From Candidatus Lokiarchaeum ossiferum (lineage in GTDB: Archaea; Asgardarchaeota; Lokiarchaeia; Sigyniarchaeales; Promethearchaeaceae), in NCBI GenBank assembly GCA_025839675.1, contig CP104013.1, positions 3,570,001 to 3,602,000 on the forward strand: a DNA stretch of 32,000 nucleotides. The letters are read 5' to 3'. Each line of letters begins with the position of its first letter. The first letter of the stretch is position 1. The position numbers and the translations under genes were made by a program. Positions 1-32,000 of this stretch are shown here, piece by piece. The notes beneath the pieces are model-generated. The model was not told the DNA's origin. It did no database searches and worked only from the letters and a program-made list of their open reading frames with translations.

Positions 1-1410
1 CTTTCTAACAATAATTACTACTCAGATTTAGTTTGCATGGATGATGATTGGTTTTACTTTGGGCCTATCTTAAGTCAAGAAACTCTTAGTGTGGAATTAC
101 GCTACGATACAGTCAATAATCTTGTCATCGAATTATTTGATGGCACTGGGGCATATCATGGATTTCAAGTAGATGATCAAACTTGGGGAAAACTGCTCAC
201 TTGGACTGCAGGAGGATACTTCTCTACCGCGTATTTATTGATCAGTGGAGACTTTAATACACCTTACTCCCTTGATTTGAGAGTTAGCACTACTATTAGT
301 GATGATTGGGCGGAAGAAAACGATGATATTTCATCGGCAAAAGATCTCTCAATCAATCGTCATAATGGTCTCATTCAAAACGATATGGATTGGTATAAAA
401 TATGGTTAGAGCCAAATGATCTGCTCGATATTATATTAGAATATGATAACGCCCTCCCTGGTTTATGGATGGATTTAGATTTATATGAATGGAGTTCAAC
501 AGCAGAATCTTTGCTGGTCTCGGGAACAAATGATAATGGGAAAAATATATTATCTTATACAAATGAGAATCTTGCAAAATATGTCTATATTCGAGTAAAT
601 GGTCCAAATAATGGAGATTGGTATGATTTAGATCTTACTTTGAATCCAAGTACTTCACCTGAAGAACCTTCTCTGGATTGGGTTGCTTATACATCTGGGG
701 ATTTTGCTGAATGGGATGCTACCGTTGAAATTTTTAATGAAGGTGGAAATTCAACTCTATTTGAAGGTTCCCTCCGGGGTGATATTACTGATGTTCAATT
801 AGGTGAACACTCTGTGATAGTGAGTTCTAATATGCAATGGTCCAATATTCCTACGGAGTATTTACAAGGATGGATCACTGGGGCTTATAACTTTGATATT
901 GAAGGTGATGGATTTGCTTATCCCGCATATTTTGGATTCGCATCCGTTTTTGTTGGCGATGGGTTCCATTATAGCGATACCCAAAAAATTTTCACTAACA
1001 TCTTTGACACTAGTTATGATATTCTGGATGACGGGCGGACCTTAGAAGTGGAATATAATCCAAGTGAGGGACCTTACTATAAGATGCGAGTAACTTATAC
1101 GGAAGACGGTTTCTTGAAGGAAATATCTATCGAAGGGGATTTTGTTGATGCTGTGGGAAATATTTTTGCCTATGGAAAAATTCACTTACTTTTAAGCAGT
1201 TCCTCAGTTGTTGAAGAAATAAAAACCGACGATACAATGACGAACTCTACAGATGATGGGAATGGAACGGGTGCGGATAGCAATCCATTTAGTGGATTTG
1301 ATCTTAGCAGTATCCCAGGTTTTCCAGCTGAAATCATTGGAGGCGTTCTTGGTCTTACCATCATTGCAATGATTGTGGCAGTAAAAAAGAAATCGAAAAA
1401 AGTGTTTTAA
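1..1410 (+). CDS. Cell-surface protein, 5'-truncated by the window edge, with PPC-like (pre-peptidase C-terminal type) beta-sandwich repeats and a PGF-CTERM-like anchor
   Basis: Frame 1 is open from nt 1, with no stop before the ATG at 37, so the true N-terminus probably lies upstream. There are two copies of the PPC-type pattern D-x-D-W-[FY] followed by LDLxLY-like strands (CMDDDWFYFG...; NDMDWYKIWLEPNDLLDIILEYD...MDLDLYEW). The C-terminus has a T/S/D/N/G-rich linker followed by IPGFPAEIIGGVLGLTIIAMIVAVKKKSKKVF: PGF at nt 1315-1323, a TM helix and a Lys cluster. Confidence 0.7.
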   Translation, partial: LSNNNYYSDLVCMDDDWFYFGPILSQETLSVELRYDTVNNLVIELFDGTGAYHGFQVDDQTWGKLLTWTAGGYFSTAYLLISGDFNTPYSLDLRVSTTISDDWAEENDDISSAKDLSINRHNGLIQNDMDWYKIWLEPNDLLDIILEYDNALPGLWMDLDLYEWSSTAESLLVSGTNDNGKNILSYTNENLAKYVYIRVNGPNNGDWYDLDLTLNPSTSPEEPSLDWVAYTSGDFAEWDATVEIFNEGGNSTLFEGSLRGDITDVQLGEHSVIVSSNMQWSNIPTEYLQGWITGAYNFDIEGDGFAYPAYFGFASVFVGDGFHYSDTQKIFTNIFDTSYDILDDGRTLEVEYNPSEGPYYKMRVTYTEDGFLKEISIEGDFVDAVGNIFAYGKIHLLLSSSSVVEEIKTDDTMTNSTDDGNGTGADSNPFSGFDLSSIPGFPAEIIGGVLGLTIIAMIVAVKKKSKKVF

Positions 1411-1411
1411 A

Positions 1412-1418
1412 TTTTTTT
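1412..1418 (+). terminator. Oligo-T tract directly after the stop codon (archaeal-type terminator signal)
   Basis: A T7 run begins 2 nt after the TAA at 1408-1410, and a second T6 run lies at about 1425-1430. Archaeal RNAP terminates at oligo-T tracts. Confidence 0.4.
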
Positions 1419-1455
1419 ACCTCAATTTTTTAAATTATTTCTATATTTTCATCAC

Positions 1456-4400
1456 TTAAGTTTGTAAATTGTTGATGTCTAACACATTAATTTGCACCAG
1501 AGTTTCAGGATCTACTTCTTCCTCTTCCTCTTCATATTCAATTCCTTCTTCACTCTCATTTTCTCCTCCCTCTGATTCCTCTTCTTCTTCATATTCTTCT
1601 TCCGCCTCTCCTTCTTCTTCATCTTCATATTCGTATTCGGGATATTCTGGATCTGCAGGAAAAGTTATTTCGAGAATTTTTGCCTTAGCTACTTTATCAT
1701 CCTTTTCACTGGTGGTACATATGGAAATAGATTGATTCTCCCAAAGTAAAGTATGGCCCTCTTTGCTAAAATCATTGCTGGAAACCATCATTCCGTTTAC
1801 TTCTTCCGTGATCAATTCATTCGCCTTCATAAAAGCAGAAAAAATGGTTTCATTGAAGCTATACCCTTTCTTCTTTGCGATCTTTTTAATGGGATTTTTC
1901 TTCAAACGGGCATTAGGTTGATTTAGAATAAATTGAAGGGCATAAGAGTCCATTTTTTTGGCTGAAATATGCGGAGAATGCTTTATTTCTGATAGCAGAA
2001 CTGGAGTTTCCGGATTGTTAATGTTAGCTGGAATGCCCCCGTGGGATGCAATAATGTTTTGATATGTGGATTTGACAACATGGGCGATTGGGAGTTTAAC
2101 AAAAAATTCTTTGAATTCTTCTAAAATCTCATCATCAAAATGATCTAAAACATTTTGAGCAAATCCATTCTTTTCCATTCGTGAAAGTTCTTCTTCTTCA
2201 CCTCGACACATAATCACTTCTGCTGGATAAGCTAAGTTGAAACACATAATGTACAGTAAATTATGCAGATCCATACTATTATTACCAATAAAATTTCCTA
2301 AAAATAAAATGCGTAATGGAGTTTCGTTCGCTTGACTTTCAAATATTTTGGGTTGGAAAAATCGTGAGAGCAATTTATCATTATCATCAAACGTAGAATC
2401 ACCCACATAATACAATTTACTACTCCCAGGCAAAGTTTCAATAAGTGGTTTTGAAGAATCATATTGATCATAGATATCCTGAATTTGATGCAACATTTGT
2501 TGTATATATTGCTTCGCATTATCTCCTCCATAAAATTCATCAGGAGTAGGATGATTATATCGATGGAGGAAATAAAATTCCCAGATTTGATCTATTTCAT
2601 TTGATTTTAGAGCTGCCATTCGGGGTTTTTCTTTACTTGCTTTTGCATCCAACTCGGCTTGAAGTTCCTCATTGCGGCGAATTTCTTCCAAATCCTCGAG
2701 TTCTTCGTCAGTTGAGGGGACATCTGCCCCAGTACCGGCTGTTAAAATTCTAACTTCTTCTTCTGAATGCCAATTTGCCAGATCCAATACTTTTTGAGTT
2801 CGTTCAGATTTGGTTAGCTCCTTGTCGTTTTTGATTGCCTGCATTTTCTCTTGATATTCTTGTTTATGAGATTCTAAGGCTGCTTGGCGTTCTTTTTCCT
2901 CTTTTTCTTGTAATTCTTTTAGCGTTCGTTCTTCTTCATCTTGAATTTCTTTTAACCGTTTTGCTTCTTCCTTTTCTTTTTTAATACGTTCAAGTCGAAT
3001 TTTTTCTTCTTTATCATCTATACGAGCTTTCTCCGCTCTTTCCTTTTCAATTTGTTGAAGTCGTAGTTTTTCCTTTTCTTTTTCTAGACGAGTTTTCTCT
3101 TCCTTTTCCAATCTTAGAGCTTCTTGTTCTTCTTTCTGTTTTTTTTCCAATTTTTGCTGTTTTTTTAGCTCTTCTTCTTTTAGTTTTCGTTCTTGTTCCT
3201 TGGCTTTTCTCTTTTTTTCCTTTTCAAGTTCTTTTTCACGGGCTCTACGCGCTTTTTCCTCAGTAATTTCTTTAGCCCTAATTTCCCGTTCTAATTGCTT
3301 CTTCTTTATTTCCTGCTGAGTTTCTTGTTTTTGAAGTTCTTTTTCAAAACCCTTATCCTTAGAAGCTAAAATTTTCAAGATTCTTCGATCTTCTTGGGCT
3401 TTGATATAACTGTCACGAGTAGGGTGATATTGGTTTGTGATAAATTCAATGTTTTTCTGTTTTACTTCTGGTTCATTAGGATTGATATTACGCTTAATTT
3501 CATATTTAACATCTACTCGCGCTAGCCATTCATCAATAAATTTGAAATTTTTCCGTAATTCACCACGTAATGCATTACGGATGTTATAATCAATGGTTTC
3601 TGAAGATAATTCTTTGCCAAGTGTTTCAAGAGTTAATAACCATTGTTTTCCGCTTTGTTTTACATGATTATAGTATCCTAATTTTTCAAACGCTTGGATT
3701 TGATTGTCAAATTCGTTGATTGTTTGCTTTAATATTTGAACTTCCTCTTTTACAGAAAGGGGTTTTTGAATTTTTTTTTGTTGATCCACTGTGATCTTTT
3801 TTCGAAAAAGTCGAATCGCTTCAATATTCTCGGGAATTTCTTCGGGATGGGTTTTATCACGAATATATTCTCGAGCTTTTAGCTGAATTGGTGCTTTTTC
3901 TCCAAATTTTTCATAATCTGCAACTTTTAATTGAATATCCTTCTTATTTTTCATACCATTCTGGTTGTTGGATGCTTCTTGGTTTTGAATATTCGACCGT
4001 TCTTCTTCTCGCTGTTTTATGGACAAATCAATTTCTGCTTGTTCTTGGATGAAGCCATCTTGAATAGACCTTAGAGTTTGTAAAATTCCCTTAACATATT
4101 CTGCTGAACGTTTTCCTTCCACCCGAAATTTGTCAGGATCAGAATAATCGAACCTTTTTTTCATGCTACGAATAATTTGCTCAATTTCTCTATCATTTTG
4201 GCGAACGACATTAATAAATTTAAATAACCCCTGATATTGGTCGCGATCCTCTCCGATTTTGTCACATACTTGGCGGTATGCCTCGGCTAAGGTTATAGCA
4301 TTTAATAATTGTGGTGATTGGTTTAAAGTAATAAGATCTTCCTTAATGCCTTTGGTAAAATCTTGAAATGCCCGAATAAGTTCCTTTTCTAGTCTTTTCT

Positions 4401-4533
4401 TGAATTTAATTCCCCGTTGCAAATCCCTTTTTTGTTTAAATTTCTTCAGCATTTCTCCCCGACTCCAAAGCTCTTCTTTGGTACTACTTAATTTCTGAGG
4501 CTTTAATTTTTTTCTTCTTTCTAATTTTGACAA
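1456..4533 (-). CDS. Giant coiled-coil protein with a C-terminal PPP-family (PP1/calcineurin-like) phosphatase fold carrying degenerate catalytic motifs, and a poly-acidic tail
   Basis: The ORF is 1025 aa and uninterrupted. The annotated start is TTG at 4533, with no in-frame ATG upstream; the first internal ATG is codon 28, so the start is uncertain. The middle third is E/K/R heptad-like low complexity. The C-terminal part aligns by eye with PP1: KLYYVGDSTF vs ICGDIHG, ILFLGNFIGNN vs LFLGDYVDRG, AYPAEVIMCRGEEEE vs KYPENFFLLRGNHE, LPIAHVV...ASHGGIP vs LPIAAIV...CCHGGLS, and KGYSFNETIFSAFMKANEL vs [21 protein letters not shown]. The tail is PEYEYEDEEEGEAEEEYEEEEESEGGENESEEGIEYEEEEEE. Confidence 0.8.
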   Translation of the reverse strand: MSKLERRKKLKPQKLSSTKEELWSRGEMLKKFKQKRDLQRGIKFKKRLEKELIRAFQDFTKGIKEDLITLNQSPQLLNAITLAEAYRQVCDKIGEDRDQYQGLFKFINVVRQNDREIEQIIRSMKKRFDYSDPDKFRVEGKRSAEYVKGILQTLRSIQDGFIQEQAEIDLSIKQREEERSNIQNQEASNNQNGMKNKKDIQLKVADYEKFGEKAPIQLKAREYIRDKTHPEEIPENIEAIRLFRKKITVDQQKKIQKPLSVKEEVQILKQTINEFDNQIQAFEKLGYYNHVKQSGKQWLLTLETLGKELSSETIDYNIRNALRGELRKNFKFIDEWLARVDVKYEIKRNINPNEPEVKQKNIEFITNQYHPTRDSYIKAQEDRRILKILASKDKGFEKELQKQETQQEIKKKQLEREIRAKEITEEKARRAREKELEKEKKRKAKEQERKLKEEELKKQQKLEKKQKEEQEALRLEKEEKTRLEKEKEKLRLQQIEKERAEKARIDDKEEKIRLERIKKEKEEAKRLKEIQDEEERTLKELQEKEEKERQAALESHKQEYQEKMQAIKNDKELTKSERTQKVLDLANWHSEEEVRILTAGTGADVPSTDEELEDLEEIRRNEELQAELDAKASKEKPRMAALKSNEIDQIWEFYFLHRYNHPTPDEFYGGDNAKQYIQQMLHQIQDIYDQYDSSKPLIETLPGSSKLYYVGDSTFDDNDKLLSRFFQPKIFESQANETPLRILFLGNFIGNNSMDLHNLLYIMCFNLAYPAEVIMCRGEEEELSRMEKNGFAQNVLDHFDDEILEEFKEFFVKLPIAHVVKSTYQNIIASHGGIPANINNPETPVLLSEIKHSPHISAKKMDSYALQFILNQPNARLKKNPIKKIAKKKGYSFNETIFSAFMKANELITEEVNGMMVSSNDFSKEGHTLLWENQSISICTTSEKDDKVAKAKILEITFPADPEYPEYEYEDEEEGEAEEEYEEEEESEGGENESEEGIEYEEEEEEVDPETLVQINVLDINNLQT
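2800..3360 (-). repeat. Low-complexity E/K/R-rich coiled-coil-coding tract; the + strand is almost pure pyrimidine
   Basis: The + strand reads as runs of ttc/ttt/ctt/tcc, for example ttctttttcctctttttcttgtaattctttt. It translates on the - strand to KELEKEKKRKAKEQERKLKEEELKKQQKLEKKQKEEQEALRLEKEEK... Boundaries are approximate. Confidence 0.8.
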
Positions 4534-4789
4534 AAAGTGGGCTCATAAAAAAATATATGCAACAAATCGATAAATAGTATATGGCAACTCATAATAAATC
4601 TACTAAATCTCCCCTCCTAACTTCCTCATTGCTTGAACAAATTCGAACCATTATTTTACAATCCAATTCATAAGTTTTTCTTCATTTTTCATTGATTTTC
4701 CATTGGTATTTTTGAGTTAATAAATTACAATTTCTTTGATATCCCATTATTTATTTTACTTTAAATTTTTTAAAACATAGGGATGAAAC

Positions 4790-7291
4790 ATGAAAGTTGT
4801 AGAAGAAAATAAGGAAATCCATTTATCCATTAAGGATGTGATATTCGCCAGTAGTGATAGGCGGTTCTATACTTCTTCCATCCCTCTTCGAATTCGTGCT
4901 TCTAAAGGTACCGAAGTCCATGTCGCCTTTCAAGATAAACGAAGTCAATCTGAAAAAAAATTCCAAAAAGAAGCCGCTGTAAAAATCAAACTTGAGGTAA
5001 TGGATTGGAAATTCATAATTTCTGGGCGAGCAGATGTTATTTTTGAAAAACAAGGGAAATTAATCATCGAAGAAATCAAATCGGTGACGAATTTGGAAAA
5101 GTTCGATTTCTCCTCCCGAATTGCGGAAGAATATCGGCAACAACTACTTATGTATGGTCACTATTACAAGCAATTAGGAAGAGATATTGTGTGTCGATTA
5201 GTGCTGGTGGATATTTATTCAGAAGATACCGAGATTATTGAAATTGAACCCCAAGATTTAACCAATTATATCCAGCAACAATGCCAAGTTATACTTACCT
5301 CATGGAAACAAAACCTAAAACAACGAGATTTATTAAAAAAACGTGCTAAAACAATTCAATTTCCTTTTTCAGACCATCGTCCCAATCAGAAAGAAATTAT
5401 TGAAAAAACATCTGAAATTTTAAGCAATCAAGGTCGTCTCATGCTTTTAGCACCTTCGGGACTTGGTAAAACCATCGGAACACTTTATCCTGCCTTGAAA
5501 TATTCACTACGTCACAATAAGCGTCTTTTCATTGTGACATCAAAAACGACCCAACAAAACATCTATCGAGAAACACTCCAGATCTTCGCTAAAAAGAAAG
5601 GTCAATTTTCTTCCATTATTCTTACAGCCAAGGAAAAGATGTGTGTAAATGACGCTTTCATTTGTGAAAAATCTTTTTGTCCCTTCATAGAAAATTATGA
5701 AAACGCACCACTTGATGAGATCACTTCAGAAGTATCAAAAAAACAAGTTGTTGATGCACGCATTATTCGAAAGATTGCCAAGAAACATACTGTATGCCCA
5801 TTTGAACTTTCCTTGGATTATTCGTTAGAATGTGATGTCATAGTTGGTGACTATAACTACGTGTTTCATCCCTTTATTAAATTGAAACGTTATTTCGATC
5901 AACCCTATGATGATATGGTTCTCATTGTAGATGAAGCTCATAATTTACCTTCACGGGCTATGACTTATTATTCGCCTGAAATTACTCTAAAAAGTATTGC
6001 TGACACAATCGAGTCCTTGCGTGCGTTAAATCTTCCCAAGAAAGTGGAACGTAAAGGTCTAGATCTTTATCAGAAAGTCAACAAATATCTCCTTGCCCTA
6101 ATTAAAGAATACCCTGATATTCCAAACCGTAAAATTGTGCTCGCTAAATTTGATAAGAAATTCTTTCGTACGGTAGTGAAGGATAGTGATCGATTTGTAA
6201 TGTGGTATGTTCAAGCTTATATTGATCGAATGGGATATCAACCAGGAGGTAAAGATAGAAATCTTGAGTTTACTATGAATTTACGTAATTTTTATTTAAT
6301 CTTGAAGGAAAGCGATTTACCTGAATATAGCGAGTTGTTATATCTTAAAGAAGGGAAAATGAAAATCCTATGCAAATCAGCAGCCCATAAATTAGAATAC
6401 CAACTTCAAGGGTTTAATTCGGTTATTATGCAATCAGCCACTCTCTTTCCAATGGAATATTTTCAAAAAATGCTTGGGTTTCCTGAATCTGCAATTCGGC
6501 TTCAATTTAATTCCCCTTATGCTCAGCAAAACCGGTTATATCTATTAATGCCGAACATTTCAACCAAATATGAATATCGTCGGGATTCTTATGAACCAAT
6601 TGCTGCATTGATCTGTGATTCAGTAGCCTTAAAATATGGGAATTATCTTGCTTTTTTCCCCTCCTTTAAATATTTAAAAGCCGTGGAACAAGAAATTGAG
6701 AGAAAATCTCTCTCAGTTGAGTTGTTAGTGCAAGATAGAAATATGAGTGAACGAAAAAGGAGAGAATATCTGAAAAAATTGCAATCCCCAGATAAAAAAT
6801 ATCTCCTCTTAGGAGTTCATGGTGGCATTTTTAGTGAAGGTGTAGATTTCACAGGTGATATGGCTATTGGAGCATTCATCATCGGTCCTGGATTACCAGC
6901 TTATTCATTGGAGCAAGAAATGATGAAAAATTACTTTGATTTCAAATGGCAAAAAGGATTTGAGTATGCCTACCGCAATCCAGGGATCACAAAGGTAATT
7001 CAATCTGCAGGTCGGGTTTTCCGAACTTTTACAGATAGAGGATTTGTTATTTTAATTGGACAGCGATTCATAACTCCTTTTTATAAAGATATTCTCCCCC
7101 AAGATTGGTTGATTGAGCGACCTGATGATATTATTGGAAGAATTTCTTCTTTTTGGAATGATAAATCTCCAAAAATTATTACAAAGTCAAATGAAACGGA
7201 AGAAAAATATGAGAAACCGAACAAAAAAAAGAGCTCTAAAAAGAAATATCCAAAAACAGTTGACCTCTTTGATTTGATGGAAAAGCTTTAA
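4790..7291 (+). CDS. PD-(D/E)XK (RecB/Cas4-like) nuclease domain fused to an XPD/Rad3/DinG-family SF2 Fe-S DNA helicase
   Basis: The N-terminal ~175 aa carry GRADVIF...LIIEEIKS (D at nt 5033, ExK at 5069-5080) followed by QQLLMY (a QxxxY motif). The helicase motifs are: Walker A LLAPSGLGKT (nt 5450-), a four-Cys cluster MCVNDAFICEKSFCPF...VCPFE, VIVGDYNYVF, DEAH in VDEAHNL (nt 5930-), QSATL, GGIFSEGVDF and QSAGRVFR. The C-terminal tail is Lys-rich. Confidence 0.9.
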   Translation: MKVVEENKEIHLSIKDVIFASSDRRFYTSSIPLRIRASKGTEVHVAFQDKRSQSEKKFQKEAAVKIKLEVMDWKFIISGRADVIFEKQGKLIIEEIKSVTNLEKFDFSSRIAEEYRQQLLMYGHYYKQLGRDIVCRLVLVDIYSEDTEIIEIEPQDLTNYIQQQCQVILTSWKQNLKQRDLLKKRAKTIQFPFSDHRPNQKEIIEKTSEILSNQGRLMLLAPSGLGKTIGTLYPALKYSLRHNKRLFIVTSKTTQQNIYRETLQIFAKKKGQFSSIILTAKEKMCVNDAFICEKSFCPFIENYENAPLDEITSEVSKKQVVDARIIRKIAKKHTVCPFELSLDYSLECDVIVGDYNYVFHPFIKLKRYFDQPYDDMVLIVDEAHNLPSRAMTYYSPEITLKSIADTIESLRALNLPKKVERKGLDLYQKVNKYLLALIKEYPDIPNRKIVLAKFDKKFFRTVVKDSDRFVMWYVQAYIDRMGYQPGGKDRNLEFTMNLRNFYLILKESDLPEYSELLYLKEGKMKILCKSAAHKLEYQLQGFNSVIMQSATLFPMEYFQKMLGFPESAIRLQFNSPYAQQNRLYLLMPNISTKYEYRRDSYEPIAALICDSVALKYGNYLAFFPSFKYLKAVEQEIERKSLSVELLVQDRNMSERKRREYLKKLQSPDKKYLLLGVHGGIFSEGVDFTGDMAIGAFIIGPGLPAYSLEQEMMKNYFDFKWQKGFEYAYRNPGITKVIQSAGRVFRTFTDRGFVILIGQRFITPFYKDILPQDWLIERPDDIIGRISSFWNDKSPKIITKSNETEEKYEKPNKKKSSKKKYPKTVDLFDLMEKL

Positions 7292-8070
7292 TTGGAATCT
7301 AAGAAATTCAGTACAATTTGATTAAATTCTTCAGGTTTTTCTATGGGTACCGCATGGTGAGCATTTTGGATTATCTTTAATTCTCCTAGTGGAATTTTCT
7401 CTGCAATAGCTTGTTTTATTGATATTGACGTATAATCTTGGTCTGCTGTAAGTATTAATGCAGGACATTGCATTTGTTGGAGTGAATTTTCCACACTCCA
7501 GTTTTTCAACGCATCCATGCTTTGCAAGTATGCGCCTTTTTCGTTTTCAGCCCAGCGGTCCGCTACAATAGATTGAAGATCTTGTTGACTTTCTAAGGGA
7601 AAAAGATTTCTGCCAATTATTTCTCCAATTTTTTTCATCCCAAGTATTTTTACAACAAAAGTCCGCTTCCAATAAGCAAATCTGGTTTTGATTGAGTTTA
7701 TTTTTAGAGACGCTGCCATATTTACAGCAATTATTTTTGAGACTTGATTTGGGTAATCAATAGCAAGCTGATATGTAATTGCTGCACCCATCGAGATTCC
7801 AAGCACTGAAAAATTATCAATTTGCTCTGAATTTAATAATTGGATGATATCCTCGGCAAATCCTTTAATTGAATATCTCGCCTTTGGTTTACCACTTTGA
7901 CCATGACCTCGTAGATCGATTGCAATGGTCCGATATTTCTGAGCAAATACTGGAATTTGATATTCCCAATCCCTTAGGCTGGACCCTAATCCATGGATTA
8001 AGACTAAATTTGGACCCTGTCCTTTAATCTCAAAATTTATCATAATCCCATTAATCCTTTTTTGGGGCAT
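7288..8070 (-). CDS. Alpha/beta-fold hydrolase
   Basis: The protein has the HG oxyanion motif LVLIHGLGSS, the nucleophile elbow GISMGA (GxSxG) and a C-terminal His region NAHHAVPIEKPEEF. Its length of 260 aa is typical of the family. Confidence 0.88.
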   Translation of the reverse strand: MPQKRINGIMINFEIKGQGPNLVLIHGLGSSLRDWEYQIPVFAQKYRTIAIDLRGHGQSGKPKARYSIKGFAEDIIQLLNSEQIDNFSVLGISMGAAITYQLAIDYPNQVSKIIAVNMAASLKINSIKTRFAYWKRTFVVKILGMKKIGEIIGRNLFPLESQQDLQSIVADRWAENEKGAYLQSMDALKNWSVENSLQQMQCPALILTADQDYTSISIKQAIAEKIPLGELKIIQNAHHAVPIEKPEEFNQIVLNFLDSN

Positions 8071-8144
8071 AATTTTATTCTAAAAATAATCCTTATAAGT
8101 CTTCTAAAAATGAACTATATACGTTTTGTTTGAAAATATAATTT

Positions 8145-8765
8145 ATGGGAGAAAAAATCACGCTTCCAAATTTTAAAGCTGAAGAAAATGTGCCAAAGAA
8201 GCGTCAAGTGAGTATTCTTTCAAAATACCAGAGCTATCCTAGAATCATAATTAAATCGATTATTACTCTAATAAAAAAGATAGATCAGAAAACTGGTGAA
8301 GACACCAAATATAAATCAAATTACTTTTTCAACACACCTGATGGACCCATTACTGTCAATGTAATGATAGAGTCTTCTGGGGGAGAAAAAATTGGGTTGA
8401 TGATCCCCTTTATGAAAGATTTAGGAAATATTTCTAAAGCTCAAGCGATATTCCACTTACTTCAGATGCAGACCGGTTTAGATCTGGCTAAATTAGATAA
8501 AGCAATTCTAATATATCCTATGGGATTGATAGGACCTCATGGTAAAATTGGACAAATACTCGAAAATTACTCTGATAATCTTATCATTGTGAATCTTTCT
8601 GATGAAAAATCTCAAAAAATATTAGATTTGGCAACAAATCCATTTACCGTTGAGGAATGGCTGGAAACCGATTTCTTTATTTATATCCTAAATCAATGTT
8701 TTCCAGGTCAATCTATTGAGTTTCTTAAAAAATATTTATTGAATATGCCGGATCATCCATTTTAA
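8145..8765 (+). CDS. Hypothetical protein (206 aa), no recognisable motif
   Basis: This is a clean ORF in the same orientation as the downstream cluster, with a codon and amino-acid composition like its neighbours. No family signature was recognised. Confidence 0.55.
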   Translation: MGEKITLPNFKAEENVPKKRQVSILSKYQSYPRIIIKSIITLIKKIDQKTGEDTKYKSNYFFNTPDGPITVNVMIESSGGEKIGLMIPFMKDLGNISKAQAIFHLLQMQTGLDLAKLDKAILIYPMGLIGPHGKIGQILENYSDNLIIVNLSDEKSQKILDLATNPFTVEEWLETDFFIYILNQCFPGQSIEFLKKYLLNMPDHPF

Positions 8766-8826
8766 AATCGAATATATTTCATATATCATGCAAATCTTGC
8801 ATTTTTTAGCATAAGATTATCAATTT

Positions 8827-8912
8827 AATCATAGAATATAAGTTTTCAACATCTATGAATGTGTTTTTAAACATCTATGAATGTATTTTAAGCATCTATG
8901 AATGAATTTTTA
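8827..8912 (+). repeat. Tandem 21-23 bp direct repeat (3 good copies plus 1 degenerate copy) spanning the promoter and start-codon region of the SIS gene
   Basis: The core CATCTATGAATG occurs at 8850-8861, 8872-8883 and 8893-8904. Each copy is followed by a T-rich tail (TGTTTTTAAA / TATTTTAAG / AATTTTTAG). A degenerate copy, ATCATAGAATATAAGTTTTCAA, lies at about 8828-8849. The ATG of the third copy (8898) is the CDS start. Confidence 0.85.
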
Positions 8913-10037
8913 GAAGAAATTTTGTCGCAAGGGTTAGCATTACAAAGAACTCTAGATTTTATTACAGATAATATGAATGTCATTTTTGGGGCTATTAAAA
9001 ATCTCGTGCAGAAGAAGTCGATTTCAAGGTTTGTATTTACTGGGATGGGGTCTAGCTATTTCAGTTGCTATGTTCCCTACTATATGTTAAAACAAAAGGG
9101 TATAAATGTGGAAATGCTCGATTCTGGAGAGTTCTTACTTCATGGCTTTCCAGAGAATCCAGACGTGATTTTTCAAAATACATGTATCATTATGATCTCA
9201 CAATCTGGGGAATCTGGCGAGATTGTTGAATTACTTAAAAAATTTCAATCTTTAAAAATAAAACCTCTGATAATTGGAGTTACTAATATGCCTGAAAGTT
9301 ATTTAGCTACATTTTCTGATAAACAGCTTTATTTGAACGCGGGTAGCGAAAAAACGGTAACATCAAAAACATATGTGTGCTCCCTTTTAATCCTTTATTT
9401 CTTTGCAAAAACAATTATATTTGAAAATTTTTCCGATGAAATTTATTTGAAGGAAATTGCTGCTGTGATTAACAATGTTTCTCAATTGTTACCCTCAACC
9501 CATTCTTCTCAACTTTCTCATTCTTTAAAAAATAAAAGTCCAATCATTCAAGAATTCGAAAAAAAATTCGGAAATGATTATAAATTCATTCAAATAATGG
9601 CAAGAGGCCCTTCTTTATCAACTGCATATCAAGCTGCTTTGAATTTCAAAGAAATTGTGAAAATCAAGTCTGAAGCTTCATCATTGTCCACTTTTCGACA
9701 TGGTGGAATTGAATGTTTGACTGAAGACTCGAAGTTAATTATTATTTCATCTTCTACCATCAATCATAAGTTAGACAATCATTTTATACGAAACCTGATA
9801 GATAAGTGGTGTTTTGGGAGTATATTCTACATAACCACACAAGAATTAAATTTGATAGATGAAGAAATTCGTACTCATCCTAAAATTATGGTATATTCGA
9901 ATAAAACGCAAGGCACTTTTTTGGCTCCCATAGTAGAAATAATAACTTTACAGCTAATTGTGTATAACACAGCAGTACAAAGAGAATTAATCCCCGGTAT
10001 TTTTCGATTTACCCAGAAAATAACGCGAGGATTATAA
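8898..10037 (+). CDS. Double-SIS-domain sugar-phosphate isomerase/deaminase (AgaS / FrlB / GlmS-isomerase-domain-like)
   Basis: SIS signatures are present: FTGMGSSYFSC and ISQSGESGEIVE in the first half, and a second SIS-like half (MARGPSLSTAYQAALNFKE). At 379 aa the length matches AgaS/FrlB-type proteins. Confidence 0.85.
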   Translation: MNEFLEEILSQGLALQRTLDFITDNMNVIFGAIKNLVQKKSISRFVFTGMGSSYFSCYVPYYMLKQKGINVEMLDSGEFLLHGFPENPDVIFQNTCIIMISQSGESGEIVELLKKFQSLKIKPLIIGVTNMPESYLATFSDKQLYLNAGSEKTVTSKTYVCSLLILYFFAKTIIFENFSDEIYLKEIAAVINNVSQLLPSTHSSQLSHSLKNKSPIIQEFEKKFGNDYKFIQIMARGPSLSTAYQAALNFKEIVKIKSEASSLSTFRHGGIECLTEDSKLIIISSSTINHKLDNHFIRNLIDKWCFGSIFYITTQELNLIDEEIRTHPKIMVYSNKTQGTFLAPIVEIITLQLIVYNTAVQRELIPGIFRFTQKITRGL

Positions 10038-10043
10038 TTTCTA

Positions 10044-11090
10044 ATGGTGAATTCAATGGTTCAGAAGAAAATAGTATGTATCGGAGATGTTGTTCTGGAT
10101 ATTCTTCCCTCAATCCTTCCAATAGCAAAAAATGAAATCCTATTGGATGGAGAAACTTTTGTAGATTCTGTTTCTTACCAAAAAGGCGGGTGTGCTGGTA
10201 ATTTTTCATGTGTGTTAAAGTCAATTATGCCGATGGCAGAAGTTTCTTTAGTTTCACGTGTTGGGAGAATACCATATAGTGATTTTTTAATTAAAGAAAT
10301 CGAAAAATTTGGTGTTATCCCCGTTTTTCAAATCGATAATGTTGAAAGAACTCAAGTCACTATGGCTCTCTCTTATCAAGATGGACAAAGGCATTTTCTA
10401 ACCTTTCTAGGCGGATTAAAGAATTTTGTTATTGAAGATATTCCCGAAGATATCTTCAAAGATGTACATCATCTTGCTTTTCGGGGAATCTGGTTTGCAG
10501 AAAAACTATTATTAAAATCTGAAGAATTCATTAAAAAAGCGATTGCATTGGGTGTGGATGTTTCCATAGATTTAGGCTTTGATCCCTATTGGAATTTGCA
10601 GAAGCAAAATGAAAAATTTCAAGTAAATGTAGGTAAAAGACGTTCGGCTGTAATGAAGACATTAAAATATGTGAAATATCTCTTTGGGAACGAAGAAGAA
10701 ATCACCCAATTAATACATTCTGAGTCTTTAGATGCTGCTATACATGAAATCCTAGATATGGGAGTGAAAAACATCATCATCCACCGTGGAGATAAAGGGT
10801 GTCGGATAATTCAATCTTCAAAATTGAAGCCAATGAAAGACTTTTCATCCATAAATATCCCTGCATTACAAGTAGAAGTAAAAAATCCTGTTGGTTCCGG
10901 AGATACTTTTGATAGCATATTTTTAGCAGAAATATTGGAAGGAAAACCAATAATTCCAGCTGCTGCATTAGCTACAGCAGGTGCTGCCTATTCATTGATG
11001 AATTCTGCTGGAAATATACTCTCTATGGATGTGATTGTTGAGTTTAGTTCTCGATTTCCCGAATTGACCCCATTTTTAAATTACTCTTAA
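10044..11090 (+). CDS. PfkB/ribokinase-family carbohydrate kinase
   Basis: The protein has the N-terminal GG..N motif (QKGGCAGNFSCVL) and the C-terminal anion-hole/catalytic motif NPVGSGDTFDSIF. The gene starts 6 nt after the SIS gene stop, suggesting co-transcription. Confidence 0.88.
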   Translation: MVNSMVQKKIVCIGDVVLDILPSILPIAKNEILLDGETFVDSVSYQKGGCAGNFSCVLKSIMPMAEVSLVSRVGRIPYSDFLIKEIEKFGVIPVFQIDNVERTQVTMALSYQDGQRHFLTFLGGLKNFVIEDIPEDIFKDVHHLAFRGIWFAEKLLLKSEEFIKKAIALGVDVSIDLGFDPYWNLQKQNEKFQVNVGKRRSAVMKTLKYVKYLFGNEEEITQLIHSESLDAAIHEILDMGVKNIIIHRGDKGCRIIQSSKLKPMKDFSSINIPALQVEVKNPVGSGDTFDSIFLAEILEGKPIIPAAALATAGAAYSLMNSAGNILSMDVIVEFSSRFPELTPFLNYS

Positions 11091-11101
11091 ACTTGAATAG
11101 A

Positions 11102-11111
11102 TTTTTTTTTT
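11102..11111 (+). terminator. T10 oligo-T tract after the PfkB gene
   Basis: A run of ten T begins 11 nt after the TAA at 11088-11090. It is followed by a 150+ nt non-coding gap before the next gene. Confidence 0.5.
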
Positions 11112-11267
11112 GAAATCAGTGTTCTTTGACAAATTACAGTTTTGGAAGTTTTTCGTGATATTAGGATAAATTTCTTAGTTAAATCTTGCCCACTTATGAT
11201 TCCTTCATGTTGATCGGTTTTTGAAATCTCTAAAGTTTTTTAAATTGAAAGAAGAAAGTGTTTTACA

Positions 11268-12437
11268 TTGATTGTTATGATAGGTGAAAACAAAATTCTT
11301 GATTGCCATATCCATTACTCTTTACCTATTAAACCACAAGATTTGATTGAGACGATGGAACTAGCCAATACCGATTTTGCAAATTTGGTTATCGTTCCGG
11401 ATAAAAATCGCATCTCATCTGTTCCAGATGCTTTGATGCTAAAATATCAATATCCCACAAAGTTCTTCGTATTTGGATGCCTGGATGTTTCACAATATTT
11501 CATGCACAATAAGTCTGTTGGGAAACAATTTGTCAAATATGTTAAAAGAATACAACTTTGCGGATGTGATGGGATCAAGATGATTGAAGGCAAACCTGAT
11601 TTGAGGCGCACGGTGCCAATTCCTGATTTTGATAAACGCGTTTGGGAACCTTTTTGGACTTTTGCTGAAGAAATTGGTCTACCAATCCTATGGCATGTTA
11701 ATGATCCAGAAGAATTTTGGGATGAATCCAAAATACCTTCCTGGGCTAAAAATCAAGGATGGTTGTATGGGGAAGATACAATCAATAACGAAGTACAATA
11801 TACGCAAGTCTTAAACGTGTTGAAGAAACACCCTAAGTTAAAAATAATTTTTGCTCATTTCTTCTTTATGTCCGCGCAGCTTGAACGATTATCTGAGATT
11901 TTCGATAAGTTTTCAAATATTTATGTTGATTTAACTCCTGGAATCGAAATGTATATCAATTTCTCCAAAAACCAAGAATCTGCAGTTCAATTCTTTAAAA
12001 AATATCAAAATCGGATTCTTTATGGAACAGATATTGGCGCGAGGTGTGTGATATCAAATGACTTTGAGTTAAATAATAAAGAAAGTACACATCGATCTAC
12101 GCTTGTTCAATCATTTTTATCAAAGCAAGGGCAATTCACTGTGAAATCAGATGGAGATTTTTTAATTGGAATTGAAGATTTTCAATTACGTGCTCTCAAT
12201 TTACCTCCACATATCACCAAGAAAATATTCTATGATAATTTTTCACGGATTGTAGGTAAAAAACCTCGTACAGTCAATCCAAAGATGGTAATTAAAGAAT
12301 GCAAAAGAATCAAAACTATGATTAGAGTCATGTCACTCATAAAAAGAATTAAGATTGCTGATTACTCATATGCTAACCAAGTAATCGGTTTTTTTAAAAA
12401 AAATAATTCTAATAAAAAAAAATGGAGATTCCAATGA
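11268..12437 (+). CDS. Metal-dependent TIM-barrel amidohydrolase-superfamily protein (Amidohydro_2-like)
   Basis: It has the N-terminal HxH motif (LDCHIHY), an internal His (WHVND, FAHFFF) and the late Asp motif YGTDIG. The track start at 11268 is TTG; ATG at 11277 is an equally plausible start. Confidence 0.75.
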   Translation: MIVMIGENKILDCHIHYSLPIKPQDLIETMELANTDFANLVIVPDKNRISSVPDALMLKYQYPTKFFVFGCLDVSQYFMHNKSVGKQFVKYVKRIQLCGCDGIKMIEGKPDLRRTVPIPDFDKRVWEPFWTFAEEIGLPILWHVNDPEEFWDESKIPSWAKNQGWLYGEDTINNEVQYTQVLNVLKKHPKLKIIFAHFFFMSAQLERLSEIFDKFSNIYVDLTPGIEMYINFSKNQESAVQFFKKYQNRILYGTDIGARCVISNDFELNNKESTHRSTLVQSFLSKQGQFTVKSDGDFLIGIEDFQLRALNLPPHITKKIFYDNFSRIVGKKPRTVNPKMVIKECKRIKTMIRVMSLIKRIKIADYSYANQVIGFFKKNNSNKKKWRFQ

Positions 12438-13846
12438 AAAAGATAACTAAGAAAAAGCTTCCCTTGTATGCACTGGCAGGTTTCGGACCCAGTTTGTTAG
12501 GAACCGTACTCGGGGTTTATTTAATTAATGCCCTAATTGTTGAAGGTTTTGGGGTCGATGTAGAAAACTGGACGTATGCAAATAAAACATTAGTGGTCAC
12601 AGCCGTGTTCAGTGCCCTTGTTTTATTTGCTAAAATTATTGATGGGGTTGCTGATATTCCTTTAGCTGCTTGGACTGATTCTTTAAAATCGAAATGGGGA
12701 AAAAGACGCCCTGCTATAGTGATAGGTTTTATTCCCATGGTTCTTACCTACACGTTGTTTTGTTTTCCGCTTTCAAATGACGAACATAGTATGCTAAATA
12801 CCATTTACTTTGGGATTTTGCTTGCATTATATTTCACCGCATACACTTTAACCTTCGTGACTTATTATGGTACCTATTCAGAAGTCACTGCCTCATCGGA
12901 TGATCGGATATCATTATCAAATTGGAAAGCCTTTTTTGATACTGTTTCATATAGTGTTGGATATGCACTAATTCCTGTTTTTATTGGTTTTGATATCAAT
13001 ATTCGCATCATAGGTTTAGCTGGAATACCATTAATGTTTACAATGCTAATCGCATTATTCATGTTAAAGGAAAAATCAACGTTACCTGAAGATGTTGTCA
13101 AAACAAAACAAGATCTTGAGCATACTGAAACTTCTGCTCTTGTTGAAGAAGAAGTTGGGTTTATGGAAAGTGTCAGACTCACAACCAAGAATAAAGGGTT
13201 TATGATTTGGTTGTTTGTAATGGCTGCGTTCTTTTTTGGTCTACAATTATTTTTGGCAGGTCAAAATGTAATGGCATCAGGTGCCATGGGATTGAATGGC
13301 TGGCAAATCGCTGTCCTCAATACAGCTGCTTTTGCACCTGTTCCCTTGATGATTATTGTTTATCGGAAAGTTATGAAGAAGAAAGGGTTTCGGTTTGCTT
13401 TTCAGTCGGCGCTCCTTTCTTTTGCTTTAGCTATGCTTACTTTCTCCATTGCATATGTTGAATGGATTCCCAGTTTGACAGCCAGGTTAATAATTGGAAT
13501 TGCGGGAGGAACAATTGGTAGTTATGGGATTTGTGCATTTTTCTCTGCTCCCTATTTTATTCCTTCACAGATGGCAGCAGAAGAATTAGCTGCAACTGGA
13601 AGGAGTCATCCATCGATGTATTTTGCAATGCAAGGCTTATTTACAGCTGTCGTGGCGGCAATCAGTACGAGCGTCGTTTGGCTGAACATTCGAGGGTTGA
13701 TCGTTGATGGTGAAGAATTCTTTGGGGTTCATCTCATGCCTTTCGTTGTTGCAGGTGCTTGTGTTGTCGCAATAATTATTGCCTTTTTCTTACCTAAATC
13801 TTTCAGTCAACTTGGACGCATGGAAAAAGTGCAGCTAAATGAATAG
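12422..13846 (+). CDS. GPH/MFS_2-family glycoside-pentoside-hexuronide:cation symporter-like transporter
   Basis: About 12 hydrophobic segments are present, along with the GPH loop signature DGVADIPLAAWTDSLKSKWGKRRPAIVIG (compare MelB D..DP..G...D...S.WGK.RP). It overlaps the amidohydrolase gene by 16 nt; an alternative ATG lies at 12434. Confidence 0.85.
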   Translation: MEIPMKKITKKKLPLYALAGFGPSLLGTVLGVYLINALIVEGFGVDVENWTYANKTLVVTAVFSALVLFAKIIDGVADIPLAAWTDSLKSKWGKRRPAIVIGFIPMVLTYTLFCFPLSNDEHSMLNTIYFGILLALYFTAYTLTFVTYYGTYSEVTASSDDRISLSNWKAFFDTVSYSVGYALIPVFIGFDINIRIIGLAGIPLMFTMLIALFMLKEKSTLPEDVVKTKQDLEHTETSALVEEEVGFMESVRLTTKNKGFMIWLFVMAAFFFGLQLFLAGQNVMASGAMGLNGWQIAVLNTAAFAPVPLMIIVYRKVMKKKGFRFAFQSALLSFALAMLTFSIAYVEWIPSLTARLIIGIAGGTIGSYGICAFFSAPYFIPSQMAAEELAATGRSHPSMYFAMQGLFTAVVAAISTSVVWLNIRGLIVDGEEFFGVHLMPFVVAGACVVAIIIAFFLPKSFSQLGRMEKVQLNE

Positions 13847-14042
13847 TGCATAGCACGACAAAATACCCATAACCTTCGGATTTGCTTTCTTTTCTTTTTT
13901 TCATCTTTTTTCATTTGTGTTAATACAAATGCTTAACAATTTATACCCCATCGGGAATTTTATTACTTATATGCAAAGGATTTAATTTTATCCATCTATT
14001 TCTTTATTAAATCGCAAGATGCGTAATTTGGAAGCAATTTAA

Positions 14043-15764
14043 ATGACACAATCTGATCTAATACGAACAACCACTTCGATTTGTCCCGAATGTATGCAAC
14101 CTATCACCGCGAAAATAGTCGTGGATTCTTCTAAAGGAGAAAATGGATGGGTTATGATGATAAAAGAGTGCGCTCAGCATGGAGAATTTCAAGATATTAT
14201 TTCAAAAGATCCAGCACTCTACAAATGGAAAAACACATACGCTGATGATTTAGATTGTAAATTTTCAACTAAACCCATTAATGGAAATCAATTTTCCGTA
14301 CAAAAAGGCTGTCCCTATGATTGTGGACTATGTACAGAACACCAATCTCAAGCCAATCTTATGATAATCGATGTTACTAATCGTTGTAATTTGAGCTGTC
14401 CAATCTGTTTTGCAAATTCAAATGCTTTAGGACGTATCGTTGAATATTCTTATGAAGAAGTTGTTCGGATTATGGAGCATTTTATTGCTCAGAAGCCTTA
14501 TCCTGCCGCGATCGCTCAATTTTCTGGAGGAGAGCCTACATTGCATCCTCGAATTATTGATATTTTAAAAAAAGCCAAAGATCTCGGTTTCCAACACCGA
14601 ATGATTAATACTAACGCTATAAAAATGGCACGATCCGTTGATTTTTGTCGCGAACTCAAAGAAGCGGAATGTGGTGCGATATATTTTTCCTTTGATGCTG
14701 CCAGTGCTAATTCTCCCGAAGTATATAAGAAAATCCGAGGGATGGATCTCACAAATATTAAACGAAAAGCGGTTGAAAATTGTCGCGAAGTTGGCTTAGA
14801 TGGAATTATGTTAGTGGTGACAGTAGCAAAGGAGTGCAATGATGGTGAAATTGGTGCAATCATGGAATTTGCGAAAGAAAATAACGATGTTGTTGCTGGT
14901 GTCATTTTTCAACCTGTTTCCCTTTGTGGACGTATTACTCTTGAAGATTTAATGAATCTTCGTTATACAAGCAGTGATTTGGCTAAAGAACTGTCTAAAG
15001 TCACCAATGGTGCCTTAGATAAATTCTATCCGTTAGCAATGTCGAGTAAATTAACTCAATTGTTAATTTGGTTCTCTGATCTGCCTGGTTGGTCTATTTC
15101 TGCTCATGAAGATTGTGGGTGGGCTACTTTTCTACCGATCCAAAAAGGTGAATTTGTGCATATAAGTGAATATGTTGAAGTGGAAGGACTTATTGAATGG
15201 GCCAATGAATGTTGGGATATGGTGTCAAAACGTCAAATTCCTCAACCCTCTTCAGGATTAAGAGGTTTAAGACCTTTTGCAGATAAACTCGGTCTTGGGC
15301 GTGTTTTTGATGCGTTAAGCGAATTCACTGATACTATGACCGATATTGCCTATCGCAATGCCATGAAAGCTTATTTTGTAGCTGGCACTATGAAACATCT
15401 GAAGAATTTTGAAGCGAAAAAATTGTTTGAAGATCCTATTTACAAATATATGTTGAATTTCATTAATGATGTGCGCATTGAGAAATCCAAACAACTTCTT
15501 GAACACGGATTGCTTATGGTAGGTTGTATGCATTTTCAAGATGCCTACGATTTGGATGTGGAACGAGTGAAACGATGTGTTGTGCATTACGGTACTCTGG
15601 ATCCCGAAGATCCGCAGAAAGTCTTGCAGATCCCATTCTGTACATTCAACACAATCCATCGAGAAGGCATTGAGAAGGCATGGGCAGCGAAGTATTCTAA
15701 GCCCATTGATAAATCTGCTGACGAGCATGCGAAAGAAGTACAAGCGCTCGAGAAATCAATTTAG
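14043..15764 (+). CDS. Radical SAM enzyme with an N-terminal rubredoxin-like Cys/His motif and auxiliary Cys clusters; tetraether-lipid synthase (Tes / GDGT-MAS)-like
   Basis: It has the CxxxCxxC motif in VTNRCNLSCPICFA (nt ~14385-14410) and a GGEPTL SAM-binding motif. The N-terminal region is TTSICPECMQ...KECAQHGEF. A pre-core cluster motif GCPYDCGLCTEH is present, and the C-terminal part reads VGCMHFQDAYDLDVERVKRCVVHY...IPFCTFN. From memory, this layout matches archaeal Tes/GDGT-MAS-type proteins. The radical SAM call is secure; the subfamily call is less so. Confidence 0.8.
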   Translation: MTQSDLIRTTTSICPECMQPITAKIVVDSSKGENGWVMMIKECAQHGEFQDIISKDPALYKWKNTYADDLDCKFSTKPINGNQFSVQKGCPYDCGLCTEHQSQANLMIIDVTNRCNLSCPICFANSNALGRIVEYSYEEVVRIMEHFIAQKPYPAAIAQFSGGEPTLHPRIIDILKKAKDLGFQHRMINTNAIKMARSVDFCRELKEAECGAIYFSFDAASANSPEVYKKIRGMDLTNIKRKAVENCREVGLDGIMLVVTVAKECNDGEIGAIMEFAKENNDVVAGVIFQPVSLCGRITLEDLMNLRYTSSDLAKELSKVTNGALDKFYPLAMSSKLTQLLIWFSDLPGWSISAHEDCGWATFLPIQKGEFVHISEYVEVEGLIEWANECWDMVSKRQIPQPSSGLRGLRPFADKLGLGRVFDALSEFTDTMTDIAYRNAMKAYFVAGTMKHLKNFEAKKLFEDPIYKYMLNFINDVRIEKSKQLLEHGLLMVGCMHFQDAYDLDVERVKRCVVHYGTLDPEDPQKVLQIPFCTFNTIHREGIEKAWAAKYSKPIDKSADEHAKEVQALEKSI

Positions 15765-15813
15765 TTACTTACTCCTTTCCCTTTTTTTAAAAAAAATTTG
15801 TTGGTTAAATTTT

Positions 15814-16311
15814 ATGTCCAAACCTATAGAATTGAATAATTTGTATGATTTTTATGTTATTCGGTTGAATGGATTGCCCATTTTTGCCGGGTGTTCAGGA
15901 ACCGATTATTGTCAAGGTCATGTTGCCCAACATCAATTACATGCTGGTTTTTTTTCAGCATTATATGCTTTTGCAAATGAAGCATTTCAAGATGTTAGAT
16001 TAGAGACAATTTATTTTGATAAGATTCAAATGAACCTGTTGATATCGGAATCTGATAATATAATGATTATTTTCGTTCATCATCGTTCCAAATCCTTGCA
16101 GAAAATTCGTGAATTAATGAATCAAACTTGGGAAATCTTCAAACAAGACTACATCCCGAAGTTAAAAGAAAATCAGTTCCAAAAGGATCTCTATAAAGCT
16201 TTTCTTGAAGATTTGAAAAAACTCAAGGTCATTTTACCTGATAAAGATCCCTTTGACATTCGAGAAATGTTATTAGAAGGCTTAAAAAACCGTAAGATTC
16301 CTGCTCAATAA
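15814..16311 (+). CDS. Small cytosolic protein (166 aa) with a longin/roadblock-like alpha-beta pattern
   Basis: The track ORF 15577-16311 overlaps the radical SAM gene upstream. The first ATG beyond that gene's stop is 15814 (MSKPIELNNLYDFYVIRLNG...). The residue pattern reads beta-hairpin (FYVIRLNGLPIFAG), helix (HAGFFSALYAFANEAF), three strands (LETIYFDKIQMNLLISESDNIMIIFVHH) and helices (LQKIRELMNQTWEIFKQDY; LYKAFLEDLKKLK). It is paralogous to the C-terminus of the TPR protein at 20774-21166. Confidence 0.65.
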   Translation: MSKPIELNNLYDFYVIRLNGLPIFAGCSGTDYCQGHVAQHQLHAGFFSALYAFANEAFQDVRLETIYFDKIQMNLLISESDNIMIIFVHHRSKSLQKIRELMNQTWEIFKQDYIPKLKENQFQKDLYKAFLEDLKKLKVILPDKDPFDIREMLLEGLKNRKIPAQ

Positions 16312-16396
16312 GAATATGCACTTATTTTTTTCTTCGATTTTTAACTGAAGTTGAGATTCCTATAGATTTTAATGATGTGAATTAATACTAAAACCT

Positions 16397-16774
16397 ATGG
16401 GGTTTAATATTGGTCGCGCGCTGATTGTTGGATTTCTGTATTATATCTTCTCAATTATTATCATATTCCCATTAACACCAATTTTTCCCGATTTTATAAT
16501 ACTCGTTTGGTGGATGACTGAGATGTTCTTTGTCTTTCTACTAAGCAACTATATATATTTTCGAAAAAGTAGTAATACTAAGGGCATAGATGGCATATAC
16601 TTGGGCCTATTTTTAATCGTTCTGACCTTTATATTTGATATTCTATTTTATATATTTGTGATGGGAGAAGGATGGCTGTATCTTTTACATTGGGCTCATG
16701 GAATTCGATACATAATCTTAATTATAGTTCCGTTTTTAACCGCACTTCTTAATAACCAAAGCTATTATTATTAA
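16397..16774 (+). CDS. Small integral membrane protein (125 aa, about 4 TM segments)
   Basis: Four long hydrophobic stretches are rich in F/I/L/Y. There is no signal-peptide-like cleavage motif and no family signature. Confidence 0.55.
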   Translation: MGFNIGRALIVGFLYYIFSIIIIFPLTPIFPDFIILVWWMTEMFFVFLLSNYIYFRKSSNTKGIDGIYLGLFLIVLTFIFDILFYIFVMGEGWLYLLHWAHGIRYIILIIVPFLTALLNNQSYYY

Positions 16775-16857
16775 TTTGATGAATAAATTAAAAAATACAT
16801 CCATTATGCTATTCAGTTAAGATTGAATGGTAAAAAACTTTTTTTCCTTTGTCCTAA

Positions 16858-17988
16858 TTAAATCTTTATAGATTTAATAATAAAACTCCTGAAGGGTTCT
16901 AATATTTGGGAAAGGGGTAAATCATCAAAAATATCCACCCTTCCCTTCAAATCTAATTCTAAAATTTTGACAGTTTCCTCATAAAAGCTCAATTTACGAA
17001 TAATCTCCTTGATATTGGTAGGCAATCCTCGCATCACTAAATCTAAAGGATCTTCAACCTGATAATCTGCGAATTCTTGAAAAAGCTGCAAGAGAAAAAG
17101 ATCGAAGGTTATTCGATGAAGATCTGCACTGCTGTAATAATGATCTTTGAATTCATCCTTGATTATTTCTATTGCATAAGCAAGGTCTTTGATAGATTTG
17201 TCTGCTTGCTCTCTTACTTTGTCTTCATCTTTAAGATGGCGATAACACATAGTTTTAATCAAGTTGTATTCGGATAACATATGCAACAAGCGTGCATTTA
17301 CATTATTCTTTAAATTACGAAATGATTCGCTATATTCGGGGGTATCCTCTAATTCTTTTTCCAGATTTCTAAAGAATAACGCTACTTCACGCAAGTGATC
17401 GATAGCAGGTTGATATTTTTTTTTTTGGATGAAATCGTGCAGTTCTTTTATATGACCTTGATAATCAAAAATTGTGGTATCAAATTTTTGAATCGCATCA
17501 AGGATTAGTCTCTCTGCTCGTTCGATTCTCCCAATCTTTTCAAAACATTCTCCCGCTCGAAGCAAAAACATTCCACTCGCTTGTCGGTATTCTTCTGGGT
17601 CCACCTCTGAAAATAATTCCGCTACTTCAATAAAAAGGTTGCCAGCGCTTAAAAAGTCCGAATTTTTGTAGTGGAGATCTGCTAAGGCTTGTTTTAGCTT
17701 CGCCAACTCTTCGGGGATATCTAAATATTCAATTTCTGAAATGGTATTCCGAATTTGTTCCATGATGAGTAAAATCTGAGATTCGCTAGTGACAAAAGAA
17801 ATTAATTTGTTAAACACTTCAGAAATTCTAAGATATCGGCCAGTATTTAAGAAGATCTCTAAAGCTTTTACATAAAGGTGAATAGAGCCTCGAATATTGC
17901 CCTCTTTACCTTGAATTTCCCCTTTAGCCATTAAATCTTGGGCTCGAATTAGTTCCGCTTGATCATCTTCATCAAAGGAATCGTACAT
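16858..17988 (-). CDS. All-helical repeat (TPR-like) protein of unknown function
   Basis: This is a 376-aa ORF with recurrent helix-pair patterns containing small residues at TPR-like positions (GSIHLYVKALEIFLNTGRY; AGNLFIEVAELFSEVDPEEY; AGECFEKIGRIERAERL). It is divergent from the proteasome alpha gene. Confidence 0.6.
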   Translation of the reverse strand: MYDSFDEDDQAELIRAQDLMAKGEIQGKEGNIRGSIHLYVKALEIFLNTGRYLRISEVFNKLISFVTSESQILLIMEQIRNTISEIEYLDIPEELAKLKQALADLHYKNSDFLSAGNLFIEVAELFSEVDPEEYRQASGMFLLRAGECFEKIGRIERAERLILDAIQKFDTTIFDYQGHIKELHDFIQKKKYQPAIDHLREVALFFRNLEKELEDTPEYSESFRNLKNNVNARLLHMLSEYNLIKTMCYRHLKDEDKVREQADKSIKDLAYAIEIIKDEFKDHYYSSADLHRITFDLFLLQLFQEFADYQVEDPLDLVMRGLPTNIKEIIRKLSFYEETVKILELDLKGRVDIFDDLPLSQILEPFRSFIIKSIKI

Positions 17989-18131
17989 GATTATTTTAGT
18001 TAAAATAGTCTATTTTATTTAGTTTATTTTTTTACAACTTTTATCTCAATTGCCCAAAATTTTTTAGAAGAGTTTGATTTATAACTCTATAAGATATCTA
18101 AGAAAATATCAATTAGGACTGACTAAAAAAA

Positions 18132-18842
18132 ATGATGCGACGCGGCGACGATGCAGGTTATGACCGATCTTTGACAATGTTTTCCCCCGAAGGTCGATTA
18201 TACCAAGTGGAATATGCTTTAGAGGCAGTAAGACGAGGAACCTTAGTGATAGCTCTTAAATCAAAATACGGAGCGACCTTAGTTACACGAAAGAAATTTA
18301 CAAAATTGATGGATTCTTCAACCATTGAAAAAATATTCCAAATGGATGAACATATGGGATGTGCAATTGCTGGGTTACACGCAGATTCACGGATTTTGGT
18401 GGATTATGCTCGAGTTCAATGTCAGGTACACCGACTTACATATAGTGAACCAGTCAGAATTCAAACAATTACCCGAAAGTTGGCTGATATCAAACAACAA
18501 TATTCCCAACACGGTGGAGTACGACCTTTTGGTTCTTCTCTTCTAATTGTGGGAGTAGATCCTGATGGAATGCCCCGAATCACAACCACAAGCCCAAGTG
18601 GGACTTATTGGAGCTGGCGTGGAACCGCTATGGGACGCAATTCTGATGCAGCTCGGGAAACTTTAAACAAAGAACTCAATGATGAAATGTCTTTGGAAGA
18701 GCTAGTCAAATTAGGAATCAAAATTTTGAAGGAATCGACCGATGAGGAATTTGAAGATGAAAATCTTTCAATTGCGACAATATCGGCAGAAGAACGCAAA
18801 TTTGAACTCTTGAAATACGACCGAATTAAAGCCTATCTTTAA
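18132..18842 (+). CDS. psmA: Proteasome alpha subunit (archaeal 20S)
   Basis: It has the canonical N-terminal signature YDRSLTMFSPEGRLYQVEYALEAV, later QYSQHGGVRPFGSSLLIVGVD, and a typical length of 236 aa. Confidence 0.96.
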   Translation: MMRRGDDAGYDRSLTMFSPEGRLYQVEYALEAVRRGTLVIALKSKYGATLVTRKKFTKLMDSSTIEKIFQMDEHMGCAIAGLHADSRILVDYARVQCQVHRLTYSEPVRIQTITRKLADIKQQYSQHGGVRPFGSSLLIVGVDPDGMPRITTTSPSGTYWSWRGTAMGRNSDAARETLNKELNDEMSLEELVKLGIKILKESTDEEFEDENLSIATISAEERKFELLKYDRIKAYL

Positions 18843-19063
18843 TATTTTTCTTTTTCTCTCTCTATTTTTCTTTTCTTACGTTGTTTCTTAATTCGAGGAC
18901 GCTAACTTTAAATTCCTTGGAATTGATGAATCCAGAATAACTGCTTCATCATATCACAAGAATTTTTTTTGTTTTCATTGCTTGCAGTTTTTAATAGGAT
19001 TAATAGGATTGAAAAATAAGTAATAGTTAAATAAAGAAATATAACAGAAAATAAGCGAAAATT

Positions 19064-21169
19064 ATGCTCTTTGACCGATTAAATCAAGCTAATTACAAAT
19101 TAAGAGATAGTAGTGGAAAAAAGCACTCTGATATGAAATTATCTACAGAATCTCTTTTAAAACAATTTTATCAAGGTAAATTTGAAGAGATACTTATTTG
19201 GATTAAATCGATCAAGATGAAGGATATATCAATTAATGAAAAGATAGATTTATTTCTTCTTCAAGCCCAATGCCTTAACAAAACTGGTCAATATGAAGAT
19301 AACTTAAATTTTCCCTCCTCATTTAAAAAGCAATTTGGAGAAATTTCAGTACCAAATGAGATCGAAGTTGAAATTTTAGTAATTCAAGCCGAAGCTCTTC
19401 GCTTTTCTGGAGACATTGAACAAAGTTTGAACATAATATCTCAATGTTTAAAAATCATTGAAAATAATTCTTTTAACGAAGATGCGGAACAATATTATCT
19501 CGGATGCCTTTTCAATCTTCGAGGAGTTCTTTTCTATCGCCAAGGAAAATATCAGTTGGGGCATGATAGCCTTACAAATTCGTATGAAATCAGGAAAAAG
19601 AGAGAATTTGCTCCAGATATCGCTGCCACTTTAAATAACTTGGGAAATATTTATGCTTTGAAAGGTCAATATTCGAAAGCGATGGATTGTTACAAAAAAA
19701 GTTTAAAGATTAGCATAGAATGGGGAAATAGAAGGGATATTGCTCAGTCTCTCAATAATATTGGAACAATTTATCATGAAAAAGGGGAATTAGATAATTC
19801 TTTAAGTTATTATTTTCAAAGTCTGAAATTTAGTGAACAAATTGGAAATAAAGCAGATTTAGCCATTGATTATCAAAATATTGGTGAAATTTATGAACTT
19901 AAAGGAAAACTTATTCAAGCAATATCTTGTTATAATAAATCTCTAAATGCCAGTAAAGAAAGTAAGTTCAAATTTGGCATAGCAATGTCCCTTCAAAATA
20001 TTGGATACATCCATTATATGAAAGGAAATTCCATTGAAGCCAGTAAATATTACCAAGAAAGCTTATTACTGCATGAAAAAATGGGAAATAGTATTGAAAC
20101 AGGTCTAGTTTTGTTCAGACTTGTTAGAATTTTTCTTGAAATGGATCACATTGAAAAAGCAAGAAAATTCTTTCAGAAACTCGAAAAATTGAAGGAATAT
20201 GAAGAAAATAATTTCATTGTTTTATTTCATAATGTAGCTCATGCCTTACTATTGAAACAAAGTAGTAGGTTCAGGGATCTAGCAAGTGCCATGAATATTT
20301 TTGAAGATGTTATTAGAAATGATATAATTTCTCACGAGATAACTGTGAATTGTCTTTTAGGTCTATGTGAAATATTATTAGTGGAATTAAAAGCCACGGT
20401 TAATGAAAAAATCATTGAGGAAATTGAAGATTACATCCAGCTATTGCTGAAAATTGCAAAACAACAGAATTCTTCACTTCTTTATGCAAAAACGTATTGG
20501 TTGCAAGCCCAAATCTCATTAGTTAAACTTGATCTAGATGTAGCACGGCAAAAACTCACCAAAGCACAAAAAATTGCCCAGCAATATGGATTAAGTAATC
20601 TTGCCCAAAAAATCTCCAATGATCACGATCGATTGATAGAGCAACTAGATCTTTGGAACGATTATAAAACAGAACAAGTTTCGATTGGTGAACGAATAAA
20701 ATTTGCCTCTTTAGATAAAAAATTGGCCGAATTAGGCAAAGATCGAAAAGATTTAGAAGAAAAAATTGCCTTGGAAGCTCCAATTTTCTTTATTATTATG
20801 CGAAAAGCAGGAACTTCTGTATTTTCCATGAGTTTTTCCACCCAGTGGGATCTGAAGGGGGGCTTATTTGGATCATTTTTAAGCGCATTTAACACGTTTA
20901 GTAAAGAAGTTTTTGAGGAAAAGCTGGATCGAGCCAAATTTGGCGATTTTCTGATTCTTATGAAATCTTTAGAATCCTTTGTGGTATGCTATGTTATAAA
21001 AAACAATTCCTATGCAGCCCAACAGAAATTTCAAAATGTGTTAGAATTAATTCGAACCAATACAGATATTTGGGCAGTACTAAAGAAGGCGGAATTGTCA
21101 GGGCGCAATCTTTCAAAATCGGATATCCCTGAATTAGTGGCTCTTATTAATGAGAATATGATTGAATGA
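19064..21169 (+). CDS. TPR-repeat protein (LGN/Pins-type tandem TPRs) with a coiled-coil linker and a C-terminal longin/roadblock-like domain
   Basis: It contains at least seven consecutive 40-aa units of the type ATLNNLGNIYALKGQYSKAMDCYKKSLKISIEWGNRRDIAQSLNNIGTIYHEKGELDNSLSYYFQSLKF. A coiled-coil segment follows (KLAELGKDRKDLEEKIALE). The C-terminal ~130 aa (nt 20774-21166) read PIFFIIMRKAGTSVFSMSF...GGLFGSFLSAFNTFSKEVFEEKLDRAKFGDFLILMKSLESFVVCYVIKN. Confidence 0.85.
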   Translation: MLFDRLNQANYKLRDSSGKKHSDMKLSTESLLKQFYQGKFEEILIWIKSIKMKDISINEKIDLFLLQAQCLNKTGQYEDNLNFPSSFKKQFGEISVPNEIEVEILVIQAEALRFSGDIEQSLNIISQCLKIIENNSFNEDAEQYYLGCLFNLRGVLFYRQGKYQLGHDSLTNSYEIRKKREFAPDIAATLNNLGNIYALKGQYSKAMDCYKKSLKISIEWGNRRDIAQSLNNIGTIYHEKGELDNSLSYYFQSLKFSEQIGNKADLAIDYQNIGEIYELKGKLIQAISCYNKSLNASKESKFKFGIAMSLQNIGYIHYMKGNSIEASKYYQESLLLHEKMGNSIETGLVLFRLVRIFLEMDHIEKARKFFQKLEKLKEYEENNFIVLFHNVAHALLLKQSSRFRDLASAMNIFEDVIRNDIISHEITVNCLLGLCEILLVELKATVNEKIIEEIEDYIQLLLKIAKQQNSSLLYAKTYWLQAQISLVKLDLDVARQKLTKAQKIAQQYGLSNLAQKISNDHDRLIEQLDLWNDYKTEQVSIGERIKFASLDKKLAELGKDRKDLEEKIALEAPIFFIIMRKAGTSVFSMSFSTQWDLKGGLFGSFLSAFNTFSKEVFEEKLDRAKFGDFLILMKSLESFVVCYVIKNNSYAAQQKFQNVLELIRTNTDIWAVLKKAELSGRNLSKSDIPELVALINENMIE

Positions 21170-21242
21170 GGCGTTTCTAAATTTAGCATAATTGCCAAAA
21201 TTGGTTTATAAGTAGAATATTATGGTAAAATAAAAAAAAGGC

Positions 21243-22175
21243 TCATATTGCAGTTTTGTGTGCAAATTTCTTTAAAGTAATATAGATGTAGATCATCCAG
21301 CCAATTAACCCTACATGCAGAATGTCATTGGCATTAAACCATATACCACTTTCCCACAATATTTCTGGTATACCTGAGAAGAGATAACCGAAATATACAA
21401 TCATAACGATGGCGAGCAAAATCCAGATTTTGATGAGCTTAAACTCGATTTTCTCTTTTGAATTCCTATACACAATTATATTTGAGATCATCATCAAAAT
21501 GAAACTTGAAAGTTGAAATACTACCATCATTTCAAAGGAGAGCATAAATTCATTTATTAGAAGCATTCCGAATATCAGTATTAGCTGATATATCAGGAGA
21601 TTAATCGAAGCATAAATATTCATGGCAATGCTGGATTTCGGATTAGATCGTAACCACGATTGAGCTACTACCATCGTATTCACACTAATGACCGTCAAAA
21701 TAAGATATCCAATTTCCCACCATGTTGTCCACAAACAATACGGTTGGTTTCGACACTTCAATTCATAATAGAAGGCTTGATAACTTGTGCCTGCCAACAT
21801 GGTTCCAAGTCCCCAAATGATCAAAGATATCCCCCAAATTTTTTGAAAATTTCTTTTCCTCAATGATGGATCGTTCTCATCTTGCAAATTGTTTGGAACT
21901 GCTTTTCCTTTTTTTAAAAGGGTAAAACCGATGCCAATCGTTAAAATTCCTAACAGGTACACTAAAACTGTGGATGATGGTTCTGACCAAATGAAATTTC
22001 CAATAGATATATATGGATGCGAATCCAGATATTGCTGGGGTGTTAATAATGGTTCTAAAAGAAACTGATCCAAGTTATTAAAACCAATTAATACAGTCAA
22101 AAATACTACAAATATAATGATGTTTGCTAACACCAATATCTTAACTAGATTTTTCTGTTTTTTCATATCTACCAT
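21243..22175 (-). CDS. Polytopic membrane protein (310 aa, about 8-9 TM), unknown family
   Basis: Hydrophobic segments run throughout. A conserved-looking W-rich loop is present (CRNQPYCLWTTWWEIGY), and the last helix contains a His (NANDILHVGLIGWMIY). No signature was recognised. Confidence 0.6.
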   Translation of the reverse strand: MVDMKKQKNLVKILVLANIIIFVVFLTVLIGFNNLDQFLLEPLLTPQQYLDSHPYISIGNFIWSEPSSTVLVYLLGILTIGIGFTLLKKGKAVPNNLQDENDPSLRKRNFQKIWGISLIIWGLGTMLAGTSYQAFYYELKCRNQPYCLWTTWWEIGYLILTVISVNTMVVAQSWLRSNPKSSIAMNIYASINLLIYQLILIFGMLLINEFMLSFEMMVVFQLSSFILMMISNIIVYRNSKEKIEFKLIKIWILLAIVMIVYFGYLFSGIPEILWESGIWFNANDILHVGLIGWMIYIYITLKKFAHKTAI

Positions 22176-22304
22176 AGATCCACTTAAATGTTTGTCTATA
22201 AAGGGGTTTCTTTTTTTCCTTCAACTGAAAAATGTGAATACTAGTGAAATTATTGTAGCGAACAAAAGTGAACTTTTTTCTTTTTCTAAGTCAAGAAAGT
22301 ATCA

Positions 22305-23426
22305 ATGGTTGACAAAGTTAAAATCGGTATCATAGGTTTGGGAAGAATTAGCTCTTTACATCTTCCTGCATATAAGGAAAATGGTCTTGACGCAGAATTG
22401 GTAGCAGTTTGTGATTCCAATAAGAAGCGAATCAAAGAAGTCTCGCAAGAATACAACGTGGAGAAGACTTATACTGACTATGAAGAGTTATTACAAGATC
22501 CCAATATTGATGCGGTAGAGATCCTTACCCCCCATCAACTTCATCTCCCCATGGTATTAAAGGCAGCACAAGCTAAGAAACATATTTCCCTTCAAAAAGT
22601 TCCCGCCATGTCTTTATCGGAAATGGATCAAATGATTGCGGCGACTAAAAAACATGGGGTGAAATTTCGGGTATTTGAAAATTTTCGCTTCTATCCTCCC
22701 TATCAAAAAGCAATGGAACTAATTAATCAAGGAGTTATTGGAAAGACCATCCGGGTCGATTATCAAATGTGGAGTGGATTGGAGACGTTATCGCAATGGG
22801 ATGTCCCGTTAAAATCATGGGCATGGCGGATTTCTGAAAAAGGCAACTATAAATCTCCAACTCTGTTCGATGATGGTTATCACAAACATAGTGTGATTTC
22901 TCAATTTCTTAATCAGCCCATAAAATCTGTTATCGTGTGGCAAGGCGAAAAACGGATAAAAGGCACGGTAAAATGGGATCTCCCCTCATCGATGATCTAT
23001 GTTTGCAAGAATAAAGCGAATTTTGCTACTTGGAATACAAGCCTCCATGATTTTATTCCAATGCATAGTAAATATTATGGATGTGACGAATATGTCTCTA
23101 TTTTTGGAGAAAAAGGGGCGATTTATATCCCAGGATGTACCGGTAGTTGGTTTAAGGATTGTGGGGCTTATGCTCCTGGACAAGCGGGAATCCATTGGCA
23201 AGATGAAAATGGGCATCGGTTTAAAGATACTGATATTGATACGGATTGGCAAACCTCTTTTACAAATTGTTCACGAGAATTCATAAATGCTATCCACGAA
23301 GATCGCCAACCTGAAGTGAATCCACAAGAAGCGCGATATATTCTTCAGATTGGGCTTGCTGGTATTCGATCGGTTCGGAATAATTTTCAAGAAATAAATC
23401 TAAAAGACATCAAAGATAAACCATAA
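22305..23426 (+). CDS. Gfo/Idh/MocA-family NAD(P)-dependent oxidoreductase
   Basis: It has the N-terminal Rossmann motif KIGIIGLGRISSLHLPAY and DAVEILTPHQLH. A variant of the EKP motif (SLQKVPAMS) follows, then a C-terminal alpha/beta dimerisation-type domain. Confidence 0.85.
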   Translation: MVDKVKIGIIGLGRISSLHLPAYKENGLDAELVAVCDSNKKRIKEVSQEYNVEKTYTDYEELLQDPNIDAVEILTPHQLHLPMVLKAAQAKKHISLQKVPAMSLSEMDQMIAATKKHGVKFRVFENFRFYPPYQKAMELINQGVIGKTIRVDYQMWSGLETLSQWDVPLKSWAWRISEKGNYKSPTLFDDGYHKHSVISQFLNQPIKSVIVWQGEKRIKGTVKWDLPSSMIYVCKNKANFATWNTSLHDFIPMHSKYYGCDEYVSIFGEKGAIYIPGCTGSWFKDCGAYAPGQAGIHWQDENGHRFKDTDIDTDWQTSFTNCSREFINAIHEDRQPEVNPQEARYILQIGLAGIRSVRNNFQEINLKDIKDKP

Positions 23427-23431
23427 GTGAT

Positions 23432-23938
23432 ATGGAAATGAGTTTTAACGAAATTAAAGTCAGAGAAATTGAAGATAACACATTTTCTTTAATTAGTGAT
23501 GATTGGGCATTAATTACGGCGGGATCTCAAGATAATTATAATATGATGACCGCTTCTTGGGCAGGTTTAGGTAATTTGTGGAATAAAAAAGTGTGCTTCA
23601 CATTTATACGCCCTTCGCGCTACACTTATGAATTTACTGAAGAATCAGATTACTTCTCAGTTAGCTTTTTTACAAAGGACTATCGAAAAATGTTGAACCT
23701 TTGTGGAACCAAATCTGGACGCGATATCAATAAGATGAAGGATTCAGGATTAACTGCTGTTGAAAACCATGGAACTGTTTATTTTAAAGAAGCACGTTTG
23801 GTGTTTCTCTGTAAAAAGGTATATTATCAAGATTTAATCCCTGAACAATTCCTCGATGAGCACATTCATACACATTATGATGGAAACGACTATCATAGGA
23901 TGTATGTCGGCGAAATAATTGCGTGTTATAGAAAATAA
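23432..23938 (+). CDS. Flavin reductase-like (FMN-binding split-barrel) domain protein
   Basis: At 168 aa, the pattern WALITAGSQDNYNMMTASWAGLGNLWNKKVCFTFIRPSRYTYEF is typical of the flavin-reductase-like family. The gene starts 6 nt after the oxidoreductase stop, suggesting an operon. Confidence 0.75.
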   Translation: MEMSFNEIKVREIEDNTFSLISDDWALITAGSQDNYNMMTASWAGLGNLWNKKVCFTFIRPSRYTYEFTEESDYFSVSFFTKDYRKMLNLCGTKSGRDINKMKDSGLTAVENHGTVYFKEARLVFLCKKVYYQDLIPEQFLDEHIHTHYDGNDYHRMYVGEIIACYRK

Positions 23939-23947
23939 TTTATTTTC

Positions 23948-24907
23948 TTAATCCTGAAGTGGAAATTGGGTCATATTTTTTTCCATGATTTTCAGTCCTG
24001 CTTGAACTAATTCTGAACGATTATTATCCATACCCCATTCTATGTAAGATAAACAAGTCCGTGAATAGAGAAATTTCATACGATTTCGGAATGGTTGATC
24101 GACTTTATAGGCGGTATAATGATTGATAATTTCTTCTAAAAAATCACTTCCTTCATCAAAAAAGAGTAAATCTACTGCAGGATCATATAATTTACAATCT
24201 TCAAAATCTATAATACCTGTAAGATTTGCAAATATTGGGTCAACTAGGATGTTTGATGTATCAAAATCTCCATGAATTAAGCAAGGTTCAAATTGAAAAT
24301 TTGATGGTTCAGAAAGAAATTCTGTGAAGATCTGTTCTATCCAAATTTTTTGATCTTTAGTAAAGAGTGAATACATGCATTCTTGAGTTTTTTGGAAAAG
24401 CTGAGTCCATTGATCTTTGTAAATTTGGGGAAATTCTTCATAACTCTTAAAAATAGTCCTTTTTATGTCGAATTTAGTTCGTAACGAGGAAGAATGTAAT
24501 TGGGAAAGGAAATTTCCAATCTGAGATGCTATTGTTACTTGAATTTGGGGAGAGAAGTTCATTAAACATCGGGATAGAGAGACACCAGGAATCATTTCAT
24601 ACCCCACATAGGGTAGCTCTGGCTTTTCTCCAAAAAATTGGGGTTTTGGAATTGATTGATTAACTTGTGAACGTATCTTATCTAACTTTTTTTTTTCATC
24701 ATGTATCATTGCTATTCCTTTATTGTTCCGAAAAGCTCTATCAGGAAATCGAAAAATGTATCGGTCATCAACAATGAAGACATTGAATGATCCATGATAA
24801 TGAAATCTAATTTGGTCCAGACTTATGTTGGGGAGGTGTTGTTGGATGTGGGGTAGTATTATCTCAATGGAAATATCTGCCGGATTTTTTTCTTCAAAGG
24901 TTGACAT
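23948..24907 (-). CDS. Aminoglycoside-phosphotransferase/choline-kinase-like (APH-fold) small-molecule kinase
   Basis: It carries the Brenner catalytic motif LIHGDFDTSNILVD and the metal-binding motif GIIDFEDC. Confidence 0.85.
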   Translation of the reverse strand: MSTFEEKNPADISIEIILPHIQQHLPNISLDQIRFHYHGSFNVFIVDDRYIFRFPDRAFRNNKGIAMIHDEKKKLDKIRSQVNQSIPKPQFFGEKPELPYVGYEMIPGVSLSRCLMNFSPQIQVTIASQIGNFLSQLHSSSLRTKFDIKRTIFKSYEEFPQIYKDQWTQLFQKTQECMYSLFTKDQKIWIEQIFTEFLSEPSNFQFEPCLIHGDFDTSNILVDPIFANLTGIIDFEDCKLYDPAVDLLFFDEGSDFLEEIINHYTAYKVDQPFRNRMKFLYSRTCLSYIEWGMDNNRSELVQAGLKIMEKNMTQFPLQD

Positions 24908-24957
24908 TTTCTTCTCCCATATTTTTTTTTATTCAAGCTACTTTTAATGAATAAGAA

Positions 24958-25401
24958 TCATTCCCGGTTAATATTCACTACTTTCAAGCTAATTATGACA
25001 ATTTTTCCTGCTAATGGTGGATTCAAATCGATAATTATATTAGATGTTGTAAAAGCTTTGATAATTCCTACAACTTCTTCCTCTTCATCTCCCATTTTGT
25101 GTTCTAATACTATTTGTTTGCCTATTTCTGGTCTAAAATCTGGAGGTACATGATCACGGGAAAGTTTAACGATTTTTTGATCCGAATATTCTCCAAAAGC
25201 ATCTTGGGGGTTCAATTTAATTGAAAATTCTTCACCAATTTCTCGATCCAAAACAGCATTCTCAAAAACTTCCAAAGTTTCATGAGATCCAACTGTGAAT
25301 TCTAGGTATTGATTCGTTTCTTCACTAGAATCGATAATGGTCCCATCTTCCAAACAACTCGTAAAAGAAAGCTGGATAAAATCTCCGGTCTGGATTTTCA
25401 T
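24958..25401 (-). CDS. FKBP-type peptidyl-prolyl cis-trans isomerase (short archaeal/SlyD-like)
   Basis: It has the N-terminus MKIQTGDFIQLSFTSCLEDGTIIDSS, a DAFGEY motif and the C-terminal LNPPLAGK motif. At 147 aa the size matches this class. Confidence 0.88.
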   Translation of the reverse strand: MKIQTGDFIQLSFTSCLEDGTIIDSSEETNQYLEFTVGSHETLEVFENAVLDREIGEEFSIKLNPQDAFGEYSDQKIVKLSRDHVPPDFRPEIGKQIVLEHKMGDEEEEVVGIIKAFTTSNIIIDLNPPLAGKIVIISLKVVNINRE

Positions 25402-25522
25402 GACTGGGTAATATAAATCGAATCTAAAATTTAGTTTTAACTATTCTATAAAAATGTATCATGCACAGTCCTATTGATAACAATAATTGATAGCAAACAT
25501 TTTTCACTTGCCAAATATTTCA

Positions 25523-27103
25523 TTAAACTAGTGGCCATTTCCCAATCGAAGGCATTTTCAGAAATCGTTTTATTCCTTTTGGGTTTACATTCTTTATAGT
25601 AGCAGGTTTGATTCCCATAAGGGATAATCGTTGATAAATGGCAGTTAGCCGAGTCATAAAGGATTGAAAGTTTTTATTTTCTTTTTGTGTCCAAGCCGTT
25701 TCTGCTACAGCTATGATTCGGGGGAAGACTTGCCACTCAAACCGAGTATTATTGGGAACCCATTCTGTCCATAATGGTGCTTCGACGCCTAAAATGTTTG
25801 AGTGATATTTTGATTCTAATCCGGAAGGAATTGGTTCTAAAGCGTATGTTTTTCGAAGGGGAGTCATCACATAGTTGTAATCTAAATAGACTTGAGTCAA
25901 TTTGGAAACAATTATTTTTCGCCCTTGCCTAAGATGGGAAATAATCTTCTTCTTTCCTCCTATCCACCATTGTCCAACGGCTTCAGGATTCAAGTTTGGA
26001 TGTAGTATTTCATTCCAGCCAATTACTTTTTTGCCTTTGGATGTTAAATAGTTGAACATTCGATTCACAAAGTAGGTTTGGAGATCCTTTTCATCGTCAA
26101 GATTTTTTTCCACAATTCTTTGTTGACAATGGGGACAAGATTTCCATCGTTTCTTGGGGGTTTCATCTCCTCCAATATGAACATAGGTGTAAGGAAACAA
26201 GTTTAAAAGTTCATCAAAAACATTCTGTAAAAATGAAAAGGTTTCCTCTTTCCCCGCACAATATATATCGTGGAAAATTCCAAATTTCGAAGGTACTTCC
26301 ATTTGTGTGCCTAAACATCCGAGATGTGGATAAGCAGCTAATGCGGCACGAGAATGACCGGGTAATTCTATTTCAGGGATGACTTCAATAAATCTTTCCT
26401 TTGCATATCCTACAATTTCTTGAATTTCATCTTGAGTATAAAACCCTTCATGAGGTTGTCCACGGTATTGCTTGCTGAGCCATCCTCCTATTTTTGTGTC
26501 GTTTCGCTTCGAGCCAATTTCTGTCAATTTTGGGTATTTATTTATCTGGATTCGCCATCCCTGATCTTCGGTTAGATGAAAATGGAAACGATTCATTTTA
26601 AAGAGCGCCATTTGATCGAGCATTTTCTTAATCTGAGCTATGGGTTGAAAATGGCGCCCAACATCCAACATAAATCCACGCCATGAAAAACGAGGTGAAT
26701 CTTCAATTAAAACACACGGAATTTTCCATTTAATATCATTTTTTGGCTCATTCTGTTCAATTTCTTTAGGGAGTAATTGGCGGAGCGTTTGAAATCCGTA
26801 GAATAATCCTGCTAAATCTATCGCTTGGATAAGAATCCTAGAAGGTTCTATTCGAAGTTTGTATCCTTCGGGTTTTATATTTGCAGAATTGCTTACCAAT
26901 AAAAATGTAATGTAATTTTCTTCAGAATCCTCTTTGACAGTGTTTTCTATCGGTAAGGGAAATCCTGATGATTTTTGTAGAAATTTCTGAGCCCAGAGGG
27001 CAATGGATTTAGCTTCTGGGTTTGATGAAATGGCGATTTGGTCAGTGAAGTGAAATTTTCCCTCATTTTCAGTGAGGATCGCTGGCATTGGTATTATGTT
27101 CAT
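25523..27103 (-). CDS. Glycoside hydrolase family 20 beta-N-acetylhexosaminidase
   Basis: It has RGFMLDVGRHF, the HFHLTEDQGWRIQI motif, the catalytic-pair region YVHIGGDE, and a W-rich C-terminal barrel segment (APLWTEW). No obvious signal peptide is present. Confidence 0.92.
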   Translation of the reverse strand: MNIIPMPAILTENEGKFHFTDQIAISSNPEAKSIALWAQKFLQKSSGFPLPIENTVKEDSEENYITFLLVSNSANIKPEGYKLRIEPSRILIQAIDLAGLFYGFQTLRQLLPKEIEQNEPKNDIKWKIPCVLIEDSPRFSWRGFMLDVGRHFQPIAQIKKMLDQMALFKMNRFHFHLTEDQGWRIQINKYPKLTEIGSKRNDTKIGGWLSKQYRGQPHEGFYTQDEIQEIVGYAKERFIEVIPEIELPGHSRAALAAYPHLGCLGTQMEVPSKFGIFHDIYCAGKEETFSFLQNVFDELLNLFPYTYVHIGGDETPKKRWKSCPHCQQRIVEKNLDDEKDLQTYFVNRMFNYLTSKGKKVIGWNEILHPNLNPEAVGQWWIGGKKKIISHLRQGRKIIVSKLTQVYLDYNYVMTPLRKTYALEPIPSGLESKYHSNILGVEAPLWTEWVPNNTRFEWQVFPRIIAVAETAWTQKENKNFQSFMTRLTAIYQRLSLMGIKPATIKNVNPKGIKRFLKMPSIGKWPLV

Positions 27104-27127
27104 TTTGATACTTCCGATATTACTAAG

Positions 27128-28804
27128 TTAAAGACGAAAAATTGCTCCATATTTTGCACTTGATACAATCTTGGGATATAATGCGAGAATTCCTCGAAAA
27201 AATTTGGATGGAGGGGCTTGCCATTCTTTCCTCCGCAAGTTGAGTTTCTCTTGAGAAACCATAAGATTTAATTTTCGGTTAGGGATGTCGATTTCAATTA
27301 AATCTCCATTTTGTACTAATCCAATTGGTCCCCCAACTTGGGCTTCAGGACAAACATGGCCAATACAAGGACCACGACTGGCTCCACTGTATCTACCATC
27401 AGTGATCATCGCGACCGAATCACCCAATCCCATCCCTATCAAAATAGCTGCTGGAAGTGATAATTCTCGCATTCCTGGAGATCCTTTAGGACCTTCGTAT
27501 TGAATAACTAAAACATCTCCAGGTTGAACTTGGTTTGAGAGTAAAGCGTCTTTAACCGCTTCTTCAGATTGGAATACTTTGGCAGGACCTGTATGGACCA
27601 TCATGTTGGGATGAACTGCCGATTGTTTCACTATGGCTCCTTCTGGAGCTAATGAACCTTTTAAAACCGCTAGTCCACCTTCAGAATTCAAAGGATGATC
27701 AATCGAATGGATAATCGATGGATTTAAATTTTTTACTTTGGTGATATTTTCTTTCAAATATTTTCCTGTGACAGTAATACAATCCCCATCTAAAATTTCT
27801 TCCAATTCCTTTAAAGTTGCAGGAATTCCTCCTGCGAGATAATAATCTGACAAGTTCCAATTTGAAGCGGGTTTAAATTTACATAGTAGGGGGGTAGTTC
27901 TAGAAAGTTCGTCGAAAATTTCATGAGAAAAATCGAATCCTAATTCATATGCGAAGGCACAACAATGTAGCACCATGTTGCTTGATCCACCGATGGCCAA
28001 CCCTAGCTTAATTCCATTGAGTAAGGCCGATTTTGATAAAATGTCCGTTATTTTCAAAGACTTTTTCAGCAGTTGCATAACTTGTCGACCAGTCTCAATG
28101 GCCAATTTTGTTCGTTCCTTAGAAATGGCGGGAGTCATAGCGCAATTTGGTAAGGAAAGTCCCATTCCTTCCACAATGGATGCCATTGTATTTGCTGTAC
28201 CCATCATATTGCATGCTCCAGGGGAGCTACATGTATGGGTTTCTATTTTTGCGAATGTCTCATCATCAATTTTTCCAGCGTTCCATTCCCCAATAGCTTC
28301 TTTAATGTCAGAAGTTACTTTGATTCCTATTCCAGGAATCTCGGTTGGAGCCATAACTCCGCCTGTTAGAAAAATGGTTGGGAGATTGCATCGGATCGCT
28401 CCCATGACCATTCCAGGAATTATTTTATCACAAGAACAAATGCAAATTAAAGCGTCAAAATTATGGGCTTGGACTTGACACTCAATACTCGCTGCAATTA
28501 TATCACGTGATGGAAGTACATATTTACTATTGGAACCACTGTTTGCAATTCCATCACATATTGCAATCGTATTGAACTCAATCGGAGTACCTCCTCCTTT
28601 TTGAACACCTTGCTTAACGAGTTCAGCTAATTCACGAAGATGAACATGTCCGGGATTTGCTTCAGTAAATGAGTTTGCAATTCCAATATGGGGTTTCTTA
28701 ATTTCTTCTGTCGAATATCCACATCCGCGATATAAAGCTCGCTTGTATGCTAATCTAGGATCAATCTTGCCCAATCCATAAGAAGATGTGGAATTCTTTT
28801 CCAT
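27128..28804 (-). CDS. IlvD/Edd-family dehydratase (dihydroxy-acid or sugar-acid dehydratase)
   Basis: It has [60 protein letters not shown] and ITDGRYSG. The usual DDGIAMGHxGMRYSL motif is replaced by [15 protein letters not shown], so substrate specificity is left open. Confidence 0.88.
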
Positions 28805-28894
28805 TAATATAGCTTAAATATAAAATGATTTAAGTTTTTTTAACCCAATTAAGAAATAAGGAAAAAAAATAGTAATCAAATGTGTTAATAGAAA

Positions 28895-30730
28895 ATGAAC
28901 GATCATACAGGAAAACCCCGATCAGGGGGAGAATATATTGTAGATTATTTGATCCAAGAAAAAATCCCATACGTTTTTGGAATCCCCGGCCATGGTGCTT
29001 TGGGTCTTACCGATGCATTTCTTCGCAGGAAGAATCAGATTAAAGTTATTCAACCAAAACAAGAAATGGCTGGGGTACATATGGCTGTGGGGTATTATCG
29101 GGTAACGGGCCAACCTTTGGCAGTCTTTACAAGTATTGGGCCAGGTGCGATAAATACAACCATTGGGCTTGCTGATGCATTTGTTGACTCTATGCCTGTA
29201 CTTGTTATTACTGGAGATACGCATGTACATATGCGAGGAGTAGGAGTATTACAAGAAATTGAAAGAAAACATGACAGCGCTATGCCCCGAATTGTAGAAC
29301 CCGTAGTTAAACGTTCCTTTGATCTGGCTCATGTCAATCAACTCCCTAAAACATTACAGCGAGCCTTCAATCTTATGTTAACTGGAAGAAGGGGGCCAAT
29401 TCACATAGATCTCCCTATGGATGTGCAATGTGCCCCAATTTCGAAATTATTACCTAACTCAGAGAAACGTCGGACAATGAAACGACCACGAGGTGAAAAA
29501 TCACAAGTAGTTGCTGCAGTTGAAATGCTTGTTAAAGCGAAACGTCCCTTAATTTGGTTAGGTGGTGGTGTTGTCACTTCTGAAGCATTTACAGAAGTTA
29601 AAGCCCTTGCTGAATTTTTAGGCATTCCTGTTTTAGCTTCAATGATGGCAAAAGATGCTTTCCCAAATGATCACCCTCTTTTTGGATGGGCTACTGGGTC
29701 TAAGGGTACAAAATGCGGGATTAGCCTTAGTCGAAAAGCCGATGTTGTTCTTGCCTTAGGAACCCGTTTTGCTGATGAATCGACTTGTTCTTATAAAAAA
29801 GGTGCAGCATGGAATTTTGGACCCAGTCGCAACGACACTCGGTTAATTCAAGTGGATATCGATCCCCATGAAATTGGGAAGAATTATGACACCGATATTG
29901 GCATTATTGGCGATATTAAATCTGTCTTAACTGATATGCTTCAAGAACTCAAACAGAATTTCCAACCAAAGAACTATGTTGGTTCAGAGTATTATAAGGA
30001 AATTCAACAGCTTCGGGCTGAGTGGCTCACCTTTATTGATCAATGGCAAAAACCAGCCTTATCTCCTGTCATGATATCCAGTGTTATCAAGCAAGTTCGC
30101 ACTTTCTTAGATCGAGATGCTATTATAGTCACCAGTTCTGGCAATGTGCAAGCTCAATTAATTCAAGAGCTTGAATTTTATGAACCGCATACGTGTATTA
30201 CAGCCGGAGGATTTTCTACCATGGGTTACACCTTACCTGCTGCAATCGGAGCAAAACTAGGAAAACCAAAAACTCAAGTGATTGGATTGGTTGGAGATGG
30301 GGATTTTATGATGACCATGCAAGAACTATCCACGGCTAAACAATTGAATTTAAATGTGGTCCTAATTGTTCTCAATAATGCGGGATGGATGGCAATAACT
30401 GATTTACAGAGAGATGTTTATGGAAAAAACCATAGTTACGCAACTGAATTTACTGATCACAATGGAAACTCCTATACCCCAAATTTCGCCGATATTGCCA
30501 AAGGGTTTGGATGCTGGGCGACACGTATTTCTAAAATCTCCGAAATTATCCCCAATCTTAAACAAGCATTTTCCCAAGAAGGACCCGCTGTGATAGAAAT
30601 AATGACTTCTCGAGATCCCAAATATTCTGGATCTCCTGCTTGGGGATGGTGGGATGTTCCAATTCCTTCATATATGGAAGAGAAAAGAAAGGTATATTTG
30701 TCGGAAATTCAAGATGAAGATATTTCTTAG
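28895..30730 (+). CDS. Thiamine-diphosphate-dependent enzyme of the acetolactate-synthase large-subunit superfamily (IlvB / IolD / Xsc-like; subfamily unresolved)
   Basis: The N-terminal Pyr domain has FGIPGHGALGL...EMAGVHMAVGY...GPGAINTTIGLADAFVDSMPVLVITGD. The TPP-binding motif is GDGDFMMTMQELSTAKQLNLNVVLIVLNNAGW. It is 611 aa long, and the C-terminal WGWWDVPIP resembles, from memory, the IolD C-terminus. Confidence 0.88.
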   Translation: MNDHTGKPRSGGEYIVDYLIQEKIPYVFGIPGHGALGLTDAFLRRKNQIKVIQPKQEMAGVHMAVGYYRVTGQPLAVFTSIGPGAINTTIGLADAFVDSMPVLVITGDTHVHMRGVGVLQEIERKHDSAMPRIVEPVVKRSFDLAHVNQLPKTLQRAFNLMLTGRRGPIHIDLPMDVQCAPISKLLPNSEKRRTMKRPRGEKSQVVAAVEMLVKAKRPLIWLGGGVVTSEAFTEVKALAEFLGIPVLASMMAKDAFPNDHPLFGWATGSKGTKCGISLSRKADVVLALGTRFADESTCSYKKGAAWNFGPSRNDTRLIQVDIDPHEIGKNYDTDIGIIGDIKSVLTDMLQELKQNFQPKNYVGSEYYKEIQQLRAEWLTFIDQWQKPALSPVMISSVIKQVRTFLDRDAIIVTSSGNVQAQLIQELEFYEPHTCITAGGFSTMGYTLPAAIGAKLGKPKTQVIGLVGDGDFMMTMQELSTAKQLNLNVVLIVLNNAGWMAITDLQRDVYGKNHSYATEFTDHNGNSYTPNFADIAKGFGCWATRISKISEIIPNLKQAFSQEGPAVIEIMTSRDPKYSGSPAWGWWDVPIPSYMEEKRKVYLSEIQDEDIS

Positions 30731-30739
30731 TTTTTTTTT
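30731..30739 (+). terminator. T9 oligo-T tract immediately after the stop codon
   Basis: Nine T residues begin at the base after the TAG (30728-30730). A further T5 run follows 10 nt later. Confidence 0.5.
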
Positions 30740-30769
30740 AAACATTTTCTTTTTCAATCTGATAAGCTA

Positions 30770-32000
30770 TTAATTTTGAACCACTGCTGGAAGGAAGAAA
30801 CTTATATATGTTCCTACTCCGACTTCCGATTGTAGCTTTATATTTCCATTGTGCTTTTTTATAATTGAATACGTTGTCGGTAGTCCAATTCCCTTATGAT
30901 CGGGTTTAGTCGTAAAATAGGGATCAAATACCTTCATGATGTTTTCTGGCTGAATTCCAATTCCTGTGTCAGTAATACTAATTTGTACATAATTGTCCGA
31001 AACCAATCCAAAATCGGAATTATTAGGAATTGCAATATTATCAAAAATTATTGTTAATAATCCACTATTCGGCATGGATTCAAGTGCATTTATAATTAAA
31101 TTGCTGATTGCGAGCTCCATTTGTTCTTTATCAAATTTTACTGGCCAAATCTCAGTCTTAACTTGCACGTCATAGGAGATATTAGAGTTATGAAGCAATT
31201 CATCAATCATATTTTTAACCAATTTCACAGGATCCCCTAGTTTTTTGATTGGATTTCCCCCTTCTGCAAATGTTAGATATTGATTTGCTAATTTTTTAGC
31301 TCGATACGCGGCGGACTCAATATCATTAACAATTTCTTCTTTTTCTGGACCTAAATCGTCTTCCTCTTTAATAATTGAGATATTTCCGATGATGGATGTT
31401 AGTATATTATTAAAATCATGTGCAATGCCCCCTGCTAAAGTACTTATGGAATTCAGATTTCTTGATATTACACTTTCCTCCTCAAAATAGGATAATTTTG
31501 TGATGTCTCGGAATAAAATGATAAATCCTGTCAATTCACCACGAAAATTGAGTGTAGGTCTAACGCTTTCTGAGACTATCCGTTTTTGCTTATCTTTCGA
31601 AATTAAATAACACTCTCGAGAAGGTTTTGACGTGGGATCTTTGAGTATTTCATCAAAATATGTTGGATGTGTGTCTTTGTCATTCAGATTTCGTGTTATA
31701 TAGACATCTTCCAATAAATGTGCTTTAGCTTCTGAATATCGAATTCCTGTCATAATCTCCGCTTTCTGATTCATTAATGCAATTTGGTGATCTAAATTTA
31801 GAATGAGGAGTCCATCGGTCAGGTGATTTATTGTCATAATGAGACGGCTTGATTCCTTCAATAATTCTTCATTTCTTCTGTGGGAATGCATTAAAATGAA
31901 GGAAAGTCCTTGAAAAAGAATAAAAACTACATTAACTGAATCAAAAATTACCCCCTTCTCTTTGTAGATATCAATTAGTGGAAAACAGAGATAATTAATG
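30770..32000 (-). CDS. PAS-domain sensor histidine kinase, N-terminus truncated by the window edge
   Basis: The reading frame stays open upstream of the first Met (31891) to nt 32000, and there encodes a hydrophobic segment (VVFILFQGLSFILM). Motifs present: a PAS-like segment (LTDGLLILNLDHQIALMNQKAEIMTG), H-box GGIAHDFNNILT, N-box ISNLIINALESM, G1 ITDTGIGI and G2 GIGLPTTYSII. Confidence 0.9.
   Translation of the reverse strand, partial: INYLCFPLIDIYKEKGVIFDSVNVVFILFQGLSFILMHSHRRNEELLKESSRLIMTINHLTDGLLILNLDHQIALMNQKAEIMTGIRYSEAKAHLLEDVYITRNLNDKDTHPTYFDEILKDPTSKPSRECYLISKDKQKRIVSESVRPTLNFRGELTGFIILFRDITKLSYFEEESVISRNLNSISTLAGGIAHDFNNILTSIIGNISIIKEEDDLGPEKEEIVNDIESAAYRAKKLANQYLTFAEGGNPIKKLGDPVKLVKNMIDELLHNSNISYDVQVKTEIWPVKFDKEQMELAISNLIINALESMPNSGLLTIIFDNIAIPNNSDFGLVSDNYVQISITDTGIGIQPENIMKVFDPYFTTKPDHKGIGLPTTYSIIKKHNGNIKLQSEVGVGTYISFFLPAVVQN

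Follow-up and report, generated by a model that had tools for sequence, protein, structure and literature searches.

We describe a long minus-strand gene of Candidatus Lokiarchaeum ossiferum, located in a 32,000-nucleotide stretch of genomic DNA that is here called the window. The gene encodes a multi-domain Asgard protein whose C-terminal 385 amino acids are probably a catalytically dead, structurally intact PPP phosphatase domain, that is, a pseudophosphatase. This assignment combines homology to the PPP family and a predicted PPP fold, the loss of essential residues, and signs of selection and conservation across lineages.

Gene and domain organization

The open reading frame reported at 1456..4533 is present on the minus strand, but its length of 1025 aa is probably not that of the protein. 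Both P0009 (about 94-95% identical) and the L001 orthologue start at an ATG equivalent to M28, so that the coding sequence is probably 1456..4452 and the protein, judged from these starts, 998 aa long. The amino acid numbering used throughout is counted from the TTG at 4533. The TATA-like element listed first lies about 95 nt upstream of the ATG at 4452.

4546..4558, minus strand: TATA-like A/T-rich element ATATATTTTTTTA, read from the sequence, a candidate promoter only
1456..4533, minus strand: maximal open reading frame, 1025 aa from the earliest possible start, TTG
1456..4452, minus strand: most likely coding sequence, 998 aa plus stop, opening at ATG (M28)
3334..4452, minus strand: orphan all-alpha N-terminal domain, aa 28-400 (AlphaFold pLDDT 76, all helices)
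2854..3333, minus strand: E/K/R-rich charged helix, aa 401-560
2614..2853, minus strand: conserved pre-domain linker, aa 561-640, with the clade motif W..E.EV.ILT..TG and an acidic stretch
1663..2613, minus strand: probable PPP-fold pseudophosphatase core, aa 641-957 (homology, fold, 2 of 11 catalytic residues)
1510..1662, minus strand: FPADPEY motif and polyacidic insert, aa 958-1008, predicted disordered
1459..1509, minus strand: terminal segment PETLVQINVLDINNLQT, aa 1009-1025, last beta-strand of the fold

The C-terminal domain has a PPP fold

An earlier note on this DNA, made from the sequence alone, had recognized a PPP-type domain at the C-terminus, and the likeness to PPPs far exceeds what chance would give. 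When the single protein was searched against the PDB with phmmer, PP5, calcineurin and PP1 were found at E values of 4e-7 to 1e-4, in alignments that pair GNFIGNN with GDFVDRG and RGEEE with RGNHE. A family profile of nine sequences gave E values of 1e-32 to 1e-25 in the same database. The AlphaFold model of the domain (pLDDT 76, pTM 0.79) has the alpha/beta sandwich of the PPP fold, and a Foldseek search with this model returned PP5, PP1, PP2A, PPZ and calcineurin (E 6e-18 to 5e-16, target TM 0.65-0.79); the best 50 matches were PPP catalytic subunits without exception. Thus the structural check that had been advised for this domain found the expected fold, and the hydrophobic core segments LRILFLG and LPIAHVV are both present, as reported. 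Relatives of the protein form a graded series that links it to fully intact PPPs.

Another advised check, a search with the Pfam Metallophos profile, was negative: PF00149 gave no match at E<=10 to either the full protein or the isolated aa 639-967, while it does match the relatives P0004, P0006, P0007 and P0011. Pfam and NCBIfam searches of the full protein and its sub-regions yielded nothing meaningful, and NCBIfam aldehyde-dehydrogenase matches at E 0.02-0.04 were set aside as noise.

The acidic run near the C-terminus is not a tail. In both the alignment and the model it is inserted between the penultimate and the final beta-strand. The FPADPEY motif and the insert together (aa 958-1008) are 61% D+E, contain no K or R and have 5 Tyr; model residues 326-368 have a pLDDT below 50. 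The strand formed by PETLVQINVLDINNLQT follows at model residues 376-381 (pLDDT about 80) and aligns with the last strand of the intact relatives, DIYNFKVHDIQNF. The FPxDPEY motif together with a polyacidic insert of 27-96 aa in the last beta-hairpin was found in 11/11 dead-clade members with a complete C-terminus and is absent from intact relatives; it is a signature of the clade.

Most catalytic residues are lost

Two of the 11 canonical catalytic residues are kept, D712 and H831; over the 11 positions the window protein reads D-NGNEEHKNK. Together, the 11 residues form the phosphate clamp, the general acid and the two-metal centre of PPPs, and nine of them are lost. The remnants of the motifs are located as follows.

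2389..2403, minus strand: GDSTF, remnant of GDxHG, aa 711-715; D712 kept, His lost
2278..2298, minus strand: GNFIGNN, remnant of GDxVDRG, aa 746-752
2191..2205, minus strand: RGEEE, remnant of RGNHE, aa 777-781
2035..2043, minus strand: HGG, retained, aa 831-833 (H831)
1774..1782, minus strand: SSN, remnant of RGH/RAH, aa 918-920; metal-ligand His replaced by N920
1702..1719, minus strand: CTTSEK, remnant of FSAPNY/FSATNY, aa 939-944; Tyr replaced by K944

None of the GDxHG, GDxVDRG and GNHE motifs of the PPP family is intact. Coordinates previously given for GDSTF, GNFIGNN, RGEEE and HGG were all confirmed, and the fold search and the count of 2/11 residues support the central claim made with them, namely a folded PPP-type domain in which metal-binding and catalytic residues are replaced. 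Two details needed correction. The site and loss of GDxHG had been correctly identified, but its His was removed by a 2-residue deletion (GD--STF) and not by substitution. The late SAPNY/His region, described as unrecognizable, can in fact be aligned, RGH with SSN and SAPNY with CTTSEK. In GNFIGNN, the bridging Asp has become N747, the second Asp G750 and the phosphate-binding Arg (the R96 position) N751; in RGEEE, the metal-ligand Asn (N124) is E779 and the general-acid His (H125) is E780. The second clamp Arg (R221 position) is K or deleted here and N, G or D in relatives. Thus, among the HGG His, the RGH/RAH His, the second Arg and the SAPNY Tyr, 1/4 is kept (H831). On sequence grounds, we infer that the domain has lost both the binding of two metals and the hydrolysis of phosphoesters.

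Stepwise loss within one clade

Catalytic residues were lost stepwise within one monophyletic clade of proteins from Promethearchaeota (Asgard) genomes and metagenomes. This clade, which includes the window protein, had 98% bootstrap in a neighbor-joining (NJ) tree on 274 columns; it comprises 2 genome copies in addition to at least 11 representatives, the genome scan having been run with a 3-sequence clade alignment. Its members keep between 0 and 6 of the 11 residues, and the set kept differs between members. The branching forms a ladder from P0012 (6/11) through P0004 (4/11) to the inner members (0-3/11), with P0001 keeping none; both Harpocratesius-type genome copies are degenerate too. 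Sister groups keep 10-11 of the 11, and the exceptions among relatives are P0013 (9/11) and a separate P0008/P0029 pair. The nearest intact relatives are encoded on archaeal contigs that bear genes typical of Asgard archaea, among them those for Roadblock/LC7 proteins and Arf/Ras GTPases.

Wherever a clade member covers the position of the metal-bridging Asp, it has N there. No member departs from the R and G of LRG, the E of GNHE or the LP motif. Other positions vary: the Asn of GNHE is E, A, T, P, Q, N or K, the His of HGG is H, S or N, and the Asp of GDxHG is D, G, S or N. Orthologue alignments were also inspected for an alternative, complete metal site, a result that would have spoken for activity; because the replacement residues differ from member to member, a conserved site of this kind was rejected.

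These observations bear on whether the domain might still be an enzyme, a diverged hydrolase with a remodelled, perhaps mononuclear, metal site and possibly a non-protein substrate. All six former-ligand positions of the window protein (D712, N747, E779, E780, H831 and N920) have side chains that are potential metal ligands, and a weak mononuclear site may exist here; moreover, the domain is strongly conserved, and one account of pseudoenzymes mentions relocated catalytic residues in some of them (PMC10211241). However, the replacements are not conserved in the clade, down to P0001 with 0/11, both phosphate-clamp Arg and the general-acid His are gone, and the His66 loop has the 2-residue deletion. 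PfPPP8, with far fewer changes, is already inactive (PMC10317984). We therefore regard residual enzymatic activity as unlikely.

The degenerate domain is under selection

In comparison with the 72%-identical L001 orthologue, in which synonymous sites are saturated, the PPP-like domain has pN 0.10, pS 0.75 and pN/pS 0.136. The corresponding pN/pS is 0.16-0.21 for the N-terminal domain and 0.28 for the charged helix, so that the dead domain has the lowest pN and pN/pS of the whole protein. It is under purifying selection, which is stronger there than elsewhere in the protein, and as the most constrained part it does not belong to a decaying gene.

Some features could nevertheless suggest decay or an annotation artefact, that is, a drifting fusion ORF without function. 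Homologues are few and are annotated 'hypothetical protein' or 'metallophosphoesterase', with no functional name; Pfam is blind to the domain; P0159 lacks the PPP part; and the contig copy L005 is frameshifted. Against this stand the low pN/pS on the dead domain (0.14, at saturated synonymous sites), the confident AlphaFold model, the conserved clade-specific motifs and the uninterrupted long ORFs in at least 11 lineages at 40-95% identity. The frameshifts of L005 are assembly errors, since many unrelated genes on that contig carry frameshifts as well. Decay is accordingly highly improbable.

N-terminal domain, charged helix and linker

The long helical N-terminus that had been predicted is present. 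In the AlphaFold model it consists of two helical subdomains with a disordered linker between them (about aa 188-215). The domain had no Pfam match and no significant structural match in Foldseek (best E 0.76). It is conserved in P0009 (2e-228), P0011 (3e-27), P0014 (9e-16) and P0159 (36% identity). P0014 is catalytically intact (11/11), yet has the same N-terminal domain; P0159 is a stand-alone N-terminal domain without a PPP part. The genes upstream of P0014 do not encode the missing half of its N-terminal domain. Related proteins have a short N-terminal module that is common to dead and intact members. An identity of this module as an MIT domain was rejected: there was no Pfam MIT match, and TPR hints were sub-threshold and seen in 1/7 sequences.

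The E/K/R-rich region that follows (aa ~400-590) had been called a coiled coil. That part of the prediction did not hold, as heptad periodicity is lacking: hydrophobic occupancy of the a/d positions in the best register of the charged helix is 0.28, against 0.30+-0.03 in shuffles. The helix is 63% E+K+R, 15% hydrophobic and 0% Gly/Pro, with 0.52 opposite-charge i/i+3 and i/i+4 pairs per residue. In P0011 the values are 60% E+K+R, 5% hydrophobic and 0.78 pairs per residue. An E/K/R content of about 60% or more, dense opposite-charge pairs and no helix breakers are the composition of an ER/K single alpha-helix (SAH), and by composition the segment looks like an SAH spacer rather than a coiled coil. 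ER/K SAH spacers are known in eukaryotic proteins, for example myosin VI/X and caldesmon. The archaeal helix shares with these the high E/K/R content, the i/i+4 charge pairs and the lack of Gly/Pro and of a hydrophobic seam; unlike them it stands in an archaeal context, and the likeness is one of composition only.

The linker between the charged helix and the PPP-like core can be aligned in P0003, P0004, P0005, P0012, L006 and L007, and the HMM envelope of the family profile begins at aa 554.

Possible function

We infer that the domain works as a protein-binding module. The ER/K-type single alpha-helix of ~160 residues would hold the PPP-like domain away from the helical N-terminal domain, which would serve for targeting. 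The dead protein would then act as a non-catalytic partner or decoy: it would reach the site or partner that an active PPP also reaches, and there would either occupy it or bring in other factors by way of the polyanionic loop and of those PPP surfaces that are kept. Since both kinds of N-terminal module in the dead clade are also found on intact paralogues, a decoy or partner role seems the most likely mode of action. These shared modules are the sole basis for the idea, because gene neighbourhoods are not conserved: the neighbours in the window are housekeeping genes, no conserved link to kinases, FHA proteins or active PPPs was seen around the gene and its homologues, homologue contexts are not conserved beyond close relatives, and a kinase/FHA/PP2C cluster occurs around the intact P0007 only.

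In PPP enzymes, two metals and two arginines bind the phosphate together with the Asn and His of GNHE. One account speaks of the 'two R-clamp' of PPPs (PMC10214084). The earlier note had offered either a structural or a phospho-substrate-trapping role; in the latter, the protein would bind phosphorylated Ser/Thr proteins without hydrolysis. This 'grab and hold' mode has been proposed for STYX, EGG-4/5 and, tentatively, PfPPP8 (PMC10317984), and the fold of the PPPs, with the surfaces on which substrates dock, is still present here. However, N751 stands in place of R96, the counterpart of R221 is either K or missing, and N124 and H125 are both E; the Glu-rich pocket and the polyacidic loop would repel phosphate. 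The trap idea for PfPPP8 is based on retained basic residues (PMC10317984), which are missing here. As both clamp arginines, the GNHE Asn/His and both metal sites are lost, trapping is disfavoured, and we consider it about as improbable as residual catalysis.

Relation to known PPP proteins

The window protein has the same fold and motif order as PP5, PP1, PP2A, PPZ, calcineurin and the Asgard 'EukaryoticPPP-like' enzymes, to which it is homologous. It differs from these active PPPs in the replacement of 9/11 residues, the polyacidic hairpin insert and a 600-aa helical N-terminal extension. The small archaeal PPPs (PP1-arch; Sulfolobus, Methanosarcina, Pyrodictium) are active single-domain enzymes of ~30-35 kDa, whereas the window protein, also an archaeal member of the PPP family, is multi-domain, has ~1000 aa and is without the catalytic residues. 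'EukaryoticPPP-like' enzymes in Asgard archaea were described by Kerk et al. 2021, with no mention of inactive or degenerate members, and the PPP phosphatases of eukaryotes are believed to be derived from those of Asgard archaea (PMC8249667).

The PPP-type pseudophosphatases described in the literature searched are eukaryotic only, namely kinetoplastid predictions and PfPPP8. PfPPP8, which belongs to an apicomplexan family of such proteins, was called the first PPP-family pseudophosphatase in 2023; it is defined by D to N changes in GDxxDRG and has no pNPP activity, and a non-catalytic structural role was shown by Morano et al. 2023 (PMC10317984). PfPPP8 and the window protein are both large multi-domain proteins in which the metal-binding Asp of GDxxDRG is mutated (GNLINRG and GNFIGNN, respectively). 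Their origins are independent, as PfPPP8 is eukaryotic and the clade of the window protein branches within the Asgard PPPs. In PfPPP8 a single motif is mutated and the basic phosphate-binding residues are kept, whereas the window protein has lost all motifs but HGG; it also has a polyacidic hairpin insert and a predicted ER/K-type spacer, neither of which is reported for PfPPP8. For the kinetoplastid kPPP and PP2B-like proteins, inactivity was predicted in silico (Brenchley et al. 2007; PMC2175518). They too are PPP members with catalytic-residue substitutions, but they are eukaryotic and lineage-specific and differ in domain architecture, and nothing indicates that their dead state and that of the window protein have a common origin. 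The earlier note knew of no archaeal family that joins a long coiled coil to a dead PPP domain, and in the literature that could be searched we found no description of a PPP pseudophosphatase from archaea.

If the assignment is true, a conserved, selected and stepwise-degenerated PPP clade in Promethearchaeota extends pseudoenzyme biology to archaea. The clade would offer a natural series, with 11/11, 6/11, 4/11 and finally 0/11 catalytic residues, in which the repurposing of an enzyme fold can be studied, and would add an ER/K helix and a multi-domain, 'eukaryote-like' architecture to Asgard signalling proteins. The label 'metallophosphoesterase' on clade proteins would wrongly imply activity. 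We suggest tentatively, as a broader reading that may well prove incorrect, that Asgard archaea evolved PPP pseudophosphatases of their own, before or independently of eukaryotes, as SAH-spaced competitive decoys or anchors that are marked by the polyanionic FPxDPEY loop, share the N-terminal targeting modules of active PPP paralogues and tune eukaryote-like Ser/Thr phospho-signalling. Pseudoenzyme-based regulation is usually regarded as a eukaryotic elaboration; if the decoy or anchor reading is true, it would already have been present in the archaeal relatives of eukaryotes.

A PPP domain at the C-terminus of the window protein

The window protein is encoded on the minus strand and is numbered here from the first possible start codon of its ORF, a TTG.

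1456..4533, minus strand: ORF of the window protein, 1025 aa from the TTG

The C-terminus of this protein is a PPP domain, although its PPP identity is missed by curated profiles: neither the whole protein nor residues 639-967 had any Pfam match at E<=10. A phmmer search of the window protein against all PDB sequences returned only PPP catalytic subunits (PP5, calcineurin and PP1; E 4e-7 to 1e-4), pairing LFLGNFIGNN with LFNGDFVDRG, RGEEE with RGNHE and HGG with HGG, and a nine-member family profile matched PPPs with E values of 1e-32 to 1e-25. The AlphaFold model of residues 639-1025 had a mean pLDDT of 76 and a pTM of 0.79, with disorder confined to an acidic run. In Foldseek this model matched PPP catalytic domains exclusively; the best match quoted was PP5 (E 6e-18), and target-normalised TM scores were 0.74-0.79 for PPZ1, PP1 and PP2A. 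The PPP fold that the earlier note had expected from profile and structure searches was thus recovered by AlphaFold and Foldseek, but not by Pfam.

Eleven residues of PPP catalysis, which we take to be D64, H66, D92, D95, R96, N124, H125, H173, R221, H248 and Y272 in PP1 numbering, were scored in a 47-sequence MAFFT alignment with the canonical PP2A-like protein P0037 as reference. At these sites the window protein has D, a gap, N, G, N, E, E, H, K, N and K, so that only D712 and H831 are kept. The histidine of GDxHG is missing through a two-residue deletion, the RGH histidine is replaced by N920 (SSN), the SAPNY tyrosine is replaced by K944 (CTTSEK), and neither phosphate-clamp arginine is present. 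The protein has the fold and homology of a PPP and, apart from HGG, lacks the PPP catalytic motifs. The motifs quoted in the earlier note were found where it had placed them:

2389-2403, minus strand: GDSTF
2278-2298, minus strand: GNFIGNN
2191-2205, minus strand: RGEEE
2035-2043, minus strand: HGG

Its core reading, a folded PPP domain without catalytic apparatus, is borne out by homology, the model, Foldseek and the residue table, with some corrections that are described below.

A clade of degenerate PPPs

Word-indexed searches gave only 3 close homologues, and 8 were found with a profile. When 1.84 billion representatives were searched exhaustively with HMMER, 12,117 PPP relatives were retrieved, of which 108 had E<=1e-30. 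Among the top matches, about 11 representatives keep 0-6 of the 11 catalytic residues (the window protein, P0001-P0005, P0009-P0012 and P0025), and two more degenerate copies were found in species-representative genomes, at L006 (an uncultured archaeon) and L007 (Candidatus Harpocratesius repetitus FW102). The named members all come from Promethearchaeota MAGs and are annotated as "hypothetical protein" or "metallophosphoesterase". The surviving residues vary from member to member, as illustrated in the table, and the metal-bridging Asp is changed to Asn in all clade members that cover this position.

Table. Motif sequences in three members of the degenerate clade (order: GDxHG; GDxVDRG; GNHE; HGG)
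P0001: GGLEG; GNYTGNN; GANE; SGG
P0003: GDTNG; GNFIGGG; GTHE; HGY
P0012: GDLFG; GNYVDYN; GNHE; HGG

Outside the clade, relatives keep 10-11 of the 11 residues, with two exceptions: P0013 (9/11), and P0008 with P0029, which form a small degenerate pair of their own. The degenerate clade was recovered as monophyletic with 98% bootstrap support by neighbour joining (44 taxa, 274 columns, 500 bootstraps), and the branching order ran from P0012 (6/11) through P0004 (4/11) to the inner members (0-3/11), as stepwise decay following one founding event would produce.

The source of P0004, L005 (ENA contig_21314), carries many adjacent same-strand gene pieces, including tRNA-synt_His and Peptidase_M20, with the pseudophosphatase gene in at least four; this fragmentation points to frameshift errors in the assembly, so that P0004 (386 aa) is a piece of an originally longer protein (about 1100 aa). 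P0008 and P0029 keep 4-5 of the 11 residues (GDTAG, GNFSGRP, GNEEA/GNQET) and have no acidic insert of the kind described below. P0008 sits among intact PPPs in the tree, from which P0029 was left out as too partial; in this pair, catalytic residues may have been lost a second time and independently. P0013 (554 aa), from an apparent Asgard relative, carries, C-terminal to its PPP domain (H66->Y, D92->N), a TIR_2 domain (Pfam E 6e-16), an unusual phosphatase-TIR fusion.

An acidic insert in the terminal hairpin

Wherever the C-terminus of a clade member is complete, a [FYL]Px[DY]PEY motif is followed by an insert of 27-96 aa that is 37-78% D+E and almost devoid of K and R; neither motif nor insert was present in the intact relatives examined. 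Beyond the insert, the chain re-enters the fold as the last beta-strand (VQINVLD in the window protein). A C-terminal acidic "tail" was therefore rejected, and the acidic run is an insertion in the terminal hairpin. In PP1 topology this hairpin presumably adjoins the RVxF-type docking groove, on the side of the domain away from the active site. One ORF overlaps the insert on the other strand:

1469-1735, plus strand: 88-aa Ser-rich ORF, the antisense of the GAA/GAG-rich acidic insert; not a gene

N-terminal modules and charged spacer

Residues 28-400 form an all-alpha orphan domain of two helical subdomains (AlphaFold pLDDT 76), with no Pfam and no PDB match. The domain is conserved in two other proteins, P0009 and P0011 (1093 aa, with the same layout throughout; E 3e-27), and weak traces of it can be detected upstream of the frameshifted L005 copy. 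P0014 (E 9e-16), a PPP with 11/11 catalytic residues, has the C-terminal half of the domain at its own N-terminus. P0159 (411 aa; L008 997-2232) consists only of the helical domain and a short K/E tail; the genes around it (large secreted protein, DUF3670-SNF2 helicase) are syntenic with those at L001 and L009, and in its genome the orthologue has neither spacer nor degenerate PPP domain.

The long coiled coil proposed in the earlier note is present as a charged helical region, but not as a heptad repeat. Residues 401-560 are 63% E+K+R and 15% hydrophobic, with no Gly or Pro; hydrophobic occupancy of a/d positions is no better than in shuffles, and opposite-charge pairs at i/i+3 and i/i+4 are dense. 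In composition this segment resembles an ER/K single alpha-helix more than a coiled coil; the resemblance is closer still for its equivalent in P0011.

The shorter clade members (P0001, P0003, P0005, P0010 and the Harpocratesius copy, whose N-terminus lies at L007 5278-5490) have instead a helical N-terminal module of about 60 aa, with the rough consensus Y..LL..AN..ES..P...L..L..C..IL ... R..YL. The same module is found on the catalytically intact PPPs P0027 and P0033-P0042. An MIT domain was considered for it and dropped, there being no Pfam MIT match and only sub-threshold TPR hints.

Gene, selection and neighbourhood

P0009, a near-identical orthologue of 1002 aa, starts at an ATG equivalent to M28 of the window protein, as does the L001 orthologue, in which no earlier start is possible. 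Because both start there, the CDS is most likely shorter than the ORF:

1456..4452, minus strand: most likely CDS, 998 aa

Compared with the L001 orthologue (overall 72% identical in amino acids), the gene shows saturation at synonymous sites (pS ~0.75) and little nonsynonymous divergence, least of all in the degenerate domain.

Table. Divergence by region, window protein and L001 orthologue
PPP-like domain: pN 0.10, pN/pS 0.136
N-terminal domain: pN/pS 0.16-0.21
Acidic insert: pN/pS 0.22
Charged helix: pN/pS 0.28

Among structural residues, the LP motif, the Glu of GNHE, and Arg and Gly of LRG are invariant across the clade. Judged by these sequence comparisons, the gene is not a pseudogene.

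The gene is standalone, lying between two others:

37-1410, plus strand: convergent downstream gene for a large secreted protein that carries repeated DDDWY-type modules and, C-terminally, a membrane anchor
4790-7291, plus strand: divergent gene for an XPD/DinG-type helicase (DEAD_2 + Helicase_C_2)

The window copy of the secreted protein, which the window edge may cut short, had no Pfam match; homologues of 618-1552 aa are placed likewise with respect to the pseudophosphatase gene at L006 (1613-3469), L001 (3903-8561) and L009 (9054-13379). The first ~190 aa of the helicase match the PD-(D/E)XK nuclease superfamily at threshold (PF12705, 22.9 bits, cutoff 22), suggesting a nuclease-helicase fusion. 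At L009, otherwise syntenic, a PIN-MazE toxin-antitoxin pair (5175-5838) lies between the helicase and P0009 genes; a MazE gene occupies the equivalent place in L001 (745-993), and the window has neither. At L004 (1-9221), an archaeal contig that also bears TFIIB and Roadblock/LC7, the order VWA, FHA, three unknown genes, Ser/Thr kinase, PP2C, Metallophos (372 aa) and P0007 (an intact PPP) resembles a compact module for phospho-signalling of the eukaryotic type. The neighbourhoods of the window gene and its homologues gave no support for any specific pathway.

Relation to known pseudophosphatases and proposed function

Eukaryotic PPPs have been described as probably derived from Asgard "EukaryoticPPP-like" enzymes, with no mention of inactive members (PMC8249667). 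PPP-type pseudophosphatases were predicted in kinetoplastids in 2007 (PMC2175518), and PfPPP8, which has a structural role in the basal complex of Plasmodium, was termed the first PPP-family pseudophosphatase; the criterion was D->N at the same Asp, and the protein is inactive in vitro (PMC10317984). PfPPP8 and the window protein share D->N at the metal-binding Asp of GDxxDRG. In the literature searched, PPP-type pseudophosphatases were known from eukaryotes only, and no paper was found that combined pseudophosphatase, PPP and archaea. On all computational criteria the window protein is a pseudophosphatase.

The degenerate domain is predicted to have no phosphatase activity, because D->N at the bridging Asp is the criterion used for PfPPP8, itself inactive, and it would act via protein-protein contacts. 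Trapping of phospho-substrates, a role suggested in the earlier note, is unlikely because the metal sites, both arginines and the Asn and His of GNHE are lost, with largely acidic residues in their place. We favour a tethered decoy or partner, since both types of N-terminal module also occur on intact paralogues: the N-terminal domain may direct the protein to the site or partner that an active PPP uses; the ~160-residue charged helix would keep the degenerate domain and its polyanionic loop at a distance. Pseudophosphatases as a kind were already known; the finding, as read from these sequences, is a real one, namely an archaeal clade of PPP-fold pseudophosphatases with its own signature insert and architecture.

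Follow-up and report, generated by a model that had tools for sequence, protein, structure and literature searches.

A Stand-Alone Cys/His Longin Protein of Candidatus Lokiarchaeum ossiferum and Its Diverged Paralog on a TPR Protein: A Candidate Two-Subunit Platform

The eukaryotic regulators of Rab, Rag and Arf are built on platforms formed by longin and roadblock dimers. In both Mon1-Ccz1 and TRAPP, a longin heterodimer joins its central strands into one sheet, the α1 helices add to the dimer contact in antiparallel orientation, and the joint α1 surface binds the Rab protein; the TRAPP subunits Bet5 and Trs23 (TRAPPC1 and TRAPPC4), which heterodimerize in this manner, are small and essentially single-domain longins (PMC5216073). 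The hallmarks of the GAP longins are a GP motif in the loop preceding strand β2 and a conserved arginine finger (PMC12290439).

Longin domains are an already well-known and abundantly catalogued signature of the Asgard archaea. A total of 41 such domains have been predicted in Loki (PMC10933270), 130 asCOGs have been assigned to the Roadblock/LC7 superfamily (bioRxiv 10.1101/2020.10.19.343400), longin domains are enriched in L. ossiferum (PMC9834061), and Asgard roadblock and longin proteins have been predicted or shown to dimerize (PMC10933270). Hardly any partners of these dozens of longin/roadblock domains have been identified, in part because Asgard GTPases are as a rule encoded outside the operons of roadblock, longin or TRAPPC3 proteins (PMC10933270). 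The family described here is one more in this large class and shares with the catalogued proteins the organism group, the fold class and the expectation of a dimeric platform (PMC10933270; bioRxiv 10.1101/2020.10.19.343400; PMC9834061).

The locus under study is part of a stretch of 32,000 nucleotides of Candidatus Lokiarchaeum ossiferum (contig CP104013.1 of assembly GCA_025839675.1, positions 3,570,001 to 3,602,000), which is referred to as the window in its entirety. It encodes a free longin protein and a second longin that is tethered to a TPR protein (Table 1).

Table 1. Features of the free and the tethered longin genes; positions are those of the window.
Feature	Position	Strand	Basis
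T7A8 tract, 18-32 nt 5' of the ATG	15782..15796	+	read from sequence
Gene for 165-aa stand-alone longin-domain protein (free subunit)	15814..16311	+	99% identity, family, AF2, Foldseek
Strand β1 and β1-β2 turn: D12, S-G20-x-P22 motif	15847..15879	+	column counts
C27-x5-C33-x2-(H36)-x3-H40 motif, β2-α1 connection and first α1 turn; putative metal site	15892..15933	+	column counts
Helix α1 (residues 37-57), small-residue stripe G45-F46-x-S48-A49-xxx-F53-xx-E56	15922..15984	+	conservation
T7 and T5 runs directly past the stop codon	16325..16342	+	read from sequence
Gene for 701-aa TPR-longin fusion protein (tethered subunit)	19064..21169	+	Pfam TPR, syntenic ortholog (L007), analogous protein (L004)
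TPR solenoid region, about residues 139-510	19478..20593	+	Pfam TPR matches, residues 139-509
C-terminal longin of the TPR protein, residues about 572-701, without the Cys/His motif	20777..21166	+	hmmsearch, hhalign, AF2, Foldseek

The Free Longin Protein and Its Gene

The ORF for the free longin begins with an ATG codon, ends with TAA and encodes 165 amino acids. Its mechanical form opens further upstream, at a GTG codon (position 15577), and overlaps the end of the preceding gene. Because each of the 48 aligned homologues starts no more than about 10 residues from the ATG form, position 15814 is supported as the start of the gene, and the coordinates assigned to the ORF in an earlier sequence-only reading of this DNA are correct. 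The ORF is a real gene; its product is 99% identical to a protein of Candidatus Lokiarchaeum ossiferum that is listed at NCBI as a 'hypothetical protein'.

The T7A8 tract preceding the gene may act as an oligo-T terminator of the upstream gene and at the same time provide the longin gene with a TATA-like element, and the T-runs behind the stop codon may represent an archaeal-type oligo-T terminator. As judged from these sequence signals, the longin gene would form its own transcription unit. The upstream gene (14043-15764) is located on the same strand, 49 nt from the longin gene, and encodes a Tes-like radical-SAM protein that scores 419.9 bits with the NCBIfam model of tetraether lipid synthase. 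One could envision that the small longin acts as an accessory factor of this enzyme, given the strength of that match and the fact that the adjacency of the two genes is kept in an 86%-identical Lokiarchaeum relative. However, none of the annotated loci of family members outside Lokiarchaeum has a radical-SAM neighbor, and the T7A8 tract between the two genes suggests separate transcription units. We consider such an accessory role extremely improbable, and the notion of a common operon was discarded, since the adjacency is confined to Lokiarchaeum.

The AF2 model of the free protein, which was built from a 49-sequence alignment, has a mean pLDDT of 92 and a pTM of 0.87. DSSP assigns strands to residues 12-17, 22-27, 65-67, 71-78 and 83-90, and helices to residues 31-35, 37-57, 95-112, 124-136 and 150-158. 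The resulting order, β1-β2-α1-β3-β4-β5-α2-α3 plus a short extra helix, is that of a longin, and it is the same succession (β-β-α-β-β-β-α-α) that had been deduced from the translation in the sequence-only reading. Residues 1 to 11 are coil with low pLDDT; strand β1 begins at residue 12 with no helix in front of it.

When this model was compared with the PDB by Foldseek, solely structures of the longin/roadblock superfamily were recovered at E-values of about 1e-4. The best full-length superpositions are with TRAPP longins of the Bet5/Trs23 type (7e2c_E and 7e8t_E; TMq/TMt 0.63-0.64 over 162-164 columns), and 3cue_C and 2j3t_C are further TRAPP matches; the sequence identity of the TRAPP longins to the free protein is, however, only about 10-12%, and the Cys/His motif of the free protein (see below) is absent from TRAPP. 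Mon1, the SRX domain of SR-alpha and the COPI zeta and delta subunits were also matched, while MP1/LAMTOR3 and MglB align with the core. It should be noted that the TM-scores of these matches are moderate (0.45-0.64) and that the roadblock E-values are as good as those of the longins.

Roadblock/LC7 proteins such as MglB and LAMTOR2/3 indeed resemble the free protein in their five-stranded core and central helix, and 1veu_A is matched with a TMt of 0.65. They differ from it in the order of their secondary structure elements, α-β-β-α-β-β-β with a helix at the N-terminus, whereas two or three helices follow strand β5 of the free protein. Since its model lacks an N-terminal helix, a roadblock arrangement is excluded, and membership of this group was rejected; no family member matched PF03259 (Roadblock) among the best 25 families listed. 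The assignment of the free protein as a longin rather than a roadblock is supported.

At the level of sequence, longin models in Pfam are matched by some of the 49 aligned family members: PF19036 (Fuz_longin_1) by 17 of them with a best E-value of 2.4e-5, PF19031 (Intu_longin_1) by two and PF13774 by one. All of these matches are below the gathering scores; three of the PF19036 scores, for instance, are 16.9-18.1 bits against a cut-off of 26.1 bits. The free protein of the window itself has no Pfam longin match and finds nothing in NCBIfam. A profile search of the PDB with the family placed SRX first (0.033), followed by the VAMP7 longin and, lower down, Mon1; the corresponding search with the single protein sequence gave nothing relevant.

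The Diverged Paralog at the C-Terminus of a TPR Protein

The 701-aa protein encoded downstream is matched in Pfam by TPR_12 (3.9e-35), by several other TPR families and by TPR_MalT over residues 231-509. Its C-terminal segment had been paired by eye with the small ORF in the sequence-only reading. BLASTP finds no match between the 165-aa and the 701-aa proteins. A Smith-Waterman alignment of the free protein with TPR-protein residues 561-701 scores 48, a value reached by 4 of 1000 shuffles (29.3 +/- 4.9). The profile of the 49 family members hits residues 577-664 in an hmmsearch with 23.7 bits and an i-Evalue of 2.5e-7, while the runner-up among the 152 six-frame ORFs of the window has an E-value of 0.12; in return, a profile of the partner domain matches every member of the small family with E-values of 1e-8 to 2e-3. 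The Smith-Waterman and profile alignments recover the very blocks that had been aligned by eye. Profile-profile comparison by hhalign is likewise significant, with a probability of 98.0% and an E-value of 2e-13 over 117 columns for the small family against the partner alignment, and with 97.5% and 5.6e-12 when a seven-sequence partner alignment is used. The free and the tethered domains are only about 15-17% identical. The tethered domain is a diverged paralog of the free longin, and this paralogy is real but old.

An AF2 model of TPR-protein residues 566-701 (pLDDT 90.4) has the order β-β-α-β-β-β-α-α-α, with DSSP strands at model positions 7-15, 20-25, 58-61, 64-70 and 74-81 and helices at 34-52, 85-100, 102-114 and 124-135. 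This model serves as a consistency check and is no independent proof of homology, because the alignment from which it was built consists mostly of small family sequences. Its Foldseek matches comprise AP2 sigma chains, which are the best, Fuzzy, both chain types (Ccz1 and Mon1) of 5ldd, LAMTOR and TRAPP. Taken across the two models, the longin structures matched are Bet5/Trs23, Mon1, Ccz1, SR-alpha SRX, AP2 sigma and mu-N, zeta- and delta-COP and Fuzzy, all with a Foldseek probability of 1.00, E-values of 1e-4 to 1e-3 and TM-scores of 0.45-0.67. The longin-type fold that had been proposed for both segments is thus what AF2 and Foldseek return, and neither of them adopts a different one. We regard the fold and the paralogy of the free and tethered domains as nearly certain.

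The Conserved Surface and the Putative Metal Site

An exhaustive HMMER search (E <= 1e-3) followed by clustering at 50% identity yielded at least 59 clusters of the small family, all of which are stand-alone proteins of about 150-190 aa. The named members are without exception from Asgard archaea, namely Promethearchaeota (Loki), Heimdallarchaeota AB_125 and LC_3, Heimdallarchaeaceae and Kariarchaeota, and each of them is annotated as a 'hypothetical protein'. An alignment of 49 members is the basis of the family profile, of the AF2 model of the free protein and of the column counts given here.

Conservation is concentrated in the segment from β1 to α1, where its mean is 0.53-0.71 as compared with 0.30-0.47 in the rest of the small protein. 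Gly20 is found in 49/49 sequences; Cys27, Cys33, His40 and Ala49 are each present in 48/49, Asp12 and Pro22 each in 46/49, Phe53 in 45/49, Glu56 in 44/49 and His36 in 30/49. The family can be described by the motif D12 ... S-G20-x-P22 ... C27-x5-C33-x2-(H36)-x3-H40-x-L-x2-G-F-x2-A-x3-F-x2-E, in which D12, G20, C27, C33 and H40 are the top-conserved positions. The part of this motif that lies further along helix α1 is common to the partner domains as well, which keep the sequence [GS]-F-[FLI]-[SA]-A-x3-F-[SA]-x-E; these domains, the TPR-tethered paralog among them, in contrast lack both cysteines and the histidine of the Cys/His motif.

The first longin (PF19036) of Mon1, Fuzzy and HPS1, proteins that act together with Ccz1, Inturned and HPS4, shares with the free protein the order of its elements and the S-G-x-P turn in front of β2, and it is the PF19036 and PF19031 models to which family members show the sub-threshold matches described above. 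Mon1 carries the sequence AGKP at the position of this turn. We know of no counterpart in Mon1 to the Cys/His insertion between β2 and α1. In Foldseek, the free protein pairs with Mon1 chains, and the partner with Fuzzy and, in 5ldd, with chains of both Ccz1 and Mon1; as with Mon1-Ccz1, two diverged longins are encoded together. The tri-longin RabGEFs differ in that each subunit contains three consecutive longins, whereas the proteins studied here have one each (the free protein of 165 aa, and the partner, in which a single longin is fused to TPR repeats), and neither the α0 helix nor the SxDxR elbow loop was identified here. With the GAP longins FLCN, NPRL2 and SMCR8 and the Asgard proteins that resemble them, the free family has a conserved Gly/Pro motif at the entry to β2 in common (PMC12290439); this motif, however, reads G-x-P instead of GP, and there is no DENN module. 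Membership of the FLCN, NPRL2 and SMCR8/C9orf72 type was rejected because no conserved arginine is available for a finger; the column richest in arginine is R99 on α2, with 24/49.

The spacing of the Cys/His residues in the free longin resembles that of a Cys2His2-type site. In the model, D12 and C27 would oppose each other across the β1-β2 hairpin, with H36 and H40 predicted to be separated by a single helical turn where α1 begins. On the basis of residue types, spacing and secondary structure, we infer that D12, C27, C33 and H40, in most members together with H36, form a putative Cys2-His(-Asp/His) metal site that caps the N-terminus of α1. Position H36 is the variable one: it is an arginine in the 86%-identical ortholog, and a divergent subgroup of the family has 'PD-H' in this region instead.

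One might take D12, C27, C33 and H40 as the functional center of the protein, which would then be a metal or redox sensor, or a Cys-His-Asp enzyme on a longin scaffold, and no GTPase platform at all. That these four residues, together with G20, show the highest conservation in the family speaks for this possibility, as does the finding that GTPase genes are linked to no family member; furthermore, one gene (locus L019) is located among metal-homeostasis genes (DUF411, YHS/TRASH, DUF302, P-type ATPase). This genomic context is a single case, however, the remainder of α1 is conserved equally and is common to the motif-less partner, and one family member (P0058) lacks the Cys/His motif altogether. 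To our knowledge, no enzymatic longin fold has been established, which also counts against this explanation. We deem it quite improbable.

Gene Linkage and the Proposed Two-Subunit Platform

In the window, the free longin gene and the gene for the TPR-longin protein are separated by 2.75 kb. A locus search with a 14-sequence alignment gave five genome loci and three metagenome loci, and every gene for a partner domain with usable context has a member of the small family within 5 kb. A Lokiarchaeum relative (locus L007) possesses a syntenic ortholog of the TPR-longin gene and a small family gene. At locus L004, a TPR-longin protein of 667 aa is encoded convergently with the small gene, its end lying approximately 0.8 kb away. 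In the Heimdallarchaeota MAG S146_22 (locus L002), the partner longin forms the N-terminal part of a 244-aa protein whose gene is likewise convergent with the small gene at a distance of 42 nt; this protein is devoid of TPRs and has a Cys-rich C-terminal extension instead, for which no match was found in Pfam, NCBIfam or the PDB and no V4R/TRAPPC3-like identity could be established. A Bet3/TRAPPC3-type subunit was not found near the longin genes either. Hence, in three separate lineages of Asgard archaea the free and the partner gene are no more than 5 kb apart, and the modules to which the partner longin is fused differ. Such a change of modules is expected if the contact between the two longins is the conserved part, and the adjoining of the genes in three lineages adds support to the idea that the free and tethered longins heterodimerize, a judgement that we nevertheless regard as evenly balanced.

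The picture differs when viewed from the small gene. Among the 22 loci of the small family that were retrieved (flanks of 4-10 kb), a partner is present within the available flanks in only three of approximately 12 independent lineages, so that either the two need not be paired or the partner gene mostly lies at another place in the genome. Partner domains are scarce: with a four-sequence profile, no more than three additional fragments were recovered from a database of 5.8 billion proteins, and a word-indexed homology search with TPR-protein residues 551-701 found nothing. These observations are what one would expect if the small longin acts alone, probably as a homodimer in the manner of MglB or of the predicted longin homodimer of MK-D1, with the TPR-longin being an independent paralog and its proximity a matter of local duplication history. 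For most family members, the 8-10 kb around the gene contain no partner-type longin, the 59 clusters of the small family are matched by a mere handful of partner sequences (which were counted in a different, word-indexed database), and homodimers of Asgard longin and roadblock proteins have been predicted or solved (PMC10933270). Nonetheless, the two genes are linked repeatedly, in three lineages that differ in partner architecture and gene orientation, and the low identity of the two domains renders a recent local duplication unlikely. A solitary homodimer is, in our view, unlikely though by no means far-fetched.

A further explanation starts from the TPR array. Sigma-adaptin and zeta-COP are stand-alone longins of ~140-170 aa that have α-solenoid partners and are lodged in the trunks of the large subunits of their complexes; in these systems, a second longin is fused to another domain. 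By analogy, the small longin might dock into the α-solenoid, and its binding site would then be the TPR array instead of the C-terminal longin. TPR proteins recur beside the small gene: in addition to the TPR-longin proteins, the window encodes a 376-aa protein with weak TPR matches, small TPR proteins are encoded upstream of the small gene at loci L003 and L017, and a 149-aa TPR protein at L004. The AP2 sigma chains as best Foldseek matches of the partner model and the reported enrichment of L. ossiferum in adaptin-N repeat proteins (PMC9834061) also fit. TPR proteins are very common in such genomes, however, and the partner encoded at locus L002 is without any TPR; the structural matches to sigma-adaptin and zeta-COP have TM-scores of only 0.4-0.58 with large rmsd and are accompanied by no sequence-level signal, and Foldseek does not tell longin subfamilies apart here. 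We therefore rate this adaptor-like arrangement as very improbable.

The best reading of the locus, held with middling confidence, is that of a heterodimeric longin platform that is tethered to a TPR scaffold and docks or regulates a GTPase. We favor it because the conserved surface of the family is α1, because the small-residue stripe on this helix is common to both paralogs, and because the genes are linked in three lineages while the module attached to the partner changes. In this arrangement, the edge strands of the free and the tethered longins would join into one continuous sheet with the two α1 helices lying antiparallel, the TPR array would anchor the platform to other proteins, and the α1 face would most likely dock and regulate one of the many Lokiarchaeal small GTPases whose genes lie elsewhere in the genome. 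The models for this docking are Mon1-Ccz1, Trs23-Bet5, FLCN-FNIP and Ragulator; the regulation of the client would probably be GEF-like, and the putative metal site would be positioned at the N-terminal edge of the GTPase-docking α1 face. The sequence-only reading had noted that no small GTPase is encoded in the window, and Pfam searches with all large ORFs and a scan for P-loop and NKxD motifs agree on this point. In the 8-10 kb surrounding the 22 loci, the same motif scan, combined with Pfam annotation, detected no small GTPase either, and this counts against the proposal. The regulation of a GTPase by the longin pair is a tentative proposal, and we consider it somewhat doubtful.

One may go further and view the two longins, the free one with its Cys/His motif and the motif-less one held by the solenoid, as an archaeal two-subunit GTPase-regulating module, perhaps gated by a metal or redox site at the edge of the α1 face, and maybe a prokaryotic relative of the heterodimeric longin RabGEFs (Mon1-Ccz1, BLOC-3, CPLANE) or of those halves of adaptor and coat complexes in which a longin is combined with a solenoid. 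We offer this as a long shot.

In the searchable literature, the asCOG tables aside, we came across no account of a Cys/His longin, of a TPR-longin fusion or of archaeal relatives of the tri-longin proteins. Relative to that literature, the invariant Cys/Cys/His insertion, the Mon1-like signature, the fusion of a longin to TPRs and the recurrent pairing of the two genes are new. They define a concrete and testable pair, in which one subunit is free and bears the Cys/Cys/His residues and the Mon1-like signature, and the other is tethered to a TPR scaffold. Ca. L. ossiferum, in which both genes are found, has been cultivated, and the pair offers an entry point for reconstituting an Asgard longin complex biochemically. 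Should the heterodimer and a GTPase client be confirmed, the finding would bear on the origin of the heterodimeric longin GEFs.

Genes flanking and separating the two longin genes

The gene directly upstream of the small longin gene encodes a radical-SAM protein with an N-terminal zinc ribbon of the HMPTM type. With the NCBIfam model NF045702 ('tetraether lipid synthase Tes') this protein scores 419.9 bits, under the cut-off of 450, and it appears to be a Lokiarchaeum homolog of GDGT synthase of the Tes-like kind.

Two ORFs lie between the small longin gene and the gene for the TPR-longin protein. The first, encoding a hydrophobic polypeptide, found no match in Pfam or NCBIfam, and it is either strain-specific or no gene at all, since the syntenic Lokiarchaeum contig (L007) has merely a 163-nt gap at this position. 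The second, which is also kept in L007, resembles TPR proteins only weakly (TPR_12 at 7.8e-4), and its product may represent another helical-repeat component of the longin-gene neighbourhood. Elsewhere in the window, three sizeable ORFs gave nothing in Pfam at E <= 1e-3.

Features in the window and at related loci
Locus	Coordinates	Strand	Length (aa)	Feature
Window	37-1410	+	457	ORF
Window	1456-4533	-	1024	ORF
Window	8145-8765	+	206	ORF
Window	14043-15764	+		Radical-SAM protein
Window	16397-16774	+	125	Hydrophobic ORF
Window	16858-17988	-	376	Weakly TPR-like protein
L002	5281-6015	-	244	Heimdallarchaeota protein, N-terminal partner-type longin
L002	6088-7188	-		PAS-HATPase kinase
L007	10683-12977	-		Hybrid PAS-HisKA-HATPase-REC protein
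L012	7284-7598	+	104	Partner-type longin fragment
L014	30-4928	+	1632-1654	Large protein
L015	498-5462	+	1632-1654	Large protein
L019	5301-6838			Metal-homeostasis genes
L019	13629-15875			Metal-homeostasis genes

Partner-type longins outside the window

Longin domains of the TPR-longin kind also occur in other arrangements. In the Heimdallarchaeota protein (L002), the longin is followed by a C-terminal extension of ~110 aa bearing a CNLCQKKRRNQCFC motif, and Pfam, NCBIfam and PDB sequence searches returned zero matches for this extension. The fragment in L012 is devoid of b1-b2 and comes after a DUF362 gene, not after a TPR region; apart from this arrangement, its contig is syntenic with L004, which carries a 667-aa TPR-longin, and the fragment may be a truncated or rearranged copy.

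The partner longin genes of L007 and L002 are adjoined by genes for PAS histidine kinases, inserted upstream of the TPR-longin gene in the former and positioned directly upstream on the same strand in the latter. This adjacency is reminiscent of the longin/two-component fusions reported from Asgard archaea (bioRxiv 10.1101/2020.10.19.343400).

The small longin gene in other MAGs

On two related MAG contigs (L014 and L015), the small longin gene is immediately preceded, on the same strand, by a gene for a large protein with zero Pfam matches. In a single case, the MAG locus L019, it resides amid the metal-homeostasis genes DUF411, YHS/TRASH, DUF302 and a P-type ATPase, a setting that is notable beside the putative metal site of the small longin protein.
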